DNA of 61,910 bases, filler included, from 5 parts of 5 records of this genome joined end to end with filler, not necessarily neighbours in it; one strand, 5' to 3'; shown: positions 1 to 61,910, counted from the first letter of the whole stretch. A program made the numbers and translations. Notes: generated by a model not told the origin, from the sequence alone.

Positions 1-1
1 G

Positions 2-811
2 ATGCAGATAACCAGTGCCATGAAAATGGTATCTGCGGCTAAGTTGAAGAAGGCTCAGGATGCCATTACCGCAATGCGTCCATATTCCGATAAATTGTCG
101 GAGCTTTTGCAAAGTCTTAGCGCTAGTTTGGATGCAGATTCCGGAAGCAAGTTTGCCGATAATCGTGAAGTAAAAAAGGTTTTGATCGTTGCCATTACCT
201 CCAACAGGGGTTTATGCGGCGCCTTCAACACGAACATCTTAAAACAAAGTGCTCTTTTGGCAAGGGAGACCTATGCTGGCAAACAGGTAGATTTTGTTGC
301 CATAGGTAAAAAGGCTAATGATATTTTAAAGAAAAAGAATAAGGTTATTGCAAACCACAGTGCGGTTTATGATGATTTAACGTTCGATAATGTAGCTGTT
401 ATTGCCGAGGAATTGATGGATCTGTTTACCACAGGGGCATACGATAAGATTGAAATTGTATATAACAAATTCAAAAATGCCGCTACCCAAATAGTAATGA
501 CAGAGCAATTCTTGCCAATTGTTCCCGTAGAAGGTGAAACCAATTCGGCAGCCGATTATATTTTTGAACCTTCCAAGGCCGAGATTGTGGAACAGTTGAT
601 TCCAAAATCATTAAAGACACAGTTGTATAAGGGGGTGCGTGATTCGTTTGCTAGTGAACATGGTGCCCGTATGACTGCTATGCACAAGGCAACGGACAAT
701 GCAACTGAGTTGAGAAATCAGTTGAAACTTACCTATAACAAAGCAAGACAAGCTGCCATCACCGGCGAGATCCTTGAAATTGTTGGTGGAGCTGAGGCCC
801 TGAACAACTAG
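2..811 (+). CDS. atpG: ATP synthase F1 gamma subunit (5'-truncated at window start)
   Basis: QITSAMKMVSAAKL, TSNRGLCGAFN and ASEHGARMTAMHKATDNA...YNKARQAAITGEILEI motifs of F1 gamma. Confidence 0.98.
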   Translation: MQITSAMKMVSAAKLKKAQDAITAMRPYSDKLSELLQSLSASLDADSGSKFADNREVKKVLIVAITSNRGLCGAFNTNILKQSALLARETYAGKQVDFVAIGKKANDILKKKNKVIANHSAVYDDLTFDNVAVIAEELMDLFTTGAYDKIEIVYNKFKNAATQIVMTEQFLPIVPVEGETNSAADYIFEPSKAEIVEQLIPKSLKTQLYKGVRDSFASEHGARMTAMHKATDNATELRNQLKLTYNKARQAAITGEILEIVGGAEALNN

Positions 812-883
812 ACGCTATTTAGGCGTTGAACATATAAGTTTTAAATAAAATTCCTGTCGTTATGGATAGGTTTTAAAACATAG

Positions 884-908
884 AACCCCACTATATTGTG
901 GGGTTTTT
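884..908 (+). terminator. Intrinsic terminator after atpG
   Basis: AACCCCAC-tatatt-GTGGGGTT stem-loop followed by a T run. Confidence 0.75.
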
Positions 909-923
909 ATATTTATGGAGTTA

Positions 924-953
924 TTTGTCGCATAAGCTAATTAACTAACTTTG
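924..953 (+). promoter_or_regulatory. Bacteroidota housekeeping promoter (-33 TTTG / -7 TAnnTTTG) for the flippase-dut operon
   Basis: TTTG at 924-927 and TAACTTTG at 946-953, upstream of the TTG start at 1001. Confidence 0.6.
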
Positions 954-1000
954 CCCGCATTGATTAAATGCCTAATTTTAAAGCTAATTCATAGATTTCT

Positions 1001-2464
1001 TTGAATCCACTTAAAAAACTATTTAAACAGACGTTTATCTATGGCTTAGCTACGGTATTGCCCCGAATGCTATCGTTTCTTTTAACGCCCTTATATGTAA
1101 CTGTTCTTCCCACAGATGGATATGGGGAGGTTTCCATTATTTTTGCTTGGTTTGCTATTTTTAATGTGCTGCTTGCATATGGCATGGAAACTGCCTTTTT
1201 TCGTTTTTACAACGATACCTCTCTAAATAAGAAAACCGTTGTTACCACTTCCTTAATTTCCATTGGGGTCTCTTCCTTTATATTCATGCTGTTAGCTTTT
1301 ATGTTTAAGGGAACCATTTCATCAATAAGTGATATAGATCCCCAATTTATCACCTATGCCATATTGATCCTTGTTTTGGATGCTTTGGTAATTATTCCGT
1401 TTTCCTGGTTAAGGGCCAATGAAAAACCTATGCGCTATGCTTTGGTCAAAATTGCCAATGTGGTTATCAACTTAGGACTCAATTGTTTTTTCTTATTGAT
1501 TCTTCCGATTATGGCGGAAAGTAATCCAGATTCGTTTTTAAGCGGTCTCTACAAGCCCAACTTTGAGATCTCCTACATATTCATCTCTATGTTGATAGCG
1601 AGTGGCATAACCCTCCTTTTGATGTTGCGGCTATATTTAAGAAGGCCCTACATCTTCGACAGGTTTATATGGACCAACATGATGAAATACGCTGCCCCTG
1701 TTTTAATAGCCGGTATTGCCTTTACCATCAATGAAGTATTTGATAGGATTATGTTAGATTGGCTTTTGCCAAATGATATTGCCGAGAGTGAGATTGGGAA
1801 ATATTCTGCCTGCTATAAACTTACCTTGTTCATGACACTCTTTGCAACGGCTTTTAGGATGGGAATAGAACCTTTCTTTTTTAGTCACTCCAAAAGTGAT
1901 AACCCCCAAAGGGCCTATGCACAGATCACCAATTATTTCGTGATCTTGGGAAGCGTTATATTACTTTCTGTTGTGGTCTATGCGGATGTCCTCAAACTAT
2001 TCATTGTTCCCAATTCGGATTATTGGGAGGCCATGTCTGTGGTGCCCATAATTATTTTGGCAAGTTTTTGTCTTGGAATCTATCACAATCTATCGGTATG
2101 GTATAAGGTAACGGACCGTACAAAATTTGGGGCTTATATCTCCCTGATAGGAGCGGTATTAACGATAATTATTAATTATGCATTTATTCCCTATTTCGGA
2201 TATGTGGCCTCTGCAGTGGCTACTTTGGTAGCTTATGGCTCCATGGTTATCCTTTCCTTCTTTTTTGGCAGAATGTATTACCCTATACCTTACAATCACA
2301 GAAAAATAATTTTTTATCTAGTGGTTTCCATCTCATTTTCCATGCTATCTTTTTACGCTTTCAATCGTAATTTGATTATTGGCAGTATATTATTTATTAT
2401 ATTTTTGGGTATGGTATATAGGCTTGAAAGTGATAAGTTAAAACAAATATTTCTAAGAAAATGA
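1001..2464 (+). CDS. Oligosaccharide flippase / polysaccharide biosynthesis protein (Wzx-like, MOP superfamily)
   Basis: 487 aa, many TM segments, N-terminus [27 protein letters not shown] motif. Confidence 0.85.
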
Positions 2465-2895
2465 CTATAAAGATCATCAATAAATCTGTTCATCCCTTGC
2501 CCAACTACGAAACCTTGGCTTCTGCGGGGATGGATCTTAGGGCCAATCTAACAGAATCCATTGTATTGCAACCCATGGAAAGAACCATAGTAAAGACTGG
2601 TCTTTTTCTGGAGCTTCCAATAGGTTTTGAAGCTCAGGTGAGACCAAGAAGTGGGTTGGCGGCGAAAAAGGGAATTACTGTTCTAAATGCTCCTGGCACG
2701 GTTGATGCTGATTACAGAGGTGAAGTAGGGGTAATATTGATAAATCTTTCCACGGAGGCTTTCACAATAGAAAACGGGGAGCGTATAGCCCAATTGGTTA
2801 TTGCCAAGCACGAAAGGGCAGAGTGGGACTTGGTCGAGGAGCTTTCCGAAACCTCAAGGGGCGAGGGGGGATTTGGGAGTACAGGGTTAAAATAA
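2461..2895 (+). CDS. dut: dUTP diphosphatase
   Basis: [29 protein letters not shown] and [10 protein letters not shown] motifs. Confidence 0.98.
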
Positions 2896-3074
2896 AACCT
2901 TGGCATAAACAGGGTGGGCTCTGGCATTATCACTAATTTTATGAAGGTTTTGGTTGTCTTTTTATTCTGCCATAAGAATCTGTTAGAATAGAAGTAATTT
3001 TGGGACAATCCAATATTGGGTCTGAAATTGCGTAGGATTTAGGGTTTATTTTCCTATAAAAAGGAATTTGTAAT

Positions 3075-4007
3075 ATGAAAAGGAGGGGCTACATTTTTAT
3101 TTTCGCCTTGGGGCTAGTTTTAATCCCAGTACCTAGTTATGCCCAAGAAGATGAATTTAAGGAAGAGGAGAGTTCGGAGGTTTTTTTGGAGGAATATACC
3201 GATGAGTTTCAGGAAAAATTCTTTGAGGCGTTAAAACAGAAGGGAATTGAAAACTACGATAGGGCAGTTAACCTACTCTTGGAATGTAAACGCTTGGACC
3301 CCAATAACTCTGTATTGGACCATGAACTGGCCAAGGCCTATTTGGCTTCCAAACAAGTTGTTTTGGCTCAGCAATATGGTATTTCGGCCTTGAATGCCAG
3401 GCCGGATAATCTGTGGGTATTGAATACCTTGGTAGATATTACGCAACGCCAAGGGTTGGGCTTGGATTTGATAAAGGATAAGATCCCTTATAGTAATGCC
3501 AAGCTCCAAGAAAATCTTGCTTTGATCTATTTTAGACAGGAAAACTACGAAAGTGCCTTGAAAATACTTAACGGTATGAAAATTTCGGCATTTTCCAAAG
3601 ATCTTTCCTCGAGAATACAAAACCACATCAAGAGCAGGGAAAATACTGAAATTCAAAAGGATTCAATTATTGTGGAGGTCCAAGAAGAAAGCCCCATGGA
3701 TAATTATCTAACCAATATTTCTGGCTTTTTGGAAAAGAGCGACTTTAAAAGTGCGGCATCCTTAAGTGAGGAGGCCTTGGAGAATTTCCCTGCACAGCCA
3801 TATTTTTATTACACATACGGACTTAGTTTAAATAAGGTGAAGAAACATAAGGAGGCCATTGCCATATTGGAGTCTGGATTGGACTATTTATTGGACGATG
3901 CTGATCTAGCCAATAAGATGTACAAAGAATTGGTTGATGCTAACAATGCTTTGGGAAATTCTTCCAAAGCAAATATGTATCTTAGTAAATTAAAATCCGG
4001 GTCGTAA
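3075..4007 (+). CDS. Exported tetratricopeptide-repeat protein
   Basis: Signal peptide (…PSYA/Q), helical TPR-like repeats, position before DUF4292/EnvC. Confidence 0.75.
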   Translation: MKRRGYIFIFALGLVLIPVPSYAQEDEFKEEESSEVFLEEYTDEFQEKFFEALKQKGIENYDRAVNLLLECKRLDPNNSVLDHELAKAYLASKQVVLAQQYGISALNARPDNLWVLNTLVDITQRQGLGLDLIKDKIPYSNAKLQENLALIYFRQENYESALKILNGMKISAFSKDLSSRIQNHIKSRENTEIQKDSIIVEVQEESPMDNYLTNISGFLEKSDFKSAASLSEEALENFPAQPYFYYTYGLSLNKVKKHKEAIAILESGLDYLLDDADLANKMYKELVDANNALGNSSKANMYLSKLKSGS

Positions 4008-4011
4008 ATCT

Positions 4012-4797
4012 ATGAAATACAGTTTTAAAAGACTTCAAAAATGGGCAATTCTTGGCATTTTTGTGGTATTGGTGTTTTCGTGTAAGTCCACTAGCGTAAT
4101 TAAAAGCGGTACTGTGGATGAAAATTTGACCGCAAAAGCGGTCATAAGAAACCACTATTACTCCCATTTTAATTTTAAGACCCTAAGTGGAAAGATGAGG
4201 ATAGATTATTCCGACGGGGAGAGCACACAAAGCGTTAGTGTAAGTTTTAGGATGGAAAAGGATAAGGCCATATGGTTAAGCGCGCCCTTGGGAATCGTAA
4301 AAGCCTACATTACTCCAGATAGGGTTTCGTTCTATAATAAGTTGGACAATGAGTATTTTGATGGTAATTTTTCCTATTTGAGTCAATTATTGGGAACCGA
4401 CCTTAATTTTCAAAAAGTACAAAACCTTCTTTTGGGAGAACCTCTTTTCGATTTACGGGATGAAAAGTATATGGTGGATATCGCCAACAACAACTATCAG
4501 TTAAAACCAAAAAAGGCTGGGGATTTATTTAAAACATTGTTTCAAATAGAGCCTTTGAATTATAGAATGGCCACGCAACAGTTGTCGCAGCCATGGGAGA
4601 AACGATTGTTGGAAATCAACTATAAGACCTATCAAAAGGTTAATAAATGGGTCTTGCCTGGGGAGATAGATATTCTGGCCGTTGATGGGGAGAACACCAA
4701 TAATATTAAGGTAGAATTTAGGAATATGGAGTTCAATAGGGCATTGAATTTCCCATATAATATACCAAATGGTTTCAAAGAAATTGTATTAAATTAA
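4012..4797 (+). CDS. DUF4292 domain lipoprotein
   Basis: Lipobox VFSC-K; RMEKDKAIWLS…YITPDRVSFYNK…QNLLLG pattern; conserved context. Confidence 0.8.
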   Translation: MKYSFKRLQKWAILGIFVVLVFSCKSTSVIKSGTVDENLTAKAVIRNHYYSHFNFKTLSGKMRIDYSDGESTQSVSVSFRMEKDKAIWLSAPLGIVKAYITPDRVSFYNKLDNEYFDGNFSYLSQLLGTDLNFQKVQNLLLGEPLFDLRDEKYMVDIANNNYQLKPKKAGDLFKTLFQIEPLNYRMATQQLSQPWEKRLLEINYKTYQKVNKWVLPGEIDILAVDGENTNNIKVEFRNMEFNRALNFPYNIPNGFKEIVLN

Positions 4798-4798
4798 T

Positions 4799-6043
4799 AT
4801 GGGAAGTAAGCACTCTTATATAGTTTATTTTCTTTTAGTTATGTTTGTTGGTATTGGCAATATTGCAATTGCTCAGACCAATGAACAGAAGGCATTGGAA
4901 TCCAAGCGGGAACAACTCCAAAAGGAAATATCGGAAATTAATCGACTCTTGTTCGCGGAGAAAAAGGAGAAGGGCAATGTCTTGGAGCAGATGGAGGCCA
5001 TGGATCAAAAAATAAATGTTCGCCAACAATTGATCCGTGTTACCAACCAACAGTCCAACTTGCTTAATAGGCAGATAAACACGAATGTGAGGAACATTGG
5101 AAAACTGCGTAACGATCTTGCTTTTCTTAAGGAAGAATACGGGAATATGATCCAAAAGTCCTATCAGAATAAATCCAGACAGAGTAGATTAATGTTTCTT
5201 TTGTCCTCCGAGAATTTTCTACAGGCTTTTAAGCGGTTTCAGTATATGAAACAATATACCCAATACAGAAAGGAACAGGGCGAGCAAATTGTGGCCAAAA
5301 CGGACGAGCTTACCCAATTGAACAAAGACCTTTCCGAACAGCGTAAGGAAAAGGACAAACTTGTGGCGGAAAATACCCAGATCAAAAATCAATTATACAA
5401 GGAAATCCAATCCCAAAAGGAATTGCTGAAGAGTATAAGGAAGAACGAAAGCAAATATGCTACGGCCATTGAAAATAAAAAGAAGGAGGCCAAACGGATC
5501 GATGAACAAATTGAAAGATTGATTCGCAGTGCTATTGCCGCCTCTAACAGAGAGGCTAGTAAGTCCAGCAGTTCAACCGTCACAAGTAGTAGTAAGTTCG
5601 TTTTGACTCCAGAGGCTACTATTGTAGCCAATAATTTCTCGGCCAATAAGGGAAAATTGATCTGGCCGGTGGAAAAGGGAATTAAAAGACAGGGTTTTGG
5701 TGTTTATAATGACGCCGTTTATCCAGGGATAAAGCACGAAAGCAATGGGGTAATCATTGCCACGGATGAGGGATCCAAGGCAAGGGCTATCTTTGAAGGG
5801 GAAGTTATCGCCATTCTGTCTGTTCCTGGGGGGAATAAGGGAGTACAGATTAAGCATGGAAATTATATAAGTACCTATTACAATCTTTCCAGAGTTTATG
5901 TAAAGAAAGGGGATAAGGTAAACACCAAGTCGGATTTGGGGGATATTTACACCAGCAAATCCAGCGGCACTACCCAATTAAAATTTTATCTTTACAAGGA
6001 TACAACCCGCCTTAATCCTGAGGAATGGATATATCAACTATAA
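4799..6043 (+). CDS. Murein hydrolase activator EnvC family (coiled coil + degenerate M23 domain)
   Basis: Signal peptide, long coiled coil, FSANKGKLIWPV then an M23 fold lacking HxxxD/HxH (SNGVII, STYYNL). Confidence 0.88.
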   Translation: MGSKHSYIVYFLLVMFVGIGNIAIAQTNEQKALESKREQLQKEISEINRLLFAEKKEKGNVLEQMEAMDQKINVRQQLIRVTNQQSNLLNRQINTNVRNIGKLRNDLAFLKEEYGNMIQKSYQNKSRQSRLMFLLSSENFLQAFKRFQYMKQYTQYRKEQGEQIVAKTDELTQLNKDLSEQRKEKDKLVAENTQIKNQLYKEIQSQKELLKSIRKNESKYATAIENKKKEAKRIDEQIERLIRSAIAASNREASKSSSSTVTSSSKFVLTPEATIVANNFSANKGKLIWPVEKGIKRQGFGVYNDAVYPGIKHESNGVIIATDEGSKARAIFEGEVIAILSVPGGNKGVQIKHGNYISTYYNLSRVYVKKGDKVNTKSDLGDIYTSKSSGTTQLKFYLYKDTTRLNPEEWIYQL

Positions 6044-6055
6044 TATAATTTAAAA

Positions 6056-6892
6056 TTGAAAAATTTAACGGATTTAAAAGGAACTTTTACGCTTCATAAT
6101 GGCGTGGAGATGCCCTATTTTGGTTTAGGGGTTTATTTGTCCGAAGATGGAAAGGAAGTGACCAATGCCGTAAAATGGGCGTTGGATGATGGATATCGAC
6201 ATATAGACACTGCATCGGTTTACGGGAATGAAGAGGGTGTGGGCATTGGGATCAAGGAAAGTGGCGTGGACCGCAAGGACATATTTGTGGTGAGCAAGGT
6301 GTGGAATAGCGATCAGGGCTATGAAAGTACCATAAAGTCATATGAATCCAGTTTAAAGCGCTTGAATTTGGACTATTTGGACCTGTACCTAGTACATTGG
6401 CCTGTAAAGGGAAAGTATAAGGAGACTTGGCGTGCAATGGAATATTTGTACAAGCATAGGGGAGTAAGGGCTATTGGAGTAAGTAATTTTATGCAGCATC
6501 ATCTCGAGGATTTACTAACTTCCTCGGAAATAGTCCCAATGGTGAACCAAATGGAATTTCACCCCTATTTGGTACAACAGGAATTGATCGATTTTTGTAA
6601 TAAAAATACCATTCAGTATGAAGCCTGGTCCCCATTGATGCAGGGGTATATCTTTGAATTGGACATTATGAAGGACCTAGCGGAAAAATACAATAAGACC
6701 ATTGCCCAGATTGTACTGCGCTGGGATTTGCAAAAAGGGGTTGTTACCATTCCAAAATCTGCAAAAAAGGAACGGATTAGGGCCAATGCCGATGTTTTCG
6801 ACTTTGAACTTACCGACGGGGATGTAAAAAAATTGGAGCAATTGGACCGTGGAAAAAGATTTGGTCCCGATCCCAATAATTTCGATTTTTAA
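6056..6892 (+). CDS. Aldo/keto reductase
   Basis: GYRHIDTASVYGNE, LDYLDLYLVHWP, IGVSNF, IPKS motifs. Confidence 0.95.
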   Translation: MKNLTDLKGTFTLHNGVEMPYFGLGVYLSEDGKEVTNAVKWALDDGYRHIDTASVYGNEEGVGIGIKESGVDRKDIFVVSKVWNSDQGYESTIKSYESSLKRLNLDYLDLYLVHWPVKGKYKETWRAMEYLYKHRGVRAIGVSNFMQHHLEDLLTSSEIVPMVNQMEFHPYLVQQELIDFCNKNTIQYEAWSPLMQGYIFELDIMKDLAEKYNKTIAQIVLRWDLQKGVVTIPKSAKKERIRANADVFDFELTDGDVKKLEQLDRGKRFGPDPNNFDF

Positions 6893-7401
6893 TCCATGAA
6901 TAAAGCCTTGAGTTCGGTTGCATCTTTGGGTTTCATCTTGCCGGCGAGCACTAAACTTAGCTGCTTTCTACGCAGGGCGGCTTCAAAACGTTGAATCTCC
7001 AAGTCGGTCTCTGGCTTTAATTCTGGAACCGTAGTAGGCTTTCCACTATCGTCCACAGCCACAAAGGTGTAGATAGCCTCATTTACCTTAGATTTCTCGC
7101 CGTTAAACCGGTCTTCCATCCAAACATCTATAAATACCTCCATGGAGGTCCTGAAGGCTCTGGAAACGGCTGCCTCTACCGTGACCACGCTTCCTACTGG
7201 AACAGCTTGGTTAAAGGCTACATGGTTTACCGAAGCAGTAACTGTTATACGTCTACTGTGGCGCCTGGCGGCAATACTGGCGGCACGGTCCATTCTGGCC
7301 AACAATTCGCCTCCAAACAAGTTGTTCAAAGGGTTGGTTTCACTTGGAAGGACCATATCGGTCATTAAGGTGCGCGATTCACTGGGCGTCTTTGGCTCCA
7401 T
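6889..7401 (-). CDS. Acyl-CoA thioesterase (HotDog, YciA-like)
   Basis: TNPLNNLFGGELLARMD…VTASV…YTFVAVD. Confidence 0.93.
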   Translation of the reverse strand: MEPKTPSESRTLMTDMVLPSETNPLNNLFGGELLARMDRAASIAARRHSRRITVTASVNHVAFNQAVPVGSVVTVEAAVSRAFRTSMEVFIDVWMEDRFNGEKSKVNEAIYTFVAVDDSGKPTTVPELKPETDLEIQRFEAALRRKQLSLVLAGKMKPKDATELKALFMD

Positions 7402-7415
7402 ACATTTCTTTTGGG

Positions 7416-7423
7416 CAAAGATA
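7416..7423 (-). promoter_or_regulatory. Bacteroidota -7 box for the thioesterase gene
   Basis: TATCTTTG on the minus strand, 14 nt upstream of the ATG. Confidence 0.6.
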
Positions 7424-7458
7424 CATTGCTAATATTAAGCTAAAAAGGAGAGTAAGAA

Positions 7459-8409
7459 TTATTTTACGGAACGCAACCAAGCCTCTGGCGATTCGGACTG
7501 CTTAATTTTCCTTAAATAATTTAGGGCTTCCTTGGCATCGTCAAAACTGCCATAGGCTACCATATGTAGTCCATATTGGTTAACACCAAGATAAGAGGCA
7601 TCGTATCCTTTTTCTTTAAGTTGAAGGACTTTCTTTTCGGCATTTTCCTGAATTCTAAAAGCTCCGGCTATAACTTGGTGCACACCACCACTTTTTTTGT
7701 TGGTGATGACATTTAGGGATACTGCAGGCAATTCCAAGGGAGCGGTATTGAAAAAGGTCGCTTCCTGGATATTTTTGGAAACTTGTTGATTCGCTTCCTG
7801 CCTTACCAACTCTTGGTCGTACACTTTCTCGTTATAAAGTCGGTAGCCGGTAAAACCTGTGGCAATGGCCAATAGTATTACCGCTGCATACTTTAAATAA
7901 GGCCTAAGGGTAGATTCCTTCCTAGCCTCAGGGGTAATCATAAATGGAATTTTCTCTTCCAGTTCAATCACTTCCTCCTTTAAAACTTCCCTAGAAATTG
8001 GGGTAGACACAAATGTGGACAATCCAAAGGACGAGGTAAGATAATTTACTTGGTACGAAGGCTGAAACTGGGTTTTTCCTTCTTTGTTCAACCATAACTC
8101 ACCTATGTTGGGAAGATTCAATCTATTTCCTTCCTTAAGAAGTTTTTTCCACTTAAGGGACACGGCGGCTATTTGCTTTTGCATGTCCTCATAGGACATT
8201 TTTTCGGCATCGGCCATGTAGGAAACCAACAGTCCGTCATTGGAAGTCAGTTGTTCGTTAAAAGATATTACTTTCGAAGGAGGGTAGAACGAATTCGATG
8301 CATCATTGATAACGGCAGATTTAAGCTGTGTCAAAAAAGCACCAAATTCCGGCACCATTACACAATTGTATCTATAAAGCAGCTCCGCTATGTAATGTTC
8401 GGTTCCCAT
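7459..8409 (-). CDS. HU-CCDC81 domains + TM helix + SPOR domain protein
   Basis: N-terminus YIAELLYRYNCVMVPEFGAF…DGLLVSY; TM YAAVILLAIATGFTGY; C-terminal SPOR (VIAGAFRIQENAEK…AWL). Confidence 0.85.
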   Translation of the reverse strand: MGTEHYIAELLYRYNCVMVPEFGAFLTQLKSAVINDASNSFYPPSKVISFNEQLTSNDGLLVSYMADAEKMSYEDMQKQIAAVSLKWKKLLKEGNRLNLPNIGELWLNKEGKTQFQPSYQVNYLTSSFGLSTFVSTPISREVLKEEVIELEEKIPFMITPEARKESTLRPYLKYAAVILLAIATGFTGYRLYNEKVYDQELVRQEANQQVSKNIQEATFFNTAPLELPAVSLNVITNKKSGGVHQVIAGAFRIQENAEKKVLQLKEKGYDASYLGVNQYGLHMVAYGSFDDAKEALNYLRKIKQSESPEAWLRSVK

Positions 8410-8513
8410 AGGGACAAAGATTATAAAAAATACACAAGTTCAAAACTCTTCACATAACTTTTTATTAACATTATAATTTATGTATTTTGTGAACAACTAA
8501 GCCGGTTCCATAA

Positions 8514-9617
8514 ATGACTAGAGATGAAATAATTGCTATTCTTCGTTTGCAGAACGTTCCGAATATTGGTGACGTTACCGCAAAAAAATTAATATCCAGT
8601 TGTGGGAGTCCTTCGGCCATTTTTGAGGAAAAAATGACTCGTTTGAAAAAGTTGGATGGTATTGGTTCCGGGATCTTAAAAGGACTTATGGATCTGGAGC
8701 ATTTGGAGGCCGCTGAATTGGAATATGAGTTTATTAGGAGTCAGGAAATAAACCTTCATTATTTTATGGAGGACGGTTATCCCGCTTATTTAAAACATTG
8801 TATAGATAGTCCTATTTTACTTTTCAGTCAGGGGAACATAGATTTGAACCGCAGGAGGATCATAAGTATTGTTGGTACCAGAAATATTACCAGTTATGGC
8901 ACTTCATTTTGCGAGCAATTAATAGAGGACTTGGCACCATTGGATCCAATTATTGTTAGTGGGTTTGCCTACGGGGTGGATATTTGTGTACAGAGGGCAG
9001 CCGTGAAACATGGGTTACAAACTATTGGATGCCTGGCCCATGGGTTGAATCAGATTTATCCAAAAATACATGAAAAATATGTGCCCGATATAAATAAAAA
9101 TGGTGGTTTTTTCACTGAATTTTGGAGCACGAGTCAACCTGATAGGGAAAATTTTTTAAAGCGAAATCGGATTATTGCTGGTATGGGCGAAGCTACTATT
9201 GTAGTGGAATCCGCTGAAAAAGGGGGTAGTCTGGTTACCGCAGATATAGCCAACAGTTATAATCGAGATGTTTTTGCCGTACCTGGAAGAACCCAGGATA
9301 AGTACAGCAGTGGATGCAATAATCTCATTAAACATCAGAAAGCACAAATGCTTACCTCGGCCGCCGACTTGATCTATATGATGGGCTGGGAATTGGAAGA
9401 AAAGGAGCCCGTTTCCATTCAAAAGCAACTATTTGTAGATTTGGACGATACCGAGAAGGAAATCTATGATTATCTGCAGCAGGGGGGGAAACAAATGCTG
9501 GACCTTATTGCATTGGACTGTAAGTTGCCCATATTTAAGGTTTCCTCTACCCTCTTGAATATGGAAATGAAGGGAGTAGTGAGGCCACTTCCAGGTAAAT
9601 TGTTCGAGGCTATCTAA
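8514..9617 (+). CDS. dprA: DNA-processing protein DprA
   Basis: IVGTR, IVSGFAYGVD, FLKRNRIIAG, VVESAEKGGSLVTA, DVFAVPG, C-terminal winged helix. Confidence 0.97.
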   Translation: MTRDEIIAILRLQNVPNIGDVTAKKLISSCGSPSAIFEEKMTRLKKLDGIGSGILKGLMDLEHLEAAELEYEFIRSQEINLHYFMEDGYPAYLKHCIDSPILLFSQGNIDLNRRRIISIVGTRNITSYGTSFCEQLIEDLAPLDPIIVSGFAYGVDICVQRAAVKHGLQTIGCLAHGLNQIYPKIHEKYVPDINKNGGFFTEFWSTSQPDRENFLKRNRIIAGMGEATIVVESAEKGGSLVTADIANSYNRDVFAVPGRTQDKYSSGCNNLIKHQKAQMLTSAADLIYMMGWELEEKEPVSIQKQLFVDLDDTEKEIYDYLQQGGKQMLDLIALDCKLPIFKVSSTLLNMEMKGVVRPLPGKLFEAI

Positions 9618-9802
9618 ATAATGACAGACCTATTGGTTTCTTTATTCAAAAATTAGCGCTGGAGTTAGGGGAATGTGGTCGCTTATCGATAAAAGGCCAC
9701 TGCAAATCCTTGATTTTGAACCATGGACCTAAACCATGAATAGCCCAAACCGACTGGATGGTATATTGATGTAATAAAAGCGCTAAGGACAGTCTTTGTG
9801 AA

Positions 9803-12800
9803 TCAATCGTCCGTACCAAAGGTTTGTAGATATTTTCCAGGGGTTCCATAAGGGGATAATCCTTCAATATCCACCTGAATTTGTTTGGCACTATCCGAAT
9901 TATAAAATTGAAGTCGCGCATTTCCATTTTTGTCCGTTTTAAAGGAAGGATTCCAATAAAGTGTTGCGCGGTGATCCGGACTACTGTTTTCATCGGATAC
10001 CACATTGTATTTAGGGGAATAAAACACTCGTTCGGGTGCATGGCCCATAACGGTAAAATCCGGTGATATTGCTGGGGCTATAGATTTACTTCCACCTCTT
10101 TTGGTATAGATAAGAATAACCCCATTGGCCCCACGGGAGCCGTATATGGCCGCAGATGGACCTTTTAATATTTCCACTCTTTCTACGGCATAGGTATCCA
10201 TTGTGGCAATGTAGGTAGGTACGGGGCTTGGGGCCATGGATTGTTCCATGGATAAAGAAATGGCTGTGGGTGCAACGCTTGCCGCACCTTGGTCAGTAGA
10301 AGATCCTTGCCTTTGGGAGGCACGGGCCAGGGATGATGGCGAAGGATTATCATTATTGACAGGCATTCCATTAAGCACCCACAATGGCGTACCTCCATTC
10401 CTGATACTTACTGTATTGCCATTTACGGTGACGCCACTAAACCTTCTTACCAAATCAAGAACAGTTTGGGCGGATTGGTGATCTTCCATATACAAGGTAG
10501 CATCAGGGGTCTGTCCGTACACGGAAGGAGAGGCATTTCTGGATTTTTCAACCCTTTTTTCGGTAACTATTACTTCATCAAGTTTTGTGGTATTCCTTAG
10601 GTCTAAGGCTGGATCCAAATTTCTTTGGGGGTACCTAATCCCATTATAACTCTCGGCCTTTGAATTCGAGTTTTTAAATCTAGGAGGCGGAAGTACCGTT
10701 TGCCGTTTGTCCAAAATAATTTTTACATCAGTAGGTTTGTCCGAGGCGTCAAAGGCATTAAATGCAATATTGGTCGAGTCCTTAAAGTTAAAATCTGGAA
10801 TGCTAAAACTTCCATCCAATGCCGTCCTGGTGGACAGCATGCCCAATTGCTCCCCGGATTTGGCAATTACGGTCATGGGAGTATTACCTAAGGGTTTATT
10901 GTTTAGACTCGTGGCCCTTCCTGAAATGGAAAGCCCTTTAACAAAATTGAAATCTTTGGGGGAATCCGTAACAGCATCATTATCTGACCAGGGGATTTTT
11001 CTCCAGCCATGGGTAAGCATAACCAAATCCAGGGCGTGTAAGGTTGCTTTTTTCTGATTTCGAAAAAGTAGCCCAGGCTCGGTAATATGTCCTTTTAGAT
11101 CGGACTGTAACAATAAGTGCGTTATAATATTGGCATCGTCCGGATTCTTTAAGCCTTGTTTTGTGTCCGTGGCCGCCATGGACAGTTCAGCTGACACAGG
11201 TCTGCCATCTGTATCTGTTACATGCACATCTACCGTAATTTCACTTCTGTCATTAAATTTTTTAGGGTCCATTTTTGCGGTAATAACCAGTTCATCTTGA
11301 TTATTGATGAATGCGATACGCTCGCACCATGCTTTTTTTTGGGCATCAAAGAGGGTGAGGGTCATAATTCCACTGGGCAGTTTACTTTTTGGAATCTCAA
11401 AATTCACAACAGGCTGGCCTTCAAAGTCAAATTTGCCTTGGTAATATTTTTTATTGTTTATATGCCCGATTACATAAAAAGACCTTTCACTAAATGTTTC
11501 GGTAGCCTGGATTTTTACCTGAATGCTTTTAGGGTTAACGTTGTAGACGGTAATGGCATACCCTTCATTCATAACTTTTGGGAAGGGATATATGGAACCG
11601 TCGCTAAGGATTACTGAATACTGTTCGCCGGCCAAGGGCTTAAGGGTGAAAAATCCAGACCCTCTATCTATCGTAGCCAGAGTGGCAATAAAATTTCCTT
11701 TTGAATCGACCAATTGTCCTTTTATATTTCTCTCAAGTCCATCCTTGCCAATAGCTTTAAATGCTACTTGGCCCACCAAATTGGCCACCAAGTGCCCCCC
11801 TTCAGGGAAGAACTGTAAATCAATTTTATCTTCTTTTGGGGTAGCTGCAATAGGGGTACTGTTTTTATTAAGAACCTTTATGGCCTTGGTGTAAAAGAAA
11901 TCCTGATCAAAATTTCGCATCCAATCGGTATAGGACCGCAACTGATAATTAGCGGAAGGAAGGTTTGGGGGCAAATCAATGGAACCTATGGCCTTGCCAT
12001 TTATAATTTCATGGGTTTGTGATAACACTATTTCATTTTTTGGACCAATTAGATCCACATGAAGCACCCTACTGCCTAAGGAAAAATGGTGATACGGGCC
12101 CAAAACCGTATATGCAGTGTACCACAGGGTTTCGCCAGATGCCAATATTTCTTTGTCCGTATGCAAATAGACTTTTTCAATGGGGTTGTAATTATTATAT
12201 CGGTTCATCCAGGTCGACAAATCCTTTATAAATACGTCATTGGTCAAATCGGATTGAATCAATGCCACTTGATCTTTGCTATTTAGGAAAATGGATCCAA
12301 ATGCACCGACTTTTGCAAAGGAGGCAATTACCTCTTCCTCTACAGGGGTCCTTTTTACAATTGGATTGTCTATCCAAAATTTTTCATCATATCCTATTTC
12401 GTCAAGTTTTTGCCAGTCACTTTTATTTTTCCCGAATTGTCCACCTAATTTTTTCCTAGAAGTAGGAGTGTAATGTTCAAAAAAAGTAAGGTTCGAGGAA
12501 GAATTGGTATGAAATTCGAATTTGTCATTTACATAGTAGTCAAATTCTTGGTTTATATTAATATAATCTATGGAAACATTGCTCTCATTTTCCTTCTTAT
12601 ATGCTATTTCAAAAGAGATATTATAGTCTTTCCATGCATTGTTGTTATTTTTCATGAGTTGCACAAATTTTAAATCGTCATGGGAAAGACTGCCGATAAT
12701 CTTTAGGATATCGTAAGTATTAACGTTGATGTACACCTCTGACTCGAAGGTTGGGGTTTTGTTGGTTTTTATGGGCTGTAGCTTTAATACTGCAATTTTA

Positions 12801-13552
12801 TCATTGCCTGATTGTATGTATTCAACTAGGTAGATATCATAAAAGACTTCCAAAGCAGGATGCATAGGAAAAATAACTTCTTCCGTGTTGGGTTGAAATG
12901 GAGAAATCAATCGGGTTAAAAGGGTGTAGTTTCTATTATGCAGGCCTCCGGGCTGTAGCGCATATCTACCTTCAATTATATCCCAATCTTCTATACCTAA
13001 TGCATTATAACGTACGTCATAAATAATTTCGGAAAACTCGGAATACTGATCTCCATTTCTCGATTTTTGTCGGTAAAAGGCCCTACCGTGATTGGATTTA
13101 GAAGATTGGCTATTCGCTTTTTGAAATGCTTTTTTAGCCAATTCCTTGGCATAAGGCTCTTTCTTGGATGCCATTACAGTGACCTCTTCAAGTATATTGG
13201 TCAAAGGAGTTAGTTCAACTACTAGGTTGCCAGGTTGTGCAATTTCGAGGGTAAATTTATTGTAGTTTATATGGGAAAATATAATTGTGGCGGGCAACGA
13301 ATCCAATTGTACAACAAACTCTCCCAATTCATTACTTGCGGTTCCCCAAGGAGAGCTTGCAATTCCAATATTGCAAAAGGGTATGGCTTCTCCCGTGGCT
13401 TTATCTATGACCTTTCCGTTTATTTTAAACTGTTGGAAAATGTTCGGGCTTACCTTGGCCATTACCCCGGAATAACTTTTGGGAGTACCAAATAGTACAA
13501 TAGAATATAGACAAACAGTGGATAATAGAATATAATGGGTAATCCGTGCCAT
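9803..13552 (-). CDS. Large exported protein: carboxypeptidase-regulatory-like domain + MG2-like domain + TonB-plug-like domain, no beta-barrel
   Basis: Signal peptide; INGKVIDKATGEAIPF…SHINY; EKVYLHTDK…GETLWY; LQFFPEGG; LDLVMLTHGWR; VERVEILKGPSAAIYGSRGANGVILIYTK; RATLYWNP. Confidence 0.8.
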   Translation of the reverse strand: MARITHYILLSTVCLYSIVLFGTPKSYSGVMAKVSPNIFQQFKINGKVIDKATGEAIPFCNIGIASSPWGTASNELGEFVVQLDSLPATIIFSHINYNKFTLEIAQPGNLVVELTPLTNILEEVTVMASKKEPYAKELAKKAFQKANSQSSKSNHGRAFYRQKSRNGDQYSEFSEIIYDVRYNALGIEDWDIIEGRYALQPGGLHNRNYTLLTRLISPFQPNTEEVIFPMHPALEVFYDIYLVEYIQSGNDKIAVLKLQPIKTNKTPTFESEVYINVNTYDILKIIGSLSHDDLKFVQLMKNNNNAWKDYNISFEIAYKKENESNVSIDYININQEFDYYVNDKFEFHTNSSSNLTFFEHYTPTSRKKLGGQFGKNKSDWQKLDEIGYDEKFWIDNPIVKRTPVEEEVIASFAKVGAFGSIFLNSKDQVALIQSDLTNDVFIKDLSTWMNRYNNYNPIEKVYLHTDKEILASGETLWYTAYTVLGPYHHFSLGSRVLHVDLIGPKNEIVLSQTHEIINGKAIGSIDLPPNLPSANYQLRSYTDWMRNFDQDFFYTKAIKVLNKNSTPIAATPKEDKIDLQFFPEGGHLVANLVGQVAFKAIGKDGLERNIKGQLVDSKGNFIATLATIDRGSGFFTLKPLAGEQYSVILSDGSIYPFPKVMNEGYAITVYNVNPKSIQVKIQATETFSERSFYVIGHINNKKYYQGKFDFEGQPVVNFEIPKSKLPSGIMTLTLFDAQKKAWCERIAFINNQDELVITAKMDPKKFNDRSEITVDVHVTDTDGRPVSAELSMAATDTKQGLKNPDDANIITHLLLQSDLKGHITEPGLLFRNQKKATLHALDLVMLTHGWRKIPWSDNDAVTDSPKDFNFVKGLSISGRATSLNNKPLGNTPMTVIAKSGEQLGMLSTRTALDGSFSIPDFNFKDSTNIAFNAFDASDKPTDVKIILDKRQTVLPPPRFKNSNSKAESYNGIRYPQRNLDPALDLRNTTKLDEVIVTEKRVEKSRNASPSVYGQTPDATLYMEDHQSAQTVLDLVRRFSGVTVNGNTVSIRNGGTPLWVLNGMPVNNDNPSPSSLARASQRQGSSTDQGAASVAPTAISLSMEQSMAPSPVPTYIATMDTYAVERVEILKGPSAAIYGSRGANGVILIYTKRGGSKSIAPAISPDFTVMGHAPERVFYSPKYNVVSDENSSPDHRATLYWNPSFKTDKNGNARLQFYNSDSAKQIQVDIEGLSPYGTPGKYLQTFGTDD

Positions 13553-13617
13553 TGCTTCCTTTATAGGAGCATTAAGTTACGAACTAAAAATTAAAATGGA
13601 CAAGAGTTGCCCAAAAA

Positions 13618-14586
13618 TCAATACCCCACCTTCATCCTTACTCTTTCCAGAACCCCATCGGCCACTATTTTGGCTTTTTTGGCGCCAAAAGCCAAGGCTT
13701 CATCCAGTTCGTTTAGATTATTCATATAATAATCGAACTTTTCCCTAGCTTCGCCAAAGCGTTCCAAGACCACTTCGTATAGAGCTTGTTTGGCATGCCC
13801 GTAGCCATAGTTGCCGTTTATATAATTGGACCGCATTTCGGCAACTTGATTTTCTGTAGCAAGAATTTTGTAAAGTGCAAACACATTATCCGTATCTGGA
13901 TCTTTAGGGGCTTCCATAGGGGTACTGTCCGTTTGTATACCCATAATCTGTTTGCGCAATTGTTTGTCGGTTTGAAAAAGGCTTATCAAATTTCCCTTGC
14001 TTTTGCTCATTTTGGAGCCATCGGTACCCGGGATATACATGGTCTCTTCCTGTACCTTTCCTTCAGGTATTACAAAAGTTTCTCCCAATTGGGCGTGGAA
14101 CCTTGAGGCTACGTCCCGCGTCATTTCCAAATGTTGCAATTGATCCTTGCCTACAGGGACTATCTCTGCATCATATAGAAGTATATCCGCAGCCATTAGC
14201 ATGGGATAAAAGAACAAACCGGCATTTACGTCGTCCAATCTGTCTGCCTTGTCCTTAAAAGAGTGTGCTAGGGTTAGTCTTTGGTATGGAAAAAAACAGC
14301 TGAGGTACCAAGCCAGTTCTGCGGTCTGGGGGATATCACTCTGGCGATAAAAGGCGGTTTTGTTAATGTCCAAGCCAAATGCCAACCAGGTAGCCGCAAC
14401 AGCATAAGTGTTGTTTCGTAATAGCTCTCCATTCTTAATTTGAGTTAATGAGTGCATATCCGCAATAAAGAGAAAGGAATCGTTTGCTGGATTGTTTGCC
14501 ATTTCTATCGCTGGGATGATCGCTCCCAAAATATTCCCTAGATGAGGGGTTCCTGTACTTTGTATACCGGTTAAGATTCTTGCCAT
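13618..14586 (-). CDS. trpS: Tryptophan--tRNA ligase
   Basis: TGIQSTGTPHLGN (HIGH), YPMLMAADIL, VPVGKDQLQH, KMSKS. Confidence 0.98.
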   Translation of the reverse strand: MARILTGIQSTGTPHLGNILGAIIPAIEMANNPANDSFLFIADMHSLTQIKNGELLRNNTYAVAATWLAFGLDINKTAFYRQSDIPQTAELAWYLSCFFPYQRLTLAHSFKDKADRLDDVNAGLFFYPMLMAADILLYDAEIVPVGKDQLQHLEMTRDVASRFHAQLGETFVIPEGKVQEETMYIPGTDGSKMSKSKGNLISLFQTDKQLRKQIMGIQTDSTPMEAPKDPDTDNVFALYKILATENQVAEMRSNYINGNYGYGHAKQALYEVVLERFGEAREKFDYYMNNLNELDEALAFGAKKAKIVADGVLERVRMKVGY

Positions 14587-14606
14587 TATTTTACTTTCAA
14601 AGAAGG

Positions 14607-14652
14607 CAAAGGTAAAAGAAATTCTAAAGAAGGACTAAAATTATTACTTTTG
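14607..14652. promoter_or_regulatory. Back-to-back Bacteroidota -7 boxes for trpS (-) and the acyltransferase (+)
   Basis: TACCTTTG on minus (14607-14614) and TACTTTTG on plus (14645-14652) within a 71-nt divergent gap. Confidence 0.6.
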
Positions 14653-14657
14653 ACCGC

Positions 14658-15398
14658 ATGTTATCATTCCTAAAAAAAATAGGCCATACGCTCTACCGGA
14701 TTTGGTTCTATTTTTTAGTGTTTTTGCCCATTTTAATAATGTTACCTTTTTTGGTGATTTTTACACTTTCCGAAAGGACTTACCCACAGTTTTTTTGGAT
14801 GGCCCGAAATATTTGGGCCAATACTATTCTTTATGGCATGGGGTGTTTTCCGGTAATTGAGTGGGAGCAAAGGCTTAAAAAGGGTGAAAGCTATATGTTG
14901 GTCTCCAATCACACCAGTATGCTGGATATTATGTTGATGTTAAAAGTCAGTAAAAATCCTTTTGTTTTTATCGGGAAGAAAGAATTGGTGAATATTCCTT
15001 TATTCGGGTTCTTCTATAAAAGGGTATGTATTTTGGTGGATAGGAAGAGCGCTAAAAGTAGGACAGCGGTATACAGAAGGGCACAAAAAAGATTACAACA
15101 AGGCTTGAGTATATGTATTTTTCCGGAGGGCGGCGTACCCGATGAACATATTGTTTTGGACGATTTTAAGGACGGGGCATTTAAAATGGCCATTGCGCAT
15201 AAAATTCCTCTAGTTCCCATGACATTTTATGACAACAAAAAGCGATTTTCCTTTACTTTTTTTAGTGGCCGTCCAGGGAGGTTACGCGTTAGGGTACATA
15301 AATTTTTTGCAACTCATAATCTTAAAGAAACAGATAAGATTGAGCTTCGGGAATCCGTAAGAGCGGTAATACTGAACGATCTAGAGCATTCCCATTAG
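14658..15398 (+). CDS. Lysophospholipid acyltransferase (PlsC family)
   Basis: NHTSMLD (HX4D), FIGKKEL, IFPEGG, FKDGAF motifs. Confidence 0.93.
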   Translation: MLSFLKKIGHTLYRIWFYFLVFLPILIMLPFLVIFTLSERTYPQFFWMARNIWANTILYGMGCFPVIEWEQRLKKGESYMLVSNHTSMLDIMLMLKVSKNPFVFIGKKELVNIPLFGFFYKRVCILVDRKSAKSRTAVYRRAQKRLQQGLSICIFPEGGVPDEHIVLDDFKDGAFKMAIAHKIPLVPMTFYDNKKRFSFTFFSGRPGRLRVRVHKFFATHNLKETDKIELRESVRAVILNDLEHSH

Positions 15399-15435
15399 GC
15401 TAACAATTCCCGTCAGCCAATCCATATATTTAGAT

Positions 15436-16935
15436 TTAAAACTTGAACGTGAACCCGCTGTAAACCCCCAACGAATAGGGGTTAAAATTGCCCGATGTAT
15501 TCGAAAAGGTGTTCAGTTGATATTTAAAAACCGGCTCAACATTAAATTTAAGCTTAGGCGTAAACTTGTAATCCAGTCCAAGACCAAGGTTGGTGCTAAA
15601 ATTAACGGTATTGATATTATTTGCTTCCCCAAACTCTGTAGTCTGTCCGCTGGATTCCAACACCACGGAATTATCCGTAAGAAATAGGGAACTTACCCCA
15701 CCTATAATGTTGACGCCAAATTTACGGTTCAAGAGCGCATAGTTTAGTTCAAGAGGTACCTCCAAATACCCCATTTGTTGCCCCATTGTTCCTAAGCGGG
15801 TAGGGTTTTTGCCAGTTACATCCATAGCGAATACAGATCCGGGTTTGGGAATTACATTTTCGCTATTGGGATTATTCAAAATGATGGATTGGGAGTCATT
15901 GGAATAATCAATATTGCTTATTTGGTTACCCGTAGAAGCGTTAAAGGAGGATGTAAAGGAGACGTCGTTGGTATCATAACCATAATCTACCTTATGGATA
16001 CCGGAGCGCAGGCTTAGTTTTTTGGAAATTTCGTAAGCTACCGTAATACCGTAACTCATGGTTACACTTCCTGTTTTGCTATTGGAGGCTAGAATGGAAT
16101 TGATTGGGGATCCTTCACCCATACCGTTAAAGTAAACTGGAGCAATACTGGGACCTGCAGACCACTTTCCATTGTGGGTTTGCTTAACTTCAACGACCTC
16201 ATTTTCTTCAATGGCCTCTAAAATGGATTTTTTATTTGATGGAAGGTCCTCAGAGGTGACTTCAGGAGTTTTTTCAATGGGCTTGTTTGCGTTATTGTTT
16301 TCTTGATGTACAATGGCTTCCTCAGCAGGAATAGGCAACTCCTTAGAGGGTAATGTGTCCTCTTTTGGTTTTGGATATACGGAATTGGCCGGGTCTTGGC
16401 CTGCATTATTATCAATACTCTTAGTGCCCGATGCATTTGTTACCAATTCCTTGGTTGCTGTATGGGTTGGAATAGCGTTCTTTTGTCCTTTTCCTGAGTT
16501 ATCTTGTTTTGGGTTTCCTTCTGCAGCTATGCTTCCATTGTTGGGCAGGGGATCTGTAATTTTGTCCCTAGCCGTTTGGTCTGAGGCTTCAATTTTATTT
16601 TCCTCTAGTGTTTTCCCTTCATTACCGGTTATGCTGGTGGCTTCAATGGAAGATTCCTGTAAAATATTATCGTCCTTGGTACTTGGGGTATTATTTTCTA
16701 CATCTGTAATAACCGGTGTTGCCGATTCGGAAGTGGAAAAAGGATCGATCGCAAAGAATAGGATGGCAAGTATTGCTGCCGCTCCTCCTACTTTCCACCA
16801 AAGGGGAATAAGCTTGCGGGATCGTTTCTTATTATCCAAGGAAGTGGCTATGGAATTCCATACTTTTTCGTCTGGAATTTCTTGGAAGTTGGCCAACTTC
16901 TCTTGAAATAATTTGTCTAAATTATTTTCACTCAT
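15436..16935 (-). CDS. Putative dual-membrane-spanning anti-sigma factor (cytoplasmic N-terminus, TM helix, disordered linker, C-terminal OMP beta-barrel)
   Basis: DKLFQEKL…KVWNSI N-terminal helix; TM LWWKVGGAAAILAILFFAI; low-complexity S/T/E/N/P/K linker; beta-strand C-terminus YLEVPLEL…GVYSGFTFKF; directly downstream of the ECF sigma gene. Confidence 0.78.
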   Translation of the reverse strand: MSENNLDKLFQEKLANFQEIPDEKVWNSIATSLDNKKRSRKLIPLWWKVGGAAAILAILFFAIDPFSTSESATPVITDVENNTPSTKDDNILQESSIEATSITGNEGKTLEENKIEASDQTARDKITDPLPNNGSIAAEGNPKQDNSGKGQKNAIPTHTATKELVTNASGTKSIDNNAGQDPANSVYPKPKEDTLPSKELPIPAEEAIVHQENNNANKPIEKTPEVTSEDLPSNKKSILEAIEENEVVEVKQTHNGKWSAGPSIAPVYFNGMGEGSPINSILASNSKTGSVTMSYGITVAYEISKKLSLRSGIHKVDYGYDTNDVSFTSSFNASTGNQISNIDYSNDSQSIILNNPNSENVIPKPGSVFAMDVTGKNPTRLGTMGQQMGYLEVPLELNYALLNRKFGVNIIGGVSSLFLTDNSVVLESSGQTTEFGEANNINTVNFSTNLGLGLDYKFTPKLKFNVEPVFKYQLNTFSNTSGNFNPYSLGVYSGFTFKF

Positions 16936-16973
16936 GTTTTCAATTGTTCAGCAGGGATTATAATCCGGAGGGT

Positions 16974-17516
16974 TTACCCTTCCATTATAATTCCAGCTTT
17001 ATTTGCCTCAATTTTTTCTTTTAATATCATTCTTGCCCTGGCAAGATTGGATTTGGAAGTCCCTAGGGACGTTCCCAGCATTTCACTGATCTCTTTGTGG
17101 CTATAGCCATCCAACACATAAAGGTTGAAGGTTAAGCGGTATTTATTGGGAAGCTCTTGCACATAACTAAGCAAGGTGGCCAGATCCAGGTTTAAATAGC
17201 CCGAATCTTCTGGCATTTCATCCTCTATATTATCTGTGACCAGTGTTAAGGTCTCCTCTTTCCTATATTTTTGAAGTACTGTATTTACAGTAATTCGCTT
17301 TATCCAGCCTTCAAAAGAACCTTGGTGTTTAAACTGCTCAATTTTGCTGTAGATGGTCATAAAACTATCATGCAGATTGTCTTCGGCCTCCGTTTTATTG
17401 CGCGAGTATTTGAGACAAATACCGAACAGTATCCGGGAATAATCCCGGTATAGCTGTTCTTGTGCTTGTCTGTTCCCCTTTTTGCAATTATTTATGAGCT
17501 CTACCAGATTACTCAA
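16974..17516 (-). CDS. ECF RNA polymerase sigma factor (ECF21-like)
   Basis: AQEQLY, AEDNLHDSF, SFEGWIKRITVN (region 2); YVLDGYSHKEISEMLGTSLGTSKSNLARAR (region 4). Confidence 0.95.
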   Translation of the reverse strand: MSNLVELINNCKKGNRQAQEQLYRDYSRILFGICLKYSRNKTEAEDNLHDSFMTIYSKIEQFKHQGSFEGWIKRITVNTVLQKYRKEETLTLVTDNIEDEMPEDSGYLNLDLATLLSYVQELPNKYRLTFNLYVLDGYSHKEISEMLGTSLGTSKSNLARARMILKEKIEANKAGIIMEG

Positions 17517-17536
17517 AATATGGATTGGGTTATTTA

Positions 17537-18013
17537 CTAATTCTTTAAATTGGTCGTGCCCATATCACTTACGGGTGCTAATATGGCCGAACTATCTTCG
17601 TTGACAGGCACAGTAATTTCCAAATATGTTGGCTCACCACTGGCGTCCTCACCTGTCCAATATCTAAATAAATACGGCTCATCATATAGGACCTCAAAGT
17701 TAAATGTTGCCACTAAGTCCTCACCGCTACCGGTACATTCTTCCTCGTCATCTTCAATAACAGTACCAATAGTAACTACCTTTCTAGTAGTTAAATCTTC
17801 TTTCACTACATCAAAACCTTCGAAAAAGGTACAATTATTCGGCCTAAAGTAAGTAACTTTTATTTTATAGATTTCACCGTAATCAAATGACTCCGGCATT
17901 TCTACAGATTTTACCTGTAAAGCTTCAAAATGATAGTTAACATCGTCATCTATGTCACAAGATGTTAAAATGGTAAAAGAGGCAACAAGCAGCAAAAAGA
18001 ATACTCGTTTCAT
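17537..18013 (-). CDS. Hypothetical acidic lipoprotein, first gene of the ECF operon
   Basis: Lipobox ILTS-C followed by acidic DIDDD; two further Cys residues. Confidence 0.8.
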   Translation of the reverse strand: MKRVFFLLLVASFTILTSCDIDDDVNYHFEALQVKSVEMPESFDYGEIYKIKVTYFRPNNCTFFEGFDVVKEDLTTRKVVTIGTVIEDDEEECTGSGEDLVATFNFEVLYDEPYLFRYWTGEDASGEPTYLEITVPVNEDSSAILAPVSDMGTTNLKN

Positions 18014-18134
18014 GTTCTTAATATTTAAGTTGTTTTATTATGGTTTTGGAAACCTTTTTTCCCTAAGAAATATGATTGGACATATTTTAATTTTTAGGGG
18101 CAAGTCGGTTTCATAACAATTGCTTTTGTTATTA

Positions 18135-18160
18135 AGATGTAAACGGGAAATAAAGGTTGC
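18135..18160 (-). promoter_or_regulatory. Putative autoregulatory ECF promoter GCAACC-N15-CATCT
   Basis: Minus strand reads ccacGCAACCtttatttcccgtttaCATCT and points at the lipoprotein-sigma-anti-sigma operon; the same motif and spacing recur at 19435-19460. Confidence 0.7.
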
Positions 18161-18170
18161 GTGGAGAAAT

Positions 18171-18197
18171 AAAAAATCCCGATTTAATCGGGATTTT
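18171..18197 (-). terminator. Intrinsic terminator after recA
   Basis: AAAATCCCGAT-tta-ATCGGGATTTT inverted repeat immediately past the recA stop. Confidence 0.8.
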
Positions 18198-18202
18198 AAG
18201 GT

Positions 18203-19210
18203 TTATGACTTTACTGTTTTGATGGCTTCCTTAATTTTGCCTTCCAGTTCTTCGAGTAGTTCCGGATTGTCCAGTAGTAAACTTTTAACAGCATCCCTAC
18301 CTTGGCCCAGCTTGGTATCGCCGTAACTAAACCAGGATCCACTTTTTTTAATAATTTCAAATTCAACACCCAGGTCGATTATCTCCCCTACTTTGGAAAT
18401 ACCTTCCCCGTACATAATATCGAATTCGGCGGTCCTGAATGGAGGGGCAACCTTGTTCTTCACCACTTTTACACGTGTCTTGTTTCCTTGTACGTCACCG
18501 TCGGTATCCTTAATTTGGGTAGATCTTCTTATATCCAAACGTACGGAAGCATAAAATTTAAGGGCGTTACCTCCAGTGGTTGTTTCCGGATTTCCGAACA
18601 TTACCCCAATTTTTTCACGCAATTGGTTAATGAAGATTACGGTACAATTTGTTTTGCTGATAGAACCGGTAAGTTTTCGTAATGCTTGTGACATTAATCG
18701 GGCATGAAGCCCCATTTTTGAATCGCCCATTTCACCTTCAATTTCACTTTTTGGGGTCAGTGCGGCAACAGAGTCGATAACTACGATATCGATGGCACCG
18801 GAGCGTATTAGATTATCGGCAATTTCTAAAGCCTGTTCCCCGTGATCGGGCTGGGAAATGATAAGGTTATCAATATCCACCCCTAGTTTTTGGGCATAAA
18901 AACGGTCGAAGGCATGTTCCGCATCAATAAAAGCTGCGATACCTCCATTTTTTTGAGCTTCAGCCATGGCGTGGAGCGTAAGAGTGGTTTTACCGGAAGA
19001 TTCAGGTCCGTAAATTTCAATTACCCGTCCTCGTGGATAACCTCCAACACCTAGTGCTACATCCAATCCCAAAGAACCCGAAGATATCACTTCTACGTCC
19101 TGTACTACACTATCTCCCATTTTCATTACGGCACCCTTGCCGTAAGTTTTATCCAATTTATCCAGGGTTAGTTTAAGTGCTTTTAATTTTGCGTCTTTTT
19201 CGGAACTCAT
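18203..19210 (-). CDS. recA: Recombinase RecA (start probably MSSEK at 19210; an alternative ATG lies at 19216)
   Basis: [49 protein letters not shown]. Confidence 0.99.
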
Positions 19211-19434
19211 TTTCATATCTTATTAGGGAGGCTAAAATACCAATTCTTTTTGCATAAAACCACCTATGGCAAGGATTTTATATGAAGAAATTAGTACATT
19301 ATTTTATTATAATTAAAATTTTTTCTTGGCCCCACTTCTTTTGAAATGCCCTAATTTACAAGGGTTAATGGGCTGAGCCGCTACAAATTATGTAGTGCAC
19401 CTATAAATTCTATCAATTATTTTTGACTTTGCAC

Positions 19435-19460
19435 GCAACCTTTTTGCGTTTGTATCATCT
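19435..19460 (+). promoter_or_regulatory. Second copy of the ECF promoter motif GCAACC-N15-CATCT
   Basis: gcacGCAACCtttttgcgtttgtatCATCT; shares CACGCAACCTTT and the 15-nt spacer with the copy at 18135-18160. Confidence 0.65.
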
Positions 19461-19466
19461 AAAAAA

Positions 19467-19604
19467 TAACTAACTCAAATTAGGTTGCTTATTGTTCTGG
19501 TAAAACAATAAGGGTTGTGGGTCAATATTTTATTTTAATTCTATGAAAAAGAAAAAATGATATTGACCTTAAAAAGGGTCTTGATATTTTCAAGATCCTT
19601 TTTT
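19467..19604 (+). ncRNA. Candidate ECF-dependent small RNA (about 140 nt, three hairpins)
   Basis: Follows the ECF motif; hairpins CTTATTGTT/AACAATAAG (19488-19512) and GGTCAATAT/ATATTGACC (19520-19568), then a terminator at 19571-19604; no meaningful ORF. Inference only. Confidence 0.45.
19571..19604. terminator. Intrinsic, probably bidirectional, terminator
   Basis: AAAAAGGGTCTTGA-tattt-TCAAGATCCTTTTTT (one G-U pair). Confidence 0.75.
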
Positions 19605-19656
19605 GCTTTATAGACTAACTCCTATTAATGGATCAAGAACAATTGTTGTGTTTATG

Positions 19657-19756
19657 NNNNNNNNNNNNNNNNNNNNNNNNNNNNNNNNNNNNNNNNNNNN
19701 TTAATTAATTAANNNNNNNNNNNNNNNNNNNNNNNNNNNNNNNNNNNNNNNNNNNN
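19657..19756. other. Artificial contig-joining spacer
   Basis: 44 N + TTAATTAATTAA (stops in all six frames) + 44 N; base composition jumps across it. Confidence 0.97.
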
Positions 19757-19757
19757 C

Positions 19758-20396
19758 GTTGCCAGGGCCTTTGCCCGCGAAGGCGCGCATGTCGTGCTTG
19801 TGGCCCGCACCGTGGGTGCACTCGAAGAACTGGACGACGAGATCCGAGCTGCAGGCGGCAGCGCCAGTCTGGTCCCCATGGATCTGACGGACTATCCGGC
19901 CATCGACCGGCTCGGCGCCGCTCTGCACGAGCGCTACGGCAAGATCGACATTCTGGTTGCCAATGGCGGCATGCTCGGCAACCTGACACCGGTCCATCAC
20001 TACGATCCCAAGCTCTGGGAACAGGTCATCGCGACCAATCTCACCGCGAACCAACGCCTGGTACGCAGCCTCGATCCGCTGCTCCGCCAATCCGATGCGG
20101 GCCGGGCGATTTTCGTGACCGCCGACGCCGCCAGCGGCGAGAAACCCTTCTGGGGCGCCTATGCCGTCAGCAAGGCCGCTCTGGAAGCCATGGTCCGGAG
20201 TTACGCGGCGGAAAACGTGAAGAGCAATATCAAGGCAAACCTGCTGAACCCCGGCGCGACACGCACCACATTGCGGGCGACCGCCTATCCGGGCGAGGAT
20301 CAGGCATCGGTAAAACCGCCGGAAGATCTGGTGCCCCTGTTCCTTGAACTGGCCTCTCCGGACTGCCGGCGTAACGGCGATCTCGTCAATGCGTAA
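19758..20396 (+). CDS. SDR family oxidoreductase (YciK-like), 5'-truncated by the contig edge
   Basis: Frame is open from the contig start (VARAFAREGAHVVLVART…); YAVSK (YxxxK); NPGATRTTLRATAYPGED. Confidence 0.88.
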   Translation, partial: VARAFAREGAHVVLVARTVGALEELDDEIRAAGGSASLVPMDLTDYPAIDRLGAALHERYGKIDILVANGGMLGNLTPVHHYDPKLWEQVIATNLTANQRLVRSLDPLLRQSDAGRAIFVTADAASGEKPFWGAYAVSKAALEAMVRSYAAENVKSNIKANLLNPGATRTTLRATAYPGEDQASVKPPEDLVPLFLELASPDCRRNGDLVNA

Positions 20397-21333
20397 CAGC
20401 CTTGCCAAAGCCTTCACCCTTGCAGCCGCTCTGAGCATCGGATTTTCGGGCCTGGCCATGGCCGTCGAAATCCAGGGCCATCGCGGCGCCCGCGGTCTCG
20501 TCCCGGAAAACACCCTACCCGCCTTCGAGAAAGCTCTTGATCTCGGTGTGGATGTGCTGGAACTCGACACAGTGGTGACAGCGGACGGCGTTGCCGTCAT
20601 TCATCATGACCGCGCGCTCTCGAAAGACCACACGCGGCGGGACGATGCCTGGATCGATCGCGAAATCCTGCTGAACCAGCTGACGGCTGCGGAACTGGAA
20701 ACATACGATGTCGGCCGGATACGCCCCGGCAGCCGCTATGCGAAGCGTTTTCCCGATCAGGCCCCGGTGGATGGCACCATGGTGCCGAAGCTCTCGGACC
20801 TGTTCGCCATGGTAGCCGCACGCGGAAACAAGACGATCCGGTTTAATATCGAAACCAAACGCTCTCCGCTGGAGCCGGGTGATACGCCCGAGCCGGAAGC
20901 CTTCGCCCGGCTGCTGATCGAGACCGCCCGGAATGCCGGCGTTCTGGACCGGATCACCCTGCAAAGCTTCGACTGGTCGACACTGATCGCCGCAAAGCGG
21001 ATCGATCCGGCCATCCCCACCGTGTGCCTCAGCGCCCAGGCCCGTTGGCTCGACTCAGCCGAGGTTGGCAAGGACGGAGCGTCCCCCTGGCTTGGCGGGC
21101 TTGACGTGGATGATTTTGGCGGATCCATACAGAAAGCGGCCAAGGCAGCGGGATGCGCTGTCTGGTCGCCCTATTATCGCAATGTCACGCAGGAAGCAGT
21201 CGAGGCCGCTCATGAAGAGGGCCTTCGCGTCATCGTCTGGACCGTCAACAAGGTCGAGGATATGAAGCGCCTGATCGCTCTTGGCGTCGATGGCATCATC
21301 ACGGACTATCCGGACCGGGCCAAAGACCTCTGA
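20389..21333 (+). CDS. Exported glycerophosphodiester phosphodiesterase
   Basis: Signal peptide; QGHRGARGLVPENTL, ELD, HHD, NIETK, QSFD, WTVN, DGIITDYP. Confidence 0.95.
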   Translation: MRNSLAKAFTLAAALSIGFSGLAMAVEIQGHRGARGLVPENTLPAFEKALDLGVDVLELDTVVTADGVAVIHHDRALSKDHTRRDDAWIDREILLNQLTAAELETYDVGRIRPGSRYAKRFPDQAPVDGTMVPKLSDLFAMVAARGNKTIRFNIETKRSPLEPGDTPEPEAFARLLIETARNAGVLDRITLQSFDWSTLIAAKRIDPAIPTVCLSAQARWLDSAEVGKDGASPWLGGLDVDDFGGSIQKAAKAAGCAVWSPYYRNVTQEAVEAAHEEGLRVIVWTVNKVEDMKRLIALGVDGIITDYPDRAKDL

Positions 21334-21430
21334 CCTGAGATCTTTGGCGCGCCGCAGAGCGGCATTGCCCGACAGAGCCGCCCTCCTATACTGATAGCCT
21401 GTATCTTTGCCACAGGGACACGCGTGACTT

Positions 21431-22420
21431 ATGGATCCAGCGGATGGTGACGATGGTCTGATCGCCGGCATCGGCATTAGCGATGCGGCCGGAACACAGT
21501 CTCTCGACTGGAACGCGATGGCTGATGGCCGTCCCGGAGGCTTCCGCCTCTGCTGGCTGCATCTCGACCAGAAAGAAGAACGCGCCCGCAGCTGGATCAG
21601 GAAGCAGGCTGGAATACCGGATATCGCGGCAGCAGCATTGGTGGCAGAAGAAACCCGGCCAAGGGTGCAACGGTTCGACAATGGCCTCCTGATCGTTCTG
21701 CGCGGCGTGAATCTCAATCCCGGAGCCAATCCCGAAGACATGGTCAGTCTCCGGATCTGGATTGAGCGCGGTTTCATGATCACGGTCCGACTGCGCCGCC
21801 TGCTCGCGGTTCAGGATACCCTGGCAGCGCTGGAAGACGGCTTCGTCCCCGCCGACACGGATGAGCTGCTGGCCTCTCTCGCCGAGCGCCTTTTCCGGCG
21901 CATGGAGCCTGTCATCGACGATCTGGAGGAACGGATCGATCTGGTCGACGAGGAACAGACCGCCAGCGACATGTCCCATCCGACGAGAGAGCTGCAAACC
22001 CTGCGGCTGCGGACCATCATCCTGCGGCGCTATATCCTGCCGCAGCGCGATGCCTTGCGCCAACTCACAGCCGACCCGCCATCCTGGTTCGCACAGAGAA
22101 CCCTTAGCGGTCTTACCGAGGCCGCGGACCGGGTCATTCGCTATGTGGAAAGCCTGGATGAAATCCGTGAACGGGCCATGGTCATTCAGGACACGATACA
22201 AAACCGCAGCAGCGAGGAACTAAACAGGCGGCTCTACATTCTGTCTGTTATATCGGCAGTCTGTCTGCCCATCGGCCTCCTTACAGGCTTGCTCGGGATC
22301 AATGTCGCCGGCATGCCAGGGGCCGAGACAGCATGGGCATTCTGGGCCGTGACCGTGATCATGGTAGCGATCGTCGGTCTGGAAGTCTGGGCGCTCAGAT
22401 CGCTTAAATGGTTCAAGTAA
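21431..22420 (+). CDS. zntB: Zinc transporter ZntB (CorA family)
   Basis: EETRPR, LRGVNLNPGANPEDMVSLRIW, GLLGINVAGMPG, two C-terminal TM helices. Confidence 0.9.
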   Translation: MDPADGDDGLIAGIGISDAAGTQSLDWNAMADGRPGGFRLCWLHLDQKEERARSWIRKQAGIPDIAAAALVAEETRPRVQRFDNGLLIVLRGVNLNPGANPEDMVSLRIWIERGFMITVRLRRLLAVQDTLAALEDGFVPADTDELLASLAERLFRRMEPVIDDLEERIDLVDEEQTASDMSHPTRELQTLRLRTIILRRYILPQRDALRQLTADPPSWFAQRTLSGLTEAADRVIRYVESLDEIRERAMVIQDTIQNRSSEELNRRLYILSVISAVCLPIGLLTGLLGINVAGMPGAETAWAFWAVTVIMVAIVGLEVWALRSLKWFK

Positions 22421-22446
22421 TCCAAAGGACCGGACCGCTGAAAATC

Positions 22447-24933
22447 ATGCCCCATCGTTTCACGGCCGTATTGGCCAGTCTGATTGTCACCGTCTGTCTC
22501 GGCGGATTTGCCGTTTCCGCACCGCAAGCGCTGGCGCAAGGCACACCGGACAATGCGGCCATCAACGAAACCGCGCAGGTCGGCCCGCAGCGCCTGCAGT
22601 CACTGCTCGACACGCTGAAAGACGACAGCAAACGCGAGGCCCTGATCACGGACCTGGAAACGCTGCTCACCGCCACGGAAGAGAAAAAAGAGGAGGAAGG
22701 TTCGTCCCTCGCCTCCGCCATGTCCGATGTAGTCACGGGGATCAGCGGTTTTCTTCAGGAAGCCGTCAGCCGGCTCTCCGACACTGCACTCGCCCTGACT
22801 GACGTGCAAAGCCTGATACCGGCAATTTCAGCTCTTGCCTCTGACCCGGAAGAACTCTTCCTGATCGGGCAATGGATCGCGATAATCGCCGGCATCGTGG
22901 CCCTCGGCCTTCTTGCCGTCCGGCTGACCAGGCATCTGTTGCGCCGCCCCGTCGACCGGCTGGAAGACTGGGTCATGCGCGGCTCGCTGCTGCGCAATCT
23001 TGCCGCACTGGTGCCGCTGCTGTTACTGCGCGGTGTCCGGGTTGTGGTTTTCTTCGCCATCACGCAGGGCATTCTGACGACCATTAACAGCACGGATGTC
23101 CAACTCGCCGGCCGGATTTTCGTCTTAGCCGTCGCGTCACATCTTGCCTGCCTCGCCCTCATTCATACTCTGTTGAAACCAGCGGGCCTGGTCAGCCGCT
23201 CGTTGAACATAACGGAAGCGACCGGTGCCTATCTGGGTGTCTGGGCCAACCGCGTGGTCGCGACAGGCATCTACGGCATTCTGGGCCTGCAGAGTGCCTA
23301 TATCCTCGGCATGCCGGTCACGACCTTCCTGTTCCTCGAGAAAACCGTCTACGGCGCACTCTGGGCGCTTCTGACGGCCTTCATTCTGCAGAACCGGACA
23401 AGTTTCGCCCAAGTCATCGCAGGCACCGGCGAAAAAGATACCAGCCGCACCTTCTGGTCCATTCTCTCCGCGGTCTGGCATCTGATCGCCATTGCTTACG
23501 TGACAGCGGGGCTGGTGATCCTGATGTCAATGGGCGACGCAGGCTTCAAGCGACTGGGTGAAATCGCTGCCTTCATGATCGTCATAGCAATCGCATGGCG
23601 GCTGGCCTGGCTTGCCGTCGATACGGCCGGACTCTGGGCGTTCTCCATATCCCGTGAGATGACCGATCGCTACCCATCTCTGGAACGACGGGCAAACCGC
23701 TACGTGCCCCATCTCCTGGCGGGAACCCGTGTGTTGATCTCGGTTGCGGCGCTTGGCGCCCTGCTTGAAATCTGGGGCATCCAGCTTTCCGCCTTCTTCG
23801 CTTCGGAAAACGGTCAGATACTGATCCGCGCCGTCGCCAGCATCATCGTTATCGGCGGTGGTGCCATCGCTTTCACGGAAATCGTCAGTCTCTTCATCGA
23901 GCGCCGGTTGTTCGTTCTGGAGAGCGAGGGCATTCTGAGCGGGCGCGAACGCACATTGTTGCCTCTTCTGCGCCGTGCCGTGGTTATCATCACCGGCGTA
24001 CTCGCGGCATTCATCATATTGTCCGAAATCGGTGTCGACATCACACCGCTCCTCGCCGGTGCCAGTATTATCGGCCTTGCCATCGGCTTCGGCTCGCAGT
24101 CCCTTGTCAAGGACGTGATCTCCGGCATCTTCCTGCTAATTGAGGACACGCTGAATGTCGGCGATTATGTCGAAGTCGGCGGCAAGTTCGGTACAGTCGA
24201 AGCACTGAGCATCCGCACCCTGAAATTGCGGGATGTTGCCGGCGACATGCATACGATCCCGTTCGGTACCGTCGATGTTATCACCAACATGACGAAAGAC
24301 TACGCCTACGCCCTGGTCGATGTCGGGGTGGCTTATCGCGAGGATGCCGATGCAGTGATGAAGCTGCTGCAGGAAATCGGAAACGAGTTGACCGAAGACG
24401 AGAAGATCAAACTTTCTGTCACCGGGCCTTTCGAGGTTTTCGGTGTCCAGGATCTCGCTGATTCCAGCGTCAATATCCGTACCCGGGTCAAGACCAAACC
24501 CGGCACCCAATGGTCCGTTCGCCGGGAATTCCTGCGTCGCGTCAAACGGCGCTTCGACACAGAAGGCGTCGAGATACCGTTCCCGCACCAGACCCTGTAT
24601 TTCGGCGAAGACAAAGATGGCGGCTCGCCTTCGGCCAATGTCCGCGTAACCCATGCGAAGCCACAACTTGAAGGCAAGGAATCCGGTCAGGATGATCCTG
24701 AATCGGATGCTTACTTCGAACCAGCCAACCCGGAAATGGCCGATGCGGAGGCAGCCCGGAATGCCGAGAAAAATGCTCAGGAAGCTGAGCGAAAACGCCT
24801 TCTGGAAGAGCGGGAGGAGGCTGCGGAAGAGGCAAAGCAAGCAGAGCAGGATCTTATCGGGGACGATAGTGACGATGATGATGATAAGTCCGGTGAAACG
24901 GACAAATCACCCACGAATAAAAAGCCCGTCTAG
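22447..24933 (+). CDS. Large MscS-family mechanosensitive channel (YbiO-like) with an acidic C-terminal tail
   Basis: PLLAGASIIGLAIGFGSQSLVKDVISG, VGDYV, GTVE, EIPFP; signal peptide and many TM segments. Confidence 0.92.
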   Translation: MPHRFTAVLASLIVTVCLGGFAVSAPQALAQGTPDNAAINETAQVGPQRLQSLLDTLKDDSKREALITDLETLLTATEEKKEEEGSSLASAMSDVVTGISGFLQEAVSRLSDTALALTDVQSLIPAISALASDPEELFLIGQWIAIIAGIVALGLLAVRLTRHLLRRPVDRLEDWVMRGSLLRNLAALVPLLLLRGVRVVVFFAITQGILTTINSTDVQLAGRIFVLAVASHLACLALIHTLLKPAGLVSRSLNITEATGAYLGVWANRVVATGIYGILGLQSAYILGMPVTTFLFLEKTVYGALWALLTAFILQNRTSFAQVIAGTGEKDTSRTFWSILSAVWHLIAIAYVTAGLVILMSMGDAGFKRLGEIAAFMIVIAIAWRLAWLAVDTAGLWAFSISREMTDRYPSLERRANRYVPHLLAGTRVLISVAALGALLEIWGIQLSAFFASENGQILIRAVASIIVIGGGAIAFTEIVSLFIERRLFVLESEGILSGRERTLLPLLRRAVVIITGVLAAFIILSEIGVDITPLLAGASIIGLAIGFGSQSLVKDVISGIFLLIEDTLNVGDYVEVGGKFGTVEALSIRTLKLRDVAGDMHTIPFGTVDVITNMTKDYAYALVDVGVAYREDADAVMKLLQEIGNELTEDEKIKLSVTGPFEVFGVQDLADSSVNIRTRVKTKPGTQWSVRREFLRRVKRRFDTEGVEIPFPHQTLYFGEDKDGGSPSANVRVTHAKPQLEGKESGQDDPESDAYFEPANPEMADAEAARNAEKNAQEAERKRLLEEREEAAEEAKQAEQDLIGDDSDDDDDKSGETDKSPTNKKPV

Positions 24934-24948
24934 GCCCGCCCCCCAGCC

Positions 24949-26127
24949 ATGCGCAAATTTGACTGTCTCATTATCGGCGCCGGCGCCGCCGGCATGATGT
25001 GCGCCGCCGAAGCCGGCAAACGCGGGCGTTCCGTGCTGATCGTCGATCACGCGGATGCACCGGGCGAGAAAATCCGTATCTCGGGCGGCGGTCGTTGCAA
25101 CTTCACCAACCTGAGAACCTCTCCGGAAAACTTCCTCTCCGAAAACCGGCGCTTCTGCATCTCAGCGCTGCGCCGTTACACCCAACGCGATTTCATTGCC
25201 CTCGTCGAAAAGCACAACATCGCCTACCACGAGAAAACGCTGGGCCAGCTGTTCTGCGACGGCTCCGCGAAAGCCATCATCGACATGCTACTGGCCGAAC
25301 TCCGCGAAACCGGCGCGCAGATCGAACTGTCAACGCAAGTGGACAGAGTTGAACGGCTGGGAGACGGCTTCCGCGTTGCGCTCTCTTCCGGCCCGGTCGA
25401 GGCCGCGTCTGTGGTCATTGCCACTGGCGGGAAGTCCATCCCGAAGATGGGCGCCACCGGCTTTGCGTACAGTATCGCCGACCAGTTCGGTATCAAGGTG
25501 ATCGAGCCGCGCCCCGGTCTGGTGCCCCTCACCTACGATGCAGCCATGCTGGAACAGCTCAAACCGCTCTCCGGCATTTCCGTCGATGCGATCGTCGCAT
25601 CCGGCAAAACACACTTCACCGAAGGATTGCTTTTCACCCATCGCGGCCTCAGCGGCCCCTCGATCCTGCAGATTTCGTCCTATTGGCGGGAGAATGGTGA
25701 AATTACTGTCGACCTGGCACCGGGAACTGACATCGCGGAGCGCCTGATCGCCGGCAAAGCGTCAAACGGCAAGCAAGCCGTCCAGACTGCTTTGGCCGAA
25801 CATCTGCCAAAGCGGCTGGCCGTGGCGATCGCGGAAGAAGCCAACCTCACCCGCCCGCTTGGCGATCTCAGCGACAAGGTGATTCGTCAGCTTGGCGAGC
25901 GGGTGAACCGCTGGCGCGTGAAACCTTCGGGCTCGGAAGGCTACCGGACCGCCGAAGTCACCCTCGGCGGCATCGACACAGCCGCGCTCAATCAGAAAAC
26001 CATGGAAGTGAAAGCCGAGCCTGGCCTCTATTTCATCGGCGAGGCCGTGGACGTGACAGGTTGGCTCGGCGGTTACAATTTCCAGTGGGCATGGTCCAGC
26101 GGCTGGAGTGCCGGGCAGGTGGTTTAA
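24949..26127 (+). CDS. NAD(P)/FAD-dependent oxidoreductase, HI0933/YhiN/BaiN family
   Basis: IIGAGAAG, KIRISGGGRCNFTN, FTHRGLSGP, AEVTLGG, GWLGGYNFQWAWSSG. Confidence 0.95.
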   Translation: MRKFDCLIIGAGAAGMMCAAEAGKRGRSVLIVDHADAPGEKIRISGGGRCNFTNLRTSPENFLSENRRFCISALRRYTQRDFIALVEKHNIAYHEKTLGQLFCDGSAKAIIDMLLAELRETGAQIELSTQVDRVERLGDGFRVALSSGPVEAASVVIATGGKSIPKMGATGFAYSIADQFGIKVIEPRPGLVPLTYDAAMLEQLKPLSGISVDAIVASGKTHFTEGLLFTHRGLSGPSILQISSYWRENGEITVDLAPGTDIAERLIAGKASNGKQAVQTALAEHLPKRLAVAIAEEANLTRPLGDLSDKVIRQLGERVNRWRVKPSGSEGYRTAEVTLGGIDTAALNQKTMEVKAEPGLYFIGEAVDVTGWLGGYNFQWAWSSGWSAGQVV

Positions 26128-27374
26128 GCCTGACGCGCCTTCGCGGCCGGCCTTTGAATACCGAACACAAGCCCGAGCAGAAGCAGCGCACACACGCCCG
26201 TCAGCACCCAGAGGCTGACGGTGAACCCACCGGTCACGTCATGGATGACGCCAATGGCGACCGGACCGGAGACGCCGCCAATTTCCGCCGCTGAGAAGAA
26301 CAGCCCTCCGGCAGAGCCCGCATTCTTCGATCCGACGCCGCGTGCCTCCACGAGGAATAACAACGCGATGGTCATCATCGAGCCGCGCGCCAGTCCCTGG
26401 AAGATCAGTGCCGGAATCAGCCCAGGTCCCTCTCCGAATTGCAGCAACAGGGTGCAAAGCCCCGCCAGCACGAACAACCCGCCGAGGATTGCGCCGCGCC
26501 GCTCCGGCGTTGCCAGGCGCGGGATGGTCAGAGAGCCAAGCACACCGATCATGGTCGGCAGCGCCGCCCAGTAACCCGCATCGACAGCGCTCATGCCGGT
26601 CGATTTCAGAATCTCCGGCAGCCAGTTATTGGTGCCGTGATTGAAGAAGAAAATCCCGACACTCATGGCAAGGATGACCCGCACCACCGGATTGGCCATC
26701 AGTTCCCGGAATATCTCGATCTGCGGCCGTTTCGGCGCCGCCTTTTCCGCCGCCTCGCGTGCACGGGCTTCCGGATGCTGCGCGATCAGCAGCCAGAGCA
26801 AGCCTGCAGCCGCTGTGATGGCGGCATAATCCAGCAGCACCGTGCGCCAGTCGCCGTCATGAAACGGCAGTACCACCGCGTTGGTCAGACTGAGCGAGAG
26901 GATGCCGCCAATGGCCGGGCCGGTGATGTAGATGCCCATGGCCAAGCCGCGTTCCTTGCCCTCGAACCATTCGGCAATGATCTTCGGCGCCCCGATGGAA
27001 ATCAGCGGCCCGCCAAACCCGAAAATACCAACGGCAAGGAACATGGTGAGATGGTCGACAGCCATGGCCCGGCAGAGACCGGAGGCTGCCATGATCAATG
27101 CCGCGAGCAACAAGGCCCGGCGGGCACCGATGCGATCAAGCAAGATGCCGCAAGGCACCGCCGCACCGATATAGATGAAGGGCCAGGCCCCAAGCACGGT
27201 CCCCATGGCGCCATGACTGAGCCCGAGATCCCGCGTGATCGGCCCGACCATCGGCGCCAGCGCACTGATCGTCAGACCAAAAGCCGAATAGATCAGCCAG
27301 ACGCCGAAAAGCATTGCCCAGCGGTAGGGGTGCTGCGCCGGATCAGCAGCGGAAACTTCAATGGTTTGATTCAC
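26124..27374 (-). CDS. MFS transporter (CynX/NimT-like)
   Basis: About 12 TM segments; GILLDRIGARR motif A; WFEGKERGLAMG. Confidence 0.9.
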   Translation of the reverse strand: MNQTIEVSAADPAQHPYRWAMLFGVWLIYSAFGLTISALAPMVGPITRDLGLSHGAMGTVLGAWPFIYIGAAVPCGILLDRIGARRALLLAALIMAASGLCRAMAVDHLTMFLAVGIFGFGGPLISIGAPKIIAEWFEGKERGLAMGIYITGPAIGGILSLSLTNAVVLPFHDGDWRTVLLDYAAITAAAGLLWLLIAQHPEARAREAAEKAAPKRPQIEIFRELMANPVVRVILAMSVGIFFFNHGTNNWLPEILKSTGMSAVDAGYWAALPTMIGVLGSLTIPRLATPERRGAILGGLFVLAGLCTLLLQFGEGPGLIPALIFQGLARGSMMTIALLFLVEARGVGSKNAGSAGGLFFSAAEIGGVSGPVAIGVIHDVTGGFTVSLWVLTGVCALLLLGLVFGIQRPAAKARQA

Positions 27375-27458
27375 GTGAAAGGCTCAATCAAGAACGCCAA
27401 AATGTCGTGACGACAGTACGGCTTTCCTCCGAAACCGCGCAAGGGCGGCGCCCTTCTT

Positions 27459-27773
27459 CTATTTGTCCGTGATTTCCTTCACACCGCGTGCGGCAAGGCG
27501 GAGATTACGGGCCATCTGCTCCATCTCCCGGCGCTGGCGGATTGTCAGATCCTCGTAGCGAAGCGCGTATTCAATACCGTCAGCCCGCTCCTGCAACCGT
27601 TTCAGCCGGACTTCGTCCTGCACCACTTCACGTCTGCGCTTGGAATTGAACACGGGCGTCTCGACCTTCCAACGGCGGTAATAACGCTGCTTCTGGCTTT
27701 CCAGAAGCGTGTCGTAGAGGGCGGCGATATCGTCGACCGTAAGCCGGTGACGGGTGATGCGGCGGCGGCTCAT
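27459..27773 (-). CDS. Hypothetical Arg-rich helical protein (104 aa)
   Basis: Fills the gap between amidase and MFS on the same strand; ATG at 27773; no recognised motif. Confidence 0.6.
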   Translation of the reverse strand: MSRRRITRHRLTVDDIAALYDTLLESQKQRYYRRWKVETPVFNSKRRREVVQDEVRLKRLQERADGIEYALRYEDLTIRQRREMEQMARNLRLAARGVKEITDK

Positions 27774-27859
27774 GCATGAAGTATGACGGCTAAGCCGCCA
27801 CAGGAACAAGACCGGATCGCGGTACTGACGCACTCGCGATCCGCCGTGACGGTTAACGC

Positions 27860-29299
27860 CTAGAGCAGTCCCTTGCGGCGCCACAATTCGTGAACCTGGA
27901 TGCCGTTCACCCGTTCCAGGCATTCGGCCGCATCCAGCGTCAGATCTTCCCGGAAGCGCCGGCCGATGATCTGCACCGACAGCGGAAGCCCCTCGTGATA
28001 ACCTGCGGGCGCGATGGAGGCAGGCAGACCGAGGAAGTTGATCAGCCAGCTATAGACGGATGAATCAAAGATATCGCGCACACCCGCCGAGCTGTCGGCA
28101 TCCTCGTTCCAGGTGAAGCCCGGCCGCATCATGAACGGCGTCAGGACCAGCGGATACTCTTCCAGGAACACATTCCAGGCCCGCAGATACCGGGTCCGGC
28201 GGGACATCGTCCGCAACAGGCCAACAGCATCGGTCGGCGGATAATTCTCGAAATAGAAGTCGAAGACCTTCTTGATGTCCGCGCTGCCATATTTCTGGAT
28301 GGCCTCGCCGATGAAGATCTCGCAATCCGCATAAAGCGCCGGCAGGGCTTCAGCAGCGGCCTCCCGGATCATCGGCGGGCTTGCTTCCTCGACGACATAC
28401 CCGGCCTTCTCAAGCTCTGTTGCCGTGCTTTCCAGTGCAGCCTCAACCGCCGGATGGATCTTGTAACCGTTGGTCTCGCGGCAGAACGCGACCTTGATCG
28501 GCTGATCCACCGCCGGGCCGTCGAACGGCATCGGGACCTGTAGCGGATCGCGCGGGTCGTGCTGCATCAGCACCCGGGTCGCGAGGCGCACATCGCGCAC
28601 CTCGCGGGCGATGATGCCCTGAACCGACATCAGCTGCGCCAGCAACGAGCGCTCTTCTGCACCGGACGGATTGTAGGCAGGCACGCGGCCTTGCCCCGGC
28701 TTAACGGTCACGGTTCCGGTCTGATAGGCCGGAAAGCGCAGGGAGCCACCGATATCGTTGCCATGTGCAATCGGGCAGAAGCCCGCGGCAACGGCAGAGG
28801 AAGCCCCGCCGGAGGAGCCACCCGGGGAATGATTATCGTCCCAGGGATTATAGGTCCGGCCATGCAACTCGTTCACAGTGGTCGGCCGGAAGGAGAACTC
28901 AGGGGTATTGGACCGTCCGACAATGATGGCGCCGGCCTTCTTCAGGCTCCGGACAACCGGGGCATCGTCCGGGGCAATCATATCCTTGAAAGCCGTCACG
29001 CCATTGCTGTTGGCGGTGCCCTTTTGATCGACATTGATCTTGATCGCGACCGGGACACCGTGCAGCGGGCCGATCGGGCCGTCCTGCTTCAGGATTTCGT
29101 CGTAGGACGCGGCCTGTTCCAGCGCGGCGTCCGTCTGATCGACGACGATGGCGTTCAGATGACCGTTCTCGGCCCTGATCCGGTCGACAACAGAGCTTAC
29201 GGCATCAGAGGCGCTGACACGCGCATCCCTGATGGCTCCGGACAGCTCCACGGCGCTCCATTGCCATAACGGGGCGGGATTCTTTGATGCGGCGGACAT
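27860..29299 (-). CDS. Amidase-signature family protein
   Basis: GPLHGVPVAIK, GGSSGG, GNDIGGSLRFPA (Ser-cisSer-Lys triad). Confidence 0.95.
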   Translation of the reverse strand: MSAASKNPAPLWQWSAVELSGAIRDARVSASDAVSSVVDRIRAENGHLNAIVVDQTDAALEQAASYDEILKQDGPIGPLHGVPVAIKINVDQKGTANSNGVTAFKDMIAPDDAPVVRSLKKAGAIIVGRSNTPEFSFRPTTVNELHGRTYNPWDDNHSPGGSSGGASSAVAAGFCPIAHGNDIGGSLRFPAYQTGTVTVKPGQGRVPAYNPSGAEERSLLAQLMSVQGIIAREVRDVRLATRVLMQHDPRDPLQVPMPFDGPAVDQPIKVAFCRETNGYKIHPAVEAALESTATELEKAGYVVEEASPPMIREAAAEALPALYADCEIFIGEAIQKYGSADIKKVFDFYFENYPPTDAVGLLRTMSRRTRYLRAWNVFLEEYPLVLTPFMMRPGFTWNEDADSSAGVRDIFDSSVYSWLINFLGLPASIAPAGYHEGLPLSVQIIGRRFREDLTLDAAECLERVNGIQVHELWRRKGLL

Positions 29300-29382
29300 G
29301 GCGGGACCTCGATTGGGAAAGGCAGGACCACCATGATGTCCCCTTCCCCACCGATTGCCAAGTCCACTCTGGAATCAGGTGC

Positions 29383-30798
29383 TTAGTCGTCGTTGACGTA
29401 AGGGTTCTTGCTGCCGCGCAGATAGAATCGGATCGGCACCGCCGTGAGCTGGAAGCTCTCGCGCAGACCGTTTACCAGATACCGGATATAGGCTTCCGGC
29501 AGTTCCGTCGGCTGACTGACGAAGGCGGCGAAGGTCGGCGGGCGGGTCTTGATCTGCGTCATGTAACGCAGCTTGATCCGGCGCCCCTTGGCCAGCGGCG
29601 GCGAATGCTGCGCCGTCATGTCCGCGAGCCAGCGGTTCAACCGCGAGGTAGAGACCCGGCGGTTCCAGGTGTCGTAAGTCTCGACAATGGAATGCAGCAG
29701 CTTGTCGAGATTGCGGCCGCGTTCGGCGGAGATGGTGATGTAGGGAATTCCCTTCACCTGCGGCAGCGATGTCTGCAACCGGTCACGGAGATGGCCGAGG
29801 GCCTTCTCCCGGTTCTCCACGATATCCCACTTGTTGGCGGCGATGACGAGGGCCCGGCCCTCCTCGACCACCATGCGGGCGATGGTCAGATCCTGCTTTT
29901 CCAGCATCGTGCTGGCATCCACCATCAGCACCACGACATGGGCGAACTGGATCGCCCTGCGGGTGTCTTCGCCGGAAAGATGTTCCAGCCGCTGGGACAC
30001 GCGTGACCGGCGGCGCAAGCCGGCCGTGTCGAACAGCTTGAAGGGCTGCCCCTCGAATTCCCATTGGCTCTCGATGGCGTCCCGGGTGATCCCGGCCTCG
30101 GGGCCGGTCAGCATGCGGTCCTCGCCAAGCAAGGCGTTCACAAAGGTTGATTTGCCGACATTCGGCCGGCCGACAATGGCGAGCCGGATGGTGTCCGGCG
30201 CCTTCGCATCCCGCCAGGTCACAGCCCCGTCGGGAGATTCCTCGATGATGTCGTCGACGATTTCTCCGTCATCTTCGAAGTCGCTGTAATCGTCATGCGC
30301 GCTCTCCGGCGCGAAGGCGGAGAGCGCATCGTAAAGCTCGCTCAGCCCTTCGCCATGCTCGGCGGAAAGCGGCACCGGATCGCCAAGGCCAAGCCCGAAG
30401 GACTCGTAAAGGCCCGGCTTGCCTGCCTTGCCCTCGCATTTATTGGCGACCAGGATGACCTTCTGCTTCTCGCGGCGGAGCCAGCGGGCGAAATGATCGT
30501 CCAGCGGAGTAACGCCCGCACGGGCATCGATCACGAACAAAACGGCATCCGCTTCGGCAACGGCCGCCTCGGTCTGCTGCCGCATCCGGCCTTCAAGGCT
30601 TTCGTTATCGGCGTCTTCCAGACCCGCCGTATCGAACAGGCGGAAGGTCAGGTCACCGACCCGCCCCTCACCTTCGCGGCGGTCGCGGGTAACCCCCGGC
30701 TGATCATCGACAATAGCGAGACGCTTGCCAGCGAGCCGGTTGAATATGGTCGATTTGCCGACATTAGGACGGCCGATTATGGCGACTGTAAAACTCAT
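29383..30798 (-). CDS. der: Ribosome biogenesis GTPase Der (EngA)
   Basis: Two GRPNVGKST G1 motifs, two DTAG, NKCE/NKWD, C-terminal KH-like domain. Confidence 0.98.
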   Translation of the reverse strand: MSFTVAIIGRPNVGKSTIFNRLAGKRLAIVDDQPGVTRDRREGEGRVGDLTFRLFDTAGLEDADNESLEGRMRQQTEAAVAEADAVLFVIDARAGVTPLDDHFARWLRREKQKVILVANKCEGKAGKPGLYESFGLGLGDPVPLSAEHGEGLSELYDALSAFAPESAHDDYSDFEDDGEIVDDIIEESPDGAVTWRDAKAPDTIRLAIVGRPNVGKSTFVNALLGEDRMLTGPEAGITRDAIESQWEFEGQPFKLFDTAGLRRRSRVSQRLEHLSGEDTRRAIQFAHVVVLMVDASTMLEKQDLTIARMVVEEGRALVIAANKWDIVENREKALGHLRDRLQTSLPQVKGIPYITISAERGRNLDKLLHSIVETYDTWNRRVSTSRLNRWLADMTAQHSPPLAKGRRIKLRYMTQIKTRPPTFAAFVSQPTELPEAYIRYLVNGLRESFQLTAVPIRFYLRGSKNPYVNDD

Positions 30799-30909
30799 GG
30801 CTGTTCCGTAGTCCCGAGACATGCCTCAGATCAAGCATTGTTGCGGCATAGCCGCCATGCGGGAGCCCAGCCGCAATGTGAGAGCTCAGCCGCCCATCCG
30901 GCGAAGGGG

Positions 30910-32253
30910 CTAGCGGTAAGCTTCGAGATCGCCGTCATCGGTCAGAAAGAACACCGTTCCGCCCGCGACGATCGGTGGCACGAAAACCGGTGAGCCAATA
31001 TCGATCTTGCCAAGAATATCGCCAGTATAGGGCGAAATCGCATAGACTTCCCCGGTTGAGGCTCCCACCAGCAGGCGGTCGCTGACCAGCACCGGCCCGG
31101 CATAGGTGATGATGCCTTCCTTGTCTTCAGGATTCTCGAACACCGGCAATTGCTGGATCCACCGGATCTGGCCACGGCGCTTGGTCAGGGCCAGCACTTC
31201 GCCGAGATTCGACACCACGAAGATATAATCACCGGCAACCCAGGGGGTCTGATCTCCGCCGACCTGCGTTTCCCAGACCCGGCGGCCGGACTTCAGGTCC
31301 GTCGCCAGCAGACGTCCGGCCTGGCTGATGGCAATCACCAACCCCTCATCCACAACCGGATTACCGCGAATATCGGACAGGCGGGAGACCGCGTTGCGGC
31401 TCCTGACCGCGCTCAGATTGTCACTCCAGAGAAGACGGCCATTCTCGACCCGGAGAACGAACAATTCGCCGGAGGAATAGGGAATGATCGCCGTGCCGCC
31501 GCTCACCGCCGGGCTGGCGATACCGAGCAGGGCAGACTCTTCCGAAATTCCCGTATGGGACCAGACACGCGCCCCGTCACTGAGATCGAGGGCGAAAGAC
31601 TGATTGCCCAGAATGCTGACGAAGATCCGGCCGTCAATGACAGTCGGCGCAGCCCGCACCGGACCGGGCAGCCGGGCCCGCCAGAGTTCCGTTCCATCCT
31701 TAAGCCCGAAGGCAATCACCTCGCCATAGCCGGTTGCCGCGATCAGCTTGCCTTCACCGGCAGCAATCGCGCCCGGAAAGATGGTCTCGTCCTCGTCGTC
31801 CGGCCGGGTTTCCGCGGACCATATCCGGTCCCCGTCCGCCACGGAGAACGCCGCGACATCCCCTTCGCTATCCATCGTGTAGATCAGACCGTCCACGATG
31901 ATAGGACTCGCGATCAGCTGGGTTTCATCGTCAGAGCCACTGCCGATGCTGGTTGACCAGATACGCTTGAGCACATCTCCGGCCGCCAGATGCTGCATGG
32001 CATGCACTGCATTGCCGCCAGGCTGTGGCCAGTCCTTATTCTCGAACGGCCTCGGCAGAACGATCTTCAGCTCGGCAAGGTTAGGATCCGCGACCAGGCT
32101 CTTTTCCAGCGTGAGGATCGGCAGGCGCTCACCTTCCAACGGCGGGCCTTCCTTTTCCTCTCCGAAGAACAGGGAGTCGCCGCTGCAGCCCTGCAAAAGA
32201 GTTGCCGCAAAGAATGCCAGGCCAAGGGCCCGCCAGGAACGCATGCCGTTCAT
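30910..32253 (-). CDS. bamB: BamB-like PQQ-repeat beta-propeller lipoprotein
   Basis: Lipobox LQG-C; repeated A.D..dG...W blades; yfgM-bamB-der synteny. Confidence 0.85.
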   Translation of the reverse strand: MNGMRSWRALGLAFFAATLLQGCSGDSLFFGEEKEGPPLEGERLPILTLEKSLVADPNLAELKIVLPRPFENKDWPQPGGNAVHAMQHLAAGDVLKRIWSTSIGSGSDDETQLIASPIIVDGLIYTMDSEGDVAAFSVADGDRIWSAETRPDDEDETIFPGAIAAGEGKLIAATGYGEVIAFGLKDGTELWRARLPGPVRAAPTVIDGRIFVSILGNQSFALDLSDGARVWSHTGISEESALLGIASPAVSGGTAIIPYSSGELFVLRVENGRLLWSDNLSAVRSRNAVSRLSDIRGNPVVDEGLVIAISQAGRLLATDLKSGRRVWETQVGGDQTPWVAGDYIFVVSNLGEVLALTKRRGQIRWIQQLPVFENPEDKEGIITYAGPVLVSDRLLVGASTGEVYAISPYTGDILGKIDIGSPVFVPPIVAGGTVFFLTDDGDLEAYR

Positions 32254-32266
32254 GGAACGCTCCCGC

Positions 32267-32911
32267 TCACTCAGCGCCGATGGCGCTGATCAGTTCCGTC
32301 ACCCGGGCCCGCTGTTGCCGTGGCGTCGCCGCATCGGCATTCAGTGTCGTCAGGATCTCACAGGCCTTCGCCTTGTCCCCGGCCTTCAGCGCGATCATCG
32401 CTTCGGTCTCGCGGGCCAGCGCGCTCCAGGGGCCTGCGGTGTTGGCGAGAGCGGAAACCTCGCTGGAGAGTTCCGCCGGATCGCCACTGTCGATCCGATG
32501 CGAAATCGAAAGCAGGAGGGCAAGGTCGCGGAACAGGGCGGGCACGCTCTGGTCATCCGCCAATTTATTGTAGATCAGCACCGCGCCTTCGGTATCTCCG
32601 GCCTCTATCGAAGCCGCAGCCTGACGCAGGGTGGCTAGTGCCGCATATCCGGCATTGCCGTCCTGGGCGAGCGTACCGAACCCGGCCTCTGCCACAGAGG
32701 GATCTTCGCCAAGAGCTTTTGCCGCAGCTTCATAACGGGCGGACTGAGCCGCATACTGTTTCGCCTCGTACGAGTTCCAGAAACGGTATCCGGCGACCGC
32801 CGCGATGACCAGGATCGCAAGCGCGATGACATAGGCGCCGTACCGCTTCCAAAGCTTGGCTGCCTTCTCCTGCTGGAGTTCTTCGTCAATCTCGCGAAAA
32901 ATATCTGCCAC
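32267..32911 (-). CDS. YfgM-like TPR membrane protein (ancillary SecYEG subunit)
   Basis: MADIFREIDEELQQEK..KLWKRYG plus a TM helix; GYAALA; upstream of bamB-der. Confidence 0.88.
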   Translation of the reverse strand: MADIFREIDEELQQEKAAKLWKRYGAYVIALAILVIAAVAGYRFWNSYEAKQYAAQSARYEAAAKALGEDPSVAEAGFGTLAQDGNAGYAALATLRQAAASIEAGDTEGAVLIYNKLADDQSVPALFRDLALLLSISHRIDSGDPAELSSEVSALANTAGPWSALARETEAMIALKAGDKAKACEILTTLNADAATPRQQRARVTELISAIGAE

Positions 32912-33171
32912 GCGTCTCTCCGTTGCGCTGCGCCGGTCCCTTTTAGCCCGGCAAGCGGGTTAACCGGCGGACAAGTCCCACCGCCTTAATTCCAGAGAGC
33001 AATCAACGCCTCCGGCATCCGGCGGAAGAGCGCAACCTACATGGCGCGCACGCCGAAATCAAACCGCTCTCACGCTCTCCGCACTTTCCGTGATCGCGGC
33101 CTTTACGCCGGGCGATTTTTCGGGAAAACTATGCTTCATGAATCGGCAACAAATCCAACGGTGAGCAGCTC

Positions 33172-33510
33172 ATGGCGGATTTGATTCGGCTCAAAAAAAG
33201 CCGGTCGCCGCAGCGCGGTCTCTTCTTCACCAAAAAAGAACTCGGCCAACTCCTCGCCCTTTATTCAAGCCGCGTGATCTCCGGCGAATGGCGCGACTAT
33301 GCGATAGATCATTCCGACGACGGCGCTGCCTTCTCGATTTTCCGCCATAGCCACGAGCTGCCGCTGTTCTCTGTCTCCAAAAGACAGCGCAAGGGACAGC
33401 GACAACCAACCTTCGAGTTAATGGCGGGTTATAAAAAGATCGCCTCCTCACCATCTTTGGTAGACGTTATCTCCCGCTTTGAGAAATTGCCCCGCCTCGT
33501 CACCGGTTGA
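33172..33510 (+). CDS. DUF2794 family protein
   Basis: FTKKELGQLLALYSSRVISGEWRDYAID…FSIFR…PLF. Confidence 0.85.
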   Translation: MADLIRLKKSRSPQRGLFFTKKELGQLLALYSSRVISGEWRDYAIDHSDDGAAFSIFRHSHELPLFSVSKRQRKGQRQPTFELMAGYKKIASSPSLVDVISRFEKLPRLVTG

Positions 33511-33514
33511 AATC

Positions 33515-34900
33515 ATGTCCTCATTCGATGTCTTCCTGTCTGAAATCCGGAAAGCAGCGCGCCTGCCCGACCGGTCAGCCCCGACAATTACCGGTGCAGG
33601 CGTCCTGCCCTCCGCTTATGCGGTAACGGATCTGGCGGCCGCCTCCTTCGCCGCCGCCGGAGAAGCCATTGCCACTCTGATCGCCGCGCGGCACGGCACG
33701 GACCCTGCCGTCAGCGTGGACCGGCGGCTTGCCTCCTTCTGGTACAAAAGCTCGCTGCGGCCGGACGGCTGGGACTTGCCCGCACAATGGGATGCGGTGG
33801 CAGGAGATTACGCAACGAAGGACGGCTGGATCCGGCTTCACACCAATGCGCCGCACCACCGAAAGGCGGCTCTGGCGACTCTTGGCGTGCAGGACACGAG
33901 CAAGACCGAACGGGCCAGCGTCGCCAAGGCAGTGGCCACATGGAATGCGGCGGAGCTCGAGAACGCCGTGGTCTCGGCCGGTGGCTGCGCCGGCGAGTTG
34001 CGTTCCAGCGCAGCCTGGGCCACCCACCCCCAGGGCAAGGCCGTCGCTCAGGAGCCCCTGCTGCATCACGAAACATTCTCCGGCCCCTCCCCGGCAAGCT
34101 GGGAGGTGAACCGCGCCCGCCCGCTGGACGGCATCCGGGTGCTCGACCTGACCCGGGTTCTGGCCGGACCAACGGCAACCCGCTTCCTTGCCGGGTACGG
34201 GGCCGACGTGCTGCGGATCGACCCGCCCATCGACCTCTGGGACGAGGCGCTGGCGGAGGAAATGAGCCTCGGCAAGCATTCCGCCATTCTCGACCTGCGC
34301 AAGGATACGGACAGACAACGTCTGAAAGAGCTGATCGCAGAGGCCGATGTCATGGTGCACGGCTATCGTGGGGATGCCCTCGAAGGTCTCGGCCTCGGCG
34401 CGTCCGTGCGCCGGTCGTTCAATCCCGGTCTGGTCGATGTCGCGCTTTGTGCCTATGGCTGGACAGGGCCGTGGGCCGGACGGCGCGGCTTCGACAGCAT
34501 CGTGCAGATGAGCAGCGGCATCGCCGAGACCGGCATGCGCCATTACGGCAAGGACAAACCAACACCGCTTCCGGTCCAGGCACTGGATTACGCCACCGGC
34601 TTCATCGTCGCGACGGCAGCGGTCAGTGGTCTCGCCGAACGCGTCCGGAGCGGGGATGGCAGCTATTTCCGTACCTCCCTCGCCCGCATTGCCGCGCTGC
34701 TCGAAAGCCAGAAACAGAACACGGACGCGCCGGAATTCGCGCCGGAGACGGAAGCAGACCTCGCGCCCGATATCGAGGAAACCCATTGGGGGCCTGCACG
34801 CCGTCTCGCCTCAGCAGTCACCGTTGCCGGTGTGCCCGTCTCCTGGGATATCCCGGCCGGCCCCATCGGTACGGCAGAGCCGGTCTGGCCGCTCCGCTAA
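33515..34900 (+). CDS. Class III CoA transferase (CaiB/BaiF family)
   Basis: LDGIRVLDLTRVLAGP, GADVLRID, ADVMVHGYR, GPWAGRRGFDSIVQ. Confidence 0.92.
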   Translation: MSSFDVFLSEIRKAARLPDRSAPTITGAGVLPSAYAVTDLAAASFAAAGEAIATLIAARHGTDPAVSVDRRLASFWYKSSLRPDGWDLPAQWDAVAGDYATKDGWIRLHTNAPHHRKAALATLGVQDTSKTERASVAKAVATWNAAELENAVVSAGGCAGELRSSAAWATHPQGKAVAQEPLLHHETFSGPSPASWEVNRARPLDGIRVLDLTRVLAGPTATRFLAGYGADVLRIDPPIDLWDEALAEEMSLGKHSAILDLRKDTDRQRLKELIAEADVMVHGYRGDALEGLGLGASVRRSFNPGLVDVALCAYGWTGPWAGRRGFDSIVQMSSGIAETGMRHYGKDKPTPLPVQALDYATGFIVATAAVSGLAERVRSGDGSYFRTSLARIAALLESQKQNTDAPEFAPETEADLAPDIEETHWGPARRLASAVTVAGVPVSWDIPAGPIGTAEPVWPLR

Positions 34901-34938
34901 ACGTCAGAAAATCTGAGTCCTCAACATCCGTCATCAGC

Positions 34939-34968
34939 TTGTCTGCAACAAATGTTCCTGTTATGTTC
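34939..34968 (+). promoter_or_regulatory. Alphaproteobacterial LexA (SOS) box overlapping a sigma70 promoter
   Basis: GTTC-ctgttat-GTTC at 34954-34968; TTGTCT (34939-44), 17 nt, TATGTT (34962-67). Confidence 0.78.
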
Positions 34969-34998
34969 TCATTCTGAAATCCAGCTTGGACACGACGG

Positions 34999-35280
34999 AT
35001 GGGACGTTTCAAGGACAAGGCCCTGCAACAGGACGAGCTGCGCAACCAGCCGGCCATACTGGCCGATCTGGCCCGCGCGGGGATCGATGTTTTCTGCTGG
35101 TGCCACCGGTGCGGACACAATGCCAAGCTGACAACGGCATTGCTGATCCCGCAACTCGGTCCGAACTTCCCGGTGCCCGAGGTCGGCACCCGGATGCGCT
35201 GCAGCGCCTGTGCCTCAAAGGATATCGCAACCCGCCCGTCATGGCCGGCCCGTGACCAGGGGCTGGCCAGATCCGGCTAG
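34999..35280 (+). CDS. Small hypothetical zinc-ribbon protein
   Basis: 93 aa; CWCHRCGH…RMRCSACASK (two CxxC knuckles); own promoter upstream. Confidence 0.75.
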   Translation: MGRFKDKALQQDELRNQPAILADLARAGIDVFCWCHRCGHNAKLTTALLIPQLGPNFPVPEVGTRMRCSACASKDIATRPSWPARDQGLARSG

Positions 35281-35441
35281 GACCAGGCCAGACACTGACA
35301 CGGCACCGCAAACCACACCAGGCAAATCAGGCCATTTCAATCCGGCAGAACTTGCCGTACCAGGCAAGGCCGCGCGCCAATCCTTACAAAAAACAACAAA
35401 ACTCAAAGCATTTTAAGGAATTGTCGCCGCGGCCGGGAAAA

Positions 35442-35457
35442 TGGCACGCGGGTTGCT
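35442..35457 (+). promoter_or_regulatory. Sigma54 (RpoN) -24/-12 promoter
   Basis: TGGCAC-gcggg-TTGCT matches TGGCAC-N5-TTGCW exactly; an AT-rich tract at about 35383-35421 precedes it. Confidence 0.78.
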
Positions 35458-35518
35458 TACAAACCCGCATCCACCGCGGGCCGGTACAGAAGGGCCGGGA
35501 CCGCCAAGAAAACCGCCT

Positions 35519-35914
35519 ATGACAGAAACGAGGCCGTCCATGTCGCAGTCCATGACGCAATCCCCTGCCCAGCAAGAAAGCCAGTCATTGGCCAATGATC
35601 GCCGCCGCGCGCCACGCGCAACTGCCCCGATGACGGCCGTGGTCGGATCGACCCCCTATACGATCGATGACTGGAACGCGCATGGCATCAAGATTGTCGG
35701 CTATTATGGCAATCTGAAACCGGATGATCGGGCGGAACTGCGCGTACTGGTGCCGACCGCCGGGCCCGGCGCCCTGTTCAACGCCAGGATCTCCGTCCGG
35801 CGCTATGATCCTGAAACGGCAGCCCTTACCCTGCTGTTCGACCCTGCAGAGCCTGTTGCAACGACGACCCTGAACCGCTACTTGCATGAAATGGTCGCGC
35901 AAGGATGCGCGTGA
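35519..35914 (+). CDS. Stand-alone PilZ domain protein (start uncertain: 35519, 35540 or 35552)
   Basis: RRRAPR (RxxxR) followed by DWNAHG (DxSxxG-like) and a beta-rich body. Confidence 0.72.
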   Translation: MTETRPSMSQSMTQSPAQQESQSLANDRRRAPRATAPMTAVVGSTPYTIDDWNAHGIKIVGYYGNLKPDDRAELRVLVPTAGPGALFNARISVRRYDPETAALTLLFDPAEPVATTTLNRYLHEMVAQGCA

Positions 35915-35954
35915 CCTTTATGCGATGAACAGCTTCAGAGGAGCCGCCAGCCTG

Positions 35955-36485
35955 ATGGCCGACGACCGCACACCCGCCGCGTTCGATCTGCGACGCGACG
36001 CCTTCTCTGACGACAAAAAGGAACGCGACAGCGACTCCGCGTTCCCCAGCCTGAAACGGCGCCCCGCCGAAGAGCGGGCAAAAGAGATCGTCGATGACCT
36101 GAAAGAGGTCATCCTCAATCCCGGCCGGACCGACGGCAAGACCGGCATGCGCGTCGGCGACTGGACCAAGATCGCCCGCAAGGACATCACCAAGGCGATC
36201 CGCGATGCCGAGACCAGCGCCGCCTTCCGCGAGTTGATGTCGGCCAACCGCATCGGCGGGCTCTGCGTCCGCATCGGCTTCCTGCTGATGGCCTCCGTCG
36301 CCTCCTTCTTCTCCTTCTGGTACGGCATCGTCTTCATCGGCCGCGAATACGGCCCGCTCTGGGGCTTCGGCGCCACCATGTCCGCCCTCGGCCTTTCCCT
36401 CGCCTTTGTCATCGCCGGTCTGGTCTATGGCAGCGAGAACAAGGAACAGGCCCGCGACAAGGCGAAGAGCCGGTTCCAGAAGTAA
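35955..36485 (+). CDS. Hypothetical membrane protein (two C-terminal TM helices)
   Basis: AGAGGAG RBS upstream of ATG 35955; GC3-rich codons; two hydrophobic helices. Confidence 0.72.
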   Translation: MADDRTPAAFDLRRDAFSDDKKERDSDSAFPSLKRRPAEERAKEIVDDLKEVILNPGRTDGKTGMRVGDWTKIARKDITKAIRDAETSAAFRELMSANRIGGLCVRIGFLLMASVASFFSFWYGIVFIGREYGPLWGFGATMSALGLSLAFVIAGLVYGSENKEQARDKAKSRFQK

Positions 36486-36561
36486 CACCCCCAAAGCATC
36501 CGAAGCACACGGACAGAACCTCCCCCGGTGAGCCGCAGCCCCCGGGGAAAGCCCGAACGTG

Positions 36562-37317
36562 TCATGCCAGGCGGATGGACACCCCGCCATCCGCATCGAC
36601 GGCACTGCCGGTCACGAAGCTGGCCCGGTCCGACAGCAGAAACAGCGCCGATTGCGCGATCTCACGCGGCTCCGCCATCCGTTTCAGCGGATGCAGGCCC
36701 GCGATGAATTCCTGAACAGCGGCATCGCCTGCCGCCATCCCGGTTTTCGTCCCCCCGGGAAGAAGCGCATTCACCCGGACTTTCTGCGCTCCATGTTCAG
36801 CGGCAAGCGACATTGTCAGCCCGATCATTCCGGCTTTGGACGCCGCATAGGCCCCCATCCCCGGCATGCCCGCATTGGCGTGACCGACAAAGGATGAGGT
36901 GAAGACCATCGAGCCGCCGCCGTTCTCGATCAGGGCCGGGATCTGATATTTCGCGGCAAAGAAAGCGCTGGTGAGATTGGTTCCGAGCACTGTGTTCCAG
37001 TTCTCCGTTTCCATATCCGGCACCGGCGCGAATTCCCCGATCGTCCCGGCATTGTTGAAAGCACCGTCGAGTGTGCCGAACTCCTCCAGTGCAAGTGTGA
37101 CAAGAGCGTCGGCATAACGCTCGTCCATAACATCTCCTGCCAGCACAACCGCGCGGCCGCCATCCCGCCTGATAGCATCAGCGACACTGTCCAGCTCGGC
37201 CTGCCGCCGTGCGCCGAGAACGAGCTTTGCGCCTTCCCCGGCAAAAAGTTCAGCCGCCGCCGCACCGATGCCACTGCTGGCGCCGGTGATGATGAGTGTC
37301 TTGTCCTTGAGTTCCAT
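36562..37317 (-). CDS. SDR family oxidoreductase
   Basis: TGASSGIG, NNAG, YAASK, DGG; RBS GAGGGG before ATG 37317. Confidence 0.93.
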   Translation of the reverse strand: MELKDKTLIITGASSGIGAAAAELFAGEGAKLVLGARRQAELDSVADAIRRDGGRAVVLAGDVMDERYADALVTLALEEFGTLDGAFNNAGTIGEFAPVPDMETENWNTVLGTNLTSAFFAAKYQIPALIENGGGSMVFTSSFVGHANAGMPGMGAYAASKAGMIGLTMSLAAEHGAQKVRVNALLPGGTKTGMAAGDAAVQEFIAGLHPLKRMAEPREIAQSALFLLSDRASFVTGSAVDADGGVSIRLA

Positions 37318-37542
37318 CTGGAATCCCCTCTGTTGCGATGGCTTCCAGATAGGACGGGGGCTGATTGCAGAAACTCCGCTTCTTGCCCCGGAATTCTTTT
37401 CACCGCCGTGACAGCGAACGGGCCGGCGGCTCTGTTTCTGTTTCCATCTCGGCTTCTTGCCGTTTTGGCGGATGCCGCACCGCAACATTGCCGCTATAGT
37501 CATCTATTCGGACTAACGAAAATCCAAAAACAGGGGGAAACC

Positions 37543-38319
37543 ATGAAGCTCGATCTAACGGGCAAGCGCGCACTGATCACGGCGGGCGCCGGAGGCATTG
37601 GCCGCCGCACCGCCGAGTTGTTCAGCGAAGCGGGCGCCAAAGTCTTCATCTGCGATATCGACCAGAACCAGCTCGAGGACGCGCGGGATAAGATCCCGAA
37701 CCTGAACGGCACGATCACCGACGTGTCCGACAAGCTCGCCCTCAAGGATATGTTCGAGGCGGCAATCGACGATCTCGGCGGGCTCGATTTGCTGGTGAAC
37801 AATGCCGGCACGGCCGGGCCGACCGAGCGGGTCGAGGATATCAGTCTGGAAGACTGGCAAACCTGCATCGACATAAACCTGACCAGCACCTTTCTGATGA
37901 GCCAGATGGCCGTTCCTTACCTGCGCGACGCGGGTGGTGGGGCGATCATCAATCTCTCCTCGGCGGCCGGTAAATTCGGCTTTCCCCTGCGCAGCCCCTA
38001 TTCGGCGGCGAAGTGGGGCATTGTCGGTTTCACCCGCACACTGGCTCTCGAACTCGGCCCCGACCGGATCCGCTGCAACTGCATCCAGCCGGGTGCCGTC
38101 GAAGGCGCCCGGATCGACCGGGTGATCAAGGCCAAGGCAGCGGCGAAAAAGGTTTCCGAGAACGCCATGCGGGACGAGCTTGCCTCCATCACCTCACTCA
38201 AGACGTTCGTTACGGCGGATGACATCGCCTCCATGATCCTGTTCCTCTGCTCGAAAGCCGGCGCCCATATCACGGGCCAGGCTGTCAGTATCGACGGCGG
38301 CCTCGAAGGACTCGTCTGA
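37543..38319 (+). CDS. SDR family oxidoreductase
   Basis: TAGAGGIG, NNAG, YSAAK, ITGQAVSIDGG; RBS AGGGGG. Confidence 0.93.
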   Translation: MKLDLTGKRALITAGAGGIGRRTAELFSEAGAKVFICDIDQNQLEDARDKIPNLNGTITDVSDKLALKDMFEAAIDDLGGLDLLVNNAGTAGPTERVEDISLEDWQTCIDINLTSTFLMSQMAVPYLRDAGGGAIINLSSAAGKFGFPLRSPYSAAKWGIVGFTRTLALELGPDRIRCNCIQPGAVEGARIDRVIKAKAAAKKVSENAMRDELASITSLKTFVTADDIASMILFLCSKAGAHITGQAVSIDGGLEGLV

Positions 38320-38322
38320 CCC

Positions 38323-39231
38323 ATGCCAAAAGCAGCGCTCTCCAACAACCTCCAGGGCGCGCTGTGGATCCTCGCTTCCTGTCTGGCGGCGACAGTGATG
38401 ACCGTCGGGGTCAAAATGGCCTCCGACGGTCTTTCCTCCACGCAGATCGTGTTCGTCCGCTGCGTGTTCTCGCTGGTCATGACGGCACCCTTCGTGATCG
38501 GCTATGGCAAGCGCCTGCTGTTCAGCCGGCGCTGGAAGATGCACCTGGTGCGCGGCGCCATCGGGGCCATCTCGATGAATGCGGGCTTCTATGCCCTCAG
38601 CAACCTGCCGATCACCACGGCCTCCGTCCTGTTCTTCTCGACCCCGCTTTTCATGACAGCGCTTGCAGGCCCGATGCTTGGCGAGAAAGTCGGCATCCAT
38701 CGCTGGGGCGCCACGCTGGTCGGCTTTGCCGGTATTATCGTCGTGGTGAACCCGACCCTGGACACCATTGAATTCGCGATGCTCGCGGCGCTGATCAGCG
38801 CCTCGCTCTTCGCCGTCCTGCTGATCCAGGGCAAGATCCTCTCAAAGGACGATCCGCCCGGCACGCTGATGGTCTATTTCATGGTGATGAGCACAATCGC
38901 CAGCGCACCGCCCGCCCTGTCCCACTGGGTCTGGCCGGACCAATCGCTCTGGATCATCCTGATCGTGCTCAGCATCGGCGCCACGGCCCGTGTCTATTTC
39001 GACATCAAGGCCTATGCCGTCGGCGAGGCCAGCGCGATCTCGGTCTTCCAGTATCTCCGGCTGATCACCATCGCCTTCGCGGGCTATCTGGTATTCGGAG
39101 AGGTGCCAGATGAGCGCACCATCATCGGCGCTGGCCTGATCGTTGTCAGCACTCTCTATATCGCCCAGCGCGAAGCATTTCGGCAAAGACGGGCGCGGAT
39201 TGCCGCAGCGAAGGCACAGGCGGCGGACTGA
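38323..39231 (+). CDS. DMT/EamA family transporter
   Basis: About 10 TM segments; QIVFVR, LGEKVGIHRW, FGEVPD. Confidence 0.92.
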   Translation: MPKAALSNNLQGALWILASCLAATVMTVGVKMASDGLSSTQIVFVRCVFSLVMTAPFVIGYGKRLLFSRRWKMHLVRGAIGAISMNAGFYALSNLPITTASVLFFSTPLFMTALAGPMLGEKVGIHRWGATLVGFAGIIVVVNPTLDTIEFAMLAALISASLFAVLLIQGKILSKDDPPGTLMVYFMVMSTIASAPPALSHWVWPDQSLWIILIVLSIGATARVYFDIKAYAVGEASAISVFQYLRLITIAFAGYLVFGEVPDERTIIGAGLIVVSTLYIAQREAFRQRRARIAAAKAQAAD

Positions 39232-39250
39232 TTCTGCAGAAGGATGTGCG

Positions 39251-40573
39251 TTACCCGGCCAACTCTCGGTCCAGCCAGCGCGCGGTGCGCAGCAGCTTGC
39301 CGTCCTCGCCCGGCTTGCCGACAAGCTGAACGCCAAGCGGCAAACCGTCGACGCTCAGCCTCGGCAAATTCACGCAAGGCACACCAAGATACGTCCAGAG
39401 ACCGTTGAACCGGGGTGAGCCCGTGCTGCCGAGGCCGTGCGGTGCCGGTCCGGGTGCGGGCAGGCAGAGCACTGCGTCATAAGTGTCGAGCAACGCAGAC
39501 AGAGCTTCGTTGAGCGGCTCGCGTGCAAGCAGAGCCGCAACATAATCGCCGGCATCAAACTGCCTGGACTCCGCCAGCCGCGCTTTCAGCAGGTCGCTGA
39601 CCTGGTCGGGACTGGCCTCGGCATGGTGCCCGTAATAGGCCAAAATCTCTCCCGCGCCGACGGCTCCGTGAAAATCGATGATGCGGTCGAAGGGAGATGG
39701 CAGGCTCTCCCGCACACATTGTGCGCCCAGCCCGGCGGCAACACTCTCGATGGCCTCCCGCGCTCCGGCATCAGCCTCCGGCCAGGCCGGGGTCTCCAGA
39801 AAGGCAAAGCGCGGCGCCGGGGCTTCCTGATTCATGGCCGAGAGCAGATCCGGGTGCCGGGCGCCGTATCTGGAAAGGTTCGCGGCACCGAAATCGGACA
39901 GGCTGTCCGTGATCAGCGCCAGATCCTCGACGGAGCGGCCGAACACGCCGACCGTGTCGAGCGTATGGGACTGCATCAGAACGCCATCGCGCGGGATACG
40001 CCCGACAGTCGGCTTGAGAGCATGAATGCCGTTGAAGGAGCCGGGACGGATCACCGATCCGGCGGTTTGCGTGCCCAGCGCCAGCGGAACATGGAAATCC
40101 GCCACCGCCGCGCCGGAACCCGCGGAGGAGCCGCCGGGGGTATGCTCCGGGTTATGCGGATTACGCGTCTTGCTGGGGCAGGTGTTGGCAAGTTCCGTGG
40201 TGACGGTCTTGCCCATGATCACCGCACCGGCATTACGCAGCACGGCAACGCACGCCGCATCCCGCCCGGTATGCTGTCCCCGGAACAGGTCCGAGCCGTT
40301 CTCCGTCGGCATGTCGGCGGTCTCAATGATGTCCTTGATGCCGACGGGCAGGCCATGCAGCGGGCCGAGGGCCACCCCCGCCTTGCGGCGGGCATCGGCG
40401 GCACGGGCGTTGGCGAGGGCGATTTCAGGATCGAGGAATGCCCAGGCCTGCACCGTCTCCTCGCGAGCAGCCACGCGATCAAGGCATGCCCGCATCAGCT
40501 CCTCGGCAGAAACCTCTCCCGCCGCCAGCATCCGTGCGAGCTCTGTTGCAGTCCGTTCGTTCAATCCAGTCAT
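39251..40573 (-). CDS. Amidase-signature family protein
   Basis: GPLHGLPVGIKD, PGGSSAGS, GTQTAGSVIRP. Confidence 0.95.
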   Translation of the reverse strand: MTGLNERTATELARMLAAGEVSAEELMRACLDRVAAREETVQAWAFLDPEIALANARAADARRKAGVALGPLHGLPVGIKDIIETADMPTENGSDLFRGQHTGRDAACVAVLRNAGAVIMGKTVTTELANTCPSKTRNPHNPEHTPGGSSAGSGAAVADFHVPLALGTQTAGSVIRPGSFNGIHALKPTVGRIPRDGVLMQSHTLDTVGVFGRSVEDLALITDSLSDFGAANLSRYGARHPDLLSAMNQEAPAPRFAFLETPAWPEADAGAREAIESVAAGLGAQCVRESLPSPFDRIIDFHGAVGAGEILAYYGHHAEASPDQVSDLLKARLAESRQFDAGDYVAALLAREPLNEALSALLDTYDAVLCLPAPGPAPHGLGSTGSPRFNGLWTYLGVPCVNLPRLSVDGLPLGVQLVGKPGEDGKLLRTARWLDRELAG

Positions 40574-40622
40574 CGGGGGGGCCCTCTCCGGTTAACCCGA
40601 CGACTATCGGCAGCGCCCTAGC

Positions 40623-41930
40623 CTAGATATCAAGCGTGTTGTCCCGCTCCCATTCCGTGAGGTGGGACGCGTAGGAGTTCCATTCGCCTGATTTCAGCTT
40701 CAGGAAGGCGGCCGAGAATTCGTCGCCGAGAATTGATTTCAGATCCGTATCCTTATCGAACGTCCGCAGCGCGTCCAGCATGTTCAGCGGCAGACGCGGC
40801 GCATCGGCAGCAAGTTCCGGCTCGGCATACATGTCATTGTCGTAGCGTTTGCCCGGGTCCGCCTTGGTTTTCAGCCCGTCGAGCCCCGTCGCGATAACGA
40901 CGGCCTGAAGTAGATAGGGGTTCACCGCCCCGTCCGGCAGGCGCAGCTCGAACCGGCCCGGGCCCGGCACCCGGACCATGTGGGTCCGGTTGTTGCCCGC
41001 CCAGGTGACCGTATTCGGTGCCCAGGTCGCGCCGGAAAGGGTCTTCGGCGCGTTGATGCGCTTGTAGGAATTCACCACCGGATTGGTGATCGCGGTCATG
41101 CCCTGTGCATGCTTCATGATGCCGCCGAGGAAATTCAGCCCCTCCTTGGACAGCCCGAGCTCCTTCTTGTCGTCGGCGAAGGCGTTGACCTTCCCCTTCT
41201 TGTCCCAGACCGAGACATGACAATGGCAGCCATTGCCGGTCAGATGCTTGAACGGCTTCGGCATGAAGGTGGCGCGCAGGCCGTGCTTCTCGGCCACGGA
41301 CTTGACCATGAACTTGAAGAAGGAATGCTTGTCCGCCGTCTTCAGGGCATCATCGAACTCCCAGTTCATCTCGAACTGGCCGTTCGCGTCTTCATGGTCG
41401 TTCTGATACGGCCCCCAGCCGAGCTCCAGCATGTAGTCGCAGATCTCGGAGATCACGTCATAGCGGCGCATTACCGCCTGCTGATCGTAACAGGGTTTTT
41501 CGGCGGTATCGAAGGGATCGGAAATCTCGGAGCCGTCCGGCAGGATCAGGAAATATTCGGCCTCAATCCCGGTTTTCACGCGCAGGCCCTGCCCGGCGGC
41601 AAGATCGACCATTCGCTTCAGCGTGTTGCGCGGCGCCTGTTCGACCGGCTTGTCCTCCATGACGCAATCGCCCGCGACCCAGGCCACGTCCTTCCTCCAG
41701 GGAAGCTGGATCACCGTCGAGGCGTCCGGCACGGCGAACAAATCCGGGTGGGCCGGCGTCATGTCGAGCCAGGCGGCGAAGCCTGCGAAGCCCGCGCCCT
41801 CTTCCTGCATGCCGGCAATCGCTTGGGCGGGCACCAGCTTGGCGCGCTGGGCGCCGAACAGGTCGGTAAAGGAGATCATGAAATACTTGACCCCCGTCTC
41901 TTTCGCGAATGCCGCAAGATCCTTCGTCAT
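40623..41930 (-). CDS. glnT: Type III glutamate--ammonia ligase / gamma-glutamylmethylamide synthetase (GmaS)
   Basis: RAKLVPA, GAGFAGFA, KPCYDQ, YQNDHEDANGQFEMN, SGATWAP, NNRTHMVR; follows an mgsC-like gene. Confidence 0.93.
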   Translation of the reverse strand: MTKDLAAFAKETGVKYFMISFTDLFGAQRAKLVPAQAIAGMQEEGAGFAGFAAWLDMTPAHPDLFAVPDASTVIQLPWRKDVAWVAGDCVMEDKPVEQAPRNTLKRMVDLAAGQGLRVKTGIEAEYFLILPDGSEISDPFDTAEKPCYDQQAVMRRYDVISEICDYMLELGWGPYQNDHEDANGQFEMNWEFDDALKTADKHSFFKFMVKSVAEKHGLRATFMPKPFKHLTGNGCHCHVSVWDKKGKVNAFADDKKELGLSKEGLNFLGGIMKHAQGMTAITNPVVNSYKRINAPKTLSGATWAPNTVTWAGNNRTHMVRVPGPGRFELRLPDGAVNPYLLQAVVIATGLDGLKTKADPGKRYDNDMYAEPELAADAPRLPLNMLDALRTFDKDTDLKSILGDEFSAAFLKLKSGEWNSYASHLTEWERDNTLDI

Positions 41931-42013
41931 GAAACCTCCAATGTCCCCTGTCGTCTCCCTCGGCACGCGCCGCGTTGACCGCAGCGTCTTTGCCTGTTGA
42001 AGCTACCCTGTTC

Positions 42014-42687
42014 CTAAAGGCCGGTCTTGCCCGGTATCCAGTCCGTCCCCGCAAGCGGCACGCCCGCCATTGCCGACGCCTCGATGCTCAGCGCACAAAG
42101 GTCTTCCGGCTCGAGATTATGCACATGGTTCTTGCCGCAGGCCCGGGCGATGGTCTGCGCTTCCAGTGTCATCACCTTCAGATAATTCGCCAGCCGGCGT
42201 CCGGCCGCAACCGGATCGACCCGTTTCATCAACTCCGGGTCCTGGGTGGAAATGCCTGCCGGATCGCGTCCCTCGTGCCAGTCGTCATAGGCACCGGCAG
42301 TCGTGCCGAGGGCTTGGTATACCTCTTCCCAGCGCGGATCATTGTCACCGATGGCGACCAGCGCCGCCGTGCCGATGGAAACCGCGTCAGCACCCAGCGC
42401 CAGTGCCTTGGCCACGTCGGCACCGTTCCGCACCCCGCCGGAAATGACCAACTGGACCTTGCGGTGCATATCGAGATCCTGCAGCGCCTGTACGGCGGGC
42501 CGGATACAGGCCAGCGTCGGCAGGCCGACATTCTCGATAAAGACTTCCTGGGTTGCCGCCGTGCCGCCCTGCATGCCGTCCAGCACCACCACATCGGCGC
42601 CGGACTTCACCGCCAGCGCGGTGTCGTAATAGGGCCGGGCGCCGCCGACCTTCACATAGATCGGCTTTTCCCAATCGGTGATCTCGC
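42014..42687 (-). CDS. FMN-binding glutamate synthase family protein (N-methylglutamate synthase subunit C, MgsC/GlxD-like), 5'-truncated
   Basis: DGMQGGTAAT, SGGVRNGADVAKALALGADAV, GISTQDPEL, ARACGKNHVHNLEPEDL. Confidence 0.9.
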
Positions 42688-42787
42688 NNNNNNNNNNNNN
42701 NNNNNNNNNNNNNNNNNNNNNNNNNNNNNNNTTAATTAATTAANNNNNNNNNNNNNNNNNNNNNNNNNNNNNNNNNNNNNNNNNNNN
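42688..42787. other. Artificial contig-joining spacer
   Basis: 44 N + TTAATTAATTAA + 44 N. Confidence 0.97.
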
Positions 42788-45700
42788 CGGTAACTTGGCT
42801 GTGGTGCGGTTTCGATCAGAATATGGGCGTTGATCCCGCTTAGGCCGAACGAACTGATGCCAGCGCGCCGTGCGGTGCCAAAATCAAGGAGTTTTTCAAG
42901 TTTCTGCGCGACCTTTACCGGCGCACGATTGAAATTGATCTTGGGGTTGGGTGTTGCAAAATGGGGTTGTGGTGGGGCCTGATCATGACGAAGAGCCATG
43001 ATTGCACGGGCAAGGCCAAGTGCCCCGGCGGTTCCGTCAAGATGGCCATAATTACCTTTGCCGGACCCGATAAAGGCGGTCGTCTTTTGATCGGTGATGC
43101 CTGCGAAAGCACGGGTCAATCCATCAATCTCAATCGGGTCGCCAAGTGATGTGCCGGTGCCATGCGCCTCAAAGTAAGAAACGCTTGAAAGATCGATATC
43201 GGCCGAGCGTGCGGCGTCCCGAATGACTTCCGCCTGCATCAGCGGATTTGGGGCCGCAGCTCCACTTGATGTGCCGTCCTGATTGACAGCACTGCCGCGA
43301 ATGACAGCATGGATGTGATCGCCGTCTTGCATCGCATTGCTAAGCGGTTTGAGGACGAAAATCACACTGCCTTCGCCCATGCCGGTGCCATCGGCATCTT
43401 TATCGAAGGCCCGGGTCCGCGCGGTCGAGGAATCGATGGTAAAGGTGCTATCGGCACCGGGCGGGCACGGCAAAATCTTTGCCCCGCCAGCGATGGCGAC
43501 CTTGCAACTGCCGTTACGCAGGTTTTGACATGCATGGTGGACGGCAACCAGCGACGACGAACACGCGGTATCAATAACAGTGGCCGGACCATGCCAGTCT
43601 TTGAGGAAGGACAGGCGGGTCACGATGTTGGATGGCACATTTAACGCAAAGGCCTGCTCGGCCTTGGCGGGCGGAATATGTTCCATCGCCATGCGCCAAA
43701 CCGGGTTGCTGCCACCACCGGAAAATACGCCGACTTTCTGACCATGCAGGGCGTTGCCGCCATATCCGGCATCCTCCATCGCCATCAAGGCGGTTTCCAT
43801 GAATAGCCGTTGTTCCGGATCAAGCAGCCCGGCATCAATCGGGGCAAGGCGGAAACGTGCTGCATCAAATTCATAAAGCGTGTCGAGATAGGCGATTTCG
43901 CGGAAACGTGATGGAACGGGTTTGCCAAGTGCGGTCAAGATTTCGCGGGCATCGGCTTCGCGGTCGGATGGCACCGGACGGACAAGATCACGACCCGATG
44001 CGACATCCTTCCAGAATGTTTCGACTGTGTTCGCACCTGCAACTTGCAGTGCCATGCCGATGACAGCAATCGGTTCATCATCGGCAAGAATGGCACTTTC
44101 GGAACTCTGAATGCGTGTATCGGCTGGGATCTCGTCTTCCGCGCCAAGAAGCACCGCCTGTCGGGAAATCGACGGGTTGGCAAACAGGTCGGCAATACCG
44201 ATTTTTCCGGGCCAGCGGGCATCAATTTTTTCAAACAACCGCAGCAACAACAACGAGTTCCCGCCAATGTCAAAGAACCCGTCATCAAGTGCCGGATGAA
44301 CATCAGGAAGAACCTCGGACCAAAGCACCGTAATCTGTGCTTCAAGATCACTTTTTGCTTCCATCGATCGTGCCACAGGTTTTGCCGCGGTTTTTATCGA
44401 TGGTGCGGTTTTACTTTTGCTGGTCGGGATTTGGACACCGGCAAGAGCCTTGCGGTCGACCTTGCCACTGCTGGTCAATGGCAGATGGTCGATCTTAAAG
44501 AACCGTGCGGGGATCATGTATTCCGGCAGGCGTGTTCGCAGATGTTCGCGCAGCGCAGTGCTTGTCAGATCGTCTGCACCAAGAACAAAGGCATGCAATT
44601 CATCAAGGCCCGCAATCTTGACAGGCTTGACCGGCGCACGTTCGATTGCCGGGTGGCTTTCAAGGGCCACTTCGATTTCACCGCATTCGATCCGGTAGCC
44701 ACGAATTTTAACCTGATGATCAATGCGGCCAAGATATTCAATCGTGCCATCATGACGCCAACGACCAAGATCGCCGGTGCGGTAAAGACGCTGTTTCGGC
44801 GATGCCGGATCAGGCGGGAATTTTTCGGCACTTAGCTCGGCGCGGTTACGATATCCCAGTGCGATTTGCGGCCCACCCAATGTGACTTCACCGCTAACCC
44901 CGATGGGAACAGGTGAAAAATCAGGGGCAAGAACTTGCACCGTTGTATTGGCAATCGGCTTTCCAATCGGGACAACATTGCCTGATGTATGCGGCGAACA
45001 TGCTTGCCAGGTGACATCAACGGTTGCTTCTGTCGGGCCATAAAGATTGTGAAGTTCCGTACCAAATTCATTGAACAGTAATGTGTTAAATCGCTGAACA
45101 ACAGCAGCATCAAGAGCTTCGCCACTGGCGAAAACGCGTTTTAAGGTCGCCAGTTTACCGATTTCAACCATGCCGCTTTCGATGGCAAACAGGAATGTCG
45201 CCAGCATCGAGGGCACAAAATGCATTGTCGTGACGCGATTGTCGAAGATTGCATCGGCGATTTGTCGTGGGTCACGTTCGGCACCGGGCGCAGGCAAGAC
45301 AACCTTCGCACCGGTCCATGACCACCAGAATAATTCCCAGACCGACACATCAAAAGTGATCGGTGTTTTTTGCAAGATCACATCGTCGGGGCCAAGCGGG
45401 AAGGCATCCTGCATCCAAAGAATGCGGTTCAGAACCCCGCGATGGGCAATCTCGACCCCTTTTGGTCGGCCGGTTGATCCGGATGTAAACAGAACATAGG
45501 CCAAGTCATCCGGACCATGTGAAAGGACTGGAATATCCCCGTCCTCACGACCATCAAGCAGGATGGTTTTTGCGGGATCAAACAGATGCGCCAAATCTGG
45601 CGTGGTAATGACAAAACCGTCCCCAAGATCTTCGAGCATATCCTTGCGGCGTTGCTCTGGATGATCAGGGTCAAGCGGGCTGTAAGCCGCCCCGGCAAGA

Positions 45701-46464
45701 AGAATACCGTGAATGGCCGCAAGCATATTGATGGATCGACGAATGGCAACGGCAACGACATCACCGGGACGGATGGCACGCGCATGCAGCATTGCGGCAA
45801 TGCCAGCAGCACGGCGGGCAAACTGCGCATAGCTCAGTTCTTCGTTGCCATCCACAACCGCAATATTGTTGGGGGTGGATGCTACCTGATCAAGGAAGGG
45901 CTCAGAAATTGGCCTTTCAATCGGAAGATAACAGTCAGTCGCATTAAATTGTTCAATCCGCGCATATTCATGCTCGGACATAATAGAAAGCTTGGAAACC
46001 GGCTGGTCAGCCATGTCGCAAAGAGCTGCTTGGCTCAGTGCTTCCAGTCGTTCTGCGAAGGCGGAAATTGTCTGGCGGTCAAAAAGGCCGGTGTCGAATT
46101 CAATCGTGCCACATAGCTTGTCATCATTGCGCCAGAAGTAAAAACCAAGATCAAATTTGGCGAATGGAAACTCTGTCCTGCGCAGTGAAACACTGGCGTC
46201 CCCCAGCTGCGCGTTTTGGGGAAGATTGTCCTGCCAGGCAACCAGCACATCAAATAACGGGTTTCGGGAAAGGTCACGTGGCGCATTTATCGCATTTACA
46301 ACGTCTTCGAATGGCACTGCCTGATCGGCAAGCGCATCCATGACAGTTTTCTGGGTCGCGGCGAGATGAGCATTAAAGCAGGCATCCGGATCGACTTTCT
46401 GGCGAACCAGCACTGTGTTGACGAAAAATCCAATGACATCATCAATCGCTGAATGGTCGCGTCC
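42788..46464 (-). CDS. Hybrid NRPS-PKS fragment: C (partial) - A (Ser-like) - T - KS; truncated at both ends
   Basis: IGFFVNT and DLSRNPLFDV (C); FTSGSTGRPKG, FDVSVWE, NLYGPTE, YRTGD, GKVDRKAL (A); FFDIGGNSL (T); DTACSSS, EAHGTGT, GNYGH, SSFGLSGINAH (KS). Confidence 0.95.
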
Positions 46465-46465
46465 G

Positions 46466-46565
46466 NNNNNNNNNNNNNNNNNNNNNNNNNNNNNNNNNNN
46501 NNNNNNNNNTTAATTAATTAANNNNNNNNNNNNNNNNNNNNNNNNNNNNNNNNNNNNNNNNNNNN
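46466..46565. other. Artificial contig-joining spacer
   Basis: 44 N + TTAATTAATTAA + 44 N. Confidence 0.97.
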
Positions 46566-46618
46566 GGGCTGGCTAATTGGAATGAATTATTACCTACTTG
46601 CCCTTAAGGAAGGATACA

Positions 46619-49600
46619 GTGAAGACATATCAGGAATTTAAACAAGTGGATTATCCCGAAATCGGGGAGTCCGTATTGAAGTACTGGAAAGAAAACCAGA
46701 TTTTCGAGCAATCAGTAACCAACCGTGACGGTGCGGAGACATTTACATTTTTTGAGGGTCCGCCTTCGGCAAATGGTACTCCGGGTATTCACCACGTGAT
46801 GGCGCGTACCTTGAAAGATATTTTCTGCCGTTACAAAACGCTTCAAGGTTTTCAAGTAAAGCGAAAAGGTGGTTGGGATACGCATGGCTTGCCTGTAGAA
46901 TTGCAGGTGGAGAAGGAATTGGGAATCACCAAAGAGGATATTGGAAAGAAAATCTCCGTAGAAGAATACAACCAGAAGTGCCGTGAGACGGTCATGCGAT
47001 TCAAAAATGAATGGGATGACCTGACTGAGAAAATTGGTTACTGGGTGGATTTGGATGATCCGTATATCACATTTGAGCCGAACTACATCGAATCAGTTTG
47101 GAGCTTGCTGAAGAAGCTTTACGAGAAAGATCTGATCTACAAAGGCTATACAATTCAACCATATTCGCCAGCTGCTGGTACAGGTTTGAGTTCGCACGAA
47201 CTGAATCAGCCTGGTACATACAAGGATGTAAAAGACACTTCCATCACTGCTCAGTTCAAACTGAAAGGTGAGGAAAATACCTATATCATAGCTTGGACGA
47301 CTACGCCTTGGACTTTGCCAGCCAACTCGGCTTTGGCGATTGGTGAGAATTTGGACTACGTGAAAGTGAAGACTTTCAATCCTTATACATTCAATGCCTG
47401 CACGGTTATTTTGGCGAAAGCTAGAATGAATTCATACCTAAATCCAAAAGCAGCCGAGCTGAAATTGGAAGATTATAAAGGTGGTGACAAGCTGATTCCT
47501 TTCGAAGTAATCGAGGAGTTTAAAGGAAAGGATATGCTAGGTTGGGAGTATGAGCAACTGTTCCCGATAGCAGGTTTGGCACTTGCGCATCCAGCTTTCA
47601 CTGTTGTTTCTGGTGACTATGTGACTACGGAAGATGGTACTGGTATCGTTCACCTTGCGAAAGCTTTCGGTGCAGATGACTTTAGAACTTTGGCACAGAA
47701 TAATGTACCAGGCATCTTCGTAAAAGATGAGCAAGGAAAAGATATTCCGATTGTGGATAAACGCGGAAAATTCATCACGATGGTGGGTGAGTACCTTGTG
47801 GATAAAGTAGCTGAGCATGCGATCACTGCCCATAAAGAATATGGTGTGGATGATTTCTATGTGAAAAACTACACAGAGGATGATGAGAGCGCAGCAGACT
47901 TCAAAAGCACCGATGTGATCATTTCTATCATTCTGAAAAATGAAAATAAGGCCTTCAAGGTTGAGAAATATGAGCACAGTTATCCACACTGTTGGAGAAC
48001 TGATAAGCCTGTGCTTTACTATCCTATGGACAGCTGGTTTATCAAAACCACGGCTTACAAAGACAGATTAGTAGAGCTAAATAAGACGATCAACTGGAAG
48101 CCTGAGGCTACTGGAACGGGTCGTTTTGGCAACTGGCTGGAAAACTTGGTTGATTGGAACTTGAGCAGATCTAGATTCTGGGGCACGCCGCTTCCGATCT
48201 GGAGAACAGAAGATGGAACAGAAGAACGTTGCATAGGATCAATTGCTGAATTGGAAACTGCGATAGAAGAATCAATTGCGAAAGGCTTCATGGAAAAATC
48301 TCCATACGAAGGCCGCGAGTTGGATCTTCACCGTCCATTTGTGGATGATGTGTTTTTGGTTTCTGCCAAGGGTGAGAAAATGGTCCGTGAGGCTGATTTG
48401 ATCGATGTTTGGTTTGACTCTGGAGCCATGCCATATGCGCAGTGGCACTATCCTTTCGAAAACGAGGATATTTTCAAAGCTAACTATCCAGCGGATTATA
48501 TCGCTGAAGGTGTTGATCAGACACGTGGTTGGTTCTTTACGCTACATGCCATTTCAGTGATGCTTTTTGATAGCGTGGCTTTTAAAAACGTGATTGCAAA
48601 TGGACTGGTACTGGATAAAAACGGTAACAAAATGTCCAAGCGATTGGGCAACGCTGTCGATCCTTTTAAAACGCTTAAGGAATACGGCCCAGATGCAGTG
48701 CGTTGGTACTTGCTAAGCAACTCCAATCCTTGGGATAACTTGAAATTCAATCTGGACGGTGTGACTGAGGTGCAACGACGCTTCTTTGGCACACTTCAGA
48801 ATACCTATAATTTCTTCGCGCTGTATGCGAATTTGGATGCTTTTGTCTATGACAAATCCAAAGCGATACCAGTAGGAGAAAGAGCTGAGCTCGATCAGTG
48901 GATCGTGTCTAAGCTTCAATCATTGATCGCGGAGGTCGAGGAATCGATGAATAATTACGATGCGACGCGAGCTACTCGTGCGATCATGAATTACACGGTC
49001 GATCAGCTTTCTAATTGGTACGTGAGACTTGCTAGAAAGAGATTCTGGAGAGGTGATATGAATTCAGATAAGCAGGCAGCTTACGAGACTTTGTATGAAT
49101 CCTTGTTGACACTTACGCAGCTGATGTCATCATTTGCGCCTTTCTACGCAGATTGGTTGTATCAGAATTTGACGGAGTCGGGATCTGATTCCAAAGCTTC
49201 AGTGCATTTGACGGATTGGGTTTCTGCTGATTCTGGGTTGATCAATAAAGATCTGGAAGAAAGCATGGAGTTGTCTCAGACGATTTCTTCTTTGGTACAC
49301 TCGCTGAGAAAGAAAGAGAAGATGAAAGTGCGTCAGCCGCTTCAAAGAATATTGATTCCGATCTTAAAGGAGAAAACTAAAGCTCAGATTTTGCATTTGG
49401 AAGAACTGATCAAATCTGAAGTGAATATCAAAGACATTGAGTTCATCGATGATGCGTCAGGTATCTTGGTGAAAAGTGTGAAACCAAATCTTCCTGTTTT
49501 AGGAAAGAAATTGGGTCCAAAAATGCGCTTTGTAGTTGCTGCAATCAACAAGTGGGAACAAGCCGAAATCGCTGAAATAGAGCGGGAAGGTAAGATCTCG

Positions 49601-49993
49601 GTTGATGTGGACGGCGAAAGTCTAGAATTGCTTTTGGAAGAAGTGTTGATTTCGTCTGAGGATATTCCAGGCTGGTCTGTAGCTTCTGATCAGGGAGTAA
49701 CTGTCGCGCTTGATGTGACACTTTCTGATGAGTTGAAGCAGGAAGGAATCGCGAGAGATTTGGTAAACCGTATACAGAACCTTCGTAAGGATATGGGTCT
49801 GGAAGTACAAGACAAGATCAACGTGACCCTAGCAGATGACAATGAATTAGTGAAAAATGCGGTAAAGTCTTTTGGGGAATATATCCAAACAGAAGTACAG
49901 GCGTTGAAACTAGAGCTATCTGCTGAGTTGGATGGTGCTACAGTACTTGATATGGATGATTTTGAACTCGCTGTTTTGGTGGAAAAAGCCTAA
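46619..49993 (+). CDS. ileS: Isoleucine--tRNA ligase (type 2); start probably GTG at 46619
   Basis: EGPPSANGTPGIHH, GWDTHGLP, WTTTPWTLPAN, DWNLSRSRFWGTPLP, EGVDQTRGWF, KMSKR. Confidence 0.98.
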   Translation: MKTYQEFKQVDYPEIGESVLKYWKENQIFEQSVTNRDGAETFTFFEGPPSANGTPGIHHVMARTLKDIFCRYKTLQGFQVKRKGGWDTHGLPVELQVEKELGITKEDIGKKISVEEYNQKCRETVMRFKNEWDDLTEKIGYWVDLDDPYITFEPNYIESVWSLLKKLYEKDLIYKGYTIQPYSPAAGTGLSSHELNQPGTYKDVKDTSITAQFKLKGEENTYIIAWTTTPWTLPANSALAIGENLDYVKVKTFNPYTFNACTVILAKARMNSYLNPKAAELKLEDYKGGDKLIPFEVIEEFKGKDMLGWEYEQLFPIAGLALAHPAFTVVSGDYVTTEDGTGIVHLAKAFGADDFRTLAQNNVPGIFVKDEQGKDIPIVDKRGKFITMVGEYLVDKVAEHAITAHKEYGVDDFYVKNYTEDDESAADFKSTDVIISIILKNENKAFKVEKYEHSYPHCWRTDKPVLYYPMDSWFIKTTAYKDRLVELNKTINWKPEATGTGRFGNWLENLVDWNLSRSRFWGTPLPIWRTEDGTEERCIGSIAELETAIEESIAKGFMEKSPYEGRELDLHRPFVDDVFLVSAKGEKMVREADLIDVWFDSGAMPYAQWHYPFENEDIFKANYPADYIAEGVDQTRGWFFTLHAISVMLFDSVAFKNVIANGLVLDKNGNKMSKRLGNAVDPFKTLKEYGPDAVRWYLLSNSNPWDNLKFNLDGVTEVQRRFFGTLQNTYNFFALYANLDAFVYDKSKAIPVGERAELDQWIVSKLQSLIAEVEESMNNYDATRATRAIMNYTVDQLSNWYVRLARKRFWRGDMNSDKQAAYETLYESLLTLTQLMSSFAPFYADWLYQNLTESGSDSKASVHLTDWVSADSGLINKDLEESMELSQTISSLVHSLRKKEKMKVRQPLQRILIPILKEKTKAQILHLEELIKSEVNIKDIEFIDDASGILVKSVKPNLPVLGKKLGPKMRFVVAAINKWEQAEIAEIEREGKISVDVDGESLELLLEEVLISSEDIPGWSVASDQGVTVALDVTLSDELKQEGIARDLVNRIQNLRKDMGLEVQDKINVTLADDNELVKNAVKSFGEYIQTEVQALKLELSAELDGATVLDMDDFELAVLVEKA

Positions 49994-50009
49994 TAGCTAA
50001 TCGTATATA

Positions 50010-50642
50010 ATGAATAAATACCTGAAATACTTTGGCATCGCACTATTGGTGATCCTTATAGATCAAGCGGTTAAAATGCTAGTTCATTTCGAGATGGATT
50101 TTGGCTCACCTGGGCAGATCCCAATTTTCGGAGACTGGTTTAAACTGCACTATACTACGAATCCAGGAATGGCATTTGGGATGGAGCTGGGCTCTGACTA
50201 TGGTAAACTGCTACTAACTTCATTCCGTTTGGTAGCGATGGTGGGAATTGGGTATTATCTATACTACATCATCGATAAAAAACAGCCGGCCTTATATATA
50301 GTATGTATTGCTATGATTTTGGGTGGGGCAATAGGTAATTTAGTTGATTCTGTTTTCTATGGTGTTTGGCTAAATAATGCTCCGTATAATGCTTCTACTC
50401 CTTGGTTTCACGGACAGGTAGTCGATATGTTCTACTTTGATATTTGGGAAGGATATCTGCCCGAATGGCTTCCGGTGTGGGGAGGTAGTTATACTGCACT
50501 TTGGCCGATTTTCAATGTGGCTGATGCAGCTATATTTATTGGCGTTGCTATGATCTTGGTGTTTCAGAGTAGATTTTTTCCTGAAAAACCAGCCGATTCT
50601 ACCCAATCAGTAAGAGAGGAAGTAGATCAGCTTTCCGAGTAG
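50010..50642 (+). CDS. lspA: Lipoprotein signal peptidase II
   Basis: DQAVK, NPGMAFG, GGAIGNLVD, VVDM, FNVAD. Confidence 0.96.
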   Translation: MNKYLKYFGIALLVILIDQAVKMLVHFEMDFGSPGQIPIFGDWFKLHYTTNPGMAFGMELGSDYGKLLLTSFRLVAMVGIGYYLYYIIDKKQPALYIVCIAMILGGAIGNLVDSVFYGVWLNNAPYNASTPWFHGQVVDMFYFDIWEGYLPEWLPVWGGSYTALWPIFNVADAAIFIGVAMILVFQSRFFPEKPADSTQSVREEVDQLSE

Positions 50643-50860
50643 GTTTTTACGTTATTTTCACTAAAAGTCTTCAAGATTAGATTATCTAATTTTGAAGACT
50701 TTTGCTGTTTTATGGGAGATAATTGGCTTAAATCCTGAATTTGAGCAGTATTTTTTGTAATTTGCAACTTGCTTTTCCCTTTTTTGGGATACTTAACCCC
50801 GGCTTTACTTCCTTTTGCTTGATCCCAGACTTGTGGAAGTTTTGTCATTCCGATAATTAT

Positions 50861-53800
50861 ATGATAGTTGATTCTGATAAACCTTTTCAGATAGTTTATT
50901 CTATTTACAGCCACGAGTCCCTTGGTCTCCTGATAGAATCTTTTGTGGTACAAATTGATCCTCAAGGAAGGCTCTCTTTGGCTTATCAAAATATTAGTTC
51001 TGCTAATGCTAGCGAATTTGACGCAGGATTGAATAAGGCAGATTATGATTTGATAAAGATCATGGATTCAATGAGCCCAGAAGTGGTGGTAAAGCCTTTT
51101 ATTAAAAGAGGAAATATTCGCCCGAAGCAATACCTCGAGAAAATCTTTGATCCTAAAACGGAAGATAAAAAGACGCAGGATGCCATTGAAGAAGTGATTG
51201 AGAAGAAGCGTTCCAAAATAATGCCTTTACTTATCGGTAAAAGGCTATTTGAAATGGGAAGTGATGGTAATCCAGTCTGGAAAGAAATAACTGTAAATGC
51301 TGAGCGTGCAAGTGTTCTATTCCATTTTCATAAAAATGAAGAAAACACCCATTATTGGCCAACGATTAAATTCAAAGGAGAAAAACTCGATTGGCAATAC
51401 AAGAATGGCTATTTCATTAGTAATGAGCCAGGATGGCTAGTTGTTGAAGGGCAGTTGTTCCATTTCGAGAAAGGAATTGATGGGAAAAAGCTGAAAGCTT
51501 TTTTAAACAAGAAGTTTATTGTCATTGACAAACGAATTGAGCCGAATTACTATCGCGGCTTTATGGCCAATTTGATTTCACAGTTTGATGTGGAGTCAGT
51601 CGGTTTCGATATTAATATAGAGCGTGGCACACCAGAGGTGTTTATCAACATCAGTGATTTGCCTGGAGGATCAGGGAAGAATCTCTTTGGAGAAGATGGA
51701 GAAAAGTTAGAAGAGGATAAAATTGCTTTCGAGCTTCGGTTCAAGTACGGCAATATTGATTTTCCGGTGCAGACACCAAGTTCTGAAAAACATGGAGCTT
51801 CTGTCAGGCTGGAAGAAGGAAACGATAGCTACACGTTCTATAAAACGATTCGTAGCACTCAGAAAGAAAAAGCCTATCTAAAACTATTACGCGACAAGGG
51901 ACTTGAGTTCAAAATAGGTAAAGATGCTTTGCCAAAGACTGAAGCCTTTGAGTGGATTGGTGAAAATGAAGAATTTCTTGAAACTGAGAAAATTAAGATC
52001 GTCCAAAAGCCTAATGCTAAGGGCAAGGTGTATAATATAGGTAAAGCCCAGATTTCTATAGAAGTCAATGAAAATATTGATTGGTTTGATGTCAAAGCAC
52101 TAATCAAATTTGGGATTTACCTAGTGCCTTTTGCGAAGCTAAGAAAGCTTTTGCTTCAAGGTAAGGCCGAATTTGAATTACCAAACGGCGAAATCGCTGT
52201 GATTCCTGCCTCTTGGTTTGTGAATTACTCTGAGCTTTTCAACTTCATGGAAGATCGTGGGGATGAGAATTCCATGGTATTGCGCAAGCATCATTTGGCG
52301 CTAGCCAGAGAAATGGAGATAGGTAATCTTGTTCAGGTTACATTGAGTAGGAAGTTGGAGCGACTTAGAGATTTTGAATCTATTGAAGAGTATACCCTAC
52401 CAACTGGTTTTGAGGGAACATTACGTCCTTATCAGCATGCGGGATATAATTGGCTTAGATTTTTGAATGAGTTTAAGTTCGGTGGATGTTTGGCCGATGA
52501 TATGGGTTTGGGTAAAACTGTTCAAACTCTTGCTCTGCTAGCACATGAGATGGAGGAAAATCCAGGTTTAACTTCACTTCTGGTGATGCCTACTTCTCTG
52601 ATTTATAACTGGGAGCTTGAAGCTAGGAAGTTTACTCCTGAATTGAAGATTCTGGTTTATTCGGGTACTCAGCGTATCAAAGATCCATGGAGATTTGGTG
52701 AATACGATTTGGTATTGACATCCTATGGAATTACCCGATTGGATGTAGAGGTGCTGAAAGGCTTTTACTTCAACTATATCATTTTAGATGAATCCCAGGC
52801 AATCAAAAATCCAGGGAGTAATATTGCGGCAGCTGTTAATCAGCTTAAGAGCAAGCAAAAGTTGATTTTGACAGGTACGCCTGTGGAAAATAGCACGATG
52901 GATCTTTGGTCTCAGATGAATTTCATCAATCCAGGATTATTGGGCAATCAGAATTCGTTTAAGAAGCAGTTTTTACTGCCTATAGAAAAGCAAGGTGACG
53001 CAAATAAATCTGCTAAGCTCCATGCCATGATTAAGCCATTTATTCTTAGGAGACTGAAATCTCAAGTTGCAACTGACCTACCAGAAAAAATCACCAACGT
53101 GAAGTATTCTGATATGACGGTTGAGCAAGAGGAGGTTTACGAAGAAGTTAAGAACTATTACCGAGAGAAGATTATTTCTGACATCCAGAGTACAGGTAGA
53201 AATAATCAGCAGTTCACATTGCTTCGTGGTCTAACCCAGCTTCGTCAGATTGCCAATCATCCGAAATTAGTCAGAGATGATTATGAAGGTGAATCAGGTA
53301 AGCTGGAAGATGTGACATATATGCTTCAATCTACTATTTCAGAAGGTCATAAAGTATTAGTCTTTAGTCAATTTGTGAGGCATTTAGGTATTGTGAAGGA
53401 ATACCTAGAGAAAGAGGGGATTCCGTATGCGTACTTGGATGGTAGCACTAAAGACCGTCAGGCTCAGGTTGAGAAATTTCAGGAAAACGAAGACATCAAA
53501 GTGTTCTTGATTTCCCTAAAAGCAGGTGGGGTTGGTTTGAATTTGACCAAAGCTGAATATGTGTTTTTACTTGATCCATGGTGGAATCCTGCTGTGGAGG
53601 CTCAGGCAATTGATAGGGCACATAGAATCGGTCAAGAAAATAAGGTCATTATCTATAAATTTATCACGCGTGGATCTGTGGAAGAGAAAATCATGGCGCT
53701 TCAGGATCGCAAGCTAGCACTCGCTGGAGAGCTGATTAATACCGAAGAAAGCTTTATGAAGAGTCTTGGACAGGATGATATTGCAGCATTGCTGGATTGA
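50861..53800 (+). CDS. SNF2-family (DEAD/DEAH-box) helicase-like ATPase
   Basis: LRPYQ, LADDMGLGKT, ILDESQ, LTGTPVEN, LVFSQF, SLKAGGVGLNL, QAIDRAHRIGQ. Confidence 0.95.
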   Translation: MIVDSDKPFQIVYSIYSHESLGLLIESFVVQIDPQGRLSLAYQNISSANASEFDAGLNKADYDLIKIMDSMSPEVVVKPFIKRGNIRPKQYLEKIFDPKTEDKKTQDAIEEVIEKKRSKIMPLLIGKRLFEMGSDGNPVWKEITVNAERASVLFHFHKNEENTHYWPTIKFKGEKLDWQYKNGYFISNEPGWLVVEGQLFHFEKGIDGKKLKAFLNKKFIVIDKRIEPNYYRGFMANLISQFDVESVGFDINIERGTPEVFINISDLPGGSGKNLFGEDGEKLEEDKIAFELRFKYGNIDFPVQTPSSEKHGASVRLEEGNDSYTFYKTIRSTQKEKAYLKLLRDKGLEFKIGKDALPKTEAFEWIGENEEFLETEKIKIVQKPNAKGKVYNIGKAQISIEVNENIDWFDVKALIKFGIYLVPFAKLRKLLLQGKAEFELPNGEIAVIPASWFVNYSELFNFMEDRGDENSMVLRKHHLALAREMEIGNLVQVTLSRKLERLRDFESIEEYTLPTGFEGTLRPYQHAGYNWLRFLNEFKFGGCLADDMGLGKTVQTLALLAHEMEENPGLTSLLVMPTSLIYNWELEARKFTPELKILVYSGTQRIKDPWRFGEYDLVLTSYGITRLDVEVLKGFYFNYIILDESQAIKNPGSNIAAAVNQLKSKQKLILTGTPVENSTMDLWSQMNFINPGLLGNQNSFKKQFLLPIEKQGDANKSAKLHAMIKPFILRRLKSQVATDLPEKITNVKYSDMTVEQEEVYEEVKNYYREKIISDIQSTGRNNQQFTLLRGLTQLRQIANHPKLVRDDYEGESGKLEDVTYMLQSTISEGHKVLVFSQFVRHLGIVKEYLEKEGIPYAYLDGSTKDRQAQVEKFQENEDIKVFLISLKAGGVGLNLTKAEYVFLLDPWWNPAVEAQAIDRAHRIGQENKVIIYKFITRGSVEEKIMALQDRKLALAGELINTEESFMKSLGQDDIAALLD

Positions 53801-53817
53801 AAAACTTAGATTTTTCT

Positions 53818-53852
53818 AAAAAGGGTAGGATGATAAATTCTACCCTTTTTTT
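53818..53852 (+). terminator. Intrinsic terminator after SNF2
   Basis: AAAAAGGGTAGGA-tgataaa-TTCTACCCTTTTTTT. Confidence 0.8.
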
Positions 53853-53980
53853 ATTGGATTGATAGTCAACCGTATAGATAATGGTCACATTTAATTAACC
53901 ATAAATTCTTATCTAAACTTTGACAATAGCCCGATTATTTTTCTAAATTAAATAACATAGTTCCACTACACTACCTGCGC

Positions 53981-55327
53981 ATGCCTAGAGCCAAATCCGA
54001 TAAAGATCGGAAAATCTTTGTGCTGGATACTTCGGTGATCCTCTACGCACACAACTCCATTATGAACTTTGCCGAGCACGATGTGGTCATCCCGATCACG
54101 GTGCTAGAGGAGCTTGATCAGTTCAAGAAAGGCAATGACACCAAGAATTTTGAAGCGCGAGAATTTATCCGATTGCTGGATAAACTATCACAGGATCATA
54201 TGATTCATAATTGGACTCCTTTGAACGGGAAGACCAAGGGGAATTTTAGGGTGCTGATGAATCCAGAAAATCAGATCAACGCCAATGAGATTTTTGGTGA
54301 GGAAAAGAACGATCACAAGATTCTGAACTGTGCGCTTTACCTCAAACAGCATGAAAAGGGCAGAAAAGTAATCTTGGTCAGCAAAGACATTAATCTTCGT
54401 TTAAAGGCCAAATCCATTGACCTTCTTGCTGAAGACTACGAGACAGGAAAGATTAAGAATATTACCGAACTCGAGAATACAGGGAAGTATATTCTGGATG
54501 ATATTGACCCACAGTATATTGATAAACTATACGAGCAGGGGTATGTTGAAGCGAAGACTGTCTTAGGAACACGAAAAAGAAAGTCGAATGCCTATTATAT
54601 CCTCAAAAGTGATAAGAATTCAGTTCTAGCTTATTACAATTCGGATGAGAGTATTCTAGAGCGAGTTGACAAAAAACTGGCATATAATATCAAGCCTAAA
54701 AATGCCGAGCAGACTTTTGCGCTTCACGCGATTACCAATCCTAATATCCGCTTAGTTTCTATCCAAGGAGTTGCCGGAACGGGTAAAACACTTCTGGCTT
54801 TGGCGGGAGCTTTGGAACAAAGAAGAGAGTATAAGCAAATTTACTTGGCTAGGCCGATTGTCCCTTTGAGTAATAAGGATATTGGGTATTTACCAGGAGA
54901 TATCAAGTCAAAGTTGAATCCTTACATGGAGCCGCTTTGGGACAATCTGAAATTTATCCAAAACCAGTATAAGGAGACAGATAAGGAATTTCAGAAGATT
55001 ACAGACTTGGTGAATCAGGAGAAACTAGTAATTCAGCCATTGGCATATATACGAGGACGTTCACTGTCAAATATCTTCTTTATAGTGGATGAAGCACAGA
55101 ATTTGACACCGCATGAGATCAAGACGATTATATCAAGAGCGGGAGAGAACACCAAAATCATCTTCACTGGAGATGTGTTCCAAATAGACACGCCCTATCT
55201 AGATTCACAGTCCAATGGTTTGTCCTATTTAATAGATCGAGTGAAGGACCATCCGCTTTATGCACATATCAAACTAGAAAAAGGAGAGCGGTCTGAATTG
55301 GCAAATCTTGCAAATGAACTTCTTTAG
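53981..55327 (+). CDS. PhoH family protein with N-terminal PIN domain (PhoH2/YlaK type)
   Basis: FVLDTSV, VLEELD, NDHKIL, SKDINLR (PIN); GVAGTGKT, GYLPG, YIRGRS, DEAQN, GDVFQID (PhoH). Confidence 0.95.
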   Translation: MPRAKSDKDRKIFVLDTSVILYAHNSIMNFAEHDVVIPITVLEELDQFKKGNDTKNFEAREFIRLLDKLSQDHMIHNWTPLNGKTKGNFRVLMNPENQINANEIFGEEKNDHKILNCALYLKQHEKGRKVILVSKDINLRLKAKSIDLLAEDYETGKIKNITELENTGKYILDDIDPQYIDKLYEQGYVEAKTVLGTRKRKSNAYYILKSDKNSVLAYYNSDESILERVDKKLAYNIKPKNAEQTFALHAITNPNIRLVSIQGVAGTGKTLLALAGALEQRREYKQIYLARPIVPLSNKDIGYLPGDIKSKLNPYMEPLWDNLKFIQNQYKETDKEFQKITDLVNQEKLVIQPLAYIRGRSLSNIFFIVDEAQNLTPHEIKTIISRAGENTKIIFTGDVFQIDTPYLDSQSNGLSYLIDRVKDHPLYAHIKLEKGERSELANLANELL

Positions 55328-55343
55328 TAGTGTCTAAACGAAT

Positions 55344-55375
55344 TGTAAAAAGGCTCCAAGCGGAGCCTTTTTACA
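55344..55375. terminator. Bidirectional terminator between convergent genes
   Basis: TGTAAAAAGGCTCC-aagc-GGAGCCTTTTTACA perfect 14-bp stem. Confidence 0.85.
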
Positions 55376-56231
55376 TTTGTTCCTTAACGAACTTTGCAGC
55401 TTGCTGAAATAAACTAGGATAGGTGTCTAAGGTAAATCCATGTCCTTGATTTGGCACTTCTGTAAATTCATACTTCACGCCTGCATCAATTAGTGCTTTT
55501 TTTAAAAGCTGGCTTTGAGAAATAGGTACTATTATATCTGAAGTGCCATGGAAAAAGATCGTAGGAACTGATTTACTATTAATGAATGTAATTGGGCTGG
55601 AAGCGGCAAAAGCTTCTGGTTTATCTTTGGGGTTTCCTCCCAGCATTCCACTTAGGCCGGTTTGGGTGAAGAAACTAAAGTCATATAATTCGGCCAGATT
55701 GGTGGGAGGGAAAAGGGCAATTACCGCTCTGACATTGCCTACAGTTGGATGTTTGTAGGCATGTAATAAAGCCAAATGTCCACCGGCGCTTGCGCCAGCA
55801 AGGATTAATTTGTCTGAAATATTCCATTCAGAAGCTTTGCTTTGAAAATAGCTGAGGGCTTCTATGACATCATCCTCTTGAGCGGGGAATTTATTGTTTC
55901 CTTGGCTGAAGTTGTACAACCTGTAATTTATTGAAGCAAACGCATATTCAGTGAATTCTCTGGATAATGCCTGTCTGAATTGATTAAATTCCTCCTTGCT
56001 TCCTTCTACCCAAGCACCGCCATGTATATATATAAGGAGTGGAGTTTTTGCGATGGACCTTCCTGCAGGTAAATAAATGTCAAAAATCTGATTTTGCTCC
56101 GCCCCGTAGGATTGATCAAATAAGTCTAATGCCGCTAGATTCTCGGTTGGATTTTCATCTTTATCCGAAATACAGCTACTGAGGGCATAAATGGCTATTA
56201 TATATAAGCATGATTTCCAGAAACGCTTCAT
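55371..56231 (-). CDS. Alpha/beta hydrolase lipoprotein (HSL-like esterase)
   Basis: Lipobox LSS-C; HGGAW, GASAG, HGTSD, GHG. Confidence 0.9.
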   Translation of the reverse strand: MKRFWKSCLYIIAIYALSSCISDKDENPTENLAALDLFDQSYGAEQNQIFDIYLPAGRSIAKTPLLIYIHGGAWVEGSKEEFNQFRQALSREFTEYAFASINYRLYNFSQGNNKFPAQEDDVIEALSYFQSKASEWNISDKLILAGASAGGHLALLHAYKHPTVGNVRAVIALFPPTNLAELYDFSFFTQTGLSGMLGGNPKDKPEAFAASSPITFINSKSVPTIFFHGTSDIIVPISQSQLLKKALIDAGVKYEFTEVPNQGHGFTLDTYPSLFQQAAKFVKEQM

Positions 56232-56248
56232 TGTGTTTTTGTACATGT

Positions 56249-57670
56249 TTAAAACCATTTGATTAAGGATGCAATGATTTGCTTTGCCTTGATTCCATAA
56301 GGAGGTCTCAGTAGTGTTACATTGTTTAGACCCACTCGTTGCTTCAACACACCTTTCTCATTACTGAAGGCTAAAAAACCATGATAGCCATGTGCTTTGC
56401 CTATTCCGCTATTATTTACTCCTCCGAAAGGTAGTTCCATATGTAGGTAATGAAGCACACAGTCGTTGATTACGGCATTTCCAGAGCTTGTTTCTCTAAG
56501 TACTTTCGAAGATTGCTCTGCATTTACTCCAAAAAAGTATAGTGCTAACGGTTTTGGTTTGGAATTGACATAGTCAATGGCTTCACCTAAGGAGGTATAT
56601 GATTTAACGGGGAGAATTGGGCCGAAAATCTCTTCTTCCATAACCTGCATTTCATCAGACACATTTCTTAAAATAGTTGGTTCTATGTAACGTGTGTGTT
56701 GATCGCTATTTCCCCCAAAAACAAGTTGAGCTCCTTTTGATAAGGCGTCTTCAATATTCTCTGTCAGTCTGTTGAAATGTTTGTCATTAACTATGCGAGC
56801 CATATCAGGAGATTTCTCGATTCCTTTAAAGTCAGGATCGTACATTTTTTGAATGGCGACTTTCATTTCCGAAAAGAGGTTTTCCAGTTTGGATTCATGA
56901 ACCAAAAGATAATCCGGAGCGATGCAGGTTTGGCCACAGTTGACATATTTCCCCCAAATCAATTTCTCAGCGGCATCTTTACAGTCTGCATCCTCATCTA
57001 CGATCGCAGGTGATTTTCCTCCCAATTCCAAAGTCACAGAACTTAGGTTTTCTGCTGCTGCTTTCATTACGATTTTTCCAACTGTAGGACTTCCCGTGAA
57101 AAAAATATGATCAAAAGGAAGCTTTAGTAGGGTTTGTGATGTTTCTATGCCACCCAAAACGACCGCTACTTCTTTAGGGTCGAAAAGCTCGGAAATCATT
57201 TTCAATATGAGTTCCGACGTATGAGGAGTCATCTCTGACGGTTTGAGAATCACAGGACATCCTGCTGACAAAGCAGAAATCAACGGGCCAATCGATAGAT
57301 TGAAAGGATAGTTCCATGGAGCAATGATCAAGGATCTTCCTTTGGGTTCATGGTAAATACTACCAGAAGTCCCTAGCATAGGAAGAGGAGTAGATACCGA
57401 TTTTGGAGTCATCCATTTATGGAGCTTTTTGATACTATGGTTGATTTCAGCTGTTACCGGAAATATTTCACTGAGGTCAGTTTCTGATTCGGGCTTTCCA
57501 AAATCGTTTTTTAATGCATTACGAATTTCTTGCTGATGATCTTTTATCCAAGTTCTTATTTTTTTTAGTCTAGCTATTCTGTCATCAGCAGATGAAGACC
57601 TCCATAAGGTAGAAGTTAAGTGCTGGCTTTTAAAAAGATGTTCAAGATCAGTGTTGTTTTGTTCTGAGGT
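56249..57670 (-). CDS. Aldehyde dehydrogenase (ALDH3-like), 5'-truncated by the contig edge
   Basis: PWNYP, KPSE, FTGS, LELGGKSP, GQTCIAPDY, EEIFGP, PFGG; frame stays open from 57412 to the contig end. Confidence 0.95.
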   Translation of the reverse strand, partial: TSEQNNTDLEHLFKSQHLTSTLWRSSSADDRIARLKKIRTWIKDHQQEIRNALKNDFGKPESETDLSEIFPVTAEINHSIKKLHKWMTPKSVSTPLPMLGTSGSIYHEPKGRSLIIAPWNYPFNLSIGPLISALSAGCPVILKPSEMTPHTSELILKMISELFDPKEVAVVLGGIETSQTLLKLPFDHIFFTGSPTVGKIVMKAAAENLSSVTLELGGKSPAIVDEDADCKDAAEKLIWGKYVNCGQTCIAPDYLLVHESKLENLFSEMKVAIQKMYDPDFKGIEKSPDMARIVNDKHFNRLTENIEDALSKGAQLVFGGNSDQHTRYIEPTILRNVSDEMQVMEEEIFGPILPVKSYTSLGEAIDYVNSKPKPLALYFFGVNAEQSSKVLRETSSGNAVINDCVLHYLHMELPFGGVNNSGIGKAHGYHGFLAFSNEKGVLKQRVGLNNVTLLRPPYGIKAKQIIASLIKWF

Positions 57671-57770
57671 NNNNNNNNNNNNNNNNNNNNNNNNNNNNNN
57701 NNNNNNNNNNNNNNTTAATTAATTAANNNNNNNNNNNNNNNNNNNNNNNNNNNNNNNNNNNNNNNNNNNN
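57671..57770. other. Artificial contig-joining spacer
   Basis: 44 N + TTAATTAATTAA + 44 N. Confidence 0.97.
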
Positions 57771-58054
57771 CGGCCCTGTTTGTCTGGCAAACGCCAAGCT
57801 TGGGCGCGCTTGGCCTGATGGCGGTTGCCGCGCTTATGATGAATGTCATGCAGATCTGCAACATCAAAGCCCTGCAACTGGCCGATTACAGTTTCTTTGT
57901 CGGGTTTTCCTATTTACGCCTGCCGATCATTGCCATTTTGGCCCTGATCGCGTTTGGCGAGGTGCCCGACATCTGGATATTGCCGGGCGGGGCGATGATT
58001 ATCGGCGCTGCGATCTATGTCGCGCTGCGCGAGCGGAAGCTTGCAAAAGTCTGA
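57771..58054 (+). CDS. DMT/EamA transporter C-terminal fragment
   Basis: FSYLRL…FGEVPD…GGAMII…RER, a typical DMT C-terminus. Confidence 0.8.
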
Positions 58055-58079
58055 TCAGGGTTACTGTTACAATGCTGAC

Positions 58080-58676
58080 TTACCCGTCATAGCCACGAAG
58101 CTTGTTGTACAGACTGATCTGTGCCGGGCTTAGAATGGCTGGCGTTTTAAGATGGGCTGCAAGATGGATGAAACGAAGTCTGCTGCGGCTGTCTGCGATG
58201 TCTTGCAAAAGCGCCTTTAGCGCGGTTTCCGTCAATCCACTGGCCTTGAATGCGTCATCAAGAGCACGTTCTGCCGCAATCAGTTCGCCGCCTTCTTCGA
58301 TGGCGTCTTTTTTCATCTGGTCGTAAAGTGCTGTAATAGCGGCCTTCTGATCAGCTGAGAGCGATATGTCATCGGCCAACTCCAACAGATGCGCAGGGCC
58401 CGGAACACCATTGAGCTCCGCCGCCTTTGCCATCCCCCATCCGCCGCCCTTACGCAGATCGGCAATGTCATCCGTTGACAGGCTTTTGATCGAACGATCC
58501 TGTTGGCCCGCATAGGGGGAGGCCGGAGCCGGAACTACCGCCGCTCCGTGACCGCTTTGAGATTGGCCGTGATCATGGCCGTGACCATGGTTCGCTTCTT
58601 GTGATTGTGCGCTAAAGGAAACGGTCAGCCCCATAACGATCACGGTGGCACGAGTCAGTCGGGAAAAGATGAACAT
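58080..58676 (-). CDS. Periplasmic Spy/CpxP-like (heavy-metal-sensor-like) protein with a His-rich N-terminus
   Basis: Signal peptide, HGHGHDHG tract, SPYAG…IKSLS…GMAKAAELNGVPGPAHLLEL…LSADQ…LSPAQ…YNKLRGY (LTxxQ-like motifs). Confidence 0.75.
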   Translation of the reverse strand: MFIFSRLTRATVIVMGLTVSFSAQSQEANHGHGHDHGQSQSGHGAAVVPAPASPYAGQQDRSIKSLSTDDIADLRKGGGWGMAKAAELNGVPGPAHLLELADDISLSADQKAAITALYDQMKKDAIEEGGELIAAERALDDAFKASGLTETALKALLQDIADSRSRLRFIHLAAHLKTPAILSPAQISLYNKLRGYDG

Positions 58677-58732
58677 GGTAGCACCTGTTAATTTCGAAGA
58701 GCTCCAAACTTGAACCGTACGCCACGATCCCC

Positions 58733-58750
58733 ACATGATAGATATCATGT
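58733..58750. promoter_or_regulatory. Crp/Fnr-type palindromic operator
   Basis: ACATGATA-ga-TATCATGT perfect palindrome; core ATGAT-N4-ATCAT resembles the FNR box TTGAT-N4-ATCAA. Confidence 0.7.
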
Positions 58751-59277
58751 CAGCATCAATTTTTGATCTTCTCAACCGCTTTGACGGCAGGTTGTCAGAG
58801 TATTCCGCATCCACGGTCCTGTTTCGCAAGGGCGACCCGGTCGAGCATCTTTTCCTTGTTCTTGACGGGGAAGTGCGACTGGCGCGTTTTCTTGAAAATG
58901 GCGACCAAATCGTTCTGCAGCGCGCCGGCCCCAACAGTGTCCTGGCCGAAGCATCCCTGTTTTCGCAGTATTACCATTGTGACGCCATCTGCCATCAGGA
59001 TGCGCAGGTCAAACTCATCCGCAAATACGATGTTGAATCCCATCTCGCCCACAACAATCAAATGGCCGTTGCAATGGCGGCCCATCTGGCGCGTGAAGTG
59101 CAAGCGACCCGTTTGCGCGCCGAAGTCCTGCGACTTCGAACCGTCGCGGAACGGCTTGACGCGTGGATGGCATGGCATGACGATGAATTGCCCGAAAAGG
59201 GAAACTGGCGGGTCATCGCCCTTGAAATCGGGGTCAGCCCCGAGGCGCTTTATCGCGAACTGGCCCGGCGAAGATAA
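58747..59277 (+). CDS. Crp/Fnr family transcriptional regulator (start 58747 or 58735)
   Basis: LFRKGD…LVLDGEVRL…LAEASLF…YHCDA (cNMP-like domain); IALEIGVSPEALYREL (HTH). Confidence 0.9.
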   Translation: MSASIFDLLNRFDGRLSEYSASTVLFRKGDPVEHLFLVLDGEVRLARFLENGDQIVLQRAGPNSVLAEASLFSQYYHCDAICHQDAQVKLIRKYDVESHLAHNNQMAVAMAAHLAREVQATRLRAEVLRLRTVAERLDAWMAWHDDELPEKGNWRVIALEIGVSPEALYRELARRR

Positions 59278-59344
59278 CAGATCCCCCCCAGAATTCAGCA
59301 TACAGGACGGCGGGAAATCGACACTTGCCCGTTAAAGATATAAT

Positions 59345-59362
59345 TTGGTATATAAATACCAA
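59345..59362. promoter_or_regulatory. Palindromic operator candidate upstream of the SDR gene
   Basis: TTGGTAT-ataa-ATACCAA in an AT-rich promoter region next to TATAAT (59339-44). Confidence 0.5.
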
Positions 59363-59399
59363 TTAATGACGGTATTGCCGAAAAAGGAGGCTTCACGCC

Positions 59400-60161
59400 A
59401 TGCAGATCAAGGGTTCGATTGCCATTGTTACCGGGGCCGCATCCGGTCTTGGTGCCGCGACGGCGGAGGTTTTGGCCAATGCGGGTGCGAAAATTGCGGC
59501 CTTTGATCTGAATGAAGACGGGGCGAAAGCAACGGCGGAAAAACTCGGCGGTGTCGGGTTTGGCGTTGATGTTTCAAATGCTGCCAGTGTTGAAGGCGCG
59601 ATTGCCGAAGTTGTTAAAACCGTCGGCAGTCCGACAATTTTGGTGAATTGTGCCGGTATCTTGCAGGGCGAACGCATTGTCGGGCGCGAAGGCCCGGCCG
59701 ATCTTGAGGCCTTTGCCCGCGTGATCAATGTCAATCTGATTGGCACATTCAACATGATGCGGGTGACTGCCACCGCCATGAGCAAGAATGACCCGAATGC
59801 CAGTGGCGAACGCGGGGTGATTATCAACACCGCATCGATTGCCGCCTTTGAAGGGCAGATCGGGCAGGCCGCTTATGCCGCGTCCAAGGGCGGGGTGGCG
59901 TCGATGACGCTTCCGGCTGCACGCGAATTGGCCCGCCACGGCATCCGGGTTGCATCCATTGCGCCGGGCATGTTTGGCACCCCGATGGTAACGGCCCTTC
60001 CCGATGACATGCAGGAAGCCTTGGCCGCAAACATCCCGTTCCCCAAACGTCTGGGCGATCCGGCGGAATATGGCCGGTTGGCGATGCATATCTGTGAAAA
60101 TGAAATGATCAATGGCGAGACCATCCGCATCGATGGCGCGGTTCGGCTGGAACCGAAGTAG
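59400..60161 (+). CDS. SDR, 3-hydroxyacyl-CoA dehydrogenase type II (HSD17B10-like)
   Basis: TGAASGLG, VNCAG, NLIGTFN, GERGVIINTAS, GQAAYAASKGG, PFPKRLG; RBS AGGAGG. Confidence 0.93.
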   Translation: MQIKGSIAIVTGAASGLGAATAEVLANAGAKIAAFDLNEDGAKATAEKLGGVGFGVDVSNAASVEGAIAEVVKTVGSPTILVNCAGILQGERIVGREGPADLEAFARVINVNLIGTFNMMRVTATAMSKNDPNASGERGVIINTASIAAFEGQIGQAAYAASKGGVASMTLPAARELARHGIRVASIAPGMFGTPMVTALPDDMQEALAANIPFPKRLGDPAEYGRLAMHICENEMINGETIRIDGAVRLEPK

Positions 60162-60201
60162 TCCCACCTTTCGACCAGCATAATAACCGCTGCCACGAAT
60201 G

Positions 60202-60236
60202 ACGCCCTGCCAATCCCACATTGGCAGGGCGTTTTT
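60202..60236 (+). terminator. Intrinsic terminator
   Basis: ACGCCCTGCCAAT-cccac-ATTGGCAGGGCGT plus TTTT, between convergent genes. Confidence 0.85.
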
Positions 60237-60253
60237 ATGAGGCTCAGGACCGA

Positions 60254-60544
60254 TTAATTGGCAACGACCGTTTCGCAATAGGTTGCAAGATCGATATCCT
60301 TTTGCGTCACGCCACCGGCATCATGGGTGGTAAGCGTCACGCCGACCTTGTTGTAAACATTGAACCATTCGGGATGGTGATCCATTTTTTCCGCCTTCAT
60401 GGCGATGCGGGTCATAAACCCGAATGCGGAATTGAAATCGCCAAACATATAGACCTGCCCGATCGATTTGCCATCTTCGGCAAGTTCCCAATTGGGAAGG
60501 TTTTTAAGCGCGCTAAGGATTGCGGTTTTTTCGAGTTTGCTCAT
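60254..60544 (-). CDS. Pterin-4a-carbinolamine dehydratase
   Basis: [17 protein letters not shown]…[19 protein letters not shown]. Confidence 0.95.
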
Positions 60545-60601
60545 GTTTGCCTCCTGTTTTTTTAGCTTAGGGGTCATCCATATTGGACCACAAAACGCCC
60601 C

Positions 60602-61249
60602 CTAACCCAACAGGCGATGCACCCGTTCGCGCAGGACAGGTAAAAAGTCGGTTTCAAACCACGGGTTCTTTTTCAGCCAGCCGGTACTGCGCCAGCTTGG
60701 ATGGGGCATGGGCAAAAGATTATCTGGCAGGAAATCGGCAAATTGATGGACGGTTTGGGTCATGGTTTTGGCCCGGCGCGCGCCAAGATAACGGTTTTGC
60801 GCATATTGCCCGATCAAAAGGGTCAGCCCGATATCGGGCAAATGCCCAAGCAAGGCATCATGCCATTCCAGGGCACATTCCGGGCGGGGTGGTAAATCAC
60901 CGCCACCTTCCATCCGGCCGGGATAACAAAAGCCCATTGGCATGATCGCCAGTTTGGCCGGGTCGTAAAAATCATCCACCGACAGATCAAGCCAGTCGCG
61001 CAACCGATCCCCCGATGCGTCATTCCACGGAAGGCCGGTTTCATGGACCCGCGTTCCCGGCGCCTGGCCAATGACCAGAATGCGGGCGGATTTTGCCATG
61101 CGGACAACAGGGCGCGGACCCAGCGGCAGGTTCTTTTCACAAATCGTGCAAGACCGGACCTTGGTTAAAAGGGCATCAAGGTCCGGATCATCACCGGGCG
61201 GGTCAATTTCAGGAAGATTTCCGGCCGGGCCGGGGGTAAGGCCGGGCAT
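60602..61249 (-). CDS. Uracil-DNA glycosylase superfamily protein
   Basis: IGQAPG, WNDASGDRLRDWL, PMGFCYPG, DLPPRPEC, HPSWR. Confidence 0.9.
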   Translation of the reverse strand: MPGLTPGPAGNLPEIDPPGDDPDLDALLTKVRSCTICEKNLPLGPRPVVRMAKSARILVIGQAPGTRVHETGLPWNDASGDRLRDWLDLSVDDFYDPAKLAIMPMGFCYPGRMEGGGDLPPRPECALEWHDALLGHLPDIGLTLLIGQYAQNRYLGARRAKTMTQTVHQFADFLPDNLLPMPHPSWRSTGWLKKNPWFETDFLPVLRERVHRLLG

Positions 61250-61252
61250 GGG

Positions 61253-61909
61253 TTATTTTACCTCGGAATCTTCGATCACCCATTCTTCAGCCGCGGCATC
61301 AGCATACCATGCCTTCATATCCGGAAGATCAAGGATCGCATCCATATAGGCATTGCCGACCGGATCAAGGGTGACGCCATATGTTTTGAACCGGGTGACC
61401 ACCGGGGCATACATCGCATCGGCAATCGAAAAATGACCAAACAGGAAATCACCCCCCTGCCCGTATTGAGTGCGGCAGGTTTTAAAAATCTCGCCAATGC
61501 GGGCGATGTCTTTATCGACCCCCGGCCCACGGCCAAGACCGGGCAAAGATTTGCGGCAATTCATCGGCATATGACTGCGCAACGGCCCAAAGCCGCCATG
61601 CATTTCAAGCGATACGGCGCGCGCAATTGCGCGCACATCGATATCAAGCGGCCACAGCAACGTATCGGGTTGGCTATCGGCGATATATTCAAGGATTGCC
61701 AAGGCTTCCCAGATGGTTTTCTTGCCATCGAAAAAGGCCGGGACCTTGGCCGTCGGGGAAAAGACCGGGGCCTTGGCCGCGAAGGCATCGCTGCGCAACT
61801 GAACAAGGTTTTCATCAAAATCAACGCCGGTGACTTTCAACCCCAACCAAGCGCGGAGCGACCAGGACGAATAGTTTTTATTGCCGATATAAAGAACGGG
61901 GCGCGTTTC
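61253..61909 (-). CDS. Glutathione S-transferase family protein (5' end at the window edge)
   Basis: IGNKNYSSWSLRAW, SPTAKVP, EMHGGF, FSIADAMYAPV. Confidence 0.93.
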   Translation of the reverse strand, partial: ETRPVLYIGNKNYSSWSLRAWLGLKVTGVDFDENLVQLRSDAFAAKAPVFSPTAKVPAFFDGKKTIWEALAILEYIADSQPDTLLWPLDIDVRAIARAVSLEMHGGFGPLRSHMPMNCRKSLPGLGRGPGVDKDIARIGEIFKTCRTQYGQGGDFLFGHFSIADAMYAPVVTRFKTYGVTLDPVGNAYMDAILDLPDMKAWYADAAAEEWVIEDSEVK

Positions 61910-61910
61910 C

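Follow-up and report, generated by a model that had tools for sequence, protein, structure and literature searches.

The stretch of DNA analyzed here (the window, 61,910 bases) consists of five contigs joined by N spacers, and the locus lies on contig 1 (1-19656), which has a G+C content of 40%, the other contigs ranging from 41 to 62%. An operon on the minus strand of this contig contains three genes. The first (17537..18013) encodes a predicted lipoprotein of 158 aa with no Pfam or NCBIfam match, for which a signal peptide with Cys was read by eye. The second (16974..17516) encodes an ECF sigma factor of 180 aa that matches Pfam Sigma70_r2 (1.3e-12), Sigma70_r4_2 (1.6e-14) and Sigma70_ECF (1.4e-08); among the NCBIfam models, only that of the general sigma70-ECF superfamily scored above cut-off. 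The third (15436..16935) encodes a 499-aa protein composed of a short N-terminal part, a hydrophobic span at approximately residues 42-63, a long low-complexity linker and a C-terminal outer-membrane beta-barrel (Pfam OMP_b-brl_2 at residues 290-467), where the span, the linker and a C-terminal Phe were read from the translation by eye. The parts of PMC13088901 and PMC10927553 consulted describe the Dma/Reo anti-sigma partners of ECF21 sigma factors as spanning both membranes, and the predicted dual-membrane architecture of the 499-aa protein fits a Dma/Reo-like anti-sigma factor. The system would thereby be of the ECF21 type, whose predicted promoter the preliminary description of this DNA had likened to the motif treated next. 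recA (18203..19216, minus strand; Pfam RecA, 3.1e-142) stands outside this system and served as the syntenic anchor; it is divergent from the RNA gene described below, which is located 2 kb from the sigma factor gene.

A scan of the window for the motif GCAACC-N15-CATCT revealed two matches in all, even when one mismatch was allowed, and both are exact. The copy at 18135-18160 is on the minus strand between the recA terminator and the ECF operon, within the predicted operon promoter (18135..18163). The copy at 19435-19460 is on the plus strand and faces away from recA, and both its position and its identical spacing are as first noted in the preliminary description. In the window both copies extend to CACGCAACCTTT. 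The plus-strand promoter (19432..19460) is composed of a -35-like element, CAC-GCAACC (GCAACC at 19435-19440), a T-rich tract, a variable spacer and the -10-like element CATCT (19456-19460). Thus, a promoter feature of the stress-sigma type, with the same motif and spacing, is common to the RNA gene and the sigma factor's own operon. The number of copies in the window alone is within chance, as shuffled windows contained a mean of 1.2 matches with at most one mismatch and 31 of 100 shuffles contained at least two. Because this count is not significant, support for the motif rests on the sites in the nearest genome, on the fold energy of the RNA and on comparative evidence.

In the nearest genome, G001 (5.6 Mb), the 12-base motif CGCAACC-N15-CATCT is found as an exact match at only four sites, namely before the operon, before the RNA, before a 28-codon hydrophobic ORF and before a gene for a 154-aa lipoprotein. 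All four sites are correctly oriented and directly upstream of a gene or RNA. With up to one mismatch, G001 contains 16 matches compared to 13 for the control, which is control level. The motif also precedes the lipoprotein/sigma operon in every other genus inspected. Consistent with this, in an even sample of the family (31 genomes searched, recA found in 29) the motif was present at most 700 nt downstream of recA, on the recA strand, in 23 of the 29 genomes. ECF regulons usually show such an arrangement, an autoregulated ECF operon whose motif recurs at a few other sites, and the copy before its own operon suggests that the nearby ECF sigma factor reads this motif.

Behind the plus-strand motif lies a predicted small RNA of ∼138 nt (19467..19604, plus strand), whose start would be 6-8 nt past the -10 box and whose end corresponds to the T-run of a terminator. 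A 5' single-stranded region, in which the alignment identified a CUAACUC box (19470..19476), is followed by hairpin 1 (19488..19512; CUUAUUGUU / AACAAUAAG), by hairpin 2 (19520..19568), which has a long stem and a large apical region, and by hairpin 3 (19571..19604), an intrinsic terminator with a T-run that the terminator scan modeled with 14 pairs and a loop of 5. This series of three hairpins, the last a T-tailed terminator, had been proposed from the single sequence and is present as proposed. So is the only ORF inside the RNA, the five-codon MKKKK (19543..19560; ATG at 19543, stop at 19558-19560), which sits in the loop of hairpin 2 together with the apical-loop motif CUAUGAAAAAGAAAA (19541..19555). 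The 138-nt RNA folds with a predicted energy of −39 kcal/mol, compared to −20.8 ± 3.7 for shuffled sequences (z = −4.9), and none of 200 shuffles folded as well.

Comparative analyses revealed that all three helices are maintained by covariation. RNAalifold applied to a MAFFT alignment of 32 sequences (the window, 22 of 24 genus loci and nine loci from other genera; the identical locus of G001 and a second one cut short by a contig end were excluded) recovered three helices, with compensatory changes in 15 of 24 pairs. A second alignment contained 41 sequences from 23 genera: besides the window, it comprised 17 loci of the genus, after removal of near-identical and truncated ones, and 23 loci representing 22 further genera. 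In this alignment, which was fitted to the model structure and so leans towards it, 20 of 24 base pairs show compensatory changes on both sides and 96.4% of cells are paired; the independent MAFFT alignment contains the same helices. Specifically, compensatory changes affect all six modeled pairs of hairpin 1 (92.8% of cells paired), five of the six modeled basal pairs of hairpin 2 (97.2%) and nine of the 12 pairs of hairpin 3 (97.8%). None of 500 shuffles reached any of five pairing measures, and sliding the partners reduced pairing to 33-57%. The alignment also contains 71 G·U cells compared to nine A·C cells, an excess indicating that the plus strand is the folded one.

A cmscan of 17900-19657 with 4227 Rfam models, up to E = 10, matched no family to the RNA, the sole match overlapping 19461-19604 being a chance microRNA match with E = 9.9. 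The checks that the preliminary description had proposed, for covariation among aligned relatives and for matches in Rfam, thus came out in its favor, and promoter and hairpins, whose lack of conservation it had named as refuting, are kept in relatives. Indeed, GCA[A/T]CC-N15-[C/T]ATC precedes the RNA in 41/41 aligned homologues, with box positions that are invariant or nearly so and a spacer of variable sequence.

Within the genus, all 25 genomes gave a BLAST match. Of these matches 24 are substantial, the exception being a weak match of 47 nt in a 77%-complete assembly. In those 24 genomes identity starts at the -35 box or at most ∼20 nt upstream and ends at most ∼12 nt past the T-run, and in the five most divergent full-length matches it begins at the -35 box itself. 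The genus alignment varies freely ahead of the -35 box, within the spacer and over the 5-7 bases past CATCT (19461-19467), and is almost invariant in ACGCAACC with the T-tract, in CATCT and between 19468 and hairpin 2. Hairpin 2 has a variable loop in the genus, two genomes having an inserted sub-hairpin there and missing the little ORF, and the terminator shows compensatory changes within the genus alignment itself. We read this pattern as the footprint of a promoter and of a discrete transcript that would start near 19467.

Outside the genus, BLAST returned fragments only. A scan of 27 loci from other genera identified nine in which the motif is followed by a recognizably similar RNA. Covariance models were therefore used, and such a model matches the window at 19461-19604 with 155.6 bits. 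A first model (R1), run against 151 genomes of the family, gave 22 strong matches (53-156 bits) in 21 of 150 genera, as well as many matches below 44 bits. All 22 strong matches are adjacent to recA and divergent from it, and on the far side of recA the operon lipoprotein gene was detected in 17 of the 22 RNA-positive loci. When the 41 sequences were used to build a second model, it returned the same 22 genomes and two marginal matches (G102 and G146). In a sample of the order, the covariance model did not find the RNA in 136 genomes of 17 other families; within its own family, only G001 matched in that sample, and none of the other 14 genomes did.

Three of the weak model matches (below ∼46 bits) were examined, and all three are plain terminators located away from recA. 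These terminators, together with a motif count in the window that is within chance, would be expected if the locus were a chance motif beside an orphan terminator and no gene at all. A motif present in 41/41 homologues, three covarying helices and synteny across 23 genera speak so strongly against this explanation that we give it practically no credence. Taken together, the comparative data identify the promoter and the predicted RNA as a real, conserved structured-RNA gene, the founding member of an RNA family new to Rfam that is found in part of the Flavobacteriaceae.

The DNA downstream of the terminator was also analyzed. Contig 1 ends at 19656, 52 nt past the terminator as the preliminary description had stated, and is followed by an N spacer. 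The ATG at 19628, which that description had considered as a possible gene start, proved to belong to a short multi-copy interspersed repeat that begins at 19626 (19626..19656, outside the RNA) and is not a gene. The final 27-31 nt have matches at 11 other places in G001, and a genome that is 100% identical to the window over 19150-19629, G001 itself, then continues differently. Among further copies of the repeat, one is in tandem (locus L003) and another has no transposase beside it (locus L002).

In G001, trhO (an NCBIfam equivalog) is found on the same strand ∼190 nt past the RNA terminator, and trhO follows the RNA locus on the same strand in many other genera too. This arrangement raised the possibility that the RNA is a leader or attenuator of trhO, or else the 3' end of a neighboring transcript, for which it also matters that the terminator, with an A-run on one side and a T-run on the other, could work both ways. 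However, the terminator is strong and kept by covariation, and it ends the RNA. Moreover, a TAnnTTTG box, the sigma-A -7 consensus as quoted in a passage of PMC7366714, is located ∼45 nt before the trhO ATG in G001 and between terminator and trhO in the loci read. Given the conserved terminator and the box of trhO's own, the RNA is not evidently a leader. In addition, the repeat parts the RNA from trhO in the window strain, recA is divergent, no gene converges on the site and the G·U pairs favor the plus strand. Two of the outcomes that the preliminary description had named as refuting its proposal, a 5' leader and a convergent 3' end, are therefore very unlikely.

The conserved sequence elements within the RNA are not distributed as had been expected. 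The preliminary description had placed a largely unpaired 5' seed of ∼20 nt at the start of the RNA. Such a stretch is indeed invariant within the genus (19468-19487), but it is not family-wide, as only CUAACUC recurs elsewhere; by our reading of the alignment, the genus and about half of the remaining genera have this box. The best-conserved element of the RNA, and of the family, is instead the apical loop of hairpin 2. Its motif, CUAUGAAAAAGAAAA, was matched by a regular expression in 37/41 sequences and its alignment columns are near-invariant. The 41 sequences include one with GUG, one in which the AUG is lost by a one-base insertion, one that lacks the U of AUG and two without the motif altogether.

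The loop motif corresponds in sense to the opening codons of exported proteins and is not antisense to a typical start-codon region. This orientation fits poorly with classic, simple antisense occlusion of start sites and would allow for a decoy or a mini-ORF mechanism. Searches for pairing partners gave results close to background. RNAduplex energies of the RNA with the operon leader and with the recA leader were within those of shuffles, 22% and 18% of which were as good, respectively. Complements of the 5' box in G001, with two mismatches, numbered 12 besides the gene itself, compared to seven for the control, which is near control level. One 5' box complement is located 5 kb away, on the non-coding strand of a gene.

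The RNA might then act as a decoy or sponge, its loop mimicking the A-rich start of exported-protein mRNAs (AUG AAA AAG) and titrating 30S/S1, an RNA-binding protein or another small RNA. Such a role would account for a loop that is the most conserved element and is displayed on a long covarying stem, for its identity in sense with the first codons of many lipoprotein genes here (ATGAAAAAG, ATGAAGAAG and ATGAAACG starts) and for the duplex and 5' box complement scans having found no complementary target. Yet there is no candidate for the partner, and the A-rich sequence that the loop resembles is a very common one; we consider this role unlikely.

The same loop could be read as a ribosome start, CUAUG-AAA, in which case the RNA would be a mini-ORF RNA acting by translation of its tiny ORF, or else a dual-function form of a small-protein mRNA or its remnant, descended by decay from the 28-30-codon gene found at this position in sister genera. 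The AUG in the loop is kept in most of the window's family, as the regular-expression count above shows. The ORFs that it opens in the 41 homologues, however, range from 5 to 45 codons, have only MK(K/R) in common and are otherwise unrelated; their frames vary relative to the hairpins, and in several genera they run through the terminator. The altered or absent AUGs listed above (GUG, an insertion, a lost U, a missing motif) likewise argue against a ribosome start, and selection is visible on base pairs and not on codons. Thus, the only ORF in the 41 homologues is unconserved in length and in sequence, as expected of a non-coding gene, and MKKKK is probably not a conserved peptide.

Further evidence on this question comes from sister genera. 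In the even sample of the family, after two regular-expression matches inside trhO were dropped, the motif was found upstream of recA and facing away from it in 18 of 29 genomes. Five of these 18 loci carry the RNA family and 13 do not. Among the 13, eight contain a 28-30-codon ORF ending in Asp-Gly-Gly, behind the same promoter and in the same place, in four the transcript is short and ORF-less, with a terminator and a CUAACUC-like box, and one is ambiguous. Hence, an ORF conserved in length and sequence exists in 8/13 sister loci, outside the RNA family, and does not exist within it. In the ORF-less sister transcripts, the CUAACUC-like box is located before the terminator. A second box, GCUAU(G)AAA, is found ∼25 nt past the -10 element in 10/13 sister loci. 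It often opens a short ORF (2-9 codons) and in one locus is the start of the 30-codon ORF itself; in two others, AUC or AUA replaces AUG. In the sister transcripts, the two conserved boxes stand in the opposite order to that seen in the window's family. The sister-genus 30-codon ORF was not found in five RNA-positive genomes (E at least 0.44), a result of little weight given how short the protein is.

The 28-30-codon ORFs and the ORF-opening boxes of these sister loci are what a mini-ORF origin of the RNA would predict. Conversely, the AUC and AUA variants and the inverted order of the boxes argue against it, the latter specifically against simple decay of an ORF, and on the combined evidence a mini-ORF RNA is doubtful. 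Because the sister loci share the promoter, a box and the terminator, this arrangement before trhO is older than the three-hairpin RNA, and the locus has taken coding and non-coding forms.

These comparisons also allow a broader interpretation, which we put forward tentatively as it is improbable on balance. The functional core of the RNA would be a start-codon-like A-rich element (CUAUG-AAA-AAG...) presented on a long stem, not an antisense seed, and would serve as a mimic of translation initiation or as a mini-ORF device of the outer-membrane stress response, with small-protein and small-RNA versions of the gene taking each other's place behind one promoter. The start-codon-like element would then be common to all versions of the locus: the three-hairpin RNA, a leader mini-ORF before a 30-codon and possibly lipidated micro-protein, and the short ORF-less transcript.

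The RNA-library data bearing on expression consist of assembled contigs only, in which parts without cover are uninformative. One metatranscriptome assembly (X9) contained a single 159-nt contig of depth 3 that is identical in sequence and covers 19354-19512. This contig crosses the predicted RNA start; it may represent carried-over DNA or read-through, but it does not support a clean 5' end. The assembled contigs of two further libraries (X7 and X8) are recA-only pieces, and a fourth (X1) covers the locus fully and is probably DNA.

Our data nevertheless point to one probable reading, namely that 19432-19604 is an independent, ∼138-nt non-coding RNA gene that is driven by the nearby ECF sigma factor and forms the RNA arm of an outer-membrane stress response. 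The conserved motif, the covarying fold and the synteny support the essence of the original proposal, a candidate small RNA of ∼140 nt behind an ECF-type promoter. Two further observations weigh against this reading. The RNA as modeled is present in only 22/151 genomes of the family, and sister genera have a 28-30-codon ORF at the same place, so the locus is not universally non-coding.

The mechanism that we propose begins with the ECF sigma factor, which would be held by the dual-membrane Dma/Reo-like anti-sigma factor. Such ECF21 sigma/Dma-Reo systems respond to outer-membrane stress, according to the portions of PMC13088901, PMC10927553 and PMC13114119 consulted. Once released, the sigma factor would recognize GCAACC-N15-CATCT both before the operon that encodes it and before the RNA gene; transcription of the latter would start at approximately 19467 and stop at the terminator (19571-19604). 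The RNA would thus rise with the outer-membrane stress response. In the least certain step, it may act post-transcriptionally via the two single-stranded elements that are conserved, which could base-pair with other RNAs or else tie up a factor recognizing A-rich start-codon regions.

In the envelope-stress responses of Proteobacteria and, as more recently found, of Fusobacterium, the fast, repressing half consists of small RNAs driven by alternative sigma factors. ECF21/Dma systems control vesicle formation and gut fitness in Bacteroidales, and their regulons are partly known. The locus described here likely specifies a new regulatory RNA of the stress response in many marine flavobacterial genera, and is a candidate for the post-transcriptional arm of an ECF21/Dma-like response. 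A conserved RNA gene with a clear motif offers a testable reporter of this response in marine Flavobacteriaceae; the promoter motif makes regulon prediction possible in hundreds of genomes, and the covariance model could be deposited as a new RNA family. Should the tentative interpretation above be true, the locus would offer a natural example of exchange between a small-protein gene and a small RNA behind one sigma-dependent promoter.

Among known systems, the closest to the operon are the ECF21/Dma systems of Bacteroidales (Das1-Dma1, Das2-Dma2 and EcfO-Reo) as described in the available portions of the literature, which likewise combine a functionally uncharacterized small protein, an ECF sigma factor and, as its anti-sigma factor, a protein made up of an N-terminal part, a single membrane span, a long disordered tether and a C-terminal beta-barrel. 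The predicted regulon here is small and rich in lipoproteins, and the Bacteroidales regulons are similarly described, in those portions, as containing NigD lipoproteins; the window lipoprotein differs in that it has no NigD or other Pfam match. The main texts of PMC13088901, PMC10927553 and PMC13114119, as far as consulted, mention no small RNA or promoter motif for ECF21 systems. Similarly, the passages of the ECF re-classification paper that were covered contain no ECF21 promoter motif, the matches being to the longer group names ECF210-ECF219.

GibS of Bacteroides thetaiotaomicron and the Rfp RNAs of Flavobacterium psychrophilum are, like the RNA described here, intergenic small RNAs with terminator hairpins, and the passages covered on these two species name no small RNA that depends on an ECF sigma factor. 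The recA gene of F. psychrophilum has different neighbors and a sigma-A start site; the supplement passages on recA show no equivalent segment, and the part of the main text consulted does not mention recA. Within the texts searched, as far as they were available, we found neither an RNA at this locus nor any Bacteroidota small RNA that depends on an ECF sigma factor.

The closest parallels to the RNA gene are MicA, RybB and MicL of Proteobacteria and FoxI/FoxJ of Fusobacterium. As in the locus described here, these systems combine a short, terminator-ended RNA gene that has a promoter of the stress ECF sigma type with an autoregulated sigma operon. The logic of a non-coding arm of an envelope-stress sigma factor is described in PMC1804206, PMC4102768 and PMC11005410. 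The RNA described here has no sequence or Rfam relation to MicA, RybB, MicL or FoxI and belongs to another phylum, another ECF group and a system with a dual-membrane anti-sigma factor. To our knowledge, Bacteroidota are generally without Hfq. Finally, in contrast to MicA, RybB, MicL and FoxI, the best-conserved element of this RNA is not a 5' antisense seed but an apical loop with the sense of a start codon, and this start-codon-like loop is its most unusual feature.

The five joined contigs of the window have G+C contents of 0.40, 0.62, 0.54, 0.41 and 0.55; the assembly may be a mix of organisms, and our analyses were confined to contig 1. At the end of this contig, a short multi-copy interspersed repeat (19626-19656; see also loci L002-L005) was found inserted 22 nt past the terminator of the small RNA. 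The repeat occurs at 11 other places in the nearest genome, G001; at one site it is in tandem, and at another it has no transposase next to it. The insertion after the RNA terminator is present in the window strain and absent at that site in G001, and the repeat probably caused the contig break at 19656.

The recA terminator, an 11-pair hairpin on the minus strand (18173-18197), immediately precedes the promoter of the lipoprotein/ECF sigma/anti-sigma operon. On either strand it matches the Rfam models rimP and sroD weakly, at scores far under their gathering thresholds, and these matches are put down to chance.

In 8 of the 13 sister-genus recA loci (L118-L121, L128, L129, L133 and L115), the same ECF-type promoter is followed, at the position of the RNA, by a sequence encoding a protein of 28 to 30 residues. 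Its basic N terminus leads into a hydrophobic stretch, followed in most of these loci by Cys-Lys/Arg-x-Asp-Gly-Gly-stop; in one, L115, the Cys before Asp-Gly-Gly is absent. The product may consist of a signal peptide and a very short mature part, which is possibly lipidated. The stop codon falls inside a box, TAACTC/TAGCTC, which pairs with a CGAGTTAG box farther downstream.

Two genomes of the genus (L028 and L029) carry a small hairpin inserted into the hairpin 2 loop, which lacks the AUG motif in both; comparison of the two genomes shows compensatory differences in the inserted hairpin. These natural variants could aid testing of the role of the AUG motif.

Elsewhere in G001 the promoter motif has two more exact copies: one lies before a very hydrophobic ORF of 28 codons that has a terminator of its own (L095, G001:C3:1133986), the other before a gene for a 154-aa lipoprotein (L096, G001:C3:1703215). 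The genes behind these copies probably also belong to the regulon, as does that at L046, in a different genus, where the motif is followed by a 28-codon hydrophobic ORF similar to that of L095.
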